Source of the DNA: Acidimicrobiaceae bacterium | Lineage (GTDB): Bacteria > Actinomycetota > Acidimicrobiia > Acidimicrobiales > Aldehydirespiratoraceae | Length of the DNA: 64,000 nucleotides | NCBI GenBank assembly: GCA_026708645.1 | Contig: JAPOUM010000001.1 | Coordinates: forward strand, 52,258 to 116,257 | Direction of reading: 5' to 3' | In this document: in pieces, positions 1 to 64,000 of the stretch | Position numbering within the stretch: position 1 is the stretch's first letter | Layout of the letters: each line of letters opens with the position of its first letter | Notes under the pieces: generated by a model | Database searches by the model: none | What the model was told of the DNA's origin: nothing | Seen by the model: only the letters and a program-made list of their open reading frames with translations | Program-made: the position numbers and the translations under genes

Positions 1-150
1 CTGTGCCAGTGCGGGTTGACGACAACTCACATGAGCACAGGAGACTTTTTGCTGCACGCTGAAATCAGGCTTGAGGAGCTGAGGAGCTAATCTGTCGTCT
101 GTGACCCGGCATTCTGCGGTTAACGGCTTTGAGCATCTGCCGGAGCGCAC

Positions 151-1176
151 TTGGTACCGGCCGCAAGCGCTGTTCTTGGTTGCGGTTTCGGCTTTAGAAA
201 CGACGTGACAGACCAGCCTGAATCCCAGCCTGAACCTAGTTCCGAAAGTCAGACGCTCTACCGACGTGCGGCTTATGAGCGACGAGGGCGCGTCGCTCCG
301 ATAGACGGGATCTTGCGGGTCAGCGCGCCGCGAGAATGGCTCGTGCTGCTGTTGCTCGCAGTGATCTTGCTCGCAGTGATCGCTTGGAGTTTCCTGGGCC
401 GTCTGGAGTCGGGCATCAACACCGCCTGTGTTCTGCGACCCGCGGGCGAGCGTCACGCCGTGACAGCATCCGCGGCGGGCGTCGTCGTCGAAGCTCTGGC
501 AGCCCCCGGCGAGCAGGTCAGCGCCGGCGATCCGCTGATGCGTCTCACCGTGCCCGAACTCGGCTTGGCGGCCGAGCTGGCGCAGGCTCGCTCGACTGCC
601 CTGTCGGCAACCGATCCCGGCTCTGTCGAATCCGCCGTAGCCGCAGCCGAAGCGCAAGCACTGCAAGCAGCCGAAGCCGCAGCGGCTCTGGTGCTGAGCC
701 CGGCGACCGGCGTGATGGGGCCGCTGACAGCCTCGACAGGCGCCGCGGTGAGCGCCGGCGCGACGGTCGCTGAAGTGCTCGATGTCGCGGATGCTGCGCC
801 CACGGCGCTCCTCTCGGTCGGCCCCGGCGACGCTGCGTCTCTGCGGCCGTCGATGGCGGTGAGCGTGAGCATCGTCGCAGCAGGCGCAGAGGACGCTGTC
901 CGAGCCGACGCTCGTTTCAGTCGAGCAGTCGACGCAGCTCCGTCAACCGACAGCGGCGTGATCTCAGACGGCCTGTTCGTTTCGTCGGGCGTCGGCGTTG
1001 CGGTGAGCGCCGGTGCGGGCAGGCCGGGCGTGCCCGACGGCGGCGTGACAGCCGAGTTCGACGACCCGCCCGCAGAGTTCGCAGCACTGGCCTCGCAGCC
1101 GTCGAGCGCTTACCGCTGCGAGGCGCGCATCGTCACCGACTCACAGCGGCCCATCCGGCTGCTGATCGGCGGCTGA
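151..1176 (+). CDS. HlyD-family membrane-fusion/adaptor protein of an NHLM/NHLP-type bacteriocin export system
   Basis: Short cytoplasmic N-terminus (LYRRAAYERRG) is followed by one TM helix (WLVLLLLAVILLAVIAWSFLG). A lipoyl-like hairpin motif follows (AAGVVVEALAAPGEQVSAGDPLMRL). The gene lies directly upstream of two ABC exporter genes. The true start may be GTG 205. The protein is Ala-rich and shorter than classic HlyD. Confidence 0.7.
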   Translation: MVPAASAVLGCGFGFRNDVTDQPESQPEPSSESQTLYRRAAYERRGRVAPIDGILRVSAPREWLVLLLLAVILLAVIAWSFLGRLESGINTACVLRPAGERHAVTASAAGVVVEALAAPGEQVSAGDPLMRLTVPELGLAAELAQARSTALSATDPGSVESAVAAAEAQALQAAEAAAALVLSPATGVMGPLTASTGAAVSAGATVAEVLDVADAAPTALLSVGPGDAASLRPSMAVSVSIVAAGAEDAVRADARFSRAVDAAPSTDSGVISDGLFVSSGVGVAVSAGAGRPGVPDGGVTAEFDDPPAEFAALASQPSSAYRCEARIVTDSQRPIRLLIGG

Positions 1177-1203
1177 ATGACGGGCACGGGGCGCATGCTC
1201 GAG

Positions 1204-1317
1204 CCTGTCCGAGATATCGGGCGAGTCGAAACGACTGAGCCTGTGAGAGCGGTCGCAGTGCCTGTCCGAGATATCGGGCGAGTCGAAGTGATTGAGCCTG
1301 TGAGAGCGGTCGCAGCA
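1204..1317. repeat. Two tandem copies of a 57-bp unit in the adaptor-to-ABC intergenic region
   Basis: 1204-1260 and 1261-1317 read cctgtccgagatatcgggcgagtcgaa(ac/gt)ga(c/t)tgagcctgtgagagcggtcgcag, with about 4 mismatches. Each copy contains a GATATC core. Confidence 0.9.
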
Positions 1318-1405
1318 GCTTCGAGCGGTCAGGCTTGTCGAAGCGACTGCGGTCGGTCGAATGAGCGAGCGCCGCTGAGCTGAGACGCTGAGAGACCGTC
1401 TGATT

Positions 1406-3643
1406 ATGCGCGCAAGCCCCAACATGCGCCGTCCCCGCACGCCGGTGATGCCGCAGATGCATGCGACCGAGTGCGGTGCGGCCTGCTTGGGCATCCTCCT
1501 CGCTCACTACGGCCGGCATGTCTCCATCGAGGAGTTGCGGGCGGCCTGCGGTGTGTCGAGGGACGGATCGAGCGCTTCCGACATCGTCGCGGCCGGCCGC
1601 GCCCACGGGCTGCACCTCACCGGCTGGCGCATGGAGACTGAAGCCTTGAGCGACCTCGACAGCCCCGCCATCCTGTTCTGGGAGTTCAACCATTTCGTCG
1701 TGCTCGAAGGTGTAAGAGGCGAGCGCTACTATCTGAACGACCCCGCCAACGGGAGACGCTCGGTGAGCGCCCAGACCATGGACCGGGCCTTCACCGGCGT
1801 GGTGCTGCGGGCGCAGCGCAGCGACTCGTTCACAACGACGCGACGCCCGCCGGGGATCGTCGCCAAGCTCTGGCCCTGGCTGGCGCCCGCCAAGGGCGCG
1901 CTGGCGTTCTCGGTTCTGGCGGGACTGCTCGCTGCGGCGCCTGTAGCAGCTCTGCCGGTGATGATCGGCGTGTTCGTCGACAGGGTGCTGGGCGGCGCCG
2001 ATCCCGGCTGGGGCGCACCGCTGGCATGGGTGATGGGCGTGTCGGCAGCGGTCATGTATCTGCTGGTGTGGCTTCAGCAGTACATGTTCCGCAAGATGGC
2101 CGTCAGCCTGGCGGTGGGCGGCGTGCAAGGCTTCCTGGGACGCCTGTTCCGGCTGCCGCCGCAGTTCTTCGAGCATCGCTTCGTCGGCGATCTCACCTCG
2201 CGCGTGCATCTCGTGGACAATGTCGCGGTTGGCGCTTCCACCGGCGCTGCATGGCTGGTGATCGAAATGTTCGCCAGTCTCACGCTGCTCGCGGTGATGT
2301 TCGTGTTCGATCCTCTTCTCGCAGCGCTCATCGCTGCGGTCGCCGCTGCCAACATCGGTTTGATGCTGCTGCTCAGTCGGATGCGTGCCGACACCGAGCG
2401 CCAGTTGAGCCATGAACAGGCCATGCTGACGAGCGTCGAGTCCACGGGCCTGCGCGACATGGACATGATCCGCGCGACCGCGTCCGAGGGAGACTTCTTC
2501 GTGCGTTGGAGCGGCCAGCAGGCCCGCGAGATCGCGGCACGCCAGAAGTTCTCGGCGACCGGCTACGTGATCGGCGCCCTTCCGAGGCTTTTCGCTATGG
2601 CCGGCGCCGTGATCGTGCTCGGCGTAGGCGGATGGCAGGTCGTGCAGAACGAGCTCAGCGCCGGCGCCCTGATCGCCTTCTACACCCTGGCGGGCGCCTT
2701 CCTGGCGCCGATCGGGCGCTTCGTGCTGTTCGCCGACTCGTTCATGGTGCTCGACGCCGACTTGCAGCGTGTCTCCGATGTGCTCGCTGCTTCTGTGGAC
2801 GGCCCGCGCACCCCGGGCACGCAGCCGTCTCAAGCCCGAGCGGCCCAAGATGCCGCAGCGACCGCCGCGGCGCCTGCCGGTTCCTCGGTGAAGGTGGCGA
2901 CCTTCGGAGGCCGGCTGCGACTGGCTGGCAGTCTGGAACTGAGCGACGTCACCTTCGGCTTCAACAAGGACCGCGCGCCTTTGATCGACGCGCTCAGCCT
3001 CACCATCGAAGCCGGTCAGAGAGTCGCCTTCGTCGGGCTCACCGGTTCGGGCAAGTCCACACTGCTGCGACTCATCAGCGGCGAGCTGGTCCCCGACTCC
3101 GGGCGGATCCTCTTCGACGGCGCGCCGCGCGGCGAAGTCCCTGCGGAGGTGCTCGCCAACTCGGTGGCGTCGGTCGACCAGCAGATCCATCTTTTTGCGG
3201 CCTCCGTGCGCGACAACCTCACCATGTGGAACGCCACGGTCGACGACGAGCAGATGATCGCCGCTGCACGCGACGCCTGCATCCACGACGAGATCATGAA
3301 CCGTGTCGGCGGCTACGACTCGCCGGTCGCCGAAGCAGGGCGCAACTTCAGCGGCGGGCAGCGACAGCGGCTCGAGATCGCCAGGGCGCTCACCCAGAAC
3401 CCGTCGATCCTGCTTGCGGACGAGGCCACCAGCACCCTCGACGCCGTCGTCGAACGCGACATCGACGACGGGCTCCGCCGGCGCGGTCTGACCTGCGTGA
3501 TCGTGGCTCACCGCCTGGCGACGATCCGCGACTGCGACGTGATCGTAGTGCTCGACCGGGGCCGGGCCGCTCAGCGCGGCACCCACGAAGAACTGCTGGC
3601 CGACCGTGGCGGCCTCTATCGCCAGCTTGTGGAGTCGCAGTGA
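1406..3643 (+). CDS. Bacteriocin/RiPP ABC exporter with N-terminal C39 (double-glycine) peptidase domain (peptidase/permease/ATPase)
   Basis: C39 catalytic Cys context QMHATECGAACLGILLAHYG and His context FNHFVVLEG. TM exporter core present. Walker A GLTGSGKST, ABC signature FSGGQRQR, Walker B ILLADEATS. Alternative ATG starts at 1424 and 1448. Confidence 0.9.
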   Translation: MRASPNMRRPRTPVMPQMHATECGAACLGILLAHYGRHVSIEELRAACGVSRDGSSASDIVAAGRAHGLHLTGWRMETEALSDLDSPAILFWEFNHFVVLEGVRGERYYLNDPANGRRSVSAQTMDRAFTGVVLRAQRSDSFTTTRRPPGIVAKLWPWLAPAKGALAFSVLAGLLAAAPVAALPVMIGVFVDRVLGGADPGWGAPLAWVMGVSAAVMYLLVWLQQYMFRKMAVSLAVGGVQGFLGRLFRLPPQFFEHRFVGDLTSRVHLVDNVAVGASTGAAWLVIEMFASLTLLAVMFVFDPLLAALIAAVAAANIGLMLLLSRMRADTERQLSHEQAMLTSVESTGLRDMDMIRATASEGDFFVRWSGQQAREIAARQKFSATGYVIGALPRLFAMAGAVIVLGVGGWQVVQNELSAGALIAFYTLAGAFLAPIGRFVLFADSFMVLDADLQRVSDVLAASVDGPRTPGTQPSQARAAQDAAATAAAPAGSSVKVATFGGRLRLAGSLELSDVTFGFNKDRAPLIDALSLTIEAGQRVAFVGLTGSGKSTLLRLISGELVPDSGRILFDGAPRGEVPAEVLANSVASVDQQIHLFAASVRDNLTMWNATVDDEQMIAAARDACIHDEIMNRVGGYDSPVAEAGRNFSGGQRQRLEIARALTQNPSILLADEATSTLDAVVERDIDDGLRRRGLTCVIVAHRLATIRDCDVIVVLDRGRAAQRGTHEELLADRGGLYRQLVESQ

Positions 3644-6600
3644 CCGCCGGCGAGCCTCTTGCCGGTGACACGGCTGCAGCGGACGGCGCTTTGGCGTCGT
3701 TCGCGACCGAGCGAGGCGAAACGGTTCAAGCCGCAGCCAACAAGCCGATGCTGTTGCACGACGCGAAGAGCGTTTGGTTCGTGGCCCGAGGAGCGCTCGA
3801 CGTCTTCTGCACGGAGCGCCACGAGGGCCGTGTCGTAGCAGCCGCCAAGCATCTGCTGCGCGCCGAAGCGGGTCGTCTGGTGTTCGGTCTGCCCGATCTC
3901 GACGTGCCGCTCACCGTCATCGCCAAGGGTCTGGTCGACACGCAGCTGCTGCGTCTCGACGCGTCCTTGCTGTCGTCGCCGCAGGCGCGGAACGAGCAGA
4001 CGCCCGCCGTCGCTCACGACGAAGGCTTCGCGGCCTCTGCGACCGGTGATTCGCTGCGGGCCGAAGTGGCTCGGCAGGCTCAAGCCTGGGTGAACGACAT
4101 GGCTCTCGCCGTCTCCGCCGACATCGACTACCGCCCTCACGTCACCTGCCTAGTAAACGCGTCGGAGAATCTCGCATCAGGCTCTCAAGCAGCGGCTGCG
4201 TCAGAGCCGGCGGCGCCCGGCGAGATCGATGCCGTGAGTGCCGGCACCGCAGCCGGTGACAGCATCGCCATGAGCACGGATCCGCTTCACAGCGGCCTCG
4301 GCGCTGGAGCGCGCCCGGGTGACGGTGAGGACGGGTTCGTCGACGACGGCGAGAATCCGTTCGCGAGCGGCACTGCCCCAAGAGTGCGCCTGCTCCCTGT
4401 CGCTGACGGCGTCGTCGTCGGTGTCCGCGGCGTCGAGACGGCTTGGATCGCTGCTGCGCCCGGCGCCGATGCGGCGACGCTGTGGTATCTGGGCACCGAG
4501 GCGCTGCCGCAGTCCGTCGAAGGTTCGCCCCGCTGGATGCCGCTCACAGCGCAGAGCTGGGTGACGGTCACCGCGAGCACGACCAGCGGAGGCGAGGACC
4601 TCGCCCGAGGTTCCGCTGATGACGCCGCCGCCGGTGATCGCGGGCTGAGCATTCTGGTTGTGGAGAGCGTCCACGACGGTGAACTGTTCGCGGCGCTGGC
4701 CGACTTCCACACGTCGGCGTTGCGCGCCGAGGCTCTCAACCGGCGGTTGCGACTCGCGGACGAGGCCAACGCTCAGACGGCGCTGGCGACCCACCGGCGC
4801 ATGGCGGACGAACGCGCCCGCGCGCTTCTCGGGTCGCTGACCGCCGCCGGCGCCGCCGTCGAGGATCAAGCTGCGTCCCATCAGACGCCGCTGATGGCCG
4901 CGCTGCAGAGGATCGGACGCCACAGCGGCATCGAGTTCCGCGAGCCGCAGCTGGCGGCCACGGCGCCTCCGGCGACTCTGGAGCAGGTGATCGAAGCTTC
5001 AGGGCTGCGGGCACGGCAGATCCGCCTCACGCATGAGGACCGTTGGTGGCGAAGCGACAGCGGCGCCATGCTGGCCTACCGCCGCGCCGGCGCCGATCCG
5101 GTGGCTCTGCTGCCTGCGTTCGGCGGCTACCGCGCGGTCGGCGCCGACGGCCGCGCCGAAAGGGTCACTGCCAAGACCGCAGACGACTACTCGCCGCAGG
5201 CTTGGACGATCTACCCGAAACTGCCCGACGACCGACAGGCGACGGCGCGCGACCTGCTGCGTCTGTCGCGCTGCGGCGCAGGCGCCGACCTGGCGCGTTT
5301 CGTTGTGGCGGGACTGCTGGCGGCTCTGATCGCCCAAGGCCCGGCTGTCGCATTGGGCATGCTCTCGGATTGGGCTTTGCCGTTCGCCCGCGGCGAGGCG
5401 TTGGCTCAGATCCTCGTGGCGTTGGCGCTGCTGGGCGCCGCCGCGGCGGTGCTGACCGTTTTCGGCGCCATGTCGTTGCTGCGTCTCGAAGCGCGCGCCG
5501 GGTCGCGTCTCAGCGCCGCCGCCTGGGATCGTCTGTTGGCGCTGCCGCTGCCGTTCTTCCGCGACACGGTGGCAGGCGAGCTGGCGGTGCGCATGGGCAC
5601 GTTCCAGCAGCTGCGCGACCTGCTTTCGGGGGTGGTGGTCAATGTCTTCGGATCGGTGATCTTCTTGCTGCCCACGCTCGGGGTGTTGTTCTTCTACGAC
5701 GCGGTGCTGGCCGCGACAGCGGTGGCGATGTCGCTCGCGGCGCTGGCTGTGGTCGTCGTCCTCGGAATCTCCCAGATACCTCATCAGAGGCTTTGGCACA
5801 GCGCTGTGCGTGACTTGTGGGGCCGACTGTTCCAGTTCATCGGAGGCATCGCCAAGATCCGCGCCAGTGGAGCCGAGACGGCGGCCTTCGCGTCGTCGGC
5901 GGGCGCCTACCGCGACAAGCAGGTCGCCGAGATACGCAGATCGCGCATAGGCGAGCACTTGGCCGCTTTCGGTTCGGCTTATCCGTTCGTGTTCGCTGCG
6001 GTGCTGTGCGCCGTCACCATCGCCCGCGGCGATGCCGTGGCAGTCGGCGACTTCGTCGTGGCGCTTACGGCCTCGTTCGTGCTGTATGCGGCCGTCGCCG
6101 ATCTGGGCTTCGCCGTCGACGCGCTGGCCGAGGCGTTCACCGCCTACGAGCAGATGACCCCGATCCTTGAAGCGGTGCCCGAACGCGACGCCTCAGCGTC
6201 GATAGCGCCGGTCGCGCTCGAAGGCGAGCTCGCAGTGGAGCAAGTCAGTTTCCGTTATCTGCCCGACGGCCCGCCGGTGCTCGACGATGTGACCCTCACG
6301 GCGCGCGCTGGTGAGTTCGTCGCCGTGGTCGGCGGCTCAGGAGCAGGCAAGAGCACGCTGGTGCGGCTGATGCTCGGCCTCGACACGCCCGAGCGGGGCG
6401 CAGTGTTCTTCGACGGACGCGACCTGCGGAACCTCGACCGCCGAGCGGTGCGCCGCCAGATCGGCGTGGTTCCCCAAGACAGTTCTCTTCAGCCTGGAAG
6501 CCTCGTCGAGAACATCATCGGCATGTCCGAGGACCTGACCCTCGACGACGCTTGGAGGGCGGCGCGTCTGGCCGCGGTCGACCGTGACATCACCGAGATG

Positions 6601-6942
6601 CCGATGCAGATGATGACCATGGTCGCGGATCGTGCGGGCGTCTTCTCCGGCGGGCAGATACAGCGGATCCGCATCGCTGCGGCACTGGCGCGCCGACCCA
6701 GCATCGTGATACTCGACGAGGCGACGAGCTGGCTGGACTCGCGGAGCCAGGCCGAGGTGATGGAGAGCATCGAAGGCTTGGGGATCACCCGCGTCGTGGT
6801 AGCGCATCGGCTCTCCACCATCCGCAGAGCCGACCGGGTCTACGTGCTCGAAGCCGGACGGGTGGTGCAGGTCGGCGGCTACGAGGAGCTGCTGCAAGCT
6901 CCGGGACGCTTCCGCGAACTGGTGAGCCGCCAGCTCTTGTAG
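3640..6942 (+). CDS. Second ABC exporter subunit (permease/ATPase) with N-terminal cyclic-nucleotide-binding-like domain, NHLP-type
   Basis: GTG 3640 overlaps the upstream stop (GTGA). N-terminal region LLHDAKSVWFVARGALDVF...RLVFGL resembles cNMP-binding-like domains that replace the peptidase in the partner subunit. Walker A VGGSGAGKST, signature FSGGQIQR, Walker B VILDEATS. The track ORF portion 2506-3639 overlaps the previous gene in a different reading frame and is not coding. Confidence 0.85.
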   Translation: MTAGEPLAGDTAAADGALASFATERGETVQAAANKPMLLHDAKSVWFVARGALDVFCTERHEGRVVAAAKHLLRAEAGRLVFGLPDLDVPLTVIAKGLVDTQLLRLDASLLSSPQARNEQTPAVAHDEGFAASATGDSLRAEVARQAQAWVNDMALAVSADIDYRPHVTCLVNASENLASGSQAAAASEPAAPGEIDAVSAGTAAGDSIAMSTDPLHSGLGAGARPGDGEDGFVDDGENPFASGTAPRVRLLPVADGVVVGVRGVETAWIAAAPGADAATLWYLGTEALPQSVEGSPRWMPLTAQSWVTVTASTTSGGEDLARGSADDAAAGDRGLSILVVESVHDGELFAALADFHTSALRAEALNRRLRLADEANAQTALATHRRMADERARALLGSLTAAGAAVEDQAASHQTPLMAALQRIGRHSGIEFREPQLAATAPPATLEQVIEASGLRARQIRLTHEDRWWRSDSGAMLAYRRAGADPVALLPAFGGYRAVGADGRAERVTAKTADDYSPQAWTIYPKLPDDRQATARDLLRLSRCGAGADLARFVVAGLLAALIAQGPAVALGMLSDWALPFARGEALAQILVALALLGAAAAVLTVFGAMSLLRLEARAGSRLSAAAWDRLLALPLPFFRDTVAGELAVRMGTFQQLRDLLSGVVVNVFGSVIFLLPTLGVLFFYDAVLAATAVAMSLAALAVVVVLGISQIPHQRLWHSAVRDLWGRLFQFIGGIAKIRASGAETAAFASSAGAYRDKQVAEIRRSRIGEHLAAFGSAYPFVFAAVLCAVTIARGDAVAVGDFVVALTASFVLYAAVADLGFAVDALAEAFTAYEQMTPILEAVPERDASASIAPVALEGELAVEQVSFRYLPDGPPVLDDVTLTARAGEFVAVVGGSGAGKSTLVRLMLGLDTPERGAVFFDGRDLRNLDRRAVRRQIGVVPQDSSLQPGSLVENIIGMSEDLTLDDAWRAARLAAVDRDITEMPMQMMTMVADRAGVFSGGQIQRIRIAAALARRPSIVILDEATSWLDSRSQAEVMESIEGLGITRVVVAHRLSTIRRADRVYVLEAGRVVQVGGYEELLQAPGRFRELVSRQLL

Positions 6943-7032
6943 CCCTCGCGTTCAGCCCTCGCGCTCCGGTCTTCGCTCCGGCACGGCGCCTGCAAAGTTG
7001 CACCTTGTTCGACACGGGCACCGCCGCACAGC

Positions 7033-7038
7033 TACAAT
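7033..7038 (+). promoter_or_regulatory. Possible -10 hexamer (TACAAT) for the small peptide gene
   Basis: TACAAT fits the actinobacterial TAnnnT -10 pattern and lies about 90 nt upstream of the GTG start. No convincing -35 element. Confidence 0.3.
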
Positions 7039-7047
7039 GATGCTCAA

Positions 7048-7112
7048 ACCTCGGGGACAAGCACCTCGGGGGCAAGCACCTCGGGGGCAAGCACCTCGGG
7101 GGCAAGCACCTC
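7048..7112 (+). repeat. Tandem 15-nt repeat (ACCTCGGGGGCAAGC) x4 plus a partial fifth copy, running into the Shine-Dalgarno sequence
   Basis: The sequence reads acctcggggacaagc, then acctcgggggcaagc x3, then acctc followed by aaaggag (SD) and GTG 7125. Track ORFs 6998..7207(+) and 6785..7204(-) merely translate this repeat (PRGQA/RCLPP repeats). Confidence 0.95.
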
Positions 7113-7124
7113 AAAGGAGCAACA

Positions 7125-7313
7125 GTGAGCAAAGACATCGTCGACACCGAAGCGGCCGAGCGCCAGATGACCGAAGCCGAACTCGAAGAAGTGCGAGGCG
7201 GCATTGACTACAGCGACAGCTACATCTCCGACAGGGAGAACGCGAGCAGCGGCAACGCACAGCAGTCCTACAGCAATAGCAGCCGCTACGGCGGCGGCAA
7301 CGACAGAGCCTGA
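7125..7313 (+). CDS. Double-glycine-leader precursor peptide (putative exported bacteriocin/RiPP/signal peptide)
   Basis: AAAGGAG SD lies 6 nt before GTG. Leader is MSKDIVDTEAAERQMTEAELEEVRGG, with the L-x-x-V-x-G-G pattern recognised by C39 peptidases. The 36-aa core is IDYSDSYISDRENASSGNAQQSYSNSSRYGGGNDRA. Third-codon positions are strongly G/C, as in genuine genes here. The gene lies immediately downstream of the C39 exporter genes. Confidence 0.75.
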   Translation: MSKDIVDTEAAERQMTEAELEEVRGGIDYSDSYISDRENASSGNAQQSYSNSSRYGGGNDRA

Positions 7314-7329
7314 TAAAAAATATCGCTCT

Positions 7330-7347
7330 GCGCGGGTTGTGCCGCGC
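7330..7347 (+). terminator. Small GC hairpin after the peptide gene (weak terminator candidate)
   Basis: gcgcgg-gttgtg-ccgcgc, a 6-bp stem with no U-tract. Confidence 0.3.
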
Positions 7348-7482
7348 GGCTAGACCTGCTAACTTAGTCCGTCACCCCTCACCACGGCTGCAAGCCAGCG
7401 GCGAGGGGGCAGTGCCATCGCTGCGAACGAGCAGGCCTTCTCGGCCTCTTCGCAATCGCAGCCGGTGTGCGATTGCTTCTTG

Positions 7483-7497
7483 AAAACGGAAGAGACG
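7483..7497 (+). other. 5' half of the 16S processing stem (pairs with 9350..9364)
   Basis: aaaacggaagagacg is the exact reverse complement of cgtctcttccgtttt in the spacer downstream of 16S. This is the typical RNase III stem bracketing 16S. Confidence 0.8.
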
Positions 7498-7744
7498 GAC
7501 GCATAGCGAGTGCGGGCGTCGGCTCGGGTTGCGTAACCCGAGGCGATGCCTGTCAATTCAAGGTTCGGCATGTCCGCCGGACCGACCGGTCGTTTCCGAC
7601 GACCGGGGAGCCGAAGTCCTCACCGCACCCAAGCGGGGAGGGCCTGGCTCTCTGAACGCACGGCTGCCGACGCACCCGGCCCCGCCGGGAAGGCAAGCCG
7701 AGCAACCCGATCGAAAGCTCGGCCCTCGGGCTGCGCTTGAGATC

Positions 7745-9273
<1,529 letters not shown>

Positions 9274-9349
9274 CGCACTCAACGATCAGTCTGCTGTTTG
9301 GCTGACTGAAGTTTGAGTGTCTCCCAGTTAGGGCACTCGCTGGGTTGTT

Positions 9350-9364
9350 CGTCTCTTCCGTTTT
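9350..9364 (+). other. 3' half of the 16S processing stem
   Basis: Reverse complement of 7483..7497. Confidence 0.8.
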
Positions 9365-9483
9365 GAGGGAGCAGTCAAACTGCTGCTTTCTGTGTGGTCG
9401 CGCTGGGCTTGAGCGCTGTCAGCGAATTAGCTGAATTAGCTGCCGTCAAGCTGCACCGGCCATTGATCGTTTCTTGAGAATTG

Positions 9484-9500
9484 CATAGCGAGCACGAGCA
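9484..9500 (+). other. 5' half of the 23S processing stem (pairs with 12641..12657)
   Basis: catagcgagcacgagca is the exact reverse complement of tgctcgtgctcgctatg downstream of 23S (17 bp). Confidence 0.8.
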
Positions 9501-9527
9501 TCTTTCGTAAGATGCAATGAATATGAA

Positions 9528-12618
<3,091 letters not shown>

Positions 12619-12640
12619 CATCTTCGCATCGCGCGTTCGG

Positions 12641-12657
12641 TGCTCGTGCTCGCTATG
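12641..12657 (+). other. 3' half of the 23S processing stem
   Basis: Reverse complement of 9484..9500. Confidence 0.8.
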
Positions 12658-12773
12658 GAGTTCATCAAGAGACGATCCGTCTCTGAAGTTCCTGGTTCGT
12701 CCAGGAACTCGCTTGCGTGAGCTTCGCCTCGAAGGTCCGGCCTCGGGGCGGCTCTCATGCGAGATGACAACAG

Positions 12774-12891
<118 letters not shown>

Positions 12892-12904
12892 TTTCGTTTG
12901 CTTG

Positions 12905-12940
12905 AAGGCCCTGCGGTCAATGCCGCAGGGCCTTCGGCGT
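12905..12940 (+). terminator. rRNA operon intrinsic terminator
   Basis: Perfect 12-bp stem aaggccctgcgg / ccgcagggcctt with loop tcaatg, followed by a T-containing tail (cggcgttt). Confidence 0.8.
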
Positions 12941-13139
12941 TTCCAGCCCCCGGTTGTTCTGTCGTGGTCGTGCCAGGCATCCGGCACGGCGCGAGCCCTG
13001 CCGAGCTTTCGGCATTTCAGTCCTGAGTCGGCCCGGTCAGCTCTCAGTCTGCCAGTCGGCTCTGCCCGCATTCCGCCGCCCGCGGCTGCGGGTTCGCAGC
13101 CGATCCCTCGCCGTCTCGGGGCGCAGTTAGGCTCGAGCC

Positions 13140-13931
13140 GTGTCAAGGAACCGCAGCCGGTCGGGCCGGCCTCAGCTTTGGAGCGGCGCTTCTACGGGCG
13201 CGCGAGTCTCATCGCGACGCCGGGCCTCCAAGGCGAGCGCCGCCGAAGCAGAGGCACAGGCAGAGAAGTCGCCGCGCCGGCGCAAGCCGTTGCCGGCGGC
13301 GCCGCATCCCGCGGCGGCCCCCCAAGACGAACTCAAGCGTGTGCTGGGCACTCAGCAGCGCCGCAGCGCTGTGCGCCGTTTCGACACGGCAGCCAGAGCC
13401 TTCCGGGCTGAGCGCTTCGCCGAGGCTCTGCCGTTGCTGGCCCGGCTGGCCCGTGAAGCCCCGGCAGTGGCCGACGTGCGCGAACTGCACGGCTTGACGC
13501 TGTATCGCCTGGGCCGCTTCCGCCAGGCCATGAACGAACTCGAGCAGTTCCGCGAACTCAGCGGGTCGACCGAGCAGCATCCGGTGCTGGCCGACTGTCA
13601 TCGGGCTCTGGGCCGCTGGGACGACGTGGAGGCGCTGTGGCAGGAGCTCGGCGCGGCTTCGCCTTCGTCCGAGCTTGTCACCGAGGGGCGTCTGGTGCTG
13701 GCCGGCGCCAGAGCCGACCGAGGCGAACTGGCCTCGGCCATCAAGACCCTCGAGCACGGCTGGCGGCCGCCCGAGCAGCCCCGGAGCCATCATCTGCGCC
13801 GGGCTTACGCCTTGGCCGATCTGTATGAACGGGCCGGCAGACCGCCGCGCGCGCGTGAGCTTTTTCGCTGGGTGGAAAGCCACGACCCGTTGCTGGCCGA
13901 CGTGACCCAGCGAGTCCGAGCCCTGAGTTGA
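13140..13931 (+). CDS. TPR-repeat protein with basic N-terminal region
   Basis: Repeated helical A/L/R-rich TPR-like units (e.g. ELHGLTLYRLGRFRQAMNELEQF, LADCHRALGRWDDVEALWQEL, AYALADLYERAGRPPRARELF). Start uncertain. Confidence 0.55.
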   Translation: MSRNRSRSGRPQLWSGASTGARVSSRRRASKASAAEAEAQAEKSPRRRKPLPAAPHPAAAPQDELKRVLGTQQRRSAVRRFDTAARAFRAERFAEALPLLARLAREAPAVADVRELHGLTLYRLGRFRQAMNELEQFRELSGSTEQHPVLADCHRALGRWDDVEALWQELGAASPSSELVTEGRLVLAGARADRGELASAIKTLEHGWRPPEQPRSHHLRRAYALADLYERAGRPPRARELFRWVESHDPLLADVTQRVRALS

Positions 13932-14145
13932 GCCACCCCGGGCCGCTCACATCAGCGTGCTGTGGCACTGAGCGGCCGCCGATCAAGAGGCAAGGGCGGC
14001 GGGGTCCGGGGGTGCGGGGCCGCCGACGCTGAGGGCGAGATCCGCGCGCTGAGCCGGTCGGCGGCGCTACCGTGGCTGCACGCTCAGGCCGTTAACTTTG
14101 CTTTGCGGATCGCAATCATCTCCAGACATCGCTTAGGAGCCATTC

Positions 14146-15195
14146 GTGGACATTCAAAGCTTGCTCGGTGCTGACGCCGAGTCGCTTCTCGAGCACAAGT
14201 GCGGCGCCATCAGCCGTGAATCGTTGACCGTTCCCGGCCCCGACTACCTCGACCGGGTGTTCGCCGACAGCGACCGCTCGCCGCAGGTGCTGCGCAATCT
14301 CGCCGCCATGTTCGACGCCGGGCGGCTCGCGGGCAGCGGTTACCTGTCGATCCTGCCGGTCGATCAAGGCATCGAGCACTCAGCCGCCGCCTCCTTCGCG
14401 CCCAACCCCGACTATTTCGATCCTCTGCGCATCGTGGAACTGGCTGTCGAGGGCGGCTGCAATGCCGTGGCGTCCACCTTCGGTGTGCTCAGTCTGGCGT
14501 CGCGCCGCTACGCGCATCGCATCCCGTTCATCGTCAAGCTCAACCACAACGAACTTTTGAGCTTGCCCGAAGCCTACGACCAGACGCCTTTCGGTTCGGT
14601 CGAGCAGGCCTGGGACCTCGGCGCCGCCGGCGTGGGTGCCACCGTCTATTTCGGTTCGGAGCAGTCGCGTCGTCAGATCACCGAAATCTCGGAGGCTTTC
14701 GCCGCCGCGCACGAGCTGGGCATGTTCTGCGTGCTGTGGTGCTATCTGCGCAACCCGCAGTACAAAGTCGGCGGCGCCGATTATCACGCCGCGGCCGACC
14801 TGACCGGCCAGGCCAATCATCTGGGCGTGACCATCCAAGCCGACGTCATCAAGCAGAAGCTGCCGGTCAACAACGGCGGCTACCGCGCCGTCGGCTTCGG
14901 CAAGACCCACGATCTGGTGTACGACCGGCTCAGCAGCGGCCATCCCATCGACTTGTGCCGCTATCAGGTGGCCAACTGCTACATGGGCCGCATCGGGCTG
15001 ATCAACAGCGGGGGAGCGTCGTCAGGCGCCGGTGACCTGGCCGAGGCGGTTGCCACCGCGGTGATCAACAAGCGAGCCGGCGGCATGGGTCTGATCTCGG
15101 GCCGCAAAGCCTTCCAGCGGCCCCTCGCCGAAGGCGTCGAACTGCTCAACGCCATCCAGGACGTCTACCTGGACGCCTCAGTCACCCTGGCCTGA
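14146..15195 (+). CDS. fbaB: Class I fructose-bisphosphate aldolase (FbaB/DhnA type)
   Basis: Near-colinear similarity to recalled E. coli FbaB ([60 protein letters not shown]). SD taggag precedes GTG 14146. Confidence 0.9.
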
Positions 15196-15270
15196 CCACA
15201 AGATAGGGTGAGGCTCGCGGGCCGGCGGGTCCTGCCGCCTGCGCTGACGCAGAGATGCAAAGGAGCATCA

Positions 15271-17337
15271 GTGACCGACACTGCATCGCGGGCCCACGAG
15301 GCTCAAACGACCGACGGCATCGTGCTGCGTTTCGCCGGGGACTCCGGCGACGGCATGCAGCTCACCGGAGACCGCTTCACCTCGGCGAGCGCCCTGTTCG
15401 GCAACGACTTGGCGACCCTGCCGGAGTTCCCCGCTGAGATCAGGGCCCCGGCGGGCACGCTGGCCGGCGTCTCGTCGTTCCAGGTGCATATCTCCGACCA
15501 TGACATAACCACTCCCGGCGATGCGCCCACAGTGCTGGTGGCCATGAACCCGGCGGCGCTGCAGTCGGATCTGGGCCTGCTCGCCTCCGGCGGCACCGTG
15601 ATCGTCAACTCCGACGCGTTCAACGAGCGCAACCTCGCCAAAGCCGGTTATGACGGCAATCCCCTCGAAGACGGCACTCTTGACGGCTTCACGGTTGTGC
15701 CCGCGCCGATGACCGATCTCACCAAGCGCGCCTGCCAGGAGCTGGGGGTCAAGCCTCGCGACGCGGAACGCTCCAAGAACTTCTTCGCTCTGGGGCTGGT
15801 GTCGTGGCTCTACTCGCGCCCGGTGAAGCCGACCCTCGAATGGATAGAAGACAAATTCGCGGGCCGTGACACTGTGATCGCGGCCAACAAGGCGGCCTTC
15901 TCCGCAGGGCACGCCTTCGGCGAGACCGCAGAACTGGGCGCCAGCAGGCTGATGGTCAACCCGGCGGCGCTGGCGCCGGGAACCTACACCAACATCAACG
16001 GCAACACGGCACTGGCGTGGGGTTTGATCGCGGCTTCGCAACAGGCCGGCATACCGCTGTTTCTGGGGTCGTACCCGATCACTCCGGCCAGTGACATCCT
16101 GCATGAACTGGCCCGCCACAAGAACTTCGGGGTGCGCACCCTGCAAGCCGAAGACGAGATCGCAGCCGTGGGATCGGCTCTGGGCGCGGCCTACGGCGGA
16201 CACATCGGGGTGACCACCACTTCGGGGCCGGGCATGGCTTTGAAGGCTGAGACCGTGGGCTTGGCGGTCAGCCTGGAGCTGCCGCTGGTGGTGGTGGACA
16301 TTCAGCGCGGCGGCCCTTCCACCGGCCTGCCCACCAAGACCGAGGCAGCCGACCTGCTGATGGCCATGCACGGCCGCCACGGCGAGGCGCCGCTGCCGAT
16401 CGTGGCTGCTCAGAGCCCGTCGGACTGCTTCTTCGCGGCGATGGAAGCGGTGAGGATCGCCGTGCAGCATCGCACTCCGGTGGTGCTGCTGTCGGACGGG
16501 TATCTGGCCAACAGCAGCGAGCCGTGGAAGATACCCGACGTGGCCGACCTGCCTTCGATAGAGGTGGAATTCGCATCGTCGCCCAATCATGTCAACGCCG
16601 ACGGCGAAGCGGTGTTCTGGCCGTTCCTGCGCGATGAGCGCCTGGCGCGGCCGTGGGCTGTGCCCGGCACTCCGGATCTGATGCATCGCATCGGTGGCAT
16701 CGAGAAAGAGGACGGCGCCGGCAACATCAGCTACGAGCCCGAGAATCATGAAGCCATGGTGCGGCTGCGCGCCGAGCGCATCGCCTTGATCTCACAGCAC
16801 ATTCCCGCAGCCGAAGTGAGCGGCGATGCGGATGCCGCCGTCGGCGTGGTGAGCTGGGGCTCGACCTGGGGAGCGGTCACCGCGGCCCGTCGCCGTCTCG
16901 AGGCGGCGGGGCACCGGCTTGCTCACATTCATCTGCGCCATCTCAATCCGCTGCCCGCCAACCTCGGCGAGCTGCTCGGCGGCTTCGAGCGTGTCATCGT
17001 GCCCGAGATGAACACCGGACAGCTTTGCCGGATGCTGCGAGCCGAGTATCTGGTCGACGCCAGGGCCGTGACCAAAGTCTCGGGCCAGCCTTTCACCGCC
17101 GCCGAACTGCTGGAGGCGTTCTGGCCTGACATCGCAGCCGCGTCCGGCGGCGACAGCGACAGCGAGCTCGCCGCCATGGCCGGCGGGGGAGGGCCGCCGC
17201 CCGGCGGCATGCCCGGCATGCATGGCGGAGTGCCTGACGGCGTTCGCAACGAATCGCTGAACGACTCGGCGAGCCGAGCGCAGCATGAGCCGCTGAGCGA
17301 GTCTTCGGATGAATCACAGAACGGAGTGCAGCAATGA
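15271..17337 (+). CDS. korA: 2-oxoglutarate:ferredoxin oxidoreductase subunit alpha
   Basis: Motifs FAGDSGDGMQLTG, EFPAEIRAP, GSYPITPASDILHEL. SD aaaggag precedes GTG 15271. Carries an unusual Gly/Pro/Ser/Glu-rich C-terminal tail. Confidence 0.9.
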   Translation: MTDTASRAHEAQTTDGIVLRFAGDSGDGMQLTGDRFTSASALFGNDLATLPEFPAEIRAPAGTLAGVSSFQVHISDHDITTPGDAPTVLVAMNPAALQSDLGLLASGGTVIVNSDAFNERNLAKAGYDGNPLEDGTLDGFTVVPAPMTDLTKRACQELGVKPRDAERSKNFFALGLVSWLYSRPVKPTLEWIEDKFAGRDTVIAANKAAFSAGHAFGETAELGASRLMVNPAALAPGTYTNINGNTALAWGLIAASQQAGIPLFLGSYPITPASDILHELARHKNFGVRTLQAEDEIAAVGSALGAAYGGHIGVTTTSGPGMALKAETVGLAVSLELPLVVVDIQRGGPSTGLPTKTEAADLLMAMHGRHGEAPLPIVAAQSPSDCFFAAMEAVRIAVQHRTPVVLLSDGYLANSSEPWKIPDVADLPSIEVEFASSPNHVNADGEAVFWPFLRDERLARPWAVPGTPDLMHRIGGIEKEDGAGNISYEPENHEAMVRLRAERIALISQHIPAAEVSGDADAAVGVVSWGSTWGAVTAARRRLEAAGHRLAHIHLRHLNPLPANLGELLGGFERVIVPEMNTGQLCRMLRAEYLVDARAVTKVSGQPFTAAELLEAFWPDIAAASGGDSDSELAAMAGGGGPPPGGMPGMHGGVPDGVRNESLNDSASRAQHEPLSESSDESQNGVQQ

Positions 17338-18347
17338 CGGATGCGCCTGCGACCACCCGCCAAGACTGGGCGACAGACCAGGAAGTCCGCTGGTGCCCCG
17401 GCTGCGGCGACTACTCGATACTCACCGCGGTGCAGCTGCTGATGCCCGAACTGGAAGTGCGCCGCGAGGACACCGTGTTCGTTTCGGGCATCGGCTGCGC
17501 AGCGCGCTTCCCCTACTACATGAACACTTACGGACTGCACTCCATCCACGGGCGTTCGCCGGCGATAGCGACCGGCTTGGCCATGGCCCGAGGCGATCTG
17601 CATGTGTGGGTGGTGGGAGGCGACGGCGACATGATGTCGATCGGCGGCAACCATCTGATCCACGCGCTGCGCCGCAACGTCAATCTCAACATTCTGCTGT
17701 TCAACAATCAGATCTACGGGCTGACCAAGGGCCAGTATTCGCCCACCAGCGAGAGGGGCAAGATCACCAAGTCCACGCCGCACGGCTCGGTGGAGCAGCC
17801 CTTCAATGCGGTGTCGCTGGCGTTGGGCGCCGAGGCGTCGTTCGTGGCTCGCACCCACGATATGGACAGGGGCCACATGCAGGAGATGTTCCGCCGGGCG
17901 CATCAGCATCCCGGCGCCGCTCTGGTGGAGGTCTACCAGAACTGCAACGTGTTCAACGACGGCGCTTTCGCGGCGCTCACCAAACGCGACGCCCGCGACT
18001 CGATGCTGATCGACCTGCGCCACGGAGAGCCGGTGCGTTTCGGCGCCGACAAGGAGTTCGGCGTGGTCATCGAGCACGGCCGGGCCCGCACTGTGGCGGT
18101 GGCTGACGCGGGGGTCGACGCGCTGGTGGTGCATGACGAGGCCGACCCGGATCCGTCCGTGGCGTTCGCGTTGAGCCGGCTGGCCGACAGCAACGACGTG
18201 CCCACGCCGATCGGCGTGTTCCGTGCGGTGGACCGCACCGAGTACGGCTCGGCTGTGACTTCTCAGATAGCGGCGTCGCAGTCGCAAGCTGGGCCCGGCG
18301 ACTTGCGGGCGCTGCTGCATTCACGCCCCACCTGGCAAGTCGCCTAG
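17334..18347 (+). CDS. korB: 2-oxoglutarate:ferredoxin oxidoreductase subunit beta (TPP-binding)
   Basis: Motifs WCPGCGDYSIL and GGDGDMMSIGGNHLIHALRRN. ATGA overlap with the korA stop. Confidence 0.92.
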   Translation: MTDAPATTRQDWATDQEVRWCPGCGDYSILTAVQLLMPELEVRREDTVFVSGIGCAARFPYYMNTYGLHSIHGRSPAIATGLAMARGDLHVWVVGGDGDMMSIGGNHLIHALRRNVNLNILLFNNQIYGLTKGQYSPTSERGKITKSTPHGSVEQPFNAVSLALGAEASFVARTHDMDRGHMQEMFRRAHQHPGAALVEVYQNCNVFNDGAFAALTKRDARDSMLIDLRHGEPVRFGADKEFGVVIEHGRARTVAVADAGVDALVVHDEADPDPSVAFALSRLADSNDVPTPIGVFRAVDRTEYGSAVTSQIAASQSQAGPGDLRALLHSRPTWQVA

Positions 18348-18415
18348 CAGCAAGCACCCTGCCCAGAGCCGAGCCTCCATAGGGCGGACATCTTCCCAGC
18401 GCTTGAAGTGCTACC

Positions 18416-18649
18416 ATGAAGACCATGACTGAAGTAGGGGTGCGCGCACTCAAGCAGAACGCATCCGCCGTCGTGGCTAAGGCAGCGGCTGGCGAAGTGA
18501 TCACGATCACCAGCCGGGGGCGACCTGTGGCGTTGTTGACGCCGGTTCCCGAGTCACGCTTGCAGCAACTGCTCGATGCCGGGCTCGTGACAGAGCCTAC
18601 TCGCGATGTCACTGATCTGCCTGATCCGAAAATCGCAGCAGACGCTTGA
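18416..18649 (+). CDS. Phd/YefM-family type II antitoxin, apparently orphan
   Basis: GVRALKQNASAVVAKAAAGEVITITSRGRPVALLTPV is the typical Phd/YefM N-terminal fold. No intact toxin ORF follows. Confidence 0.8.
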   Translation: MKTMTEVGVRALKQNASAVVAKAAAGEVITITSRGRPVALLTPVPESRLQQLLDAGLVTEPTRDVTDLPDPKIAADA

Positions 18650-18743
18650 CTTTGGCAGGTTTGCAGGAGGCGCCGGCGCCTTAGCGGAGCATCGATAAAG
18701 TTGCATCCACCGAAGCTTTGGAGGGTGGCCGCTTTGCCTGCGG

Positions 18744-19049
18744 TCAGTTGCCGGTGGTTTGTTGGCGTTGGTGCTGGTAATGGGCGCGGTCCAGGGCTTC
18801 GGTGTTGGCTGCGGGTTGTCGGCCTGGCGAGTTGGGCGGCTTTGCGGCCGTCGGTGACGGTGTAGGCGACTGGGACGCGTCCCTCGAGGACGGTTTCGAC
18901 GGTAGTGATCGCGGCTTGGACTGCCGCGTCGGTGGCTTTGGGGCGATCATGGTCCACGGGTATGCGCGGGCTGTGGGTCTCATGACCCGGACTGTCTTCT
19001 CTGCACCCTCTGAGAGATCGACCTTCCACGCGAACAAATACATCGTCAC
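18744..19049 (-). pseudogene. Possible decayed transposase (IS481/IS3-type integrase-core C-terminus) remnant
   Basis: Two minus-strand frames carry fragments (…AITTVETVL…, …NTEALDRAHYQHQRQQTTGN*). They faintly resemble GITVERVLTDNG and the YNxxRPH tail of DDE transposases. They are frame-disrupted and there is no intact ORF. Confidence 0.25.
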
Positions 19050-19054
19050 ACTGT

Positions 19055-19423
19055 TCAGCGGATCTGGAGTATGCGTCCGCCCGATCCCCAGGCGGTGTCA
19101 GCCGTCAAGACTGTGGTGTCCAGGCGTTCGGCGAGAGCGAGACACAGCCGGTCGGCCAGCGAAAGGCCTTCCTGTCTCTTCCAGCGGTAGGCGGCCCACT
19201 CGGCGTCGGCTGCGGTTACCGGCTCGATCTTGAGATGATAGCTTGAAAGTAGAGATCTGGCGTAGCTCCAGTTGCCGCCAGCGGCGATCACCTTCTGAGC
19301 TGTCTCGCTCCAGTGGACGGCGCAGCACCTAGCGTCATCGAGCAGAGCCTGCTCCACCAGTTCGGCGCCGGGCTCGCTTTGCAGTCGGGCCAGCAGAGCG
19401 GACGCATCGAGCACGGTGGTCAT
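19055..19423 (-). CDS. vapC: PIN-domain toxin VapC
   Basis: N-terminal VLDASALLA and C-terminal acidic residues (LSLADRLCLALAERLDTTVLTADTAW). 4-bp overlap with the upstream antitoxin gene. Confidence 0.85.
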   Translation of the reverse strand: MTTVLDASALLARLQSEPGAELVEQALLDDARCCAVHWSETAQKVIAAGGNWSYARSLLSSYHLKIEPVTAADAEWAAYRWKRQEGLSLADRLCLALAERLDTTVLTADTAWGSGGRILQIR

Positions 19424-19668
19424 TTGGCGGATTCCTCGAGCGCTGCCGCCTTTCGGCGATCAGCACTCAGATCACCGACGAGGTCGAGCCCTTCGAGATC
19501 TTTGCGGACACGCTCGCTGAGTTGCTCGCGTGTGACTAGCAGCAGCCCTTCGGGTGCCTCGATCAGTACCAGCACCGTGCCCGGCTCAAGGTTGGAACGC
19601 GCCCGTATCTCCGCTGGGATGACCAGCCTACCACGATCTCCCATCACGACTTGATGAGTCCCATTCAC
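19420..19668 (-). CDS. vapB: AbrB/MazE/SpoVT-type antitoxin VapB
   Basis: GRLVIPAEIRARSNLEPGTVLVL is the swapped-hairpin AbrB motif. Overlaps the vapC start. Confidence 0.85.
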   Translation of the reverse strand: MNGTHQVVMGDRGRLVIPAEIRARSNLEPGTVLVLIEAPEGLLLVTREQLSERVRKDLEGLDLVGDLSADRRKAAALEESAK

Positions 19669-19753
19669 ACATCAACCATACCACATTGGTAGTCGAAATG
19701 TCGCAGCACCGTACCGTGATGCAAGCGGAGCCTCTATCTACAACGACAACAGG

Positions 19754-20305
19754 TCAATCGTCGGGTATCCAAGGCTCGAGGTCGATGCCGAGGCCGTCGG
19801 CGATGCGGTTGGCGTAGGCGTAATAGGCCGCCACTTCGACGATGTCGAGGATGTCGCGGTCGCTGAAACCAGCAGCGCGCAGCTCTTCGACGTCGCTGTC
19901 GCACATGTCGCTCGGCGTGCGGGTGAGCTTGACCGCGAAAGCCACCATGGTCCTGCGCTCGGGCGACAGAGGCGCAGTGGTCCAGTCCTGTTCGACGGCA
20001 GCGACCAATGCGTCGTCGTTGCTCAGACGGCGCAGACCGCGCCGATGATGAACGGTTCAATAATGGCAACCGTTCTCGAGGCTGACGACCAGCGCTATCA
20101 GCTCGCGTTCGACCTTGCGCAGCGTGTCTGTGCCGGCCATGGCCGACCGGTAGAGGCCCATGTGAGCCTTCATCGACGCAGGGTTCAGCGAATGAACGGC
20201 CAGCACATGGTCGACGCGTCCGTGGCGCCGATCGACGACCTGTGCATGGAGCTCGCCGAGCTCGTCGTCCCAAGACTCGTCGGGGATGACTTCGATACGC
20301 GCCAT
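19754..20305 (-). CDS. Carboxymuconolactone decarboxylase (CMD)/AhpD-like peroxidase-related protein with in-frame TGA (probable selenocysteine, C-H-Y-U motif)
   Basis: Track ORFs 20057..20305 and 19754..20008 are in the same frame and are separated only by the TGA at 20057..20059. The read-through product is ...LVVSLENGCHY-[TGA]-TVHHRRGLRRLSNDDALVAAVEQDW.... The stop therefore sits exactly where the second Cys of the family CxxC(xxxH) redox motif is expected. A hairpin follows 12 nt downstream. Confidence 0.75.
20028..20044 (-). promoter_or_regulatory. Candidate bacterial SECIS hairpin for the CMD-family gene
   Basis: mRNA sense CGGCGC-GGUCU-GCGCCG (6-bp GC stem, G/U-containing loop), starting 12 nt after the UGA. 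Confidence 0.55.
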
Positions 20306-20451
20306 GAACGCAGATTAGGCGAACGCCGGGTTCAGCGTCCACTGGCGTCTACCTACTGGTGCGGGGCATTTTTGCGTGATGGTGGATGCTGTCACCACGC
20401 CGGATCCACGTCTACCCGGCGTCTACTGCCTACCGCCCGGCGAAGCGGCAT

Positions 20452-21039
20452 CTACCGATCGATCACTTGCCTTAGGTCGGCTAAGCCGCGTGAGATGAGG
20501 CTCTTGACGGTGCCCTGGCGGATTCTCATGGCTTCAGCGATCTCGGCTTGGCTCATGTCCCCGTAGAAGCGCAGCACCAGCGCCGTCCTGCGACGCTCGT
20601 CGAGTTTGCCGAGCGCGTCGATCAGATAGTCGCTCTCGGGGGCCGGGTCGGGTCGTCTGCTGCGGAGGCCGACTCTGCGTCTCACTTCGCGTTTGCGCAG
20701 CTCGCTGCGGGCGCCGTTCACCACCGCGATCCGCAGATAGCCCTTCGGGTCGTCGATGCGGCGCCACCGCTCGTAGACCTTCACGAAAGCCTGCTGAACG
20801 ACTTCCTCGGCTGACTCCACCGTGTCGACCAGAGCTTGGGCCAATCGCACCATCGGACGGTAGTGCAAGGTGTAAAGGGCCTGGAAGTCGTCGCTCACGA
20901 ATGCTGTGAGTCTAGGTGACGCCCGCAGAGCGCCTGGATCGCCCGGACGCACAGACAAGGCGTCGGCAGCGTCGGCAGCGACATCGGTTGCGGGACTGTT
21001 GGCGGCATTGCCATGAGCGTGGAGTCTGGTTGCGGTCAT
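20452..21039 (-). CDS. ECF-type RNA polymerase sigma-70 family factor
   Basis: Region 2 (YRPMVRLAQALV...AEEVVQQAFVKVYERW) and region 4 HTH (LRFYGDMSQAEIAEAMRIRQGTVKSLISRG). Start chosen at MTATRL. The ORF extends to 21228 but that extension is AT-rich and non-coding-like. Confidence 0.8.
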   Translation of the reverse strand: MTATRLHAHGNAANSPATDVAADAADALSVRPGDPGALRASPRLTAFVSDDFQALYTLHYRPMVRLAQALVDTVESAEEVVQQAFVKVYERWRRIDDPKGYLRIAVVNGARSELRKREVRRRVGLRSRRPDPAPESDYLIDALGKLDERRRTALVLRFYGDMSQAEIAEAMRIRQGTVKSLISRGLADLRQVIDR

Positions 21040-21153
21040 CGCTCGGTAAAGACGCCTGAAGGCGCTGAACGGTTCCCAGAAATCCTGCACGCAGGGCGCG
21101 GATGCAGTGGCGCACGCCGTGTCAGCCCGCACCCGCGTTACTTCACGACGAAA

Positions 21154-21166
21154 CACTCTAAGAGTG
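21154..21166. promoter_or_regulatory. Perfect 13-nt palindrome CACTCTAAGAGTG in an AT-rich divergent intergenic region
   Basis: Seen directly. It lies in the unusually AT-rich stretch (about 21150-21235) between the sigma factor gene and the R-M fusion gene. Confidence 0.4.
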
Positions 21167-21325
21167 AGATATGATAGATTGCAGTGATGCTGGACAATAG
21201 TTACAGTGATGATAATAATTGATGACAATAATCACGGCGATGCTGGCTGCGACGCGACGAACGCTCGTCGATCCTTGAGCTGACTGAGGGAGCGCTTCCT
21301 GCCTGCCGAGACTTCCGTCGCTGAG

Positions 21326-24300
21326 TTGCTGGCGTCCGTGGAGGGCTTCGCCACGGCGGTGCGCGCTCGCGGGCGTGTCGGCGGATTCAACGAAGAGACG
21401 TTGACAGCCCCCGTTCGCGAATTGATCGAGGAGATCGCCGCATCCATGGGCATCAAAGGACTGCTGGTCGTCGACAAGGCGCCCGTGGTCGTCGGCGATG
21501 TCTCGCTGGGCGTCCCGGACATTTCCGCGTATCACCGTGGACTGCTACGTCTCGTGATCGAGCTGAAGTCTCCAGGCAGGGGCGCCGACCCGACGCGCTT
21601 CACGGGGCGCGAGCACAGTCAATGGCAGCGCTACAGCCAGCTGCCCAACGTCGTCTACACCGACGGCAACACGTGGACGCTTTGGAGGGCCGGCGACATC
21701 TGGGGTCCGGCACTTGAAATCTGCTCTGACCTCAACGACTTGAATGCTGCGGTGACGCCCGACCCGCAGGAGGTGCTGCGGTTCTTCGGCGACGTTCTCA
21801 GCTGGACGCCGCCGCGGGTCGTGTCCACTCATCAGCTCGCTGAACAAGTGGCCGGTCGCTGCCGCGCGCTCCGCAGCGACGTCAACGCCCTCCCCGAAGA
21901 AGTGCTGCGGGGACTGACGAGCGACTGGCGCGAGATGCTCTTCCCCGAGCTCGAGGACAAGCAGTTCGTTGACGCCTACACGCAGACGGTCGCGTTCGCA
22001 CTGCTGTCAGCCAGCGGACTCGGCATCGACTTGAGCATGAACCTCGACCCGGTGAAATATGACCGGCTCGGGCTGCTGCTGCACCATGCGGCTGAGAGCC
22101 TCGGCGCCGAGCGGGGCGTGCTCGGAAGGGCTCTGATGATGCTGACCGCTGATTCGCGGGTCCGTTCCGCCGCAGCGGCGTCGTTGGACGCGATGATCGC
22201 TCTCGCCGCGGCCGTGGACTGGGACAAAATGCGAGGCTCGGGCCACAGCGACGATTGGATGGACTTCTACGAGACGTTCCTCGACGCATACGACCCCGAG
22301 CTTCGCAAGCTCGCGGGCTCGTACTACACGCCCAAGCCAGTCGTCGAGTGGATGGCGGACTTCACCGATCGGATACTCGTGGAGCGGTTCGGCCTGGCAT
22401 CTGGCTACGGCAGCGACGACGTGACAGTCGTCGATCCGGCGCTCGGCACCGGAACGTATCTCGTCAGCATACTCGACCGGATTGCCGGCTCTGTGACCGC
22501 CAGCGTGGGCAGCGGCCATGCGGGCGCAGCGATCAACGCGGCCGTTTCTGAGCGGGTCATAGGGTTCGAGATCCAAGCCTGCCCCTACGCAGTGGCGCAG
22601 CTTCGCCTCGTGGAGACTCTCAAAGCGCGCGATCCGAAACTCCGGGTCGAGGAGCCGGCGGTCTACCTGACTGACACTCTCGCCGACCCGGATGCCAGCG
22701 CCGGGCAGCAGATGCTTTTCATGCGGGCGATCACCGAGTCACGGAAGAAGGCTGATCGGATCAAGCGGAAAACCCCCGTGACGGTCGTGATCGGCAACCC
22801 GCCGTACCTTGCCGGCGCGGGTCAGAGCAGCTGGGTGGCCAGGGAGCTCCTCGGCGACTGGCAGCCCGACACGGAGTGGGGCGTCGGCACCCATGCGAAG
22901 AACCTGTCGAACCTCTATGTGTATTTCTGGCGTTGGGCGGCATGGAAAGTGTTCGAGAACTCTCAGCAAGGCCCGCAAGACCAGGCTGGAATCGTGTCTT
23001 TCATAACTCCGACAGGCTGGCTCGACGGCGACGGCTTCCAGCAGATGAGGCGATGGCTGCGCGAATGGTCGAGTCACATATGGATACTCGATCTCTCGCC
23101 GGAGGGGCACCAAGCGCCGGCCAAGACCCAAGTGTTCAAAGCGATGCGCCAACCGGTGGCGGTCGTGACCGCCGTTCGAGCGCCCGAGCATGACGGCGCC
23201 TGCGAGGTCCGTTACCACCGGGTGCCCGCAGGCGAGCGTTCGGCGAAGTTCGCTCACATAGCGGACCTCACAGAACTGGAAGATACTCGTTGGCGGCTGC
23301 TTGCGCCGGACCCTCTCGGCGATCGCGGCTCTTTCACGCCCGCTGCCTCGTCGGCATGGCTGCAGATGCCCGCCGTCGACGATCTGCTGCCCTGGAACGC
23401 GAGCGGCATGATGGTCGGGCGCACATGGCCCGTCGCGCCGGACCGCGACACTCTTCAGGACAGGTATGCAGCCCTGCTCTCCCAGCCGAATGATTCAGAG
23501 ATGACGAGGCACCTCGACGAGCACAAGCGGGACCGCACCATCGATACCGAGCTCGTCGACAACCTCACGTCGGACTGCACGAGACCCGGCCCGCTCAGGC
23601 AGCGGCAGCCGCGCAGCGCGCCCGTCGTCGAATACGGCTATCGCAGCTTCGACCGCCACTACGTCATCCGCGACAAGCGGCTCATCAACCGGCCTAACCC
23701 GTCGCTGTGGGCCGCTCACGGCGATCAGCAGATATATCTCGCGGCGCCCGCGCTGGGCACCGCCAGCAGTCGTCCGAAGATCGCCGGATCTGGCGGCCAG
23801 ATAATCTCCTTCAGCGCACAGATCCCGGACATGCATTATCTGGCCGGTTCCAGGGCGGGGCGCATCCATCCGGTTTGGCTCGACTCGCAGTCCGCGACCC
23901 CGAACTGCGAGCCGGGTTTGTTGAGGTTGCTTTCTGAAAAGGCCGGACGCGAAGTGTCGGCGCTGGATGTGCCGGCCTACATCGCAGCCGTCGCTGCTCA
24001 CCCCGGCTTCACCGCGGTCTACCGCGACGATCTGCTCGACGCCAAGTCGATGCGGGTGCCGCTCACGGCGGACCCAGAACTTTTTGATCATGCGGCAGGC
24101 CTCGGCCGCCGGATCCTGTATCTGAGCACATTCGGGCAGCGTTGCCGGCCGCCTGAGGCGCCACCAGGCTGCCCGAGGGCGCCGGGCGGCCCGACCCTGG
24201 AAACCCCGATGCCTGCTAAGCCGGAAAGCCTCCGGCACGATCAGGCTGCACGCACCCTGACCATCGCGGGCCGCGGCATCGACGGTTCGCCGGCGAGCGG

Positions 24301-24664
24301 CATCGTGGCCAACGTAGCCGTCGAGGTTTTCGATTACAGCGTCTCCACGATGAACGTGCTGCAATCCTGGTTCGACTACCGCAAACACGAACCGTCCGGC
24401 AAGAAGGGCTCCCCGCTCGACTACATGGTCCCGGAAACCTGGCGAACCCGCTACACCGATGACCTGATCGACCTGCTGCACGTCCTGACTCTGCTAGTGG
24501 ACGCACGCCCCGAGCAGCGACGACTTCTCGACGAAATCAAGGCAGGGCCTCTCATCGGCCTAGACACCCTGAAAGCAGCCGGGGCGCTGCCGGGCGTCAA
24601 AGGAACGCGGGCCAAGCCTGCTGAGTTCGAGCCGGGCCGGCAGTCGCCGACTTTGGACGTCTGA
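21326..24664 (+). CDS. Single-polypeptide restriction-modification enzyme (Type IIG/IIL, MmeI-like; PD-ExK nuclease + gamma-class N6-adenine methyltransferase + C-terminal specificity domain)
   Basis: N-terminal PD...ExK (GVPDISAY...LRLVIELKSPG). SAM motif I VVDPALGTGTYL. Motif IV VVIGNPPYL. C-terminal region with YGYRSFDRHYVIRDKRL resembles type ISP/IIG specificity domains. No Walker A/helicase motifs seen. Confidence 0.75.
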   Translation: MLASVEGFATAVRARGRVGGFNEETLTAPVRELIEEIAASMGIKGLLVVDKAPVVVGDVSLGVPDISAYHRGLLRLVIELKSPGRGADPTRFTGREHSQWQRYSQLPNVVYTDGNTWTLWRAGDIWGPALEICSDLNDLNAAVTPDPQEVLRFFGDVLSWTPPRVVSTHQLAEQVAGRCRALRSDVNALPEEVLRGLTSDWREMLFPELEDKQFVDAYTQTVAFALLSASGLGIDLSMNLDPVKYDRLGLLLHHAAESLGAERGVLGRALMMLTADSRVRSAAAASLDAMIALAAAVDWDKMRGSGHSDDWMDFYETFLDAYDPELRKLAGSYYTPKPVVEWMADFTDRILVERFGLASGYGSDDVTVVDPALGTGTYLVSILDRIAGSVTASVGSGHAGAAINAAVSERVIGFEIQACPYAVAQLRLVETLKARDPKLRVEEPAVYLTDTLADPDASAGQQMLFMRAITESRKKADRIKRKTPVTVVIGNPPYLAGAGQSSWVARELLGDWQPDTEWGVGTHAKNLSNLYVYFWRWAAWKVFENSQQGPQDQAGIVSFITPTGWLDGDGFQQMRRWLREWSSHIWILDLSPEGHQAPAKTQVFKAMRQPVAVVTAVRAPEHDGACEVRYHRVPAGERSAKFAHIADLTELEDTRWRLLAPDPLGDRGSFTPAASSAWLQMPAVDDLLPWNASGMMVGRTWPVAPDRDTLQDRYAALLSQPNDSEMTRHLDEHKRDRTIDTELVDNLTSDCTRPGPLRQRQPRSAPVVEYGYRSFDRHYVIRDKRLINRPNPSLWAAHGDQQIYLAAPALGTASSRPKIAGSGGQIISFSAQIPDMHYLAGSRAGRIHPVWLDSQSATPNCEPGLLRLLSEKAGREVSALDVPAYIAAVAAHPGFTAVYRDDLLDAKSMRVPLTADPELFDHAAGLGRRILYLSTFGQRCRPPEAPPGCPRAPGGPTLETPMPAKPESLRHDQAARTLTIAGRGIDGSPASGIVANVAVEVFDYSVSTMNVLQSWFDYRKHEPSGKKGSPLDYMVPETWRTRYTDDLIDLLHVLTLLVDARPEQRRLLDEIKAGPLIGLDTLKAAGALPGVKGTRAKPAEFEPGRQSPTLDV

Positions 24665-24670
24665 CTGCGT

Positions 24671-24696
24671 TCGAGGCGGCCAAGAGCCGCCTTCGA
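24671..24696. terminator. Bidirectional hairpin between the convergent R-M fusion gene and katG
   Basis: tcgaggcggc-caaga-gccgcct(t)cga, an imperfect 10-bp stem. Confidence 0.5.
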
Positions 24697-24699
24697 GGG

Positions 24700-28183
<3,484 letters not shown>

Positions 28184-28226
28184 ACACCGGCGCCGGCCGC
28201 CGTTGCGCTCGTCGAGCGCCCGCTCG

Positions 28227-28355
28227 TCCAAGCAGTCCAAGCAGTCCACGCAACCTGAGCAACCCAGCCGTCTGAGCGACCCACGCAACCCAGCCGTCTG
28301 AGCAGTCCGACTATCCAACCATCTGAGCATCCCATCCAACCATCTGAGCATCTGA
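28227..28355. repeat. Degenerate short tandem repeat tract (caagcagtc / caacccagccgtctgagc x2 / atccaaccatctgagcatc x2)
   Basis: Seen directly in the intergenic region. The last unit (period 20) is duplicated exactly at 28313-28331 and 28333-28351. Confidence 0.8.
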
Positions 28356-28373
28356 GTTTCTAAGGATCGACCG

Positions 28374-29492
28374 GTGCAGAGTCCCGTCCGCCTCGTTTAT
28401 CTGCTGCGTCCCAGCGTCAAGGTCGGCATCCTGCTGGCGGTCGGTTTCAGCGTTCTCGCCTTCGTGTCGACCCCGTTCCTGCTCGTCGACGTCTCAGAGC
28501 ATTACGGCATAAGCCTGGGCTCGGCGGCTCTGATCGGAGTGTTCCAACTCGGCGGCTTCGTGATCGCCTCATGGGGCGCCGGGCGCCGGCTGCAGCCGCG
28601 CGATCGGGTTTTCGTGGTTGCGCTGGCCGGATCGGCGGCAGCCAATCTGGCTTCGGCGGCTCTGCCCGCGTTCTCGCTATTGGTTGTTTTGCGGCTGGTC
28701 AGCGGCATGTCGTTGGGGGTGCTGGCCTGGTACGGCTGGGTGCAGGCGTTCGGTGATCACCGCCGCATGGGCGACGTCGCCGTGTCGGGTCCGGTGGTGG
28801 GGGTCGTGGCCGCGCCGCTGGTGTCGCTGCTGGTCAACGCCGGCGGGGCCAGGCTGGTGTTCTTGGTGCTGGCCGGAGTGTCGCTGCTGCCGCTGCTGTT
28901 CGGATACCGCAGCGAAGTCGCCGAGCTGCCTCGAGAGAGGGTGCGCCGCCGTGCGGTGGCCACCGCTCGGGTGATCCTGGTCTGTCTGGGCCTCTTCACT
29001 CTCGGAGGGTCGGCGGTCTTCATCTACGCTGTGGTGCTGGGAACCGGCGATCCCGGGCTGTCGGTGACGGTGATCGCGGCAGGCTTCAGCCTCAACGCCG
29101 TGGTGGCGATCCCGGCGTCTCGGATGAGCATCGCCCGCGGGACTCCCAGCATCCCGATGGCGGCCACCGCGGTCTGCGCGATCCTGGTGGCGACCGCCGG
29201 TCACGGCTGGTTGTTCATGGCGGCTCTGGTGGCTTGGGGATTCTTCTTCTGGGCTGCGATACCGGGAGTGTTCGAGGTGCTCGCCAGCCGCTCGCGCTAT
29301 CCCGAGGAGCGGGTCGGCGACGCTCAGGCGCTGATGGCGGCAGGACGCGCCGGCGGACCGCTTCTCGGGGGCCTGCTCATCGACGGCGCCGGAGCGACGG
29401 TGCTCGGCGTCGTCGGCAGCGGGCTGATGCTCGTCGCCGCCATCGGCGTGTTCGCCACCCGGACCATGGTGAAGCCCCTGCAGAACCGCTAG
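28374..29492 (+). CDS. MFS-type membrane transporter
   Basis: About 12 hydrophobic helices, Ala/Gly/Leu/Val-rich, with a short loop after the second predicted helix (SWGAGRRLQPRDRV). Confidence 0.65.
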   Translation: MQSPVRLVYLLRPSVKVGILLAVGFSVLAFVSTPFLLVDVSEHYGISLGSAALIGVFQLGGFVIASWGAGRRLQPRDRVFVVALAGSAAANLASAALPAFSLLVVLRLVSGMSLGVLAWYGWVQAFGDHRRMGDVAVSGPVVGVVAAPLVSLLVNAGGARLVFLVLAGVSLLPLLFGYRSEVAELPRERVRRRAVATARVILVCLGLFTLGGSAVFIYAVVLGTGDPGLSVTVIAAGFSLNAVVAIPASRMSIARGTPSIPMAATAVCAILVATAGHGWLFMAALVAWGFFFWAAIPGVFEVLASRSRYPEERVGDAQALMAAGRAGGPLLGGLLIDGAGATVLGVVGSGLMLVAAIGVFATRTMVKPLQNR

Positions 29493-29510
29493 AGCGGAGT
29501 CCCCGGAGGT

Positions 29511-30551
29511 TCAGTCGCTCAAGCGGATCCTGCCCGGGTCGGAGCTCTCGAAGGCTTCGCCGATCACGGCGGCCTCGTGACCGTCGAGGCGCAGTTCGGT
29601 CACCGCAGCCAGGGCCGCGTCGCGGCTGACCATGCCCAGCAGCAGACCCCCCGACGTCTGGGCGTCGGCCAGCAGCGTCACTTCGGCGTCGCTGACGCCG
29701 CCCCGGTCGAGATGCGGCGACACCCAGTCGAGATTGCGCTGAGAGCCGCCGGGGACCATCCCCGAGGCGGCTAGTTCGCGGGCGCCCGCGATGACAGGAA
29801 CCTGCCCGACCGCGATCTCCAGATCCACGCCGGATTCCTGCGCCAGGCGCCGTCCGTGGCCCAGCAGGCCGAAGCCGGTCACGTCGGTGGCGGCGGTGGC
29901 GCCGTGTCGCAGCCCCGCGGCGGCGGCTCTCTCGTTGGGTCGGATCATCTCGCGCGCGGCCAGTGCCAACACTTCATCGGGGGCCTCGCCGTGTTTGACG
30001 GCCGTCGAGATCACCCCCGAACCCAGCGGTTTCGTCAGCACCAGCGCGTTGCCGGGTCGCAGCCCGGCGTTGGTGAGCATGCGCTTGGGGTCGACCTCGC
30101 CCACGACCGCCATCCCGTACTTCGGTTCGGGGTCGTCCACGGTGTGGCCCCCGCCCACCACGAAGCCGCAGGCCCGGGCCGCGTCCTCCCCGCCGGCGAG
30201 CACTTCGCTGAGCAGGTCGCTGGACAGCTCCTGGGAGTTCCAAGCCACGAGATTCAAAGCCAGCAGCGGTTTCCCGCCCATGGCGTAGACGTCCGACACG
30301 GCGTTGGTCGCGGCTATCTGCCCCCAGAGGCGAGCGTCGTCGACCACGGGCGTGATGAAGTCGGCGGTCACCACCAGGGCGCGTCGCGGCGCGATCTGCC
30401 AGACCGCGGCGTCGTCGGAAGTGTCGAGGCCGACTAGCAGCTCCGGCGGGGGATCAGGGGTCAGGCCGCGCACGACGTGCGCGAGATCGCCCGCGGCGAT
30501 CTTGCAGCCTCAACCGGCGCCGTGGCTGAACTCGGTGAGCCTTCTGCCCAT
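29511..30551 (-). CDS. selD: Selenide, water dikinase (selenophosphate synthetase) with in-frame TGA (probable selenocysteine at the E. coli Cys17-equivalent position)
   Basis: The track ORF 29511..30473 lacks the N-terminus. Extending upstream in frame gives MGRRLTEFSHGAG-[TGA 30510..30512]-GCKIAAGDLAHVVRGLTPD.... This matches the SelD glycine-rich loop SHGAG(C/U)GCKI. The remainder is colinear with recalled E. coli SelD (DDAAV, IAATNAVSDVYAMGGKP, GGHTVDDPEPKYG, TDVTGFGLLGH, DAQTSGGLL). Confidence 0.85.
30484..30502 (-). promoter_or_regulatory. Candidate bacterial SECIS hairpin for selD
   Basis: mRNA sense AGAUCGCC-GCG-GGCGAUCU (8-bp perfect stem, or 7 bp with loop CGCGG), starting 7 nt after the UGA. 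Confidence 0.6.
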
Positions 30552-30618
30552 AGCTCTCACCCCCTCTCGACTGCTCGTGGTTGCTCGTGGTGCTTCCGGG
30601 GCCGGCGGTGCTGCGTCC

Positions 30619-31032
30619 TCACGCAGCCGGATGCGCCCCGAGCTCGGCCGACAGCAGCCCCGCGACCATGTCCAGATCGTCGGGGTCGGGGTCTGCGTCG
30701 GCGTTGTCGAAGTCGAAATGCTCCATCGTCGAGATCGGCAGAACATGCAGATGGACATGGGGCACCTCGAAACCGGCGATCATCAGACCCACCCGGTGCG
30801 GCGCCAGCCCGCAGGCTTGCAGAGCCGCCGCCACACGATGTGACACAGTCATCAGATGATTGGCGGTCTCGTTGTCGAGGTCCACCCAATGATCGACTTC
30901 CCGGCGGGGCACCACCAGCACATGGCCGCGGTTGAGTGGGCGGATGTTGACGATGACGACGCAACAGTCGTCCTGCCAGACGAAACGGCCGGGCAGCTCA
31001 CCGTCGATGATCCGAGTGAAGACTGAACTCAT
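30619..31032 (-). CDS. HIT (histidine triad) family protein
   Basis: Motifs FTRIIDGELPGRFV, NRGHVLVVP and histidine triad HVHLHVLP. Only the 3' 414 nt of track ORF 30619..31758 is credible. Confidence 0.88.
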   Translation of the reverse strand: MSSVFTRIIDGELPGRFVWQDDCCVVIVNIRPLNRGHVLVVPRREVDHWVDLDNETANHLMTVSHRVAAALQACGLAPHRVGLMIAGFEVPHVHLHVLPISTMEHFDFDNADADPDPDDLDMVAGLLSAELGAHPAA

Positions 31033-31056
31033 TCGCCAATCGTAGGCTTCACTGCC

Positions 31057-31692
31057 ATGGCCGCGCCGCGCACCGGAGAGGACCGCGTCCTCACCGTCCC
31101 GAATCTGATCTCCGCGGCGCGCCTGCTCTGCGTTCCTTTGTTCCTGTGGATGCTGTTCGGCTGGGAGGACCGCTGGGCGGCGGCGCTGCTGTGGGGAGCG
31201 CTCGGCGCCACCGACTGGGTGGACGGCTGGTGGGCGCGCCGCTTCGACTCGGTCTCTCGTGTCGGCAAGCTGCTCGACCCGATCACGGACCGGGCCGTGC
31301 TGTTCGTCTGCGTGATCGCGGCGGGAGTCGACGGCTCGGTGCCGTGGTGGCTGGTGCTGCCCGCTCTGATACGCGAAGGCCTGGTCGCCGTCGTAGGACT
31401 GGTGCTGCTGTCGCTGGGCGCCCGACCCATCGAGGTGACCTGGTGGGGCAAGTGCGCCACCTTCGGGCTCTACATCTGCTTCCCGCTGCTGCTGGCCGGG
31501 GCCTCGGATCTGGCTGTGGCTGACGGTTTCAGGATCGCAGGCTGGGTGTGCGCGGCGCCGTCGCTGTTCTACAGCTACCTCTCCGCGGCGCAGTACATCC
31601 CGCTGGGCCGCGAGTCGCTTCGCCGAGGACGAGCCGAGCGGCGCCAACAACGACTGCAACAACAACAACAACAACAACAACGGCCGCAGTGA
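31057..31692 (+). CDS. CDP-alcohol phosphatidyltransferase (PgsA/cardiolipin-synthase-like) with poly-Gln C-terminus
   Basis: Signature D-x2-DG-x2-AR-x8-G-x3-D-x3-D is present (TDWVDGWWARRFDSVSRVGKLLDPITD). Multiple TM helices. Confidence 0.85.
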   Translation: MAAPRTGEDRVLTVPNLISAARLLCVPLFLWMLFGWEDRWAAALLWGALGATDWVDGWWARRFDSVSRVGKLLDPITDRAVLFVCVIAAGVDGSVPWWLVLPALIREGLVAVVGLVLLSLGARPIEVTWWGKCATFGLYICFPLLLAGASDLAVADGFRIAGWVCAAPSLFYSYLSAAQYIPLGRESLRRGRAERRQQRLQQQQQQQQRPQ

Positions 31693-31712
31693 GTCGGCGG
31701 CAGGCAGCCTGA

Positions 31713-33344
31713 ATGACCGCAAGAAAACCGGACGCGCCTGCGGCGCCGGAGGACGCACCGCCGGCGCAGCACAAGCACAGCGAGGTGTTCCAAGCCTCGG
31801 AGCCGCGCGAGCAGCACCTTGAGCGTCTCAGGTCCGACGGCCACGACGTCTTGGTCGTGGGCGGCGGCGTCAACGGCGCCGTTTCGGCTTTGGCGCTGGC
31901 CTCGCACGGCTTGCGGGTGGCGCTGATCGACATGGGCGACTTCGCTTCGGGGGTGAGCCAGGAGTCCTCGAACCTGATCTGGGGCGGCTTCAAATACCTG
32001 CAGTCCTACGAGGTCGGTTTGGTGGCGGGGCTGTGCCGCTCGCGCAACCTTCTGGCCCGCTCCTACAGCAGCCGCATCAGCGAGGTCCGCTTTCTGGCTG
32101 CGCTGGGGCCGACTTCGCCGTACTCGCCCGCCTATGCAGCCATGGGGGCGAACGCCTACTGGGCTCTCGGGCGCTTCGCCACGCGCCGGCCCCGCCTGCT
32201 GTCCTCGGACTCTCTAGCGGAGGCCGAGCCCGCGATCGAGTCCGGCGACGTGAGAGGCGCGGTCGAGTACTCCGATTTTCTGCTGTGCGACAACGACGCC
32301 CGCTTCGTTCTGCAGCTGCTGCTCGACGCCGTCGACAAGGGCGCGACAGCGGTGTCGAGGATGCGTCTCGAAAACGCCGAGCGAGGCGCCGCCGGCTGGC
32401 GGGCTCGTCTCGTCGATGGCGTCAGCGGCGACCGTCACGACGTCTCGGCGCGACTGTTGGTCAACGCGGCCGGCCCTCGGGCCGTGCAGCTCGCCGCCGT
32501 CACCGGCGCCTCGTTGAGCCGGCAGCTGTGCTTCTCGAAAGGCGCGCACATCGTGGTGCCGCAGGTGACCGACTCCGGTCGTGTGCTTGCCTTCTTCGAC
32601 GACGACCGGCGGCTCTTCTACGTGATACCCATGGGTCACAGGTCTGTGATCGGCACCACCGACACACGCGTCAGTGACGCGGCGCCGTCGGCAACCGACG
32701 AGGATCTCGAATTCCTGCTAGAGCAGGCCGGCGCCCGTCTGCGGTTGTCGCGACCATTGGACCGCGGCGACGTGATCGCCCACCGCTGCGGTGTTCGCGC
32801 CCTGGTGGTGGACGAGAACACCGACACGGACCGCGACTGGACCGAACTGTCGCGCCGACACAGCGTGGAGGTGGACCAGGCACGCGGCGCGGTGTCGATA
32901 CTCGGCGGCAAGCTCAGCGACTGCCTCAACGTGGGCGACGAGGTGGTCGCTGCGTCTCAGCGCTGCGGTCTCAGGCCGCGGCCCCCGAAAGGGCTCTGGT
33001 TCGGGGAGCCTCATCGCAGCGTCAAGGAGAGGTTCCAGCGCAGCGCCGCCCGGGCCGGCATCGGGCAGGCCGCGACGGCTTCACTGTGGCGGCGTCACGG
33101 AAGCCGCGCCCAGCAGGTGGCCGACCTCGTGGCCGAGTCCCCGCGGCTCGGGGAGGCTCTCAGCGCCCGTGTCGACTATTGCGCGGCCGAGTTGATGGTC
33201 ATGGCCCGCCACGAGCACATTCTGACTATGGACGACTTCCTGCGGCGCCGTACCATGCTGGCCATGCTCGAGCCCGCCGAAGCGCTGAGCGACGACCCCG
33301 GCGTGCAGCAGGCCGCCGAACTGCTCTTCGGGGCGGCGGCATGA
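31713..33344 (+). CDS. glpD: FAD-dependent glycerol-3-phosphate dehydrogenase
   Basis: Motifs DVLVVGGGVNGAVSALALASHG and SNLIWGGFKYL. Translationally coupled to glpK. Confidence 0.88.
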   Translation: MTARKPDAPAAPEDAPPAQHKHSEVFQASEPREQHLERLRSDGHDVLVVGGGVNGAVSALALASHGLRVALIDMGDFASGVSQESSNLIWGGFKYLQSYEVGLVAGLCRSRNLLARSYSSRISEVRFLAALGPTSPYSPAYAAMGANAYWALGRFATRRPRLLSSDSLAEAEPAIESGDVRGAVEYSDFLLCDNDARFVLQLLLDAVDKGATAVSRMRLENAERGAAGWRARLVDGVSGDRHDVSARLLVNAAGPRAVQLAAVTGASLSRQLCFSKGAHIVVPQVTDSGRVLAFFDDDRRLFYVIPMGHRSVIGTTDTRVSDAAPSATDEDLEFLLEQAGARLRLSRPLDRGDVIAHRCGVRALVVDENTDTDRDWTELSRRHSVEVDQARGAVSILGGKLSDCLNVGDEVVAASQRCGLRPRPPKGLWFGEPHRSVKERFQRSAARAGIGQAATASLWRRHGSRAQQVADLVAESPRLGEALSARVDYCAAELMVMARHEHILTMDDFLRRRTMLAMLEPAEALSDDPGVQQAAELLFGAAA

Positions 33345-34834
33345 CCGTGGTTCTGGCCATCGACGCCGGCACGACCAGCGTGCGGACCGTGGCCTTCGAC
33401 GACTCAGCGGCGGTCGTCGCGGCGGCTCAGCGCGAATTCCCGCAGTATTTCCCGACGCCGGGACTAGTGGAGCATGACGCCGACGAGATCTGGGACGCCG
33501 TGCAGGCCACCCTCAAAGAAGTGGTCGATCAGCTGGACTCCCCGCCCGCGGCGATCGGCGTGACCAACCAGCGCGAGACGGTCGTCGCCTGGAGCCGCAG
33601 AAGCGGCCGGCCGCTGCACCGTGCGATCGTGTGGCAGGACCGCCGCACCGCCGACCGGTGCGCCCAACTCCAGCGTGAGGGGCTGCTGCCGCTGGTGCGC
33701 GAGCGCACGGGCTTGGTGCTCGACCCCTACTTCTCGGCTTCCAAGATCCAGTGGCTGCTCAGCGACGGCGGCGTCGCAGCAGGCCCGGACCTGGCTCTGG
33801 GCACCATCGACAGCTGGATCCTGTGGAACCTCACCGGCGGCGAGGTCCACGCCACCGACGCCACCAACGCGGCCCGGACCATGCTTTTCGACATCGTCGA
33901 GCTCCGCTGGCATCCCGAACTTTGCGAAGTGTTCGACGCGCCCGAGGAGTCGCTGCCGCGGGTGCTGCCCTCCAGCGGTCGCTTCGGGGTCACCTCCGCC
34001 GACGCGGCTTGCGGCGCCGGCGTGCCGATAACCGGCATCGCAGGAGACCAGCACGCGGCGTTGTTCGGGCAGGCTGCCTTCTCGCCGGGCGACGCCAAGA
34101 ACACTTACGGAACCGGCGCCTTCGTGCTGATGAACGTCGGCGCCGAAGTCCCGGCCGCGGTCGAGGGCCTGCTGACGACGATCGCCTGGGTGATCGACAC
34201 GCCCCGAGGCCCGCAGCCGACCTACGCCTTGGAGGGCGCGATCTTCGCCACCGGGGCAGCCGTGCAGTGGCTGCGAGACGGCCTCGGCATCATCAGCGAA
34301 GCCGCTGAGATCGAACAGCTCGCCCAGCAGTGCGACAGCACCGGCGGCGTGTATCTGGTGCCGGCCTTCGCCGGGCTGGGAAGCCCTCACTGGGATCCCT
34401 ACGCCCGCGGGATCATCGGCGGGCTCACCAGAGGCTCGGGCCGCGCCGAGCTGGCACGCGCCGTGATCGAGGCGATGGCGTATCAGACCCGCGACGTGGT
34501 CGAGGCCATGACCGCGGCCGCGGCCGCGTCGATTCGCAGTCTGCGTGTCGATGGGGGCGCCTCGGTGATGGGCTCGCTGCTGCAGCTGCAAGCCGACCAG
34601 CTGGGCGTGCCCGTGCAGCGCCCCAAATTGACCGAGGCCACCGCTGCCGGCGCTGCCTATCTGGCGGGGTTGGCCGCCGGGGTCTGGCCGTCGCAGCAAG
34701 ACATCGCCGCCAGATGGCAACTCGACTTCGAGGCGTTGCCGGACGCTTCGACGGATCTCGCCGACAGCGGATATCGAGGCTGGAGACGCGCCGTCGCAAG
34801 AAGCAGAGGCTGGGCGGCGGCAGACGCCGGCTAG
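33341..34834 (+). CDS. glpK: Glycerol kinase
   Basis: Motifs LAIDAGTTSVR, TNQRETVVAWS, IVWQDRRT, PYFSASKIQWLL. ATGA overlap with glpD. The track ORF start at 33086 is an out-of-frame-overlap artefact. Confidence 0.93.
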   Translation: MTVVLAIDAGTTSVRTVAFDDSAAVVAAAQREFPQYFPTPGLVEHDADEIWDAVQATLKEVVDQLDSPPAAIGVTNQRETVVAWSRRSGRPLHRAIVWQDRRTADRCAQLQREGLLPLVRERTGLVLDPYFSASKIQWLLSDGGVAAGPDLALGTIDSWILWNLTGGEVHATDATNAARTMLFDIVELRWHPELCEVFDAPEESLPRVLPSSGRFGVTSADAACGAGVPITGIAGDQHAALFGQAAFSPGDAKNTYGTGAFVLMNVGAEVPAAVEGLLTTIAWVIDTPRGPQPTYALEGAIFATGAAVQWLRDGLGIISEAAEIEQLAQQCDSTGGVYLVPAFAGLGSPHWDPYARGIIGGLTRGSGRAELARAVIEAMAYQTRDVVEAMTAAAAASIRSLRVDGGASVMGSLLQLQADQLGVPVQRPKLTEATAAGAAYLAGLAAGVWPSQQDIAARWQLDFEALPDASTDLADSGYRGWRRAVARSRGWAAADAG

Positions 34835-34845
34835 GCCCGTGCGCA

Positions 34846-35859
34846 GTGGCTGAGGCCCGGCCGACCATAAAAGACATCGCTCGGGTGACCGGCGTGTCGG
34901 TGGCCACGGTGAGCCGCGCTCTGCGAGGCCTGCCCCATGTGGCGCCGGCGACGCGCGGTCGGGTGATGGAGGCGGCCGAGTCGCTCGACTACGCGGCTCA
35001 TCCGCAGGCGTCGAGCCTGGTGTCGGGCCGCACCTGGACTGTCGGCGTGGTGGCGCCTCATTTCGGCACATGGTTCCCGTTCAGAGCGATGGGCGGCATC
35101 AACTCGGTTTTCGCCCGTGCCGGCTACGACATGCTGATCTCGGTGATGACCAGCGCCGAGGATCGTCGCAGCCTGTTGGAAGACGCCGGCGCTCTGTGCC
35201 GCAGAGTGGACGGGATACTGCTGATCGACACTTTCGTCAGCGTCGAAGCCGACTCCGCCGGCGCCTTCTTCGACAGGCCTGTGGTGGCGGTGGGCGAGCA
35301 GCTCGCCGGGGCCGCCTCCATCTCCATAGACAACCGCGGCGCGGCGCGCCGGGCGGTCGAGCATCTGATCGAGCTGGGCCACGAGCGCATCGGGCTCGTG
35401 ACGGGCGCGTCGTGTCCGCCTGATCTGGCTATGCCTGTCCCTCAGATGCGTCGCCTCGGCTACTGCGACGCTCTCGAGGCCGCCGGGCTGCCCGTCGCCC
35501 GAGAGCTGGAGGTCGCCGGCTCGTGGACCGCTGCGGGCGGCGCCGCGGCTCTGGCGAGGCTGCTGGAGCGCCCCGATCCGCCCACCGCGGTGTTCTCCAT
35601 GTCCGACGAGATGGCTTTCGGGGTGCTCAAAGAGGCAGCGCGCCGCGGTCTGGCGGTGCCCCGCGACCTGTCCGTCGTCGGCTTCGACGATCACGACCTG
35701 GCCGAGACCCTGGGGCTCACCACCATGCGTCAGGCGGTGAGCGAGATGGGCGTCGAAGCCGCCGAAACCGTGATTTCTCTGATCGAGGGCCTGGAAGCCG
35801 TCGACATCGTCTGGGACGTGCCGCTGATGGTCCGAGAAACCACAGCCGCAGCGCCGTGA
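34846..35859 (+). CDS. LacI/GalR-family transcriptional repressor
   Basis: N-terminal HTH PTIKDIARVTGVSVATVSRALRG followed by a periplasmic-binding-protein-like effector domain. GTG 34846. Confidence 0.88.
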   Translation: MAEARPTIKDIARVTGVSVATVSRALRGLPHVAPATRGRVMEAAESLDYAAHPQASSLVSGRTWTVGVVAPHFGTWFPFRAMGGINSVFARAGYDMLISVMTSAEDRRSLLEDAGALCRRVDGILLIDTFVSVEADSAGAFFDRPVVAVGEQLAGAASISIDNRGAARRAVEHLIELGHERIGLVTGASCPPDLAMPVPQMRRLGYCDALEAAGLPVARELEVAGSWTAAGGAAALARLLERPDPPTAVFSMSDEMAFGVLKEAARRGLAVPRDLSVVGFDDHDLAETLGLTTMRQAVSEMGVEAAETVISLIEGLEAVDIVWDVPLMVRETTAAAP

Positions 35860-35982
35860 GCGTCCAACCCGGACGCAACAACGAGACGCTGCAACGAGAC
35901 GAGGTTCCCCCGTGTGCCGCGGCGCCGGCGTTCGGGCGCCGAAGGGTTTGATTCTGCTCGGAGGCAGCGCTAATGTGCCTGC

Positions 35983-35996
35983 TGTAAACGTTTGCA
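35983..35996. promoter_or_regulatory. LacI-type operator TGTAAACGTTTGCA upstream of the sugar-binding protein gene
   Basis: Near-palindrome centred on CG, preceded by the -10-like TAATGT (35971-76) and followed by SD gggaggg and ATG 36013. Shares the 15-nt string CTGCTGTAAACGTTT with site 43803. Confidence 0.7.
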
Positions 35997-36012
35997 TTCC
36001 TGGGAGGGATAC

Positions 36013-37614
36013 ATGAGAAAACATTCGCGCCTAGCGCTCATCCTCGGAGTCATGCTGAGCTTCGCTCTTGTAGCGGCGGCTTGCGGCGACGACGACGAGC
36101 CGATGGCCGACACCAGTGACGCCGAAGCCGCAGCCGTTCAGGCTCGGGCTGACGCAGATGCTGCCGACGCCGCAGCCGCCGAGGCTCAGGCTGAAGCCGA
36201 CGCCGCAGCTGAGAGGGCGGCAGAAGCCGAAGCAGCTCTCGCAGCCGCGATGGCCGAAGGCGACGACGCGATGGACTCCGAGGCCGTCGCAGAGCTCGAA
36301 GAGCAGCTGGCTGCTGCCCAGGCTGAAGCCGACGCCGCAGCCGAGAGGGCTTCCGAGGCCGAAGCCATGCAGATGGAGCAGATGCAAGAGCTGGAGCAGA
36401 TAGCCGACGAGATGAGCCTCTCCGGCAGCGTCGTCGAGATCCTCGGACCAGAGACAGGCTCAGAGGCCGAGGGTTTCATAGCCGGTTTCGAACCGCTGCG
36501 TGAGCGCACCGGGATCGTGGTCCGCTACTCGGGATCGCGCGACGCCACCACCGAACTTAACCTGGCTCTCGAAGCTGGTGACCCGCCCGACATCGTGGTG
36601 ATCCCGCAGCCCGGTCGGATCATCCAGTTCGCGGAGTCCGGCGACGCCGTCGCCATCCCCGACGACGTCATGAGCAACCTCAGCGGCTCCTACGACTCGT
36701 TCTGGTTCGATCTGGCCTCCACCGGCGGCAACGTCTACGGCGTGCCCAACAAGGGCGACGTCAAGAGTCTGGTCTGGTATCAGCCGGCGGTCTTCGCAGA
36801 GAACGGCTATGAGATCCCCCAGACCTGGGAAGCGCTCGAAGCTCTCACCGAGCAGATCAAAGCCGACGGCCATGTCCCGTGGTGCGTCGGCATCGAGTCG
36901 GGCGACGCCACCGGCTGGGCTTTCACCGACTGGATGGAAGACATCATGCTGCGCCTCCACGGCCCCGACGTCTACGACCAGTGGGTGTCCAACGAGATTC
37001 CCTTCGACGATCCCCGCGTCGTCGAGGTCGCCGAGTTCGTCGGTGACATCTGGTTCGAGGAAGGCAATGTTCTGGGCGGACGCGACCTGATCGCCACCAC
37101 CGGATTCCGTGAGGCGGCCCTGCCGCTCGCCAACGGCGATTGCCTGATGCACCGTCAGGCCAACTTCGCAGGCGCCTTCTTCACCGACGCCGGCGCCTCG
37201 CTCGGCCCCAATGGCGACGTCAACGTCTTCTACCTGCCGACCATCTCAGATGACTTCGGCAATGTGGTGCTCGGCGCCGGCACGCACGCGGTCGCTTTCA
37301 CCGACAAGCCCGAGACGCTGGCCGTGCTCGAGTACATCGGCACCGCCGAATACGCCGACTCTCGCATCCGCGCCGACAAGGGCGGCTTCCTGTCGCCTAA
37401 CCGCGACCATGACACGTCGCTTTACTCATCGGACTTCGACCGCACTCTGGCGGAGATCCTGGTGAGCGCCAGCCCGTTCCGCTTCGACGCATCCGACCTG
37501 ATGCCCGGAGAAGTGGGCGCAGGCGAGTTCTGGCGTTCCGGCACCGACTACGTGTCCGGCGCCAAGACCGCTGAAGAGTTCGTAGCGGACGTTCAGGCGG
37601 CCTGGCCGTCTTAG
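36013..37614 (+). CDS. ABC sugar transporter substrate-binding lipoprotein with long acidic Ala/Glu-rich tether
   Basis: Signal peptide plus lipobox (LVAAAC). About 110 aa of low-complexity AEAD-rich helix with an internal duplication. Then a family-1 solute-binding domain (VIPQPGRIIQFAESG, GVPNKGDVKSLVWY). Confidence 0.85.
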   Translation: MRKHSRLALILGVMLSFALVAAACGDDDEPMADTSDAEAAAVQARADADAADAAAAEAQAEADAAAERAAEAEAALAAAMAEGDDAMDSEAVAELEEQLAAAQAEADAAAERASEAEAMQMEQMQELEQIADEMSLSGSVVEILGPETGSEAEGFIAGFEPLRERTGIVVRYSGSRDATTELNLALEAGDPPDIVVIPQPGRIIQFAESGDAVAIPDDVMSNLSGSYDSFWFDLASTGGNVYGVPNKGDVKSLVWYQPAVFAENGYEIPQTWEALEALTEQIKADGHVPWCVGIESGDATGWAFTDWMEDIMLRLHGPDVYDQWVSNEIPFDDPRVVEVAEFVGDIWFEEGNVLGGRDLIATTGFREAALPLANGDCLMHRQANFAGAFFTDAGASLGPNGDVNVFYLPTISDDFGNVVLGAGTHAVAFTDKPETLAVLEYIGTAEYADSRIRADKGGFLSPNRDHDTSLYSSDFDRTLAEILVSASPFRFDASDLMPGEVGAGEFWRSGTDYVSGAKTAEEFVADVQAAWPS

Positions 37615-37661
37615 CGAAAGCGAACGACTCGGCCTAGGCCGCGTCCAGGTCGCAGGCCTGT

Positions 37662-37709
37662 GCTGTGTGCGGAGGAGGCAGCTCCATCGGCTGTGCCTCC
37701 GCACACAGC
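37662..37709 (+). terminator. Strong intra-operon hairpin between the binding-protein and permease genes (attenuator/mRNA stabiliser candidate)
   Basis: Perfect 14-bp arms gctgtgtgcggagg / cctccgcacacagc separated by 20 nt. Confidence 0.6.
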
Positions 37710-37826
37710 CGCGCCCGCAAGCAGCGCGGGCTAATGTCTCCGTCGCTGTCGCCGGGACTGCAGCAGGCGGGCACAGCAAGCGGTCGCATCCGACCGCCGA
37801 ACCCGAAGAACTGAAAGAGCCGAAGC

Positions 37827-39449
37827 GTGGAGCAGTTCATCACCATGGTTGTGACGGTGGTGGTGTCGCTGCTGGCTTCGGCCGTCGTCTTCGTAGGGGC
37901 CAACCGTGCCGTTGATCAGGCCGTGCCCCGCTGGCCGGTTTTCACGGCCGTGGCCGGTTCGTTGTTGGGCCTGGTCGTCGGATCTGCTGCTCAGCACAAC
38001 GGCTGGGTTCCTGCCGGACCAGCGTTGGCGGGGCCGCTGAAGGAAGGCTGGCTGGTCATCGTCGCGGGCGCCGCGGTCGGCGCCGCGGTCGGCGCGCTCG
38101 CCGGCAGGCTGCTGCAGCCCGCACGAAACCGACGCATCACTTGGGAGGGCCGTCTGCGTCCCTGGGTGTTCGCAGGACCGGCTCTGGCTTTCGTGACCAT
38201 CGGCCTGATCATCCCCGGTCTGCGCACCGTGTTCTTGTCTTTCAAGAACGGCACGCGCGGCCGCGAGCCCGGCTACACGCTCGAGCACTATCGCGACATC
38301 TTCACCGACGACAACTACTTCACTTTCGACGGCTGGGCGCAGATCTTCACGAGCCGGCTGTTCATAGCAGGCCTCGCGGCGGTCTTGGTGGCCGCGTTCG
38401 CGGCTTGGGCCAGCGCCACGCGCATCATCGGCACCGCCCGCCAGATCGCGGCCGCAGGTCGGCTAATGAAGGTGCTCGGCGTCGTCGGGGTGGTGCTGGC
38501 CGCGGCGCCGCTGGCGGCTTTCGTCGAGTCGCTGGTGCGCAGCCCGAACCGCTCGGTGATAATGGACGTTCTCACTGTGGTCGTCTCGAGCCGGGTGACT
38601 CTGTGGATACTGGTCGCGCTGGCGGCAGGGGCGCTGCTCTACTGGACGCTGCGCAGGGTGCGCAGCCAAGAGCTCGAGCTCGACTGGGGTTCGCCGTCCT
38701 CGTCGATGATGATCGTGCTGGGTGCGGTGCTGCTGATCTTCGGCGCCTTGTCGACGCTTCAAGCCGTGGTCTGGAACAACATCTGGTGGGTGGTCACCGT
38801 GGCCGGCTTGTCCACTGCGCTGGGCCTGCTGCTGGCCGTGCTGGCCGACCACGCTTACGGCGACCGCTACGCCAAGACCCTGATCTTCATGCCGATGGCC
38901 ATATCCATGGTCGGCGCCGCGGTGATCTGGGACTTCATGTTCGAGGTTCAAGCGACCGGCAACCAGACAGGGCTGGTCAACGCCATCCTGCAAGGACTCG
39001 GTTTCAACGTCCGAGGCTTCTTCGTCAACGCCTCCATGATCCCGTGGAACAATTTCTGGATCATGATCATCATGGTCTGGATCCAGACCGGCTTCGCCAT
39101 GGTGGTGCTCTCGGCTGCGATCAGGGCGGTGCCCGACGAACTGCTGGAAGCGGCCCGAGTGGACGGCGCCAGCGAGACGCAGGCTTTCTGGCGGGTGGTG
39201 ATGCCCCAGATCCGCCCGACGGTCATCGTGGTGGTGACCACCCTGATAGTGATCGTCACCAAAGTGTTCGACCTGGTCAAGGCCACCACCGGCGGCGCCA
39301 ACCGCACCAACGTCTTGGCCAATGAGATGTTCGATCAGCTGCGCGACCGCAACTTCACTTCCAGCAGCGCTTTCGCGGTGGTGCTGTTGGCGCTGGTCGT
39401 GCCGGTGATGATCTTCAACATCCGCAGACTGCAGAAGGATTTGGCATGA
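37827..39449 (+). CDS. ABC sugar transporter permease (MalF-like, extended N-terminus)
   Basis: Multiple TM helices and an EAA-type loop (LLEAARVDGASETQAFWRVVMPQIRP). Confidence 0.85.
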   Translation: MEQFITMVVTVVVSLLASAVVFVGANRAVDQAVPRWPVFTAVAGSLLGLVVGSAAQHNGWVPAGPALAGPLKEGWLVIVAGAAVGAAVGALAGRLLQPARNRRITWEGRLRPWVFAGPALAFVTIGLIIPGLRTVFLSFKNGTRGREPGYTLEHYRDIFTDDNYFTFDGWAQIFTSRLFIAGLAAVLVAAFAAWASATRIIGTARQIAAAGRLMKVLGVVGVVLAAAPLAAFVESLVRSPNRSVIMDVLTVVVSSRVTLWILVALAAGALLYWTLRRVRSQELELDWGSPSSSMMIVLGAVLLIFGALSTLQAVVWNNIWWVVTVAGLSTALGLLLAVLADHAYGDRYAKTLIFMPMAISMVGAAVIWDFMFEVQATGNQTGLVNAILQGLGFNVRGFFVNASMIPWNNFWIMIIMVWIQTGFAMVVLSAAIRAVPDELLEAARVDGASETQAFWRVVMPQIRPTVIVVVTTLIVIVTKVFDLVKATTGGANRTNVLANEMFDQLRDRNFTSSSAFAVVLLALVVPVMIFNIRRLQKDLA

Positions 39450-40381
39450 GCGCTCCGGTGACCGTTCCGCCGCCTGCCGGCCGGCGTCTGCGCGAGCTGC
39501 TCGGCTCGCTGCCGAGCTGGGTGGTCTGGCTCGTGGTGCTGGTCTGGACGGTGCCGACCGTCGGGCTGTTCGTCTCGTCGTTCCGCAAGGTCGGCGACAT
39601 CAACGATTCGGGATGGTGGACCGCCTGGAACGACTTCGGCGATTTCACCCTCCAGAACTATCGCGACATATTCCGTGACAGCGCCGCGCAGCCCTCGATG
39701 TGGGAGTTCGCTCTCAATTCGATGGCGATCGTGATACCGGCGACCATCATCCCGATAGCCGTGGCCGCGTTCGCGGCCTACGGCTTCGCCTGGATGGAGT
39801 TCCGAGGCCGCAACTGGCTGTTCATCGCTTTGGTCACGATGATCGCTCTGCCCAACCAGATGGCTTTCGTGCCTCTTTTGCAGCTGTTCAACGGCGGCGC
39901 CCGTTTCACTGTCCCCGGTCTCGACTGGACCTTCGTGCTGTTCCCGGATCTGGGCATCGCCAACACGGCTGCGGCGGTGTGGCTCACTCACACAGCCTTC
40001 GGGCTGCCTCTTGCGGTGCTCCTGCTGCACAACTTCATCAGCCAGCTGCCGCGTTCTATCTTCGAGGCGGCACGGATCGACGGCGCCAGCCACTTCACCA
40101 TCTTCTGGCGCCTGGTTCTGCCGCTGGCCCGTCCGGCTCTGGCGGCTTTCGCGGTGTTCCAGTTCCTTTGGACTTGGAACGACTATCTGGTGGCGGCGGT
40201 GCTGCTCACCGACAACGAGCCCATGACGATCGCACTGGTGAACCTGGTGGGGGAGCGGGGCTCGAATTTCCAGCTGCGCTTCGCTTCGGCTTTCGTGATC
40301 ATGATCCTGCCGTTGATCGTCTTCTTCAGCCTGCAGCGGCACTTCGTGCGGGGCCTGCTGGCCGGTTCCGTGAAAGGATGA
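39446..40381 (+). CDS. ABC sugar transporter permease (MalG-like)
   Basis: EAA loop IFEAARIDGASHFTIFWRLVLPLARP. 4-bp overlap with the upstream permease gene. Confidence 0.88.
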   Translation: MSAPVTVPPPAGRRLRELLGSLPSWVVWLVVLVWTVPTVGLFVSSFRKVGDINDSGWWTAWNDFGDFTLQNYRDIFRDSAAQPSMWEFALNSMAIVIPATIIPIAVAAFAAYGFAWMEFRGRNWLFIALVTMIALPNQMAFVPLLQLFNGGARFTVPGLDWTFVLFPDLGIANTAAAVWLTHTAFGLPLAVLLLHNFISQLPRSIFEAARIDGASHFTIFWRLVLPLARPALAAFAVFQFLWTWNDYLVAAVLLTDNEPMTIALVNLVGERGSNFQLRFASAFVIMILPLIVFFSLQRHFVRGLLAGSVKG

Positions 40382-40497
40382 ACCAGCCTCGTCACGGCTA
40401 CAGCAGCGCATCCGATCCCAGTATCGCCCTGCCGTGTCGGCGGTGCGTCCCTGAAGCGGCTCGGCCCGACTGGGACCGCGGCGGCTCGGGCCGCCGG

Positions 40498-41598
40498 TCA
40501 GATCATCGTGCTGAGGTGGACCGCCGAGCCGTCGACGATCGACTTCTGCCCGGCCGCGCCCATCGCCACCGCCAGCATCGCGGCTCGCAGGCTCGCCTCG
40601 GAGGACTCTCGTCGCCCGACAGCGTCGAGAGAGCCGACGGCTTCGAGGAAACGCTGATGCTCGACGTAGCTGGCGCCGTGGTGCAGTCCCGTGTAAGCCG
40701 CCGCAGAGGCTGCTCGCACAGTGCGGACGTTGCCGATGCTGTGGCTGCCCCGGAGGCCGATCCGCACGATGTCGGAAGGCACCAGAGCCTCGATCTTGCC
40801 TTTGTCGCCCATGACCGCGAACTCCTGCTGGTCGTGCGTGGCCTCAGCGAACATGCAGAGGTCCAGCACGCCGCGGCCGCCGCCTCGATAGTCCACCACC
40901 ACATAGGCGCTGTCGATGATGTCGGGGGTGCGTCCGTCGTAGCACTCGTCGAGATGGTTGACGAGCTGGCGCCCCGAGGCGTAGACGCGCTCGGGCGGGT
41001 CGGGCATCACCAGGTTCATCAGATCGAAGAAGTGGCAGCATTTCTCGACCAGGGTTCCGCCCGTGTTGGCGGCGAAACGGTTCCAGTCGCCGACTTTGCG
41101 CAGGAACGGGAACCGGTGCTCGCGCAGCGACGCCATCCAGACGCGTCCCGCGGTGCCGGCATCGACTTCGGCGATGAGGCGCTCGAAAGGCGCCATGAAG
41201 CGGTATTCGAGCCCCACCCGGATCAGTCCGCTGTGACCCCGAGCTGCTTCGAGGACTCGCCGGCAGTCGGTCACGGTGATGCACAGCGGCTTCTCCACCA
41301 GCACGTGCAGGTCGCGCCCGCCGGCGCCTCCCGGGCCGATCATCGCCTGAAGCACCTCGGCATGAGTCATGTTCGGCGTGGCCACCACGACCGCGTCGCA
41401 CAAACCCGAACGCAGCAGGCCGGCATGGCCGTCGAAGCAGGCCGCGTCGGGAGCGAGCGCGGCAGCGGCCTGCAACGACGCCCGATCCGGGTCTGCCAGA
41501 GCCGTCACCCGCGCTCCGGGCAGATGGATCAAGTTGCTGACATGCTCGCGGCCCATCATTCCCGTGCCGATCACGCCGTAGCGCAACTCAGAGCCCAT
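40498..41598 (-). CDS. Gfo/Idh/MocA-family NAD(P)-dependent oxidoreductase
   Basis: N-terminal Rossmann motif LRYGVIGTGMMGREH and central EKPL motif (VLVEKPLC). Confidence 0.85.
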   Translation of the reverse strand: MGSELRYGVIGTGMMGREHVSNLIHLPGARVTALADPDRASLQAAAALAPDAACFDGHAGLLRSGLCDAVVVATPNMTHAEVLQAMIGPGGAGGRDLHVLVEKPLCITVTDCRRVLEAARGHSGLIRVGLEYRFMAPFERLIAEVDAGTAGRVWMASLREHRFPFLRKVGDWNRFAANTGGTLVEKCCHFFDLMNLVMPDPPERVYASGRQLVNHLDECYDGRTPDIIDSAYVVVDYRGGGRGVLDLCMFAEATHDQQEFAVMGDKGKIEALVPSDIVRIGLRGSHSIGNVRTVRAASAAAYTGLHHGASYVEHQRFLEAVGSLDAVGRRESSEASLRAAMLAVAMGAAGQKSIVDGSAVHLSTMI

Positions 41599-41660
41599 CG
41601 TCGGCCGATCCGTCGCGGTCGTAGGATTTCGGCGCCGCCCTTCGCAGGAGCCACAGACTA

Positions 41661-42584
41661 ATGACCACCGGCCTCATCGACCGCGACCCTCGCCGACTGG
41701 GAGACGCTTTCAAGGTGGCGCCGCTGGGCTTGGGATGCTGGCGGCTGGTCGCCAGGCCCGACGACGAGTTGCGCGCGGTGATCGAGACCGGGCTGGATCT
41801 CGGCATGAACCTGGTCGACACGGCCGACGTCTACGGCCTCGACTGGGGCGGCAGCTCCTTCGGCGAAGCCGAGGCGAACCTGGGGCGCATCCTCGCGGGC
41901 GCGCCGCAGTTGCGCGACCGGATGGTGCTCGCCACCAAAGGCGGCATAGTCCCGGCGACGCCCTACGACTCGAGCTGTGAAGCGATCACAGCAGCCTGCG
42001 AAGCGTCGCTGCGACGTCTCGGGGTGGACGTGATCGACCTGTATCAGATTCATCGCCCCGATCTCTTCACGCACCCTGCGGAGCTCGCCGAGGCTCTCAG
42101 CGGGCTGCGCGCCTCGGGCAAGATCCGCGAGGTCGGCGTCTCCAACTTCACCCCCGCGCAGCACGAGGCTCTGGCGGCGCATCTGCCGTTCGCTCTGGCC
42201 TCCACCCAGCCGCAGTATTCGGCGGCGCATCTGGATCCGCTGAGCGACGGCACCTTCGATCTGTGCATGCGCGCCGGCGTGCTGCCGCTGGTGTGGAGCC
42301 CGCTCGGCGGAGGACGGCTGGCGGGGGACGCTCACGGCGCAGGCGGCGCCGGCGCGTCCGAGCCTCTGGTCGCTGTGCTCGACCGTCTGGCAGCCAGAGA
42401 GGGCGTCGACAGGGCCGCGGCGGCCCTGGCTTTCGTGCTGGCGCATCCCGCCCGCCCGGTCGCGTTGCTCGGCACTCAGCAGCCCAGCCGGCTGGTGAAG
42501 CTGGCAGAAGCTCTGGGAGTGCATCTCGACCGCAGCGACCTCTACGACGTGATCGAGGCGTCCCAGGGCGCCCCGATGCCGTGA
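41661..42584 (+). CDS. Aldo/keto reductase
   Basis: Motifs LGLGCWRL, DTADVYG, IDLYQIHRPD, IREVGVSNF. Confidence 0.85.
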   Translation: MTTGLIDRDPRRLGDAFKVAPLGLGCWRLVARPDDELRAVIETGLDLGMNLVDTADVYGLDWGGSSFGEAEANLGRILAGAPQLRDRMVLATKGGIVPATPYDSSCEAITAACEASLRRLGVDVIDLYQIHRPDLFTHPAELAEALSGLRASGKIREVGVSNFTPAQHEALAAHLPFALASTQPQYSAAHLDPLSDGTFDLCMRAGVLPLVWSPLGGGRLAGDAHGAGGAGASEPLVAVLDRLAAREGVDRAAAALAFVLAHPARPVALLGTQQPSRLVKLAEALGVHLDRSDLYDVIEASQGAPMP

Positions 42585-43699
42585 GCGCCGCAGCTGTGAA
42601 CGGGCATGACGCGGGGGATGGCGCCGCGGCAGAGATCTCGTGGTTCGCAGCGCTCTGCGACGACGACTACCGCTACCTGGGCGTCGCCGAGCCGGAGCTG
42701 GCCAGCAGCTACCAGCACTGCCGTGACATCACCCTCACAGCGGAGCGCAACGGTTTCGACAACATCCTGCTGCCCTCGGGCTACACCCTCGGCATAGACG
42801 CCACCGCCTTCGCAGCCGCAGTGGCGCCGGCGACCGAACGGATCCGGCTGCTGCTGGCGGTGCGCATGGGCGAGTTGTGGCTGCCCCAGCTGGCCCGCCA
42901 GCTCGCCACTGTCGATCGCATGCTCGACGGGCGCCTGACCGTCAACATCATCTCCAGCGACCTGCCCGGAGAGACGCTGGAGTCGGCGCCGCGCTACCGC
43001 CGCACGCTCGAATGGATGAAGGTGCTGCGCATGCTGCTCGACGGCGAGTCCGTCGACTTCCACGGCGAGTTCGTGGATCTGGCCCTCGACCCGCCGCGGG
43101 CGCGCACCGTGTCGGGGGAATGCCCGCTGTTTTATTTCGGCGGGTTCTCTGAAGCAGCCAAAGAGACCGCGGCCGAGGCCTGCGACGTCTTCTTGACCTG
43201 GCCTGACACCGTCGCAGGCGTGGCCGAGACCGTCAGCGACATGAGACGGCGCGCCGCGCGGCGCGGTCGCCGACTGCGGTTCGGCCTCCGCAGCCACGTC
43301 ATCGTGCGCGAGACCGGAGCTGCAGCCAAAGCCGCCGCGGCGCGACTGGTGAGCAGGCTCGACGACCAGGCGGGCGCCGCCATCAGGGGACGCTCGCTCG
43401 ACGCCGCTTCGGCCGGGGTGCGCCGCCAAGCGGAGCTGCGCGACCTGAGCGACGACGACGGCTACGTCGAAGCCAACCTGTGGACCGGCATCGGTCGTGC
43501 TCGCTCCGGCGCCGGCGCCGCCATCGTCGGCGACCCTGACGAGGTCGCAGCCAAACTCGGCGCTTACCGCAGCGTCGGCATCGACGCGTTCATCCTGTCG
43601 GGATACCCCCACATCGAAGAGTGCTCGAGGGTCGGCAGCAGCGTGCTTCCCCTGATCCCTCACGGTCGGCTTCCCCGAGAGCTTTCCCCTCAGACGTAG
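42581..43699 (+). CDS. LLM-class (luciferase-like) flavin-dependent oxidoreductase
   Basis: Motifs AERNGFDNILLPSGY, RIRLLLAVRMG and IDAFILSGYPHIEE, as in SsuD-like monooxygenases. GTGA overlap with the upstream stop. Confidence 0.75.
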   Translation: MSAAAVNGHDAGDGAAAEISWFAALCDDDYRYLGVAEPELASSYQHCRDITLTAERNGFDNILLPSGYTLGIDATAFAAAVAPATERIRLLLAVRMGELWLPQLARQLATVDRMLDGRLTVNIISSDLPGETLESAPRYRRTLEWMKVLRMLLDGESVDFHGEFVDLALDPPRARTVSGECPLFYFGGFSEAAKETAAEACDVFLTWPDTVAGVAETVSDMRRRAARRGRRLRFGLRSHVIVRETGAAAKAAAARLVSRLDDQAGAAIRGRSLDAASAGVRRQAELRDLSDDDGYVEANLWTGIGRARSGAGAAIVGDPDEVAAKLGAYRSVGIDAFILSGYPHIEECSRVGSSVLPLIPHGRLPRELSPQT

Positions 43700-43802
43700 T
43701 GGGCGGGCGGCTTGTGAGCGGGACTTCGGCGGGTTGCGTGAGCCGCTTCCAGCGTCGAGCCTGACTCGGACGCTGCGTCGGCGGCTACTAGAGTTGCGCT
43801 GC

Positions 43803-43816
43803 TGTAAACGTTTACG
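43803..43816. promoter_or_regulatory. LacI-type operator TGTAAACGTTTACG upstream of the GH13 gene
   Basis: Same core as 35983..35996. Preceded by the -10-like TAGAGT (43789-94) and followed by SD gaaagg and the start codon. Confidence 0.7.
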
Positions 43817-43829
43817 GAAAGGTTCGCCG

Positions 43830-45482
43830 TTGAGCGTGGAACAATCCCAACGAGGCGCCGCCGCCGACGCCTCATTCTCGAACTCAGAGCACTCAGAGCG
43901 CCCAGAGCACTCAGAGCAGGTCGAGCCGTGGTGGCGCGGCGCGGTCGGTTATGAGGTCTACGTCCGCTCTTTCGCCGACTCCGACGGCGACGGCGTCGGC
44001 GACCTGCTCGGAATCGCCGGCAAGCTGGACTATCTCGAGTGGCTCGGCGTGGACGTCGTGTGGATCACGCCCTTCTACCCGTCGCCGGGACACGACCACG
44101 GCTACGACGTGTCCGACTACTGCGGCGTCTCGCCCCGCCACGGCACACTGGCCGATTTCGACACGATGGTGGCCGAGGCTCACGACAGAGGCCTGCGCGT
44201 CATGGTGGACATCGTGCCGAACCACACCTCGATCGAGCATCCCTGGTTCGTTTCAGCCCGATGCGATCCGAGCGGGCCGGACCGCGACCGCTACATCTGG
44301 GCGGATCCCGCGCCCGGCGGCGGGCTTCCCAACAACTGGCTGAGCCACTTCGGGGGTCCGGCCTGGACCCTGGACGAGGCTTCCGGGCAGTACTGGTGCC
44401 ACCTGTTCCTGCCGGAGCAGCCCGACTTGAACTGGCGCAACCCCGCAGTGCGCGACGACTTCGACTCGATCCTGCGCTGGTGGATGGAACGCGGCGTCGA
44501 CGGATTCCGTTTCGATGTGGCCCACGGCATGGTGAAGGACGAACAGCTGCGCGACAATCCCCAGATAGCGCCGCTCAAAGACGACATGCATCCTTTCGAG
44601 GCGTTCGCCGCCTTCGAGCACCGCCACGACTTGGACCAGCTGTCCAACACGGAGATATTCGAGCGCTGGAAGCGCGTCTGCGGCCCTGATCAGGTCCTGC
44701 TGCTCGGCGAGGCCAACGCTCCGTGGCCCGACGGCATGGCCCGCTACGTCGCGCCCGGCGCGCTCGATCAAGCCTTCTTTCTGCGCACGGCCATCATGGG
44801 CTGGTCGCCGGAGTTGCTCGTGCAGATGGTGCGGTCGATGCACGACGCCGCGCCCGAGGGCGTGTCGTGGGTGCTCAGCAACCATGACCGTCCCCGCCCG
44901 GTCACCCGCTTCGGCGGCGGCGAGGCCGGTTTGCGACGCTCGCTGGCGATGTCGGTGCTGCTCATGGCTCTGGGCGGGACCCCGTTCATCTATCAGGGCG
45001 AGGAGCTCGGCCTGCCCGACGGCGTCCTGCGAGGCGGCAGCCACGACCCGGTGGAGATCCGCGACGGTTGCCGCACCCCGATGCCCTGGGGCTCAGGCGC
45101 CTGCAACGGCTTCTCTGCGGGGACTCCCTGGATCGACTCCGAGCCCCGCCCGGACGAACAGACGGTGGCAGGTCAGCGCCGGGACCCTGACGCGCCTTTG
45201 CATCGCTATCGCAGCCTGCTGGCGGCGCGCAAGCAGCATCCCGACATGTGGAGAGCGCCGCTGCGTTGGCTCGACTCCGCGGATCCGCAGGTGATCGCCC
45301 TGCGACGAGGCGGCGTCGCGGTAGTCGCCAACCTCTCGCCGGCGGGGACCGTCTTCCAGCTGGACTCCGGCGGCTGGCAGATCGTCTACCAGAGCCGGGA
45401 CGCGTGCAGCATCATCCCAGCAGGCGACGGCGACGTCCTGTCGATACCGGCAGAGACGGCCGCGGTGTTGAAGACGCTCTAG
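43830..45482 (+). CDS. GH13 alpha-glucosidase / oligo-1,6-glucosidase family enzyme
   Basis: Motifs YEVYVRSFADSDGDGVGDL, GHDHGYDVSDY, DIVPNHTS, GVDGFRFDVA, LLGEA, SNHD. Start is TTG 43830 or GTG 43836. Confidence 0.9.
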   Translation: MSVEQSQRGAAADASFSNSEHSERPEHSEQVEPWWRGAVGYEVYVRSFADSDGDGVGDLLGIAGKLDYLEWLGVDVVWITPFYPSPGHDHGYDVSDYCGVSPRHGTLADFDTMVAEAHDRGLRVMVDIVPNHTSIEHPWFVSARCDPSGPDRDRYIWADPAPGGGLPNNWLSHFGGPAWTLDEASGQYWCHLFLPEQPDLNWRNPAVRDDFDSILRWWMERGVDGFRFDVAHGMVKDEQLRDNPQIAPLKDDMHPFEAFAAFEHRHDLDQLSNTEIFERWKRVCGPDQVLLLGEANAPWPDGMARYVAPGALDQAFFLRTAIMGWSPELLVQMVRSMHDAAPEGVSWVLSNHDRPRPVTRFGGGEAGLRRSLAMSVLLMALGGTPFIYQGEELGLPDGVLRGGSHDPVEIRDGCRTPMPWGSGACNGFSAGTPWIDSEPRPDEQTVAGQRRDPDAPLHRYRSLLAARKQHPDMWRAPLRWLDSADPQVIALRRGGVAVVANLSPAGTVFQLDSGGWQIVYQSRDACSIIPAGDGDVLSIPAETAAVLKTL

Positions 45483-45529
45483 CAGGCCGTCTCTCGTCCG
45501 CCGTCGCGGCGGCCTCGCGGCGGGTGCGT

Positions 45530-46714
45530 TCAGGAGCGGATGGCCAGCCCTGTGTCGAGGTCGAAGAAGTGGGCGTTGCCCACAGTCACGGCGACGTCGA
45601 TCATGTCGCCTGAACGAACCGCGGTGGCAGGATTGAAACGTGCGTTCATCCGGGTGGCTGAGCCTGCGACCGCCTCGACCTCTTCGTCGCTGAGCTCCAG
45701 CGCGTCCCTGGAGATGACCGGTTTGGCGTCCAAGTCGAAGTAGGCGATGATCTCGAAGCCGAGAGCCTCCGTGTGCTGCACCGACACGCGGATGCGCTGA
45801 TCTTCGGGGTGATCCGACACCACCGCGGCATCCTCGAGGTCCTTGGGGCGGAGCCCGATGGCGATCTTCTTGCCGAGATAGCCTTCGAGAGCGGGCCGCT
45901 GTCCCAGCACCTCGTCGGGCACCGACAGGGTCTGGCTGCCCAGAGTCATCTTCACCCCCTGGCCGTTGCGGTTGATCTCGCCTTCCATGATGTTCATCGA
46001 AGGCGAGCCGATGAAGGCGGCCACGAAGAGGTTGTCGGGCTCGTTGAACAAGGTCATCGGGCTGTCCACTTGCTGAAGCACGCCTCGGCTGATGACGGCG
46101 ACCCGGTCGGCCATGGTCATGGCCTCCACCTGGTCGTGGGTCACGTAGAACGTGGTGATGCCCACCTCGCGCTGCAGCCCCGTGATCTCGGCGCGCATCT
46201 GCACGCGTAGCTTGGCGTCGAGGTTGGAGAGCGGCTCGTCGAGCAGGAACACGCGCGGCCGGCGCACGATGGCGCGGCCCATGGCCACTCGTTGGCGCTG
46301 GCCGCCTGAGAGCTGCGCGGGGCGCTTGTCGAGCTGGCTCTCGAGCTCGAGGATGCGAGCCACTTCCGAGACCCGCTCCTTGATCTCGCTTCTCGGGCGG
46401 CGCGACAGCTTCAACGAGAAGGCGATGTTGTCGTAGACGCTCATATGCGGATACAGCGCATAGTTCTGGAAGACCATGGCAATGTCACGGTCTTTGGGGG
46501 GCAGTTCGTTGACCACCCGTTCGCCGATGCGCAGCTCGCCAGAGGAGATGTCCTCGAGTCCCGCGATCATGCGCAGAGTGGTGGACTTGCCGCATCCCGA
46601 CGGCCCCACCATCACCAAGAACTCGCCGTCGTTGATCTTGAGGTTGAGGTCGCTCACCGCGTGGAAGCCGTTGTCGTATTCCTTGTTGAGATCTTCTAGG
46701 ACTACATCGGCCAC
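45530..46714 (-). CDS. Sugar ABC transporter ATP-binding protein (MalK/MsiK/UgpC type)
   Basis: Walker A GPSGCGKST, Q-loop, signature LSGGQRQRV, Walker B FLLDEPLSNLD, C-terminal regulatory (TOBE-like) domain. Confidence 0.93.
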   Translation of the reverse strand: MADVVLEDLNKEYDNGFHAVSDLNLKINDGEFLVMVGPSGCGKSTTLRMIAGLEDISSGELRIGERVVNELPPKDRDIAMVFQNYALYPHMSVYDNIAFSLKLSRRPRSEIKERVSEVARILELESQLDKRPAQLSGGQRQRVAMGRAIVRRPRVFLLDEPLSNLDAKLRVQMRAEITGLQREVGITTFYVTHDQVEAMTMADRVAVISRGVLQQVDSPMTLFNEPDNLFVAAFIGSPSMNIMEGEINRNGQGVKMTLGSQTLSVPDEVLGQRPALEGYLGKKIAIGLRPKDLEDAAVVSDHPEDQRIRVSVQHTEALGFEIIAYFDLDAKPVISRDALELSDEEVEAVAGSATRMNARFNPATAVRSGDMIDVAVTVGNAHFFDLDTGLAIRS

Positions 46715-46876
46715 CGGAATCCCTCCCGCAGGTTGTGAATCGACCGCACACTAACACGAAGCGCGGCTTGCGGACCCGCCGGGCGGCGGTCGCTCAGCCG
46801 GCGGCAGACCCGGCGCCGGCGGCGAGCAGGAACTCCGGTGGTGAGTTCGTCGTCTCCATAGAGTAGCTTCGAGTCC

Positions 46877-47257
46877 ATGAATGTTCCAGACGGATTGCGT
46901 TACTCCGAAGACCACGAGTGGGCCGCCGCCGACGGCGGCGTCGTGCGCATCGGCATCACCGACTACGCCCAGGACGCTCTGGGCGATGTGGTCTATGTGG
47001 AGCTGCCCCAGGTGGGCGACCGTGTCGAGCAGGGCGAAGCCTTCGGCGAGGTCGAGTCGACCAAGTCGGTCTCTGAGTTGTTCGCGCCTGTGGGCGGCGT
47101 CGTCACCGAAGTCAACGACGAGCTCGGCGGGTCGCCGCAGAGGTTGAACGAGGATCCCTACGGCGACGGCTGGATCTGCACGGTGGCCTTCGATGAGGCC
47201 GCCGACCTGGACCGCCTGCTCGACGCCGACGGCTACAGGGGCCTGATAGAAGGGTAG
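46877..47257 (+). CDS. gcvH: Glycine cleavage system protein H
   Basis: Motifs HEWA, GITDYAQDALGDVVYVELP and the lipoyl-lysine motif VESTKSVSEL. Confidence 0.93.
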   Translation: MNVPDGLRYSEDHEWAAADGGVVRIGITDYAQDALGDVVYVELPQVGDRVEQGEAFGEVESTKSVSELFAPVGGVVTEVNDELGGSPQRLNEDPYGDGWICTVAFDEAADLDRLLDADGYRGLIEG

Positions 47258-47270
47258 AGGGGCGCCCGCA

Positions 47271-47735
47271 ATGGCCTCCGAGCCGTCGTCTGATCCCGGC
47301 CGCGACGACCGCGCCGTCGGAGAGTCCCGCGGCGCGGCGCCGCAGCCCGTTGACGCCGCGACGAAAGCCCCTGCCGCGAACGGCGACCCCGCAGCGGGCG
47401 AAGTCCGTGTCGACCGGTCGGAGTTCAGTCCCAGGCAGGGTCTCTTCGTGGTGGAGCAGGGCGCCGAGGCCGGCGCCCGCTACCTGCTCGACTCGGATCT
47501 GGTGTCGCTCGGGCGCGACCCGCGCAGTGACATCTTCCTCGACGACATAACGGTGTCGCGCCGCCACGCTGAGGTGGCTCGAGACGGGGATCGCTACTCG
47601 ATTCGCGACGTCGGCTCACTGAACGGCACTTACATCAACCGGACCCTGGTGGATCGATGCCGGCTCAACGAGGGCGACGAGGTGCAGGTCGGCAAATTCA
47701 AGCTGGTGTTCGTGCGCGGCACTTCCGGCGGATGA
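47271..47735 (+). CDS. garA: FHA-domain regulator (GarA/OdhI homologue)
   Basis: C-terminal FHA domain (LGRDPRSDIFLDDITVSRRHAEV...SLNGTYINR...GDEVQVGKFKLVF). Position after gcvH as in mycobacteria (recalled synteny). Confidence 0.8.
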   Translation: MASEPSSDPGRDDRAVGESRGAAPQPVDAATKAPAANGDPAAGEVRVDRSEFSPRQGLFVVEQGAEAGARYLLDSDLVSLGRDPRSDIFLDDITVSRRHAEVARDGDRYSIRDVGSLNGTYINRTLVDRCRLNEGDEVQVGKFKLVFVRGTSGG

Positions 47736-47820
47736 GACGCACGGCACTCCCGCGAGACGAGTGGTCTCCGACTGTCGACGGGCGCTCGGCGGGGCGCTCG
47801 GCTGGGCGCGGGGTGACGCC

Positions 47821-48720
47821 ATGAGCCGCGACCACATGTCCATCGGCGATGTGCTCTCGCTGCTCGCCGAGGAGCATCCCGATCTGACCGTCTCGAAGAT
47901 CCGCTTCCTGGAGGCTCAGGGTTTGATCTCGCCGCAGCGGACGCCGTCGGGCTATCGCAAGTTCTACGACAGCGACGTCAAGCGGCTCAATTGGGTGCTG
48001 ATCCAACAGCGCGACAACTTCCTGCCCTTGAAGGAGATCAAGCGCCGCCTGACCTCGGGCGCCGTGGCCAAGACGTCCCCGCGGCGCCTGGCAGGCGAGC
48101 CCGCGTCCGAGCTCGCCGCTTTGTCGCTGTTCGAACCCCTCGCCGGCAGCGAGTCGAGCCGGGCCGACCTTGCCGCATCCAGCTCAGCATCCGCTGCATC
48201 CGCTGCATCCGCTGCATCCGCTGAATCCGCTGCATCCGGTGAAGAGAACGCAGAGGCTGCATCCGACTCATCGGACGCAGCCGTCGCCGCGTCGGGTCGA
48301 GACGTCCCCCCGACGCCCGCGCCGGACCGCCCGCGAGCTCCGGGACGGCTCACCGTCGAGCAGTTGGCGCAGCAGCTGGATGCGGACCTCGACTACGTCG
48401 TCGAGCTGAAGCGTCACGGCATCATCGCAGCGGTCGGCGAGTCTCGCGACACCGGCAGCGAGACTGTCCTGCAGCCCGAGGCGCTGGCGCTGGCGGAGAC
48501 GGCCGCCGCTTTGGCCGAGCACGGCATCCCGGCACGCAACCTGCGGATGTTCAAAGTCGCCGCCGACCGTGAAGCAGGCGTCTACGAGCAGCTGCTGGCC
48601 CCGCTGATCGCACGAGGCGACAGGGATCTCTTCCTCGCCGAGCTCACCGAGATCATCGACCTGGCCGAGAGGCTGCGACGTTTGCTGCTGCTGCAAGCGA
48701 TACGCAGCTACCTGAGCTGA
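47821..48720 (+). CDS. MerR-family transcriptional regulator (FtsR/Rv1828-like) with Ser/Ala repeat linker
   Basis: HTH MSIGDVLSLLAEEHPDLTVSKIRFLEAQGLISPQRTPSGYRKFY. A second MerR-like C-terminal domain is present. Confidence 0.8.
   Translation: MSRDHMSIGDVLSLLAEEHPDLTVSKIRFLEAQGLISPQRTPSGYRKFYDSDVKRLNWVLIQQRDNFLPLKEIKRRLTSGAVAKTSPRRLAGEPASELAALSLFEPLAGSESSRADLAASSSASAASAASAASAESAASGEENAEAASDSSDAAVAASGRDVPPTPAPDRPRAPGRLTVEQLAQQLDADLDYVVELKRHGIIAAVGESRDTGSETVLQPEALALAETAAALAEHGIPARNLRMFKVAADREAGVYEQLLAPLIARGDRDLFLAELTEIIDLAERLRRLLLLQAIRSYLS
48187..48240 (+). repeat. 9-bp tandem repeat (GCATCCGCT) x6 inside the MerR gene, encoding (ASA)n
   Basis: Four perfect units followed by two units each with one substitution, read directly. 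Confidence 0.9.
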
Positions 48721-48803
48721 CCTTCTGCGGGCCTCGCACTGGCGCCCACATGGGCGACGGCGGCGACTGGGTCCAGCACAGCACGCACGGCTAGGCTTTC
48801 AGC

Positions 48804-49304
48804 GTGCAGGAGATGGAACTGATAGGCGTGCGGGTGGAGTTGCCCTCCAACACGCCGATAGTGCTGCTTCGCGAGATGTCGGAGCAGTCGCGGCTGCTGC
48901 CGATCTTCATCGGCGCCCCCGAAGCGACAGCGATAGCGATAGCGCTGGACGGGGTCGACACCCCGCGGCCCATGACCCACGACCTGCTGCGCGACCTTCT
49001 CGAAGAGCTGTCAGTCGACGTCGAACGGGTGGTGGTGACCGAACTGCGGGACAAGACCTTCTTCGCGGAATTGCACATCATGCGCGACGGCGGCCGGGTG
49101 GTTCTGTCGAGCCGCCCTTCGGACGCCATCGCCTTGGCCGCCCGCACAGGCACGCCGATCTTCGCGGAGGAGTCGGTGATCCAAGAGGCGGGCTACACCA
49201 CCGAGAGCGTCGCAGAGGCGGGGGAGCAGCAGGCCGAAGAAGTGGTCGAGCAGTTCAAAGAGTTCATCGACTCGGTGTCGCCGGAGGACTTCGGCGCCCA
49301 GTGA
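48804..49304 (+). CDS. Bifunctional nuclease family protein (DUF151, Rv1829-like)
   Basis: Motifs VLLRE...RLLPIFIGAPEATAIAIAL, RPMTHDLL, FFAEL. Confidence 0.8.
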   Translation: MQEMELIGVRVELPSNTPIVLLREMSEQSRLLPIFIGAPEATAIAIALDGVDTPRPMTHDLLRDLLEELSVDVERVVVTELRDKTFFAELHIMRDGGRVVLSSRPSDAIALAARTGTPIFAEESVIQEAGYTTESVAEAGEQQAEEVVEQFKEFIDSVSPEDFGAQ

Positions 49305-49519
49305 CGCCGGCGCCGGTGCTTGACTCGCGGGTCTCGCCGACGTAGGATTTCCCACAGATGGCAGCGGCGTAATTCCCTCACTGTCATTGTGCAGGTGCTG
49401 CGTGTGCAGGCGTTGAGCTTGCGAGTGCTGAGTGCCTGCCCTGCGAGCCGAAGCGCGAGCAAGACGAGCTGAAGCGCAAGCAAGACGAACAAGGAAGCAA
49501 GACGAGCAAGGAGCGGATC

Positions 49520-50050
49520 ATGAGCCGAGACCAGCAGAAAGCCCCTCTGGGCTACAGCGCCACGCTCACAGCCGAAGTCGTGGGCATCACCTACCGCCAA
49601 CTCGATCACTGGGCTCGCACGGGCCTGATAGCGCCGTCGCTGGCCGACGCTGCGGGAAGCGGCAGCCGGCGCGTCTACAGCTACACCAACCTGCTCGAAC
49701 TCAAAGTGATCAAGCGCCTGCTCGACGCGGGCATCAAGCTCAACAAGATCCGCACGATCTTCGACTACATGCGCCAAGAGCTGCAAGAAGACATCTCGCG
49801 AGCCAATCTCGTGATCGACGGCGACAGGGTGCTATGCCCGCGCGGCGACACCGAGCTGATCGACGTGCTGGTGCGAGGCAGGGGCGTGCGAGGCCAGCGC
49901 GTGCTGAACGTGCTGCCGCTGTCGACGTTGGAGCAGGAAGTGGACGCGGCGATCGTCGAGCTGAGGCCAGCGGACGACGCCGTTGAATCGGTCGATGACG
50001 GCGACGAATTCCACGAAGCAGATCTCTGGACCGCGAGCGGACTCCGCTGA
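49520..50050 (+). CDS. MerR-family transcriptional regulator (Rv1830-like)
   Basis: HTH TAEVVGITYRQLDHWARTGLIAPS...GSGSRRVYSYTNLLELKVIKRLLDAGI. Confidence 0.82.
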   Translation: MSRDQQKAPLGYSATLTAEVVGITYRQLDHWARTGLIAPSLADAAGSGSRRVYSYTNLLELKVIKRLLDAGIKLNKIRTIFDYMRQELQEDISRANLVIDGDRVLCPRGDTELIDVLVRGRGVRGQRVLNVLPLSTLEQEVDAAIVELRPADDAVESVDDGDEFHEADLWTASGLR

Positions 50051-50265
50051 AGTCTCACGAGTCCGTGCCGCGCCTCGATTCAGTGGCGCTGTTCGCTCAT
50101 CGCTGCTGAGCGGGCTTTCGCGGACCTGCGCGACACGCCGGTGAAGCCGTGGCTCGAGCGGCTCTCGACTTGGCAGCGAAATCCAGTGGGAATGCGAACG
50201 TCGCGGCGCGCGGATCCTCACTTGCCGCCGCTCGCTGTCAGAGCTGAGCGGTAGCTTTGCGCATT

Positions 50266-51393
50266 ATGAGCGATGATCTGAGGCAGTCTCCGCTGCGTCG
50301 AGCCCACGAGCAGGCCGGGGCCAGGCTGGTGCCATTCGGCGGCTGGGAAATGCCGCTGCAGTACCCGGGCGGCACCGTCGCCGAGCACATGGCCTGCCGC
50401 ACAGGCGCCGCCGTCTTCGACGTGTCGCATCTGGGGACGGTGCGGGTGCGAGGCGCCGGCGCGCACCGCGCCCTGCAGCGGGCGTTCACCAACGACCTGG
50501 ACCGTGTCGGGGTCGGATCGGCCCAGTACACGCATCTGCTGGATCCCGTCGACGCCTCCGTTCTCGACGACATCATCGTGTGGTGGCTCGGCGCAGACGT
50601 TTTCGAGGTGATGCCCAACGCGTCCAACACCGACCGGGTGGTCGCCGCGCTGCGCGACGGTGCTGACGAGCCCGACGCCGTGCCTGCACCGCCTGCGGGC
50701 GGTGGCGGCGCAGGCGGCGGTTTGGAGATCGCCGATGTGACAGCTGATCGGGCGGTGATCGCCGTTCAGGGCCCCGAAGCCAGGGATCGGGTGGCGGCCG
50801 CCGGCGGCGAGTCTGCGGCCTCGGTTGGGCGCTTCAAGGTGGCTGAGGCACGTTTCGGCGAGATCCCGGTCACGGTGGCGGGAACCGGCTACACCGGCGA
50901 GGACGGTGTCGAGATGTCGGTCGGCGTCGAGGACGCTGAGACGGTCTGGCGGCGGCTGCTCGAAGCCGAGGTCGTGCCGGCTGGGCTGGGAGCGCGCGAC
51001 ACGCTGCGTCTGGAGGCCGGACTGCCGCTGCACGGCCACGAACTCGGCGCCGGCATAACTCCGCTGCAAGCCGGCTTGGGCTGGGTGGTGCGCTGGGACA
51101 AAGGCGACTTCCGGGGCCGTGCCGCGCTCGCCGCCGAACGCGAGGCAGGCCCGCACCGGCGCCTGCGGGGTCTGCTGGCCGCCAAGGGCCGGCCGCCCCG
51201 CGACGGCTGCACGGTCCGGCGCGGCGGCGAGCCGGTCGGCGTCGTCACCAGCGGCAACTTCTCGCCGGTGCTGGGCCAGGGTATAGCGCTGGCGTTGCTG
51301 TCACCGGAGGTAGCTGTCGGCGACGAAGCAGTGATAGACGTGCGCGGACGCGACCTGCCCGCGAAGGTGGTCAAAACCCCCTTCCACCGCTGA
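50266..51393 (+). CDS. gcvT: Glycine cleavage system aminomethyltransferase T
   Basis: Motifs PLRRAHEQAGARLVPFGGWEMPLQY, AVFDVSHLG, TGYTGEDG, ARDTLRLEAGLPLHGHEL. Confidence 0.93.
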   Translation: MSDDLRQSPLRRAHEQAGARLVPFGGWEMPLQYPGGTVAEHMACRTGAAVFDVSHLGTVRVRGAGAHRALQRAFTNDLDRVGVGSAQYTHLLDPVDASVLDDIIVWWLGADVFEVMPNASNTDRVVAALRDGADEPDAVPAPPAGGGGAGGGLEIADVTADRAVIAVQGPEARDRVAAAGGESAASVGRFKVAEARFGEIPVTVAGTGYTGEDGVEMSVGVEDAETVWRRLLEAEVVPAGLGARDTLRLEAGLPLHGHELGAGITPLQAGLGWVVRWDKGDFRGRAALAAEREAGPHRRLRGLLAAKGRPPRDGCTVRRGGEPVGVVTSGNFSPVLGQGIALALLSPEVAVGDEAVIDVRGRDLPAKVVKTPFHR

Positions 51394-51441
51394 CCCCCGT
51401 CAGCCCCCCGCCACGACCGCGATCTCAGGGGGTTAGGATGA

Positions 51442-51969
51442 TTGGCTATGGTGCCTATGGATAGTGAGAAACTGTCAGCGCGGACGAAACAGCCTGGACA
51501 CGACCAAACGTTCGCTCGTGCCGAGCAAGAGTTCTTGGCAGCCGCAAAGACTTGTCTGGACCCTGCCCGCTATAAGGTAGTCGAGAAGCCTCAGGATTTG
51601 TTGAAGCTGTTCTCGGCAGTGCTGCCATCTGACAGAGACCTTGGCGTGCAGCCGGATGCATCCATCCAATCTTTAGAGACAGGTCGTCGATTTTTTGTTG
51701 AGGTCAAGAAGCAGGGCCCTCAAGGAAATGCTGAGGAACGCGCATACAAGCACCACACAGTGCAGTTTTACGAAACGCTCCGGCAGCGCTTCGGTTACAG
51801 TTATCATCCTTTCGTGACAGTTTTTTGTGATTCGCTCTCATGCCATCCACGATATACTCGGAAGTTCAGCTATCTTCTAGAAGCGAATCAGTATTTTTTG
51901 TGGCAGGATTATGATCGAGACTTGCTTTGCGACTTCTTGCATAAGCGCTGCCAGGATTGGTTGGGTTAG
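51442..51969 (+). CDS. Small Type II restriction endonuclease, PD-(D/E)xK, EcoRI/MunI-like catalytic core
   Basis: GVQPDASI...RRFFVEVKKQGPQGNAEERAYKH parallels the recalled EcoRI segment KPDGGI...LVAEAKHQG...GNAIERSHKN. Convergent with an adenine methyltransferase gene. Likely start ATG 51448. Confidence 0.65.
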   Translation: MAMVPMDSEKLSARTKQPGHDQTFARAEQEFLAAAKTCLDPARYKVVEKPQDLLKLFSAVLPSDRDLGVQPDASIQSLETGRRFFVEVKKQGPQGNAEERAYKHHTVQFYETLRQRFGYSYHPFVTVFCDSLSCHPRYTRKFSYLLEANQYFLWQDYDRDLLCDFLHKRCQDWLG

Positions 51970-51992
51970 CTTGCAGCCGTCACTAGATAGAG

Positions 51993-53117
51993 CTAGAATA
52001 GTGATGGTTGACTTGACGGACTTACTATACTAGAGATGTGGGCAGAGCTGCTCGGTGATTTTGCGGTGGTTTGATCGATATAGGGTGATGTGATCCGATC
52101 AACGCCGTGTTTGGGGCCGGCGACTACGACGTACTCCAGGTTTCGCAGGTGGGAGACTTCGCCTACGCGCTCGCCGTTAAGTGAATGTATGCCGATCTGA
52201 GCGCCCACATAGCGTTTGGAGTCGAATGCCAACGGACGGACAGCTTCGTAATCTGAACAAAAGTCTGTCAATTGATCCAGTGTCAGCCATGACTCATTGT
52301 TGTAGGAGAGTATCAGATACTCAGTGTTCAGAGATTTGATGGTCGATTCCAATGCTTGAGGCATGGATCGTTTTTGATTGAATAAGCTCTTGGTACTGTC
52401 ATCTTTGCAGTCGATTCTCTTGCAAGCGGTGCCGTAGTGTTGTGGGGAGTCCCAAGCGACGAGAGTCTCATATATGTGGTAGTTGCAGAAATAGCGGTGC
52501 TGGTTGTAGGGAGGGTCAAGATAAGCGAGATCGAAATCTCCGAGCTGGGACGCTAGTTTCATTGCATCTCCGCGAATGGTGACTCCGTCGCCGTGGATCA
52601 GTTCAGGGACTCTGAGTTCGAGATCCTTGAAGGACCTTTGTGCCCAAGACTTCAGGTATGCCATTTGCACAGCGGTAGTCGAGTCGACGCGGTCAGCGGC
52701 CAAGATCAAGCTTGTCAATAGGATTGGATAGAGCGTTGAGTCTTTGTAGTCGCTTTCGATAGCGTTGCGTATCGCATCAATGCGTCCACCATTGCGCGGC
52801 TGGAAGAATCGCGATTGCCGACAGAACGTTTCAGTGAAATAGCCCGGATCCGGCTTCAGATCCGACAGGCGACGGACAGCGTCGCGCAAATCAGACTGAT
52901 TGACCTGTGATGCACAAGTGGAGATCCAGCACTTGCTGAAGACTTCAGAGTATCGGGCGCTGTCGACTGCTGTCACATGAGCGCCTCGGGCTTTGAGGGC
53001 TTGGGCGACGCGGGTCGTTCCCGTGAAGAGGTCGAGGACTCGCTGGGCGCCGCTTCGCGAAACGAGGTCGACGAGCGTCGGAACCAAGCGCCGTTTCGAG
53101 CCGAGATATTTGATCAT
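51993..53117 (-). CDS. Site-specific DNA adenine methyltransferase (Dam-like, alpha-class/D12)
   Basis: N-terminal IKYLGSKRRL, SAM motif VLDLFTGTTRV, catalytic motif AYLDPPYN. The motif order (I before IV) is that of alpha-class N6A methyltransferases. Confidence 0.85.
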   Translation of the reverse strand: MIKYLGSKRRLVPTLVDLVSRSGAQRVLDLFTGTTRVAQALKARGAHVTAVDSARYSEVFSKCWISTCASQVNQSDLRDAVRRLSDLKPDPGYFTETFCRQSRFFQPRNGGRIDAIRNAIESDYKDSTLYPILLTSLILAADRVDSTTAVQMAYLKSWAQRSFKDLELRVPELIHGDGVTIRGDAMKLASQLGDFDLAYLDPPYNQHRYFCNYHIYETLVAWDSPQHYGTACKRIDCKDDSTKSLFNQKRSMPQALESTIKSLNTEYLILSYNNESWLTLDQLTDFCSDYEAVRPLAFDSKRYVGAQIGIHSLNGERVGEVSHLRNLEYVVVAGPKHGVDRITSPYIDQTTAKSPSSSAHISSIVSPSSQPSLF

Positions 53118-53311
53118 TGCTGTTCACCCTAGGCTGAAGTCACAGAGTTCGACCGTGCATCCCGGCAGGGCACGCGTGCAGGAGCCATAGCGGCTGAACC
53201 TATCGACGCGCCGGGGCGCTCTGGTGGATGCAGCGCTCTTCATACTCTCACAGACGGCCCGATGCTTAGTCGCGGAGACTCCCCGGAGCGCGCCGGCGTC
53301 TCAGCGGCTGC

Positions 53312-54409
53312 TCAGGGCAGTGGAGGCAGAACGTCGGTGGCTTGCTGGCGCAGCCAGTGATCGGCCAGCACCAGCAGGGCCATGGCCTCCACCACGGGCG
53401 CGGCACGGGGCAGCACGCAAGGGTCGTGGCGGCCGCGGGCGGCCAGGGTGGCGGCCTCACCGTCGCGGGTCACGGTCCGCTGCTCGGAAGCGATGGTGGC
53501 GGTCGGCTTGAACGCCACCCGAAAGAGCACGTCCTCGCCGTTGGAGATGCCGCCTTGCACGCCGCCGGAACGGTTGGTCGCGGTGCGGATCTCCCCGCTG
53601 TCGCCGGTGACGAACTCGTCGTTGTGCTGCGATCCGCTGAGCCGGGCGCCGCCGAAGCCGCTGCCGATCTCGAAACCTTTCGCGGCCGGAAGCGACAGCA
53701 TCGCAGCCGCCAGAGAGGCCTCCAGCTTGTCGAAAACCGGCTCGCCCAGACCCGCGGGCACGCCCCGACACACGCACTGCACCACGCCGCCGAGGGAGTC
53801 GCCGTCGCGCCGGGCCGCCTCGATGGCTGCGGTCATGCGCTCGGCGGCGCCCGGGTCGGGGCAGCGGGTGGGCCCGGCCTCCACGTCCGCGACAGTGACA
53901 GCGGCCGGGTCGGCGTCGGCGGCGATGTCGCGCACCGACTGGACCCAGCCCAGCACCTCCATCCCGGCCGTGGCGCGCAGCAGTTTGCGGGCGACGGCGG
54001 CGGCCGCGACCCGGCCCACGGTCTCGCGCGCCGAGGCCCGGCCCCCGCCGGCCCAGTCGCGCAAGCCGTATTTGGCGTCGTAGGTGTAGTCGGCGTGCGA
54101 CGGCCGGTAGACGTCGCGCAGCTGCTCGTAGGCTTCGGGCCGGGCGTCGGAGTTGCGCACCAGGATCGCTATCGGGGTTCCCGTGGTGCGGCCGCCGAAG
54201 ACCCCCGACAGTACCTCCGCAGTGTCGGACTCGTCGCGCTGGGTGACCAGCCGGCTCTGTCCGGGGCGCCGCCGGTCCAGGTCGGCCTGTATGTCGGCGG
54301 GCGCCAAGGGCAGCCTGGGCGGGCAGCCGTCGACCACCACCCCGACCCCGCCGCCGTGCGACTCGCCGAAAGTGGTCACCCGGAACAAGGTCCCGAAAGT
54401 GCTGCTCAT
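53312..54409 (-). CDS. aroC: Chorismate synthase
   Basis: Motifs [53 protein letters not shown] ggaggg precedes ATG 54409. Confidence 0.95.
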
Positions 54410-54712
54410 CCCCTCCATCCTACGGAACATCCTCACGCCCGATACGACCGACACTGCCCCTATACTCCCCACTTGGCACAGATCGCGACATAGGAAGCAG
54501 AAACTTGGAACGCAAACGCCGCCTGCCAGGGCCTGACGGCAATGCTTGGGGCTTGGGCGATTCGCAGGAGGCAGCGCTCGACGATTTGAAGTCTGTATCT
54601 GATCGGCTGGGCCAGCCTCAAGTTAGAGGACGGAGACGACGACATCCCCAGCATGGAGGGCGTTAATCTTGTTCTGAGCAGATGGATGTCGTCTCGGGGG
54701 TGGTCGGTGTGA

Positions 54713-56071
54713 CTACAGTTCCAGCAGGGCTTGCTCCACCACCTCGGGCAGGGCGGGATGGATGTAGTACTGCCCGCGGGCCATCTGCTCGACGGTCAGG
54801 TCGAAATGCATTCCTTGCACGAGCTGCTGGATCAGCGTCGAGGCCTGAGGTCCGATGATGTGCGCGCCGAGCAGGCGGCGCGTCTCGGCGTCGGCGATCA
54901 CTTTGACGGCACTCTCGGTGTCCTCCATGGCCCAGCCGTAGGCGGCTGCTGCGAACGGTTGCACGTGGCTGCGGTAGCGCAGAGAGCGCTGCCGGCATTC
55001 CCGCTCGGTGAGGCCGACGCCGGCCACCTGGGGGTTGCCGAACACGGCGTGGGGGATGAAACGATGATCGACTCTGGCAGGGTCGTCGGCGTTGGTCAGA
55101 TTGTGGCGCACCACACGCGCCTCGTGGTTGGCGACGTGCTTGAGCTGCACCGGATTGGTCACGTCGCCGAGTGCCCACACGTTCTCGGCTGTGGTGCGGA
55201 GCTGGTCGTCGGTGACCACGTAACCGTCGGGGTCGGCGCCGATTCCGGCGGCGTCCAGGTCGAGCCGGTCTCCGTTGGGGACGCGGCCCGCAGCGACCAG
55301 CAGTTCGTCGGCTCGCAGCTCGTGCTCACCGGCAGAGTCCTCGACGCGCAGCACGATCTCGGCGCCTTCCCGTCGGACGGAGTGAACCCGTGTGTCGAAC
55401 CGCACATCGAAACGCCCGCGGTACGCCTCAGTGAAGCGGCGACGGATCTCGTCGTCCTCGCGGCGCAGGAAAGTGTCGCCTCGCAGCACGAAAGTCACAT
55501 GCGATCCGAAAGCGCCGAAAACCGAACCCAGCTCAGCTGCGATATAGCCGCCGCCCAAGATCACCAGCCGCTCGGGGAGGGCGTCGATGCGCATGATCGT
55601 GTCGGAGGTGTGGTAGCCGCAGTCGGCGAGCCCCGCGATGGCGGGGACGGCGGGCCGGGCGCCTGCCGCCACCACGATCCTGGAAGCGGTGACGACCTCG
55701 TCGCCGACCGCCACCCGGCGAAGCCCTGTGAATCGCGCCGAGTCGCGCAACACGGTCACGTTGGGCAGCCCCATTCGGTAGTCGAGCCCGCCGGCGGCGA
55801 TCGGGTCGATCCGTCCGAAGATCCGGTCGCGCACCGCGAGCCAGTCGGCGCCGCCGAAGCTGGTGCTCAGGCCGAGCCGTTCGGACTCGGCGGCCAGCGA
55901 AGCGATCTCCGCGGCGTAGACGAACATCTTGGAGGGGATGCAGCCCACGTTGAGGCAGGTGCCGCCGAACGAGCCGTGCTCGGCTATTGCGATGTCCCAG
56001 TCCTCGTGCTCGGGACCGATCACCGAGTTGCCCGAGCCCGCGCCGATGATCAGCAGATCGAAATGCCTCAT
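54713..56071 (-). CDS. mtr: Mycothione reductase-like pyridine nucleotide-disulfide oxidoreductase
   Basis: Motifs FDLLIIGAGSGNS and the redox-active disulfide GGTCLNVGCIPSK, with a C-terminal dimerisation domain containing HP. Assignment to Mtr rather than other family members rests on recalled similarity. Confidence 0.75.
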   Translation of the reverse strand: MRHFDLLIIGAGSGNSVIGPEHEDWDIAIAEHGSFGGTCLNVGCIPSKMFVYAAEIASLAAESERLGLSTSFGGADWLAVRDRIFGRIDPIAAGGLDYRMGLPNVTVLRDSARFTGLRRVAVGDEVVTASRIVVAAGARPAVPAIAGLADCGYHTSDTIMRIDALPERLVILGGGYIAAELGSVFGAFGSHVTFVLRGDTFLRREDDEIRRRFTEAYRGRFDVRFDTRVHSVRREGAEIVLRVEDSAGEHELRADELLVAAGRVPNGDRLDLDAAGIGADPDGYVVTDDQLRTTAENVWALGDVTNPVQLKHVANHEARVVRHNLTNADDPARVDHRFIPHAVFGNPQVAGVGLTERECRQRSLRYRSHVQPFAAAAYGWAMEDTESAVKVIADAETRRLLGAHIIGPQASTLIQQLVQGMHFDLTVEQMARGQYYIHPALPEVVEQALLEL

Positions 56072-56172
56072 CAGGCAGGTCACAATAGCTGTCGATAGCC
56101 GCCGGAGGCGCGGCTCTGCGCGCCTGTCGCTGATCGGCGGCAATGTTCTTGGCGATGATCTTGTCTCGGTTG

Positions 56173-56563
56173 TGGAGCTGGGGAGAATCGAACTCCCGTC
56201 CGTCAGGCGGACACCGGGATCGCTACGACCATTCCCGAGAGTCGCAGCTTGCGGCTGCCGCCACGCCGGGTCGTGTGGATCCCAGGGGATCCCGCCGCCG
56301 GATCTTTCTCCGATGTCAGCGGTCTTTGCCTGCCGTCAGCGGGTCTCTCCCCGCCGTCCACCGCTGCTTCTGGTGCCAGGCTGCAGCGGTCAGGCCCCGC
56401 GTGCCATTGCTGGTCGCGATGATTCTTGCAGCTAGATCAGATCAGGCTGCGAGAACGAGATCGTCGTTTTCGGCGTCTCTGGGGGTGCCCTGTTTAAGGA
56501 GTCTGAGCAACTCCGGTCGCACTCCGCGGCTTCCTAGTCCCGACGTCGAAACCGGTCAGCCCC
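56173..56563 (-). ncRNA. ssrA: tmRNA (SsrA); tag reading frame encodes AENDDLVLAA
   Basis: Minus-strand 5' end is GGGGCTGACCGGTTTCGACG. The 3' tRNA-like end is GGACGGGAGTTCGATTCTCCCCAGCTCCA, with a G3:U pair in the acceptor stem. Resume codon GCC at 56472-74 and stop at 56442-44. CCA is not encoded (the next bases are CAA). Confidence 0.93.
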
Positions 56564-56711
56564 GTGATGCAGTAGAGGTTTTCAAGCTGCGTCCCCCTGG
56601 GGGGGGGCTCACCACGTTACCCGCACCCAGCGACACTCAGCATCGCGCACGACAGCAGCAGAGCACCGAATAGCGAGCGACAAGAGCGTCCGTCACGCGT
56701 GGCATACAAGC

Positions 56712-56999
56712 GTGGCTACAATTGTGTGCATGTCCAGTGAGTCGCTGCGAGAAGTCAGGTCTCGGTTCTCAGAGTTCGTCGAGCGGGTGAACCGACATCA
56801 CGAGCGGGTGGTGATATCTCGCAACGGCTCACCGGCAGCCGTGCTGATGAGCCCAGAAGACTTGGATTCGCTCGAGGAGACTCTGGCAGTGCTGAGCGAC
56901 AGCGCAGCTGTCGAGGACTTGGCCGAAGCTCACCGGGCATACTTTGAGGGAGACGTCGTGCGCGGAGTCGAGGCTGTCAGGGCGCTGCGCCACGCATGA
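56712..56999 (+). CDS. Phd/YefM-family type II antitoxin
   Basis: LREVRSRFSEFVERVNRHHERVVISRNGSPAAVLMSPEDLDSLEETLAVLSD. Probable start ATG 56730. ATGA overlap with the toxin gene. Confidence 0.88.
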   Translation: MATIVCMSSESLREVRSRFSEFVERVNRHHERVVISRNGSPAAVLMSPEDLDSLEETLAVLSDSAAVEDLAEAHRAYFEGDVVRGVEAVRALRHA

Positions 57000-57295
57000 G
57001 CGGCAGCCGCTACGAGGACAGCCGCTATGAGATAGTCGTAACCAAGCCGGCGGCTGTAAGCATCGCGGAGAAGCTGTCGGCCGCGGTGGCTGCCGCGGTC
57101 ATCGAATTGAGCACCGGTCCCATGCTCGACAACCCGCGCCGGGTAGGCGCAGCATTGCGCAACGACTTGGAGGGCCTGTGGAGCGCTCGCCGGGGCACTT
57201 ATCGCGTTGTTTATCGGATCGACGAGGAGCGCCGCGAGGTTGTGATCCTGAGGGTGGCGCATCGCCGAGAAGCTGCCTGCCTCAGGCGTGACTGA
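56996..57295 (+). CDS. RelE/ParE-family type II toxin
   Basis: C-terminal GTYRVVYRIDEERREVVILRVAHRREA is typical of RelE/ParE toxins. Confidence 0.85.
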   Translation: MSGSRYEDSRYEIVVTKPAAVSIAEKLSAAVAAAVIELSTGPMLDNPRRVGAALRNDLEGLWSARRGTYRVVYRIDEERREVVILRVAHRREAACLRRD

Positions 57296-57324
57296 GAGCA
57301 GAACAGAACAGATCCCGTGGCGTG

Positions 57325-57840
57325 TCATGGTCGGCCGTTGCGGCTTCGGCGGCGTTTGGCTGCCGCCATCGACCGGGCGGCTTCGGCGGCGGCGTCGCGT
57401 TCGGCGATGTCGCGCCTGCGGTCGGCGCGGCTGCGACCGCGCGCCAAAGCCAAAGCAATCTTGGCTCGACTGCCGACGAAATACAGCGCCAGCGGCACCA
57501 GGGTCAGGCGCTGCTGGTCGATGCGCGAGGCGAGACGCTGAATCTCGCTGCGGTGAGCCAGCAGCTTGCGGACCCGGTCGGGTTCGGAGCGGAACGCAGC
57601 CGAGGCGTGCGAATACGCTGAGATGTGAAGGTTGTGCAACCAGAGTTCTCCGCGATCGATGCGCGCCCAGCTCTCGGCGATCTGAACGCTGCCCTCGCGC
57701 AGCGACTTGACCTCGCTGCCTTGCAGCACCAGACCCGTCTCGAGGGTCTCGATGATCTCGTAGTCGCGACGGGCGCGACGGTTGGCCGCCACCAGCGACG
57801 CCCCTGGCGGCACGTCGCGCGGTTTCTGCGACTTGGCCAT
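57325..57840 (-). CDS. smpB: SsrA-binding protein
   Basis: Motifs NRRARRDYEI, TGLVLQGSEVKSLR, LHISAY, RKLLAHRSEI and a basic C-terminal tail. Start ATG 57840. The upstream part of the track ORF was rejected. Confidence 0.93.
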   Translation of the reverse strand: MAKSQKPRDVPPGASLVAANRRARRDYEIIETLETGLVLQGSEVKSLREGSVQIAESWARIDRGELWLHNLHISAYSHASAAFRSEPDRVRKLLAHRSEIQRLASRIDQQRLTLVPLALYFVGSRAKIALALARGRSRADRRRDIAERDAAAEAARSMAAAKRRRSRNGRP

Positions 57841-58089
57841 GAAGTTCACGGTAGCGCTGCCGTTGTTGTGGCTGTCGCCGAAGCCTTCCGCGGCGCGGCG
57901 GCGGCGGCCACCGACGCCGGCGAGGGCGCAGCAGACTGGAGCCGTCAAAGCTCGGAAGTGAGCAAGTCGGTCACGGCGAGGCGATAATGCCCGGGCGAGA
58001 ATCGCCCGAGCGCGTGCCCTAGCGGCGCCGCCGGTCGAGTCCAGCCTCGACCCTGTCGCCAAGGAACCACCCAACAGAAAGCCGAGCCC

Positions 58090-58551
58090 ATGGTCAATCC
58101 GATTTCTGACAGATACCCGCGCGTTTCGACTTATCTGTGCGTGGACGGGGCGTCTGAGGCCATCGACTTCTACACCAGTGTTCTGGGTTTCGAGGAAGGC
58201 CGCCGCATGGTCTTCGACGGTCGAGTGGGCCATGCCGAGCTGCGTCTCGGGGACTCGGTGGTCATGCTGTCAGACGAATGGCCCGACATGGACGTGCGAA
58301 GCCCGAAGGCATTCGGCGGGACGGCCGTGGCGATGAGCGTGAGGGTCACAGACTGCGACGCCGTCTATGCGGCCGCTCTGGCTGCCGGTGCCGACGAGCT
58401 GCGGCCTCCCGAAGATCAGTTCTACGGCGACCGTGCCGGTCAGTTCACCGACCCTTGGGGTCACAGGTGGAGCGTCCACACCCAAATCGAAGAAGTCGAC
58501 GACGCGGAACTCGATCGCCGCGCCGCTGAGATGATGGGCGCAAGCGAGTGA
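58090..58551 (+). CDS. VOC/glyoxalase-family protein (PhnB-like)
   Basis: Motifs YLCVDGASEAIDFYTSVLGF, GHAELRLGDSVVMLSDEWP, QFYGDRAGQFTDPWGHRW. Confidence 0.85.
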   Translation: MVNPISDRYPRVSTYLCVDGASEAIDFYTSVLGFEEGRRMVFDGRVGHAELRLGDSVVMLSDEWPDMDVRSPKAFGGTAVAMSVRVTDCDAVYAAALAAGADELRPPEDQFYGDRAGQFTDPWGHRWSVHTQIEEVDDAELDRRAAEMMGASE

Positions 58552-59168
58552 GCGTCGGGCGACAGTCGCTGGCCGTGCTCGACCTCGAGGGCGTGCTCAC
58601 CCCCGAAATATGGATCGCCGTGGCCGAGCGCACCGGTCTCGACTCGCTGCGCCGCACCACCCGAGACGAGCCCGACATCGACGCGCTCTTCAGCGGCAGG
58701 ATCGAAGCGCTCGACGCGGCCGGCATCAAGCTCGACGCGATCTTGGAAGTGATCGAGGGCATGACGCCTCTGGAGGGCGCCGTCGACTTTCTGGGAGAGC
58801 TGCGGTCGCGGCTGCCGGTGCTGGTGCTGTCGGACACTTTCGAGCAGTTCGGCCGCCCGCTGACGGCCAAACTCGGCGAGCCGGCGATGCTGTGCCATCG
58901 GCTGATCGAGCAGGACGGACGTCTGGCCGGCTACCGGCTGCGCATCGCCAACCAGAAGCAGCGAGCCGTCGAAGCCTTCCAGTCGCTGAACTATCGGGTG
59001 GTGGCCGTGGGCGACTCCTACAACGATGTGACCATGCTGACCCAAGCCGACGCCGGGGTGCTGTTCCGGGCCTCCGCGAAAGTCGCCTCCGAGCATCCGC
59101 AGTTCCCGAGCTGCGACGCTTATCGGGACCTGCTCGCAATCATCGACGAGTGGATAGCCGCCGCTTGA
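58548..59168 (+). CDS. thrH: HAD-family phosphoserine phosphatase/homoserine phosphotransferase (ThrH-like)
   Basis: Colinear with recalled Pseudomonas ThrH (LDLEGVL.PEIWIA.AE.TG, PLEGAV.F, LSDTF.EF..PL, GDSYND..ML). Confidence 0.8.
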   Translation: MSVGRQSLAVLDLEGVLTPEIWIAVAERTGLDSLRRTTRDEPDIDALFSGRIEALDAAGIKLDAILEVIEGMTPLEGAVDFLGELRSRLPVLVLSDTFEQFGRPLTAKLGEPAMLCHRLIEQDGRLAGYRLRIANQKQRAVEAFQSLNYRVVAVGDSYNDVTMLTQADAGVLFRASAKVASEHPQFPSCDAYRDLLAIIDEWIAAA

Positions 59169-59205
59169 GCGCCGCCGCGGGCCGATCGCCCGAGCGGACG
59201 GGGTT

Positions 59206-59835
59206 TCAGGCGCCTGAGTAGTCTGGGTTGTTCCAGACGATCAGCGAAGCCCAGTTGCCCACAGCCGGATCTCGTATGTAGTCGGCGATGACGCCTCTGG
59301 CCTCGAATCCGTTGGAGAGCTGCATGGTGAGCGTGGCGTCGTAAAGATCGCCTGCGGCGACCTTGTCGACGTAGGCGGCTGCCGACATGTCCCCGATGTG
59401 CGCCGCGTAGCCGGGTATCACACCGCCTGCGACGATGCCGGCGAGATCTAGGTCACGGCAGATCTGCTTGCGCATGTCATAGAGGCGCCGGCCGATGCCC
59501 TGTCGTCGGTACTGCGGCAGCACCGCGATGCTGGTCCCGTAATACCAGGACCCGTCGGCGACATGGCCGGAGCCGCCGTCGGCGCCTGTCAGGTCGCCTA
59601 TGGAATGCTGTGTGCGGCTGAAGTCGAAGTCGATGCGGATGCCGAGGCCCATCGCCACTGGAGTGTCGCCGTCGAGCACCACGACGCCGCCTTCGGGGAA
59701 GTCGTCTGCCAGGGCACGCAACTCCTTCGCGTTGTAGAGGTCGGCCCGATCAGCGGTAGGGAACGAGCTGTGCTCGATGTGCTCGAGCGCCTCGGCCCAT
59801 TCAGGGAGGATCTGTGTGTAGACGAGCTCGGTCAC
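59206..59835 (-). CDS. GNAT-family N-acetyltransferase
   Basis: Acetyl-CoA binding motif AVLPQYRRQGIGRRLY. 4-bp overlap with the upstream C45 gene. Confidence 0.75.
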   Translation of the reverse strand: MTELVYTQILPEWAEALEHIEHSSFPTADRADLYNAKELRALADDFPEGGVVVLDGDTPVAMGLGIRIDFDFSRTQHSIGDLTGADGGSGHVADGSWYYGTSIAVLPQYRRQGIGRRLYDMRKQICRDLDLAGIVAGGVIPGYAAHIGDMSAAAYVDKVAAGDLYDATLTMQLSNGFEARGVIADYIRDPAVGNWASLIVWNNPDYSGA

Positions 59836-60989
59836 AGCGTCGGACTCGCATGCTCTCTAAGCCGGAGATGCTGGTAGCTGTTCTCGCTGGGCAGCCCCCA
59901 GCAGGCCCAGAAGTCGCTGCTGGCGGGCCGCATCAACACAGCTCCGCCGGTCTCGATCCGGTATCGGGAGTCAGGCCGGCGACAGATGGCGCCGGGCTCG
60001 CGTGTCAGTTCCATGAGCTGCTCGACGTTGATCGGCGCAGCGTCGAACGGTTCAGCGCCAGCGCCGGCAGACGCGCTTTTGCTGCCGTTCAGGAGCTTGG
60101 CGGCCAACTCCAGACGATGCTTCGAGTCGGCCATCAGGCCGGCGTCGCGTTCGCCCTCGAACCGCAGCGCCTCAAGGCATGTCGCATGGTTGGTGTGAAC
60201 CAGCGGGACAGTCCCCAGCGGCTGCACCGGACGAGCCGAGGGCATGGCCTCGACGTTGAAACCGACCCCGGTGGAGTCGAGGATCAGATAGTTGTGGGCG
60301 CCCGCCAAGTCAGCCCCCAGTAGCACGTCGAGCGCTTCGGCGGCGCTCGACCGGGTCAGCATCTCGCGCATCACCGTCGGCCAAGTCACGCCGAAGCCTC
60401 CGTCGTTGCATATCAGGTTGTTGATACCCACGCACACGCCCTCTGTGTTCATGCCGATCTGACCCAGACACCCCACAGTGGTGAAAACAACGGCGGCAGG
60501 CCCGGCGTCGGGTCGCAGGCGCGCCAGCACCACATGGTCGGTGGCAGTGTCGTGCATGTCCCAGGTCTGCCCCAACAGAGCGGCCGCGCCCTCGGCTCTC
60601 GACGCGGGCACCATGAAGGCGGTGCAGTCGTCTTCGGCGACGGTCACGGGATGAGCGCCGGTCGCAGCGGCGCGCACCGTGTCGACGAAGTCGGTGAATC
60701 CGCCCGCCACTATCGCTTCGGCCGGGGTTATCCGCGCGGCGGAAGCCATCGACAGCATCTCGGCGTGGAGCCGGGGCGAGAACGCCTCATGGGCGTCGAG
60801 GCAGGCTTCGGCCAGCTCCAGCACGGCGCCGCGTTTCAGTGGCCCGCCGCTCCACAGGCCTCCAGCGACCAGCTCGATCCGGTCGTGGGCGTAGCGGCGG
60901 ATCTCATCCGCGTGAGCCTTCCCGTGGGCGTGCCCCATGGCCTCGGGTGATCCGGCCAGTTCGAGCTGCCTGATCGGCGGACGGCTCAT
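59832..60989 (-). CDS. Peptidase C45 / acyl-CoA:6-aminopenicillanic-acid acyltransferase-like (Ntn hydrolase) protein
   Basis: Putative self-cleaving nucleophile context AEDDCTAFMV and GQTWDMHD. Confidence 0.7.
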   Translation of the reverse strand: MSRPPIRQLELAGSPEAMGHAHGKAHADEIRRYAHDRIELVAGGLWSGGPLKRGAVLELAEACLDAHEAFSPRLHAEMLSMASAARITPAEAIVAGGFTDFVDTVRAAATGAHPVTVAEDDCTAFMVPASRAEGAAALLGQTWDMHDTATDHVVLARLRPDAGPAAVVFTTVGCLGQIGMNTEGVCVGINNLICNDGGFGVTWPTVMREMLTRSSAAEALDVLLGADLAGAHNYLILDSTGVGFNVEAMPSARPVQPLGTVPLVHTNHATCLEALRFEGERDAGLMADSKHRLELAAKLLNGSKSASAGAGAEPFDAAPINVEQLMELTREPGAICRRPDSRYRIETGGAVLMRPASSDFWACWGLPSENSYQHLRLREHASPTL

Positions 60990-61057
60990 GCAGGCAGATT
61001 ACCTCCCGGAAGGCGTGCCGGCGGGCGCGGCCCGACTCGTCGGCTCGGCCTTTAGCA

Positions 61058-62455
61058 TTGGCGGCTGTCGTGGCTGAGAGCAATTACCGAGCGCGGTCGA
61101 TGTGGCTCGACACTTTCGAGGGATCGCTCGAGCCTCGCCCCCCGCTGCCCGGCGACCGCGACTTCGACGTGGTCATCGTCGGGGGAGGCTTCACAGGGCT
61201 GTGGAGCGCCTACTACCTGCTGGGCCTCGACCCCGGTCTGCGGGTGGCGGTGATCGAACGCCAGGTCTGCGGTTTCGGCGCCTCGGGACGCAACGGCGGC
61301 TGGGCGGTCGGCGAACTGGGCGCCGGCATCGACAGGTACGCGGCGCTGGCCGATCTGCCGGCTTCGCTGCGGCTGGCGCGGGCGGTGTTCGACAGCGTCG
61401 ACGAGATCGGCAGGGTGGCAGCCGCGGAATCCATCGAATGCGGATACCACAAGGGCGGCTGGATCCGGCTGGCCCGCAACCGCCCCCAAGCCGAACGCCT
61501 GGCTCTGAAAGTGCAGCACGATCACGGACTCGGACTCACCAGCGACGAGATCAGACTGCTCAGCGCCGCCGAGGCCCGCGGTTTCGCCAACGCCAGCGAC
61601 GTGCGAAGCGGCCTCTTCTTCTCTGCGTGCGCGGCTCTCAATCCAGTGCAGCTGCTGCGGGGACTGGCTGAGGCGGTCGAGCGTCGCGGGGCGGCGATCT
61701 ACGAGCTGACCGCGGCGGATGCCGTCGAGCAGGGCCGGGTGTCGACTGACCGCGGCATGGTGCGAGCCGACGTGGTGATCACCGCGACCGAGGCCTACAC
61801 GCGAGACCTTAAGGGGCGCCGCCGTCAGATTCTGCCTGTGTATTCGCTGATGGTCGCCACCGAGCCGCTGCCGCAGTCGCTGTTCGACGAGATCGGCCTG
61901 GCCGACCGGCCCACCTTCAACGATTCCCGCTACATGGTGACCTACGGTCAGCGGACCGCCGATGACCGCATCGCCTTCGGCGGCAGCGGAGTGCCGTATC
62001 TGTACGGCTCGCGCGTCTCTGAAGCGTTGGAGCGTCACGCCCGGTCGCATCGGCGCATCCGTGACGCGCTGGTGGAGATGTTCCCGGTGTTGGCGCAGGC
62101 CCGGTTCACTCATCGCTGGGGCGGGGTGCTGGGCATAAGCCGCAGCTGGACCCCGTTCGTGAACTACGACCGTTCCACGGGCCGCGCCGAGGCGGGCGGT
62201 TACGTGGGGGAGGGTGTGGCGCCCTCGAATCTGGCGGGACGCACTCTGGCGGAGCTGATCACGGGCAGCGAATCCGAGCGGGTGGAGCTGCCGTGGGTGG
62301 GGGCGAGCCAACGCCGCTGGGCGCCCGAGCCGTTGCGCTGGCTGGGAGTGCGCGGCAGCCGAGCGGTACTGGCCCGCGCCGACAGCTACGAGTACCGCAC
62401 CGACCGCGAAGCTGCAGCAGCGCTGGCCCTCTACCGCAAACTGCGCCACGGCTGA
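61058..62455 (+). CDS. FAD-dependent (DAO-family) oxidoreductase, PuuB-like
   Basis: Dinucleotide fold DVVIVGGGFTGLWSAYYL and GASGRNGG. Confidence 0.8.
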   Translation: MAAVVAESNYRARSMWLDTFEGSLEPRPPLPGDRDFDVVIVGGGFTGLWSAYYLLGLDPGLRVAVIERQVCGFGASGRNGGWAVGELGAGIDRYAALADLPASLRLARAVFDSVDEIGRVAAAESIECGYHKGGWIRLARNRPQAERLALKVQHDHGLGLTSDEIRLLSAAEARGFANASDVRSGLFFSACAALNPVQLLRGLAEAVERRGAAIYELTAADAVEQGRVSTDRGMVRADVVITATEAYTRDLKGRRRQILPVYSLMVATEPLPQSLFDEIGLADRPTFNDSRYMVTYGQRTADDRIAFGGSGVPYLYGSRVSEALERHARSHRRIRDALVEMFPVLAQARFTHRWGGVLGISRSWTPFVNYDRSTGRAEAGGYVGEGVAPSNLAGRTLAELITGSESERVELPWVGASQRRWAPEPLRWLGVRGSRAVLARADSYEYRTDREAAAALALYRKLRHG

Positions 62456-62580
62456 CACGGCTGACACGGCTGGAACATCTGACACGCCCGCAAGCTCAGT
62501 GGCCCGCGGCCGGCGCAGCTGCGAGCTTCGGACGGGCAGGTCCTCAGCCGGCTCGACCGTCGAGGGGATAGTTTGGGCTC

Positions 62581-63873
62581 ATGGCCTCCAACGCTGAACT
62601 GGCTCGGCGCTATGCCGAGGCGCTTCCCAGCTTTCTTCGTCCTCTCTACCGGGATCCTGTCTCGATAGACCGCGGCGAGGGCGGCTACGTGTGGGATGTG
62701 GAAGGCGCCCGTTATCTGGATTTCTTCGGCGGGGTGCTCACCACCATGATCGGCCATGCCGAACCAAGCGTCGTGGCGGCAGTCCAGCAGCAGGCGGCCA
62801 AGGTGATGCACACCTCGACGTTGTATCTCAACGAGCCGATGATCGCTTTCGCCGAGGAAGTCGCCCGCGTGTCCGGGATCGACGACGCCAGGGTTTTCTT
62901 CTTGCCTTCGGGCAGCGAAGCCAATGACGCCGCCCTGCTTCTGGCCACCGTCTACCGCGGTTCCAACCAGATTCTGGCGATGCGCAACTCCTATCACGGT
63001 AGGACGTTCTCGACTCAGGCGATCACCGCTCAGCGCAGCTGGTCGTCCACTAGCCACTCGGGTCTCAACATCACTTACGTGCATGGCGGTTACCGGCTGC
63101 GAAGCCCTTTCAGGCATCTCGACGACGACGCCTACACCAGCGCTTGCGTGGATGATCTGGTGCAGCTCATCGACATGACCACTGCCGGCGACGTGGCTGC
63201 CATGATCGCTGAGCCGATCCAAGGGGTGGGCGGTTTCACGGTCCCGCCCGACGGGTTCTTCGGGGCTATGGGCAAAGTGCTTTCGGCGCACGGCATCCTG
63301 TTCATCTCCGACGAGGTTCAGACCGGCTGGGGCCGCACCGGCGAGCATTTCTGGGGATATGAGGCGCACGGGATAGTCCCGGATCTGCTGACTTTCGCCA
63401 AAGGCGTCGGCAACGGCATCACTTTGGCAGGGGTGGTCGCCAGGGCTGAGATATTCGACCGGATCAACGCTTTGCAGTTCTCCACTTTCGGCGGCAACCC
63501 GCTTTCGGTTGCCGCGGGCCGGGCCACTCTGGCGAAGGTGCTCGCCGACGACTTGCAAGGCAACGCTCTGGTCATGGGCAGGCGCCTCGCCGATGCGCTG
63601 GCGCCGGCAGTGGAGCGCTACGACTGGGTGGCTGAGATGCGCGGCCGGGGATTGATGCTGGCTTTGGAGTTCGTGCATCCCGGATCCGTCGAGCCCGACT
63701 TGGCGCGCTCCGCGGCAGTGCTCGAAGGATGCAAGGAGCGGGGTCTGCTGATCGGCAGGGGCGGCCTTTACGGCAACGTGGTCAGGATCACTCCCATGCT
63801 GAATGTCACCGCCGACGAAATCGACGAAGGCGCCGAGGCTCTGCTGGGAGCGCTCGCCGCAGCCGACGTCTAG
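62581..63873 (+). CDS. Class III pyridoxal-phosphate-dependent aminotransferase
   Basis: Motifs PSGSEANDAAL, FISDEVQTGWGRTG and the PLP-lysine context TFAKGVGNG. Confidence 0.88.
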   Translation: MASNAELARRYAEALPSFLRPLYRDPVSIDRGEGGYVWDVEGARYLDFFGGVLTTMIGHAEPSVVAAVQQQAAKVMHTSTLYLNEPMIAFAEEVARVSGIDDARVFFLPSGSEANDAALLLATVYRGSNQILAMRNSYHGRTFSTQAITAQRSWSSTSHSGLNITYVHGGYRLRSPFRHLDDDAYTSACVDDLVQLIDMTTAGDVAAMIAEPIQGVGGFTVPPDGFFGAMGKVLSAHGILFISDEVQTGWGRTGEHFWGYEAHGIVPDLLTFAKGVGNGITLAGVVARAEIFDRINALQFSTFGGNPLSVAAGRATLAKVLADDLQGNALVMGRRLADALAPAVERYDWVAEMRGRGLMLALEFVHPGSVEPDLARSAAVLEGCKERGLLIGRGGLYGNVVRITPMLNVTADEIDEGAEALLGALAAADV

Positions 63874-64000
63874 AGTCCGGGGGAACAGGCGAGCCGACAG
63901 CTGGCGCGCCCCAGAAGTGCGGGCTGGTGAGAGCCCGTAGCGTCTCGGCGTCTGGCGCCTCAGGAGGCGTCCGCTGCTAGATGCGAAGTGGCGCCGCATC

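Follow-up and report, generated by a model that had tools for sequence, protein, structure and literature searches.

A candidate exported double-glycine-leader peptide with a Cys-free hydrophilic core, linked to an NHLP-type exporter with two ABC subunits in Acidimicrobiia

Bacteriocins, pheromones and RiPP precursors are the usual readings of peptides with a double-glycine (GG) leader, and four described systems come closest to the locus presented here. The first is the NHLP/Nif11-type three-gene export system typified by the families TIGR03794, TIGR03796 and TIGR03797 (Haft et al. 2010, PMC2887384), which corresponds to the group IV/V bacteriocin clusters of cyanobacteria (Wang et al. 2011, PMC3140520); its precursor genes adjoin the pump, its Gly-Gly substrates carry nitrile-hydratase-like or Nif11-like leaders of 70–80 residues, and in the cyanobacterial clusters a CAP_ED domain sits on the peptidase-less ABC subunit (PMC3140520). 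The second is the RaxX/RaxA/RaxB/RaxST system of Xanthomonas oryzae (10.1101/442517; PMC6637879), in which a C39 ABC transporter, together with a periplasmic adaptor, processes and exports a precursor of about 60 residues with a GG leader and a hydrophilic, Cys-free, Tyr-containing core, in a bacterium that lives in a eukaryotic host. The third comprises the Gram-positive GG pheromones and unmodified class II bacteriocins (e.g., ComC/CSP; PMC7595303), which are cleaved concomitantly with export through ComAB/LcnCD-type PCATs, each a C39 ABC protein that works, in a monoderm cell, alongside a HlyD-like accessory protein. The fourth is HetC of Nostoc PCC 7120, a PCAT-family exporter with no known substrate, in which an N-terminal cyclic-nucleotide-binding-type domain that binds ppGpp, and is thought to gate the export of a signalling peptide, shares one polypeptide with an active C39 domain (PMC10986499).

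In a 64,000-nucleotide stretch of DNA from an Acidimicrobiaceae bacterium, hereafter called the window, we find a precursor gene at 7125–7313 downstream of three pump genes, with likenesses to each of these systems. Shared with the NHLP/Nif11 system are the order of the three pump proteins, a Gly-Gly leader on the substrate, precursor genes that adjoin the pump, and an N-terminal CAP/cNMP-binding-type region on the peptidase-less ABC subunit. Unlike that system, the leader is a short, classical one of 26 residues, the core has neither Cys nor a heterocyclisable pattern, no TOMM/LanM enzyme is encoded nearby, the host is an Acidimicrobiia symbiont, and all three pump proteins score under the NCBIfam equivalog cut-offs. 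With RaxX the window precursor shares its size, its type of leader and core, its kind of pump, a producer associated with a eukaryotic host and an Asp-Tyr near the mature N-terminus; it differs in having two ABC subunits in the pump, no sulfotransferase gene in the cluster, no sequence similarity to RaxX or PSY, and a DY motif that is not conserved among its homologues. The Gram-positive peptides match it in the −12, −8, −7, −4, GG leader pattern, in a conserved leader coupled to a variable core, and in the predicted mode of cleavage and export; their cores, in contrast, are amphipathic or hydrophobic against a GRAVY of −1.43 here, and in the window neither a histidine kinase/response regulator nor an immunity gene is linked, and the exporter is heterodimeric with regulatory domains. 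Finally, where HetC joins sensor and protease in one chain, here the CNB-like domains belong to the partner without a peptidase and the substrate genes adjoin the pump, so that the pairing of substrates with a PCAT-type pump bearing nucleotide-sensor domains, which is missing for HetC, is at hand.

Thus, the machinery and the leader type are known, and what is new is the peptide family, its core chemistry, the use of an NHLP-type pump without an NHLP/Nif11 leader or maturase, and the restriction to Acidimicrobiia named as sponge symbionts. The family has no hydrophobicity, Cys, or linked maturase, immunity or receptor gene, and it is nonetheless kept, together with its pump, across two such Acidimicrobiia families. 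We regard it as reasonably probable, taken as a whole, that the product is an unmodified 36-residue peptide that is cleaved by the C39 domain, exported by the heterodimeric NHLP-type pump and acts outside the cell as a binding ligand or signal. Of this, the analysis shows the gene, its leader family, how the exporter is built and that no maturase is linked; cleavage, export, gating and the role outside the cell are inferred. This secreted ligand or signal ranks ahead of a receptor-mediated bacteriocin, which ranks ahead of a RiPP with a remote enzyme, with a chance open frame last.

The precursor gene (7125–7313, + strand) has a GTG start, encodes the 62 amino acids MSKDIVDTEAAERQMTEAELEEVRGGIDYSDSYISDRENASSGNAQQSYSNSSRYGGGNDRA and ends in a double stop, TGA TAA. 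Our reading agrees residue for residue with the translation in the first-pass annotation, MSKDIVDTEAAERQMTEAELEEVRGG|IDYSDSYISDRENASSGNAQQSYSNSSRYGGGNDRA, which had also pointed to a good Shine-Dalgarno (SD) sequence and strong G/C third positions: an AAAGGAG indeed lies at 7113..7119 (+), separated by 5 nt from the GTG, the homologues have similar SDs, and GC by codon position is 0.56/0.47/0.82, the third value being similar to the GC3 of 0.73–0.90 in the real genes of the window. Inspection of the open reading frame (ORF) found no in-frame start 5′ of the GTG, and the GTG itself is supported because the homologue P0009 begins with an ATG at the equivalent residue (MSKETVSS...). Several features would be expected if this were a frame open by chance, and not expressed as a peptide, within the GC-rich spacer that precedes the rRNA operon: spurious ORFs of like size abound in this 65% GC window, the 16S gene is just 430 nt away, and the peptide belongs to no Pfam or NCBIfam family at threshold, its sole match being a sub-threshold one to TIGR03949 over the GG region. 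A search with the single sequence returned only itself. Yet when 1.84 billion representatives were scanned in full with HMMER, a family profile recovered the ORF at E = 2.5e-12 together with some 20 other small proteins; across genera the protein sequence of the leader is conserved, with family E-values of 1e-8 to 1e-20 against 1.84e9 proteins; the position after the second ABC gene is kept; the SD and promoter-like sites recur; the GC3 is that of a gene; and a congener retains the leader DNA (75%) and the reading frame with a different core. These comparisons mark 7125–7313 as a genuine gene, far beyond chance, and the spurious-frame explanation is essentially excluded; that its product is a genuine exported GG-leader peptide is very probable.

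The gene appears, from its upstream sequence, to have its own promoter and ribosome-binding site. A sigma-70-like promoter candidate, TCGACA-18-TACAAT, lies at 7009..7038 (+; 10/12 matches in a promoter scan, 0 in 50 shuffles), and TTGACA-N17-19-TAnnnT sites occur 49–99 nt upstream of 8 of the 14 homologous peptide genes checked in eight related loci. Between promoter and SD, most of the presumed 5′ UTR consists of a 15-bp tandem repeat, ACCTCGGGGGCAAGC, in 4.3 copies (7048..7112, +; TRF), which is found nowhere else in the window (0/100 shuffles) and exists among strains as 4-copy or 2-copy alleles. In the predicted fold its units pair into 8-bp hairpins, and the last CCUC is able to pair with the SD. 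An RNA G-quadruplex in these G5-rich units was considered and dropped, ViennaRNA preferring ordinary hairpins even with G-quadruplexes enabled. Downstream of the stop codons, a GC-rich hairpin at 7332..7359 (+; −19.2 kcal/mol, z = −1.76 against shuffles) is at best a candidate terminator without a U-tract, being only marginally better than shuffled sequence; a terminator scan found no canonical intrinsic terminator 3′ of the gene. The homologues in loci L015 and L028 have clear hairpin plus T-tract terminators, and that in L013 a hairpin without a T run.

The double-glycine leader (MSKDIVDTEAAERQMTEAELEEVRGG) occupies 7125..7202 (+), its 26 codons being delimited by translation and family alignments. 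Before the core it displays M−12, E−8, L−7, V−4, G−2 and G−1, with the predicted site ...EEVRGG|IDY. Substrates of PCATs need hydrophobic residues at −4, −7 and −12, and often at −15 too, with an acidic one at −8 (10.1101/442517); the first three are hydrophobic here, −8 is acidic and −15 is a Glu. The pattern is kept across the family alignments, in which E19, G25 and G26 are invariant (G25/G26 in 16 homologues), and an NCBIfam scan gave no match of the peptide to TIGR03793 (NHLP) or TIGR03798 (Nif11). The first-pass annotation had proposed a double-glycine leader serviced by a C39 transporter and had named a reading frame not conserved in related strains as grounds for giving the idea up; the frame is kept, the leader is conserved in two Acidimicrobiia families, and the C39 active-site residues are intact. 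Hence, leader cleavage by the neighbouring exporter is most likely: we propose that the acidic, helix-prone leader would dock in the C39 cysteine-protease domain of the first ABC subunit and be cut after Gly26.

The exporter genes lie upstream on the same strand. The first encodes a HlyD-like membrane-fusion/accessory protein (205..1176, +; Pfam HlyD_3 and HlyD_D23), also called as a gene in identical contigs; the open frame extends from 151, the start set by gene callers is 343, and our own estimate is GTG 205, given that alignment to the family model sets in at about nt 301. Between it and the next gene is a 57-bp tandem repeat (1203..1315, strand-neutral; two copies by TRF), whose copy number varies among strains as judged by blastn of strain contigs. 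The second gene encodes ABC1 (1406..3643, +), a protein of 745 aa with a C39 peptidase, a transmembrane domain and an ATPase (Pfam Peptidase_C39, at 5e-32, ABC_membrane and ABC_tran). The best PDB match of its C39 domain is the double-glycine protease LahT150 (6MPZ, 1e-35), with which Gln17, Cys23, His96 and Asp112 align in the conserved motifs QMHATEC(23)GAACL, NH(96)FVV and ND(112)P. ABC1 is hence presumed to be the leader-cleaving subunit. The best-scoring families for the three pump proteins are TIGR03794, the NHLP secretion protein (62 bits, a weak match), TIGR03796 (839 bits) and TIGR03797 (667 bits), all three scores falling below the curated cut-offs of 156, 853 and 709 bits, respectively.

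The third gene, for ABC2 (3640..6942, +), encodes 1100 aa with two CAP/cNMP-binding-like barrels, a long helix, a C39-like domain, a transmembrane domain and an ATPase; the TIGR03797 match covers residues 430–1113 of the translated stretch 3598–6942 (about residues 416–1099 of ABC2), and the extra domains were identified by fold comparison only. The N-terminal 415 residues have no Pfam match, and a PDB sequence search with this region was equally empty; its AF2 model (pLDDT 79) resembles the PKA regulatory subunit, CprK and CRP with a probability of about 1, and predicts the beta-barrels at about residues 25–110 and 250–340, in agreement with the CAP_ED on the peptidase-less cyanobacterial ABC. 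For the C39-like domain at about residues 408–540 (AF2 model of residues 408–567, pLDDT 89), the best match is the C39-like domain of HlyB (3ZUA), followed by PCAT1 and ComA. We read this domain as inactive because it has no invariant Cys or His across 31 homologues, and none is conserved at the catalytic positions. The first-pass annotation had placed the peptide gene next to a C39 exporter: a C39 transporter is indeed nearby, but the adjacent gene encodes an ABC protein without a catalytic C39 and the C39 subunit is encoded one gene further upstream; likewise, the C39 pump it predicted is real, but in place of a single PCAT it is a three-gene exporter of the NHLP type, with a pair of ABC subunits. 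In the mechanism we propose, the 36-residue core would be translocated by the ABC1/ABC2 heterodimer with the HlyD-like accessory protein, and the inactive C39-like domain of ABC2 probably holds the substrate. By analogy with HetC, in which ppGpp binds to the corresponding domain, the two cNMP-binding-like domains of ABC2 probably gate export upon an intracellular nucleotide.

On its other side the peptide gene is followed by a complete rRNA operon, with the 16S gene at 7745–9263, the 23S gene at 9529–12620 and the 5S gene at 12776–12892; elsewhere, family members are followed by unrelated genes. Contigs with the identical peptide further reveal a second precursor of 62 aa, about 100 nt before position 1 of the window, between tyrS and the HlyD-like gene. 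Its product, ...EAADRELTDAELEGVRGG|WDWTAFDPTSAATSPPLPGDSQN, has a leader homologous to that of the window peptide and a different core, which is likewise Cys-free, acidic and hydrophilic. The flanking genes of the family loci differ in every genome, the neighbours being housekeeping genes. Neither a RiPP maturase, nor a sulfotransferase, nor a two-component gene was found among the proteins scanned, 27 of the larger ones predicted in the window, and more than ten different genomic contexts of family members yielded no maturase, sulfotransferase, radical-SAM or P450 gene.

This bears directly on the thought that the peptide is a RiPP whose tailoring enzyme lies elsewhere in the genome, the pump only cleaving and exporting it, with Tyr O-sulfation as in RaxX or P450/radical-SAM aromatic cross-linking as the candidate chemistries. 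NHLP-type exporters mostly serve RiPPs, and their modification genes are sometimes distant (PMC2887384, PMC3140520); the first residues of the window core, I-D-Y-S-D, place Asp-Tyr in a context resembling RaxX and PSY (10.1101/442517); one aromatic core position (Y/F/W) is kept in 16 of 16 sequences of the family alignment; and a stand-alone family member adjoins a SulP sulfate transporter in two genomes. Against this, the D-Y at core residues 2–3 is missing from most homologues, the conserved aromatic cannot be a sulfation site because Phe or Trp also occurs there, and no RaxST-like sulfotransferase is encoded by the scanned window genes or among the homologues’ neighbours, which are equally devoid of the other tailoring enzymes named above. 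The suggestion in the first-pass annotation of Ser/Tyr-directed chemistry meets the same finding, no enzyme for it being co-located. We therefore take the unmodified 36-mer as the simplest product, given that no modification gene is linked in more than ten contexts, and consider a remotely modified RiPP rather improbable.

The core (IDYSDSYISDRENASSGNAQQSYSNSSRYGGGNDRA; 7203..7313 with the first stop, +; 36 codons) was described in the first-pass annotation as Cys-free, hydrophilic and carrying four Tyr, and its composition bears this out: 0 Cys, 4 Tyr, two Ile as the only aliphatic residues, a GRAVY of −1.43, a pI of 4.4 and a net charge of −2. The unmodified 36-mer has a predicted monoisotopic mass of 3890.66 Da. 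It lacks the amphipathic or hydrophobic, usually cationic character of class II bacteriocin cores, and the traits of lanthipeptides, thiopeptides and TOMMs are likewise absent, with 0 Cys in all 20 family cores analysed and no LanM, LanB or YcaO-type gene in any neighbourhood. Hence, the view that the core falls outside the familiar classes of bacteriocins and Cys-dependent RiPPs stands, but hydrophilic, Cys-free GG peptides do have precedents, in RaxX and on other metagenome contigs. Metal or mineral binding, also suggested for the core at first, finds no support here. Across the family the cores span a GRAVY of −0.6 to −2.5, and most are basic (pI 8.5–12), the two peptides of the window locus being acidic outliers. 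Three core types are apparent: the first, which includes the window peptide, has a Tyr motif (e.g., ...NERSY(S/N)..Y...); the second is marked by SQQSFAH(N/K)WNNGGSA; and the third is Trp-rich and includes the upstream paralogue of the window peptide. Within the first type, the motifs DSY..R(E/N) and A(Q/K)(Q/R)(S/T)YS of the window core are common to P0024 and P0015, and its (S/N)YSNSSRY has a counterpart in P0028 (YSNSSRY versus YNSNSRY).

Leader and core have had different histories. Nineteen contigs carry the exact peptide, with identical peptide-gene DNA in the 10 loci read; these contigs are uninformative on within-species selection because they are 97–100% identical to the window over shared flanks. 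A more useful comparison is with contig L032, on which P0009 is encoded, as it is in the Ca. A. catecholifindens assembly: the 16S of L032 is 98.6% identical to that of the window, so that the window organism is a close relative. In this congener the syntenic order is tyrS, P0009 and the rRNA operon; its leader-coding DNA is 75% identical to that of the window, identity is 87% over the 445 nt that run from the stop codon into the 16S gene, and the core-coding part has no detectable similarity even though the reading frame is kept, from which we conclude that the window core type evolves fast. Consistent with this, type-1 peptides, including that of the window, have a leader pN of 0.12–0.30 and a core pN of 0.5–0.6 against a pS of 0.5–0.9, i.e., near the synonymous rate. 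A conserved leader with a rapidly replaced core, as in the window, is what GG-leader pheromones and bacteriocins usually show. The type-2 cores are more conserved than their own leaders (identity 53–77%), and their pN of 0.2–0.3 against a pS of 0.44–0.95 points to purifying selection on the mature type-2 peptide.

These patterns can be set against the possibility of a narrow-spectrum, non-lytic bacteriocin or class II microcin-like toxin that enters close relatives through a specific receptor, with an arms race driving core turnover. The exporter family is one used for bacteriocins (PMC2887384); the conserved leader, hypervariable core and cassette-like swap in the congener are typical of bacteriocin loci; many genomes carry two different family peptides in tandem, which recalls two-peptide bacteriocins; and most family cores are cationic. 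Conversely, the window locus encodes two anionic peptides, the high conservation of the type-2 cores across genera is unusual for weapons, and the extreme hydrophilicity of the cores, which judged by composition and GRAVY have no hydrophobic stretch, argues against a membrane-active bacteriocin. Moreover, inspection of the called genes uncovered no conserved small hydrophobic immunity gene adjoining any family member, which argues against a bacteriocin in general. Core turnover fits an arms race as well as pherotype divergence. Overall, we judge a toxin of this kind unlikely, if still a more credible option than the modified RiPP. In the secreted ligand or signal that we prefer, the product would most likely be a linear, unmodified, intrinsically disordered, anionic peptide, which would bind sequence-specifically outside the cell as a cell–cell or host-facing signal without inserting into membranes; a specific binding partner is favoured because the sister type-2 cores are under purifying selection. 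A signalling role is plausible, but no receptor (histidine kinase/response regulator) was found linked to the peptide in the window or in the family loci.

The distribution of the family was traced by scanning one genome per species for ABC2, which led to seven related loci in Acidimicrobiales MAGs (ABC2 identity 61–75%) named Ca. Aldehydirespirator, Ca. Poriferisodalis and Ca. Poriferisocius. These lineages have been described as sponge-associated clades (PMC11706023). The search for homologous small ORFs near C39 transporters that had been proposed in the first-pass annotation thereby found its object: in all seven related genomes, and likewise in L028, one or two small ORFs directly follow ABC2, and those of the seven loci all couple a leader of the form ...ERELTE(S/D)EL(D/E)EVRGG to a hydrophilic core free of Cys. 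Only about 25 members were recovered when 5.8 billion clusters were searched with a profile and the 1.84 billion representatives were scanned in full with HMMER, and a metagenome scan with a narrower peptide-profile alignment gave 600 pattern matches, 0 of which were confirmed by tblastn. Judged by these searches, the peptide family is small and lineage-restricted, so far to Acidimicrobiia named as sponge symbionts, and a literature search found no description of GG peptides in sponge Acidimicrobiia. A defined peptide, a protease domain and an exporter are thereby available as reagents with which the secretions of uncultivated sponge symbionts can be studied.

One may speculate, as an improbable extension, that the peptides are symbiosis factors specific to sponge-dwelling Acidimicrobiia, be it host or matrix ligand mimics in the manner of RaxX/PSY, adhesive or coacervating peptides, or a new Tyr-directed RiPP class with its enzyme elsewhere. 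As part of this reading, the family peptides would be disordered, with Tyr/Trp, Asn, Gly, Ser and Arg in abundance, a composition that recalls mussel foot protein-3. If it were true, the tandem CNB domains of ABC2 could gate export by a stringent-response nucleotide, and the precursor gene, by its conserved place immediately before the rRNA operon, could be tied to growth-rate control.

More distant ABC2 homologues (35–46% identity) lie on 53 metagenome contigs, which, going by several of the accession prefixes, we take to come in part from sponge metagenomes. Several of these contigs, together with loci L036 and L038, encode other short GG-leader peptides with acidic hydrophilic cores and no Cys (one Cys in L038). 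Only at the distant locus L036 do the analogous peptides adjoin a histidine kinase and a response-regulator phosphatase, and the unrelated locus L034 carries a true NHLP precursor.

The gene for the double-glycine (GG)-leader peptide lies directly 5′ of, and on the same strand as, the rRNA operon both in the window and in Ca. Aldehydirespirator catecholifindens, where the gene order in two loci (L031 and L032) is tyrS, peptide, 16S. From the peptide stop codon into the 16S gene (window 7313–7745), the two lineages are 87% identical over 445 nt. A second precursor gene is found just outside the window, ending some 100 nt ahead of its first nucleotide, between tyrS and the gene for the HlyD-like protein (2481–2669 in L002); its leader is homologous to that of the window peptide and is followed by a Trp-rich, acidic core, WDWTAFDPTSAATSPPLPGDSQN.

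Two sets of tandem repeats punctuate this neighborhood. One, a 15-bp repeat, ACCTCGGGGGCAAGC (7048–7112), occupies what is presumed to be the 5′ UTR of the peptide gene, with alleles of four or two copies among strains. Its unit, CCUCGGGG, is self-complementary, such that paired units fold into hairpins, and the final CCUC of the repeat is able to pair with the Shine-Dalgarno sequence of the peptide gene. The repeat may tune translation. The other, a 57-bp repeat (1203–1315), lies in the spacer between the genes for the HlyD-like protein and the first ABC subunit of the exporter, ABC1, and varies in copy number among strain contigs that are otherwise 99% identical. Additionally, genes for DUF222-HNH endonucleases recurrently adjoin the peptide and exporter loci (L001, 1–679; L016, 14807–15982; L029, 4579–6132; L031, 2480–4159), in L016 being lodged between ABC2 and the peptide genes, which hints at local mobility or rearrangement.

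At its N-terminus (3640–5340), the second ABC subunit, ABC2, has a 415-residue region with no match in Pfam. Structural modeling predicts two cNMP-binding-like domains here, split by an Ala/Gly/Asp-rich insert that is modeled with low confidence (residues 182–238); an inactive C39-like domain comes after them.

Two Ca. Aldehydirespirator chromosomes encode a stand-alone member of the peptide family, P0016, well away from the exporter genes (10001–10174 in both L029 and L030). The gene following it is homologous in the two: in L030 it carries the annotation SulP sulfate transporter, and in L029 no Pfam hit is recorded for it. In other lineages, the same exporter type is accompanied by unrelated GG-leader peptides that are short, acidic and hydrophilic (L036, 4274–4767; L038, 4146–4337; also L039, L047 and L049); those of L036 have as neighbors genes for a histidine kinase and for a response-regulator/SpoIIE phosphatase. 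Five proteins (P0025, P0027, P0030, P0031 and P0038) each display several tandem ELT(D/E)EELxxVxGG leader-like segments and may be poly-precursors, whose products would be freed by repeated GG cleavage.

Elsewhere, the window codes for a Type ISP restriction-modification enzyme (21326–24664) and, on the minus strand, a KatG-type catalase-peroxidase (24700–26913), a D12-class adenine methyltransferase (51993–53117) and a tmRNA (56170–56563) whose tag reads AENDDLVLAA.

Follow-up and report, generated by a model that had tools for sequence, protein, structure and literature searches.

The question raised by this locus is whether an in-frame TGA, which splits an AhpD-like gene of the window (the whole 64-kb stretch of DNA analysed here), ends translation or is read as selenocysteine. 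The earlier note, made from the letters alone, had joined the two open reading frames 20057..20305 and 19754..20008 and proposed a probable selenoprotein. Translation confirmed that both belong to one minus-strand frame split by a single TGA. The complete coding sequence of this TIGR01926 'peroxidase-related enzyme' (19754..20305, minus strand), delimited by translation, Pfam CMD, TIGR01926 and tblastn, starts with the ATG at 20305, comprises 183 sense codons including that for Sec83, and ends with its own TGA terminator (19756..19754, minus strand). The sole interruption of the frame is the TGA at 20059..20057 (minus strand), which is codon 83 and takes the second position of a C-x-x-C/U redox motif. 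The read-through product is ...LVVSLENG-C80-H-Y-*83-T-V-H-H87-RRGLRRL..., in agreement with the joined product claimed before (...SLENGCHY-U-TVHHRRGL...). Cys80 (TGC, 20066..20068, minus strand) is the first residue of CxxU and the presumed resolving thiol, and H87, four residues past the Sec, is the conserved His. The selenoprotein reading is supported by the family, by the alignment of the TGA with a cysteine, by its presence in orthologues and by RNA-level selection on a downstream hairpin, and on these grounds UGA83 very probably encodes selenocysteine.

A scan of one genome per GTDB species gave 561 relatives, of which the best 80 loci form the comparison set. All of these best 80 loci are from MAGs of Acidimicrobiia, many of them assigned to Ca. 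Aldehydirespirator, Poriferisodalis and Spongiisocius and many derived from sponges, and their tblastn matches run over residues 1-182 straight across the stop. Some of the mostly sponge-associated MAGs carry multiple copies of the gene. The TGA in C-H-Y-TGA is kept in 82 of the 82 gene copies of the best 80 of the 561 loci, at a nucleotide identity to the window gene of 65-80%, and Cys80 is likewise present in all 82; orthologues of Sec type, sought as a check on the earlier note, are abundant. With a median dN/dS against the window gene of 0.18 in codons 2-82 and 0.25 in codons 84-183, both halves of the gene are under purifying selection.

Family searches were run with a Cys put in place of the internal stop. 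The product matches Pfam CMD (PF02627) with 57.3 bits against a gathering score of 23, and, over residues 17-174 of 183, the NCBIfam model TIGR01926 with 144.9 bits (curated cutoff 81.8); the assignment to the CMD/AhpD-like proteins of TIGR01926 type, made in the earlier note, stands with both models above cutoff. The CMD match indicates domain-level membership only, and nothing points to a carboxymuconolactone decarboxylase activity. Three AhpD-related models gave scores far under their cutoffs, these being TIGR00777 (AhpD proper) with 24.1 bits against 191.95, NF041238 (AhpD_rel_CFYUT) with 50.4 bits against 175, matched only to the C-terminal part of its 357-position profile, and NF053654 (YciW-related) with 21 bits against 310. 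The latter two resemble the window protein in being AhpD-related and in their motif of C-x-Y-U-T type, but differ in these scores and in architecture, NF041238 having about 357 residues.

Matches in the PDB include Mlr4105 (3c1l, E = 7e-30), 2pfx, D. radiodurans DR1765 (6k40), 2oyo and 2prr. About 150 residues of these Cys-type proteins can be aligned (E from 1e-18 to 7e-30); they differ from the window protein in having Cys for Sec and no SECIS, and the identity is only about 30-35%. All of them place their CxxC on C80/U83 and keep the His that comes after it. In 3c1l, 2pfx and 6k40 the first Cys of CxxC falls on Cys80 and a Glu is conserved too, which corresponds to Glu68 of the window protein (codon at 20102..20104, minus strand), 12 residues N-terminal of Cys80, the distance at which AhpD has its proton-relay Glu, in an 'RE' conserved in the alignments. 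DNA of Cys-form orthologues has TGC at the codon of the TGA. By these alignments the TGA is the counterpart of the second Cys of CxxC, which is where it had been placed before, in CxxCxxxH.

The relay Glu68/Cys80/Tyr82/Sec83/His87 has a spacing identical to that of M. tuberculosis AhpD (Glu118/Cys130/His132/Cys133/His137) and PA0269 (Glu36/Cys48/Tyr50/Cys51/His55) (PMC3141380). The offset of the TIGR00777 alignment, in which residues 49-98 of the query fall on profile positions 99-148, agrees with this spacing. The likeness to M. tuberculosis AhpD, a TIGR00777 protein and lipoamide-dependent reductase of AhpC, comprises the CMD/AhpD helical domain, the Glu at -12, the C-x-x-C/U and the His at +4, with the predicted Sec at the position of Cys133. 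The window protein differs from it by a Tyr for His132, as in PA0269, and its gene has no adjoining ahpC. The gene product resembles M. tuberculosis AhpD in its relay without being its orthologue.

Between the UGA and the hairpin lies a 12-nt spacer (ACCGUUCAUCAU; 20045..20056, minus strand), which codes for T84-V85-H86-H87 and is invariant in length, there being no indels in the 82 copies. The hairpin of bacterial SECIS type, CGGCGC-GGUCU-GCGCCG (20028..20044, minus strand), was found exactly where the earlier note had it, twelve nucleotides downstream at 20044..20028, and is delimited by its RNAfold structure and by conservation. RNAfold gives a 6-bp stem, made of the 5' arm CGGCGC (20044..20039) and the 3' arm GCGCCG (20033..20028), and a 5-nt loop GGUCU (20038..20034), all on the minus strand, the loop being nt 22-26 counted from the U of UGA. 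At a GC content of 66%, the folding energy by itself does not exceed chance, with z = -0.94 against dinucleotide shuffles, 29 of 200 of which fold at least as well; the SECIS of E. coli fdhF gave z = -1.33 in a like shuffle test. Since fold stability alone is not significant, comparative evidence was relied on.

This evidence comes from codon usage. Codon entropy was compared over 64 alignment columns in which the amino acid is >=90% conserved and has a codon choice of 4-fold or more; their median is 1.24 bits. The four lowest-entropy columns of the 64 are all within the hairpin: codon 88 (Arg, CGG in 82 of 82, 0 bits), codon 89 (Arg, CGC in 75 of 77, 0.20 bits), codon 90 (Gly, GGT in 82 of 82, 0 bits) and codon 91 (Leu, CTG in 82 of 82, 0 bits). 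In the rest of these genes GGT accounts for only 13% of the Gly codons, CGG 29% of the Arg codons and CTG 43% of the Leu codons. The loop GGUCU is present in all 82 copies and the six stem pairs are canonical in 78 to 81 of them; the commonest stem change is C30 to U, found in 11 copies, which turns pair 18-30 from G-C to G-U with pairing kept. Among the Sec forms no double compensatory stem changes were seen, the stem being nearly invariant and changing only from G-C to G-U. Unlike the folding energy, this conservation, with the TGA and the loop in 82 of 82 copies and three hairpin codons free of synonymous variation, goes far beyond chance, and these frozen sites show that selection acts on the hairpin at the level of RNA.

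The HHRRGLRR peptide is also encoded by Cys-form orthologues, but with differing codons at the hairpin positions (CGT, CGG, GGC), and this variation, observed in only three independent DNAs, is consistent with a constraint that may have been relaxed once the UGA was gone. The RRGLRR peptide is conserved in the Cys forms too and partly imposes a palindromic coding sequence.

A lower stem in the single-sequence fold (nt 6-9/40-43 and 12-14/35-37) was left out of the hairpin model because it is not conserved in the orthologues. Within the window the TGA of codon 83 is the only one with GGTCT in a stem at that distance. Searches for an Rfam SECIS or tRNA-Sec family gave none, either over the whole window at gathering thresholds or over 19700..20400 at E <= 10, and no Rfam model recognises the hairpin.

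The closest known counterpart in loop and register is the SECIS of E. coli fdhF, whose sequence lies in genes annotated as fdhF in 5419 of 5426 genomes. Both have the loop GGUCU (Gly-Leu) at the same nt 22-26, with G23 and U24, and in both this loop tops a short, GC-rich stem within the coding sequence. The window hairpin differs in having no bulged U17 and in its perfect 6-bp stem CGGCGC/GCGCCG, and its binding of SelB is putative.

A second in-frame TGA is found 10.4 kb from the AhpD-like gene, in selD (selenide, water dikinase; 29511..30551, minus strand; TIGR00476, 329.4 bits). It is codon 14 (30512..30510, minus strand, by translation) in the catalytic motif SHGAG-U-GCK, and is followed by an 8-bp hairpin (fold z = -2.4). 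A metagenome scan with SelD gave relatives at <=66% identity only; the closest of these (L090-L101) all have TGA at that site, as have 36 of the 78 relatives overall. The earlier note had counted two genes with TGA for Cys, each with a hairpin, in the neighbourhood of selD. Both TGAs and both hairpins are there, and the other gene is selD itself (GAG-U-GCK). A selD of apparent Sec type supports the view that this genome decodes Sec, and TGA at catalytic positions in at least SelD and the AhpD-like protein shows what appears to be a use of selenium by this clade of Acidimicrobiia.

The other components were not found nearby. No tRNA-Sec, selA or selB was detected in the 64-kb window with ARAGORN, Rfam and Pfam/NCBIfam on about 45 ORFs, nor in the 80 orthologous loci (ARAGORN for tRNA-Sec). 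As the same methods do find clusters of selA, selB and tRNA-Sec beside the Cys-type selD of distant organisms, the negative result means only that these genes are not in these 64 kb. In another order of the Acidimicrobiia, all Actinomarina genomes are reported in a 2026 preprint to have selA, selB, selC and selD, with a Sec-type SelD (bioRxiv 10.64898/2026.04.03.716425).

The alternative that survives best, though we regard it as very improbable, is a read-through of the UGA that needs no selenium, either with TGA as a sense codon (code 4/25) or by suppression through a near-cognate tRNA-Trp or tRNA-Cys. Homologues with true substitutions at codon 83 in the deposited DNA, namely TGG (P0001; L086) and TTA (P0003; L085), suggest that a residue other than Sec may be tolerated there, and the fact that selA, selB and selC were seen neither in the 64-kb window nor in the orthologous loci would also fit this reading. 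The same could be said of two JGI gene calls which translate the TGA as Trp. These are two further metagenome homologues (P0002, P0004) with TGA at the Sec codon; the 'W' reported at this position by the gene caller was rejected as a substitution, the underlying codon being TGA read with an alternative code and not a real Trp codon. Against TGA as a sense codon stands its use as ordinary terminator at the conserved C-terminus of the window gene and of 65 of the 82 orthologues, which implies a code in which TGA is not a sense codon, and a recoding which is site-specific to codon 83. In one locus (L088) a reading in the style of code 4 passes the true stop and runs into unrelated sequence. The reading without selenium, in either form, also has to be weighed against the catalytic Cys found at codon 83 in homologues, the selection on a SECIS-type hairpin with the fdhF loop, and the presence in the same window of a selD with TGA at its catalytic position.

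Still less probable is that the locus encodes two functional proteins, one of 82 residues from the N-terminal part and one of about 100 residues re-initiated after the TGA, which would then associate. Public gene calls give this reading some support. Over 100 clusters of fragments of about 100 residues, from MAGs of Acidimicrobiia and Actinomycetota, came up in a public protein search, all starting with 'M[TVA]HHRRG', one codon past the TGA position; a few full-length Cys forms were also matched. For the Acidimicrobiia clade of the window gene the public records hold fragments of about 100 residues only. Gene callers thus break the AhpD-like gene at the TGA, and in many orthologues they place a start one codon past it, where 30 of the 82 copies do have GTG. 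In the other 52 of 82, however, codon 84 is GTC, ATC, GTT, ATT, ACC, ATA, GTA or ACG, and in the window gene it is ACC. A break at this point would run through the active-site helix with its CxxC/U-xxx-H, and two separate proteins would leave both the invariant GGUCU loop and the alignment of the TGA with Cys unexplained. With selenocysteine at codon 83, these well over 100 public clusters of 'peroxidase-related enzyme' fragments would be the C-terminal halves of a selenoprotein, and the Sec codon would restore a complete redox enzyme.

A pseudogene, in which a TGC-to-TGA nonsense mutation had struck a Cys-type AhpD-like gene and the hairpin was incidental, is scarcely credible: the public annotation as fragments of about 100 residues and a hairpin energy which alone does not exceed chance would agree with it, but the TGA is kept in 82 of 82 copies from about 80 species-level genomes (best 80 of 561 loci) diverged to 65-80% nucleotide identity, the dN/dS values are 0.18 and 0.25 on its two sides and the synonymous sites of the hairpin are frozen, none of which would be expected of a decaying gene; the earlier note, too, had argued against random nonsense mutations.

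With selenocysteine as the preferred reading of codon 83, the product would be an AhpD-like thiol/selenol oxidoreductase of 183 residues, and a decoding scheme can be proposed. The 17-nt hairpin would act as a bacterial SECIS, its 6-bp GC stem presenting the GGUCU loop with G23 and U24; SelB-GTP carrying Sec-tRNA(Sec) would bind the hairpin and deliver Sec when the UGA is in the A site, and the selenophosphate for Sec synthesis would come from the neighbouring SelD. In the folded protein the selenolate of Sec83 may be activated by a relay of Glu68 and His87, and would then attack a peroxide or the oxidised Cys of a partner peroxiredoxin. Work by Koshkin et al. 2003 is said to have Cys133 attacking AhpC in M. 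tuberculosis AhpD; by spacing, Sec83 would correspond to this Cys133, which we take to be the attacking Cys. Cys80 would resolve the intermediate to a selenenylsulfide, for which the electron donor would be a thiol or lipoyl compound. The choice of substrate and reductant is an extrapolation from distant relatives, and we have moderate confidence in a specific peroxide-reductase or adaptor chemistry.

Selenoproteins of this kind have precedents, as the earlier note had said with reference to bacterial surveys. AhpD-like proteins with CxxU were among the new selenoproteins of the Sargasso Sea survey (27 sequences, COG2128; PMC1088965), 'AhpD-like 1' was the fourth most abundant selenoprotein family of the GOS data (299 sequences; PMC2398784), and a 2026 review of prokaryotic selenoproteins lists an 'AhpD-like protein, TIGR01926, CxxU' (PMC13188914). 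The window gene is likened to this survey family (for example AACY01418594, MCB9421940.1) by model and motif. Common to both are the TIGR01926 model, a CxxU with a single Sec for the second Cys, a SECIS directly downstream with a G in a small apical loop, and widespread Cys homologues; all the testable defining features of the AhpD-like TIGR01926 CxxU selenoprotein family are found in the predicted product. The differences are the origin of the window gene in a clade of mostly sponge-associated Acidimicrobiia (Ca. Aldehydirespirator, Poriferisodalis, Spongiisocius), the specific motif C-H-Y-U and the invariant SECIS loop GGUCU.

As the AhpD-like family, the CxxU motif and the type of SECIS are all documented, the scientific surprise is low. 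The practical gain is that a systematic error of annotation can be put right. A modest interest lies in an fdhF-like SECIS loop strictly kept across about 80 species and in the multiple copies carried by mostly sponge-associated Acidimicrobiia. It is a tentative and rather doubtful suggestion that AhpD-like selenoproteins with a SECIS loop (G23, U24) equal to that of fdhF in sequence and register have expanded across the whole lineage of these bacteria, often to several copies, and that the gene is a sign of this. If this were true, Actinomycetota would share a recognition code of the E. coli SelB-SECIS type, E. coli might make selenoproteins from these genes with their SECIS left unengineered, and in symbionts the defence against peroxide linked to KatG might have the AhpD-like family as its selenium-dependent partner.

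A role in peroxide defence is suggested on the basis of the family name and the solved relatives, of the H2O2-sensitive DR1765 mutant and of the position of katG in some loci. D. radiodurans becomes more sensitive to H2O2 when the related DR1765 is lost, and the cysteines of the CxxC of DR1765 matter (PMC8945050). In the window katG lies at 24700..26913, separated from the AhpD-like gene by a Type ISP-like methyltransferase gene and a sigma-factor gene. Over the 80 loci no conserved synteny was seen for the genes of sigma factor, KatG, SelD, POR, methyltransferase and toxin-antitoxin, except that the closest relative (L001) shares the sigma factor and that katG is directly upstream of the orthologue in 5 of the 80 loci. 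A KatG identical to that of the window is encoded on contig JAPORX010000109.1 of GCA_026710015.1.

The in-frame TGA of the AhpD-like gene (20305..19754, minus strand), very probably a codon for selenocysteine (Sec), is misread in automatic gene calls. In the JGI calls for two homologues, L087:272-829 (protein-search match P0004) and L088:306-941 (P0002), this codon is rendered as Trp, as under code 4/25, and the L088 call did not end at the genuine TGA terminator but continued into sequence unrelated to the gene; the Trp at the Sec position of P0002 and P0004 is an artefact that the selenoprotein produces in gene calling. More than 100 clusters (90% identity) of proteins of about 100 residues among the protein-search matches (P0012-P0120) are C-terminal halves of the same selenoprotein whose called start is the codon that follows the TGA, and several are named "peroxidase-related enzyme" in NCBI. 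These fragment entries are a systematic mis-annotation in the public databases.

The selenide, water dikinase gene selD (29511..30551, minus strand) carries an in-frame TGA (30510..30512) at its catalytic position, within the motif MGRRLTEFSHGAG-U-GCKIA, and in the window this TGA is followed by an 8-bp hairpin. The listed ORF has its first codon only 3' of the catalytic TGA, so the N-terminus of selD would be cut by automatic annotation. The TGA is kept in all the closest metagenome relatives (L090-L101) and in 36 of the 78 relatives overall.

Two close homologues of the AhpD-like gene have another codon at the Sec position, TGG (Trp) in L086:449-1006 and TTA (Leu) in L085:3001-3549, and both retain the downstream hairpin. 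The L085 stem reads CGUCGC/GCGACG, both arms being altered with the pairing preserved. The two codons could be Sec-loss intermediates, tolerated substitutions or sequencing errors.

Several Acidimicrobiia MAGs carry at least two Sec-type AhpD-like copies, some just a few kb apart. In L059 the gene occurs at about 2848 and again at about 6850, the L030/L033 copies lie on one contig with 12 kb between them, and L008/L009 and L004/L029 are further multi-copy cases; in the window the gene is single-copy.

The catalase-peroxidase gene katG is located directly upstream of the AhpD-like gene, on the same strand, in five of the best 80 orthologous loci (L016, L019, L026, L047 and L051), where it ends about 80 nt ahead of the AhpD-like start. 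In the window katG (24700..26913, minus strand) and the AhpD-like gene are about 4.4 kb apart. The methyltransferase and sigma-factor genes located in this gap suggest that a once adjacent katG/AhpD-like pair was split by an insertion. The KatG encoded on L170 (GCA_026710015.1, JAPORX010000109.1), from one of a series of sponge-derived MAGs, is identical to that of the window across all 737 residues, and its gene has the same neighbours, an acyl-CoA dehydrogenase and the Type ISP gene.

Defence or mobile-type genes are found on either side of the AhpD-like gene in the window: the Type ISP-like restriction-modification methyltransferase (21326..24664, plus strand; 1112 residues; Type_ISP_C, N6_Mtase and Eco57I), a PIN toxin with a MazE/AbrB-like antitoxin (19055..19668, minus strand) and a Phd/YefM antitoxin (18416..18649, plus strand). 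None of these is conserved beside the AhpD-like gene in the orthologous loci compared. The ECF-type sigma-70 gene (20452..21228, minus strand; regions 2 and 4) precedes the AhpD-like gene on the same strand with 147 nt between them, an adjacency common only to the window and its closest relative, L001. A sigma factor is also present near the Cys-form AhpD-like gene of L082.

The AhpD of M. tuberculosis is reduced by lipoyl proteins. Genes for the glycine-cleavage H protein, a lipoyl carrier (46862..47257), the T protein (50248..51393) and a pyridine-nucleotide disulfide oxidoreductase that is probably a dihydrolipoyl dehydrogenase (54713..56335) lie 27-36 kb from the AhpD-like gene, too far away to suggest a linkage. 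The window also contains a complete rRNA operon (16S, 23S, 5S; 7745..12892, plus strand) and a tmRNA gene with the tag AENDDLVLAA (56170..56563, minus strand).

Follow-up and report, generated by a model that had tools for sequence, protein, structure and literature searches.

The window analysed here, a 64,000-nucleotide stretch of DNA from an Acidimicrobiaceae bacterium, carries on its minus strand a selD gene whose reading frame is interrupted by TGA at a single position (Table 1). Minus-strand translation of 30551..29511 gives MGRRLTEFSHGAG*GCKIAAGDL..., followed by 332 stop-free codons. The codons on either side of the TGA read as MGRRLTEFSHGAG-TGA-GCKIAAGDLAHVVRGL, and this triplet is the sole internal stop in the 346-codon frame. 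All the sequence elements named in the sequence-only reading were recovered at the coordinates given there.

Table 1 Features of the selD locus, in window coordinates
Feature	Position	Strand	Remarks
Full-length selD CDS	29511..30551	-	346 codons plus stop; predicted Sec at codon 14
Shine-Dalgarno sequence GGGGGUGA	30557..30564	-	5 nt before ATG 30551..30549
In-frame UGA, predicted Sec codon	30510..30512	-	aligned with Cys17 of E. coli SelD
Hairpin 1 (noted in the sequence-only reading)	30484..30502	-	nt 11-29 counted from the U of UGA; 8 bp, loop GCG
Hairpin 2	30467..30483	-	nt 30-46; 7 bp, CGCGCAC-GUC-GUGCGCG
HIT-family gene	30619..31032	-	67 nt upstream of selD; Pfam HIT on the 137-aa product; context only

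For comparison with profiles and structures, the TGA was replaced by Cys. The resulting protein scores 364.5 bits against TIGR00476 (cutoff 125; residues 4-309) and 335.4 bits against NF002098 (cutoff 299; residues 4-337), and it matches the SelD structures of E. coli (3u0o; E = 1.9e-70, residues 4-332) and Aquifex (2yye; E = 1.5e-57). The region matched by the TIGR00476 SelD model includes the N-terminal extension upstream of GTG 30473, and Pfam domains AIRS (PF00586) and AIRS_C (PF02769) are recorded for the product as called. The gene body is intact, with a GC3 of 0.88. With scores above the equivalog cutoffs, a Cys17/Lys20 loop, and the PurM-like AIRS/AIRS_C domains, the gene is unambiguously a genuine SelD (selenophosphate synthetase; selenide, water dikinase).

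Translation start and the in-frame UGA

The Shine-Dalgarno sequence in front of ATG 30551, GGGGGUGA, is complementary to the 3' tail (...GGAUCACCUCCUUU) of the 16S rRNA gene located in the same window, and in the relative L001 the start lies at an equal distance, 13 codons before the TGA. The mechanical ORF list opens selD at the internal GTG 30473, as the sequence-only reading had remarked, and yields a product of 320 aa. This GTG sits inside a stable helix, where it forms the first codon of the 3' arm of hairpin 2, and inspection of the sequence before it revealed no purine-rich Shine-Dalgarno-like stretch. The GTG 30473 start is spurious, an artefact of ORF finding. Public gene calls on 17 contigs consist of exactly the truncated 320-aa product, so the expectation that automated annotation would shorten this gene was borne out. 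The 320-aa form lacks the catalytic loop, and the active enzyme would therefore be the full-length product.

Alignment to E. coli SelD (3u0o) places residue 14, encoded by the TGA at 30512..30510, opposite Cys17 and residue 17 opposite Lys20, confirming the position that had been assigned to the TGA from the sequence alone. The loop SHGAG-U-GCK aligns with SHGAG-C17-GC-K20 of the E. coli enzyme. The 81 bases around the TGA do not differ among six independent metagenome assemblies. Among 80 related selD loci drawn from one-genome-per-species references, the codon in the Cys17 column is TGA in 31 and TGC or TGT in the remainder; the TGA count comprises 29 loci recognized by a first motif and two Bacillota loci (L048 and L073) that this motif missed. 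An alignment of Sec-type with Cys-type SelD, which the earlier reading had proposed as a check, thus places TGA and TGC/TGT in one and the same column. TGA occupies this column in all 21 of the nearest relatives (56-80% identity; Acidimicrobiia, Acidimicrobiales, or Actinomycetota MAGs), and TGA-type loci span several phyla.

The ten codons before the TGA (RLTxFSHGAG, 30 sequences) contain 31 extra synonymous codon types versus eight extra amino-acid types, and the invariant Ser in this stretch is encoded by both AGY and TCN codons, which points to strong purifying selection on the encoded peptide. Such a synonymous pattern arises only by translation in frame with the selD body, and the UGA must therefore be decoded. 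The genetic code is standard, since TGA is the stop codon of 29 of the 37 genes predicted in the window. Taken together, the conservation of the TGA, the selection upstream of it, and the standard code make a pseudogene, a sequencing error, internal initiation, or a code reassignment very unlikely.

If the TGA were a true stop, selD would be a pseudogene or would encode an N-terminally truncated SelD-like protein starting at GTG 30473, a reading that matches the ORF finders and the public gene calls and that agrees with the lack of visible Sec machinery in the 84 kb examined. It is nevertheless highly improbable, given that the TGA is kept at the exact codon in 31 genomes from several phyla, that the upstream peptide is in frame and under purifying selection, and that ATG 30551 has a strong Shine-Dalgarno sequence in front of it, with GTG 30473 lying within a stable helix. 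The intact gene body, with its GC3 of 0.88, also argues against it, and the truncated product would be without a loop, Sec/Cys17-Lys20, that the E. coli enzyme requires. A UGA that is read without Sec, whether because the code is reassigned or because near-cognate or suppressor decoding inserts Trp, Cys, or Gly, has nothing specific in its favour and seems extremely remote: TGA terminates most of the predicted window genes, the recoded site is precisely the catalytic Cys/Sec position, and the downstream structure described below agrees with the SECIS consensus and shows specificity for Sec-type genes.

In the remaining reading, selD almost certainly encodes a Sec-containing SelD. The sequence-only reading had called this probable, and it is now supported by the SelD models, the TGA in 31 of the 80 loci, the upstream selection, and a Sec-specific, covarying RNA. 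Insertion of Sec at codon 14 is predicted from conservation together with the downstream structure. As expected of a bacterial selenoprotein gene, the UGA aligns with Cys and is kept as UGA, and coding constraint is found on both sides of it. On every point that can be checked in silico, selD behaves as a SelD gene and as a putative bacterial selenoprotein gene.

Tandem hairpins downstream of the UGA

Two RNA hairpins follow the UGA and directly abut, with 0 nt between their helices. Hairpin 1, AGAUCGCC-GCG-GGCGAUCU, consists of eight perfect pairs and begins 7 nt past the UGA; it is the perfect hairpin that had been described at this distance in the sequence-only reading, and it was recovered at 30502..30484. 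Hairpin 2 (30483..30467) had been missed. The minimum free energies in the window are -11.2 kcal/mol for hairpin 1 and -10.5 kcal/mol for hairpin 2. Nucleotides 10-48 fold with -23.9 kcal/mol, compared with -14.2 +/- 3.0 kcal/mol for 2000 synonymous recodings that preserve the peptide and follow the codon usage of the genome, and only seven of the 2000 fold equally well. The dinucleotide-shuffle z-score for the 56-nt stretch is only -1.6, a weak value that is due to the very G+C-rich sequence.

Covariation was assessed in an ungapped alignment of 30 Sec-type sequences, and 60 nt after each UGA were used for folding. Across both hairpins 92% of the cells are paired, versus 30-41% when the partners are slid by one to three columns, and double-sided changes occur in 10 of the 15 pairs; none of 500 shuffles reached the observed values. 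Hairpin 1 accounts for 89% paired cells and double-sided changes in five of its eight pairs, and hairpin 2 for 96% and five of seven. RNAalifold independently predicts the same two helices. Some compensatory changes alter the peptide: in hairpin 1, Ile-AUC/Asp-GAU is replaced by Leu-CUC/Glu-GAG, and in hairpin 2 the pair 36-40 changes together with His-CAC/Val-GUG to Gln-CAG/Leu-CUG. The tandem hairpins thus visibly constrain the SelD peptide, in which I/L goes with D/E and H/Q goes with V/L.

The hairpins differ in their specificity for Sec-type genes. On average these genes form 7.1 of the 8 pairs of hairpin 1 and 6.7 of the 7 pairs of hairpin 2, versus 5.2 and 3.0 pairs, respectively, in Cys-type genes. 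The high value for hairpin 1 in Cys-type genes reflects the peptide K-I/L-x-P-G-E/D-L, whose codons are palindromic in their own right. The tandem arrangement is kept from Acidimicrobiia to Chloroflexota, Gemmatimonadota, and 'delta proteobacteria' and is reduced in Bacillota. In L048 and L073, the two Bacillota loci, nearly every base of hairpin 2 is preserved (GCGCAGGUUCUGCG(C/U)), and hairpin 1 is cut to 4-5 bp and shifted. Hairpin 1 is also shifted in L019, where hairpin 2 stays in place, and L034 has one hairpin only, differently placed.

Searches of the whole window with Rfam at gathering thresholds returned only rRNAs and a tmRNA and no SECIS family, and at E values up to 10 the region 30380-30600 gave no SECIS or other credible match. 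These null results carry little weight because Rfam is reported to cover bacterial SECIS elements poorly (bioRxiv 10.64898/2026.04.03.716425).

The bacterial SECIS consensus of Zhang and Gladyshev has an apical loop of 3-9 nt on a stem of 4-16 bp, a G among the first two loop nucleotides (usually N1-G-[G/U]-N-N2), a UGA-to-loop distance of 16-37 nt, and a minimum free energy of -7.5 kcal/mol or lower (PMC13188914). All four features are present together for hairpin 2 in 27 of 32 Sec-type genes and for hairpin 1 in none of the 32. In the window, the stem, loop, and energy values of both hairpins (8 and 7 bp for hairpins 1 and 2, each with a 3-nt loop) fall within the consensus. The G expected at the start of the loop is found in 32/32 genes for hairpin 2 and in 4/32 for hairpin 1, for which the GCG loop of the window qualifies and the CCN loops of the relatives fail. 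G37 and U38 of the hairpin 2 loop (C-GUC-G in the window) are invariant, but they also open a conserved Val codon, which confounds this observation. Between the UGA and the hairpin 2 loop lie 33 nt, which is close to the upper limit of the 16-37 nt range and exceeds the distance in E. coli fdhF by 14 nt. For hairpin 1 this distance is 15 nt, just outside the range, so that its apical loop, which the earlier reading had considered spaced as expected for a bacterial SECIS, falls slightly short of this consensus. The related proposal that hairpin 1 is the SECIS calls for revision, since in the relatives the consensus features are carried by the adjacent hairpin and not by hairpin 1.

Because hairpin 2 combines the consensus in 27 of 32 genes with specificity for Sec-type genes and persistence into the Bacillota, it is the likelier SelB site, and we consider it a reasonably good candidate for the SelB-binding SECIS core; hairpin 1 is probably an accessory or spacer helix. 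The converse assignment, with hairpin 1 as the functional SelB-binding SECIS and hairpin 2 serving in, for example, ribosome pausing or mRNA stability, appears unlikely. In favour of it are the perfect 8-bp helix of hairpin 1 in the window, with a loop 15 nt past the UGA and thus near the fdhF geometry, its 89% pairing and double-sided changes in five pairs, and a window loop that opens with G. However, the consensus is absent from hairpin 1 in all 32 genes, 5.2 of its 8 pairs already form in Cys-type genes as a consequence of the encoded peptide, and in L019, L048, and L073 it is shortened or displaced with hairpin 2 still in place. In addition, by the 11-nt spacing rule of the minimal E. coli SECIS, the 5' arm of hairpin 1 (nt 11-14) would already have entered the mRNA channel with the UGA positioned in the A site. 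Hairpin 1 does lie at the classical distance and covaries, so that the choice of hairpin 2 as the SelB site is a provisional one.

With hairpin 2 as the preferred SelB site, the 33-nt gap may be bridged by a tolerant linker, a length of 33 nt being within the known range, or by hairpin 1 re-forming or stacking on hairpin 2. More tentatively, and with some doubt, the selD SECIS could represent a distinct conserved bipartite class in which a far SelB hairpin, at 33 nt, depends on an abutting upstream hairpin. In such an element the upstream hairpin would shorten the effective distance or time the arrival of the ribosome. This tandem anatomy may have been reported before, and bSECISearch-type tools would detect it via hairpin 2.

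In the mechanism that we propose, translation would initiate at ATG 30551 behind the strong Shine-Dalgarno sequence, and the UGA at codon 14 would be decoded as selenocysteine by Sec-tRNA(Sec) brought by the elongation factor SelB. SelB would be recruited by the intragenic RNA just downstream, most likely through hairpin 2 (nt 30-46, loop G-U-C), and hairpin 1 (nt 11-29) would be partly melted by the ribosome once the UGA reaches the A site. Sec would thereby be placed in the glycine-rich N-terminal loop SHGAG-U-GCK, at the site of Cys17/Lys20 in E. coli. Judged from sequence, a Sec-SelD whose UGA is recoded via downstream tandem hairpins is very probably the right overall explanation of this locus.

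Sec machinery and gene neighbourhood

The genes for Sec synthesis and insertion were searched for in the window, in its flanks, and around related selD genes. ARAGORN reported only a tmRNA and no tRNA-Sec in the 64-kb window, and neither a motif search nor tblastn with SelA and SelB of L023 and L048 gave a match to selA or selB there at E values up to 1e-3; the earlier remark that selA, selB, and tRNA-Sec are not visible in the window agrees with these results. The same searches gave no match at E values up to 1e-3 in any of the Sec-type loci searched, those of Acidimicrobiia (+/-10 kb of selD) included, or in L081 and L082, and ARAGORN found no tRNA-Sec in 29 Sec-type loci. A one-step walk from the outermost window genes likewise revealed no Sec machinery within 10 kb beyond either window end. 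In total, 84 kb were examined and no Sec machinery was seen.

As a positive control, ARAGORN finds tRNA-SeC in eight of nine loci in which selA or selB adjoins selD. Among the Cys-type actinomycete loci and the two Sec-type Bacillota loci, selB lies beside selD in most, and selA does too in nine. The null result for the Sec machinery is meaningful because the same searches find selB, selA, and tRNA-SeC in these other loci. In the Bacillota, the Sec-type selD genes that share hairpin 2 have selA, selB, and tRNA-Sec as neighbours. The lack of nearby machinery in the Acidimicrobiia loci suggests that selD is unlinked from selA, selB, and selC in this lineage. We infer the machinery rather than see it, since it is absent from the window, the 10-kb flanks, and the +/-10 kb around selD of the relatives, and selA, selB, and selC presumably lie elsewhere in the genome.

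The neighbourhood of selD (HIT, MFS, and CDP-alcohol phosphatidyltransferase genes) is uninformative because it is common only to the nearest relative, L001. A selenoneine (senABC) or selenouridine context was considered and rejected, as the Pfam lists of the flanks contain no EgtB-like, glycosyltransferase, or YbbB-like neighbour. Two scans of the window and flanks for other UGA-interrupted genes left selD as the only credible case; the remaining matches were boundaries of same-frame neighbouring genes or antisense ORFs. One window protein is also carried on a 2.48-Mb contig (ena:ERZ25067984:ctg17499_32x_l; 2,478,281 bp).

Significance and comparison with known systems

The main value of this locus is for annotation, in that a public 320-aa product on at least 17 contigs, without the catalytic loop, stands in place of what is predicted to be a 346-residue selenoprotein. 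This matters for metabolic reconstruction from MAGs because other UGA-interrupted genes in them would be miscalled likewise. The gene would also mark the present lineage of Acidimicrobiia, together with each of the 21 nearest relatives sampled, as selenocysteine users. A weaker variant of the bipartite-class idea is that SelD may be the selenoprotein on which retention of the Sec trait depends in these Acidimicrobiia. The tandem hairpins offer a clean example of an RNA structure that dictates the choice of amino acids in the encoded protein, and a simple system for exploring the limits of the SECIS-to-UGA distance. The finding leaves the current understanding of selenium biology unchanged.

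Sec-SelD is already textbook knowledge, with Haemophilus influenzae and Aquifex aeolicus among the examples; the features particular to the present case are its host lineage and a gene order in which selD is unlinked. Zhang et al. 2006 catalogued 38 Sec-type SelD sequences, including those of Rubrobacter xylanophilus and Symbiobacterium thermophilum, both tabled under Actinobacteria, and ranked SelD second of the two most widespread bacterial selenoprotein families (PMC1794560). A 2026 review likewise lists SelD as the second largest prokaryotic selenoprotein family (PMC13188914). The gene described here resembles known bacterial Sec-SelD in its enzyme family, the position of the predicted Sec within SHGAG-U-GCK, the intragenic hairpin after the UGA, and the truncation by gene callers. 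It differs only in its high-G+C (66%) Acidimicrobiia host, for which the sample names (ROBB21) suggest sponge metagenomes, and in a selD that stands apart from selA, selB, and selC.

Within the same class, complete genomes of Actinomarina (Actinomarinales, Acidimicrobiia) contain selA, selB, selC, and a Sec-selD at separate positions (bioRxiv 10.64898/2026.04.03.716425). The two lineages also have in common a predicted selenoprotein SelD and the failure of Rfam SECIS models. The published description nevertheless sets the streamlined Actinomarina genomes, at about 1.1 Mb, apart from the present one, which has 66% G+C and probably a 2.5-Mb chromosome.

The E. coli fdhF SECIS has a 17-nt apical hairpin, GGUUGCA-GGUC-UGCACC, with G23 and U24 in its loop; a check against 5420 E. 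coli genomes confirmed the sequence of this apical hairpin, GGUUGCAGGUCUGCACC. Hairpin 2 has the same length of 17 nt, its loop likewise opens with G-U, and many relatives share the GCAGGUC core. Unlike fdhF, it has no bulged U, and its loop is set 33 nt from the UGA instead of about 18 nt; the stretch in between holds a separate 19-nt hairpin, whereas fdhF has a continuous lower stem. The Cys-type SelD of Actinomycetes (AHGGG-C-ACKIPPGELE) is a 53-57% identical enzyme with the same catalytic loop. Its genes carry TGC or TGT in place of TGA, adjoin selC-selA-selB, and have no hairpin 2, the 3.0 of 7 pairs that they form being about the level of the slid control.

Surroundings of selD in the window

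The window and related loci contain several further features (Table). The spacers of the complete rRNA operon contain no tRNA genes. By coordinate arithmetic, the end of the 92.5-kb contig behind the related stretches L081 and L087 (the latter covering DNA past the right end of the window) lies within the 23S gene. The window gene g00, across the rRNA operon from that contig, occurs on different contigs.

Table. Coordinates of features in the window and in related loci
Feature	Location	Strand	Basis or content
16S-23S-5S rRNA operon, complete	window 7745-12892	+	
Small toxin-antitoxin-type genes, clustered	window 19055-20305	-	PIN with MazE-like partner, plus Phd/YefM
Type ISP / type IIG restriction-modification gene	window 21326-24664	+	N6_Mtase and Type_ISP_C domains
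One-carbon and glycine-cleavage genes, concentrated	window 46877-51393, and L087:14374-21293	+ (window)	
tmRNA gene	window 56170-56563	-	ARAGORN; Rfam RF00023, 78 bits
"tRNA-Pyl", anticodon cta, next to selD	L040:9858-9953 (Geodermatophilus telluris)	-	ARAGORN

The restriction-modification gene is a single ORF in the window (1112 aa) and in L082 (1108 aa), whereas in L081 and L084, which belong to the same organism, it is broken into ORFs of 466 and 277 aa. Here a defence gene is disrupted or varies at the level of strains. The toxin-antitoxin-type cluster is flanked by this gene and by 2-oxoacid:ferredoxin oxidoreductase genes. At the tmRNA gene, for which ARAGORN gives the tag peptide AENDDLVLAA, the neighbors (to about window position 58233) include smpB and a directly adjoining ParE-family toxin gene; a Phd/YefM antitoxin gene is called beside them in the related assembly L088.

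One-carbon and glycine-cleavage genes

Judging from N-terminal sequences only, the window members of the one-carbon and glycine-cleavage group appear to be gcvH and gcvT. Just past the right end of the window are FolD, an MTHFR-like gene, formate-tetrahydrofolate ligase, and a DAO/GCV_T fusion. Formate dehydrogenase is the usual companion selenoprotein; none was seen here.

Gene organization of Cys-type and Sec-type selD

Among Actinomycetes (loci L022 to L079), Cys-type selD is mostly clustered with selB, the stretch concerned lying about 1.5 to 2 kb upstream of selD, and selA was detected as well in seven of these loci. tRNA-Sec was detected in all but one of the eight Cys-type actinomycete loci tested. 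In eight other actinomycete loci, the selD-adjacent position that ARAGORN calls tRNA-Pyl in Geodermatophilus telluris is occupied by a tRNA-SeC with anticodon tca, and the tRNA-Pyl may be a mis-called divergent tRNA-Sec or a genuine anticodon change. The Sec-type selD of Acidimicrobiia is never clustered with selB, selA, or tRNA-Sec within 10 kb on either side. The two forms of SelD, Cys-type in Actinomycetes and Sec-type in Acidimicrobiia, therefore accompany two distinct gene organizations.
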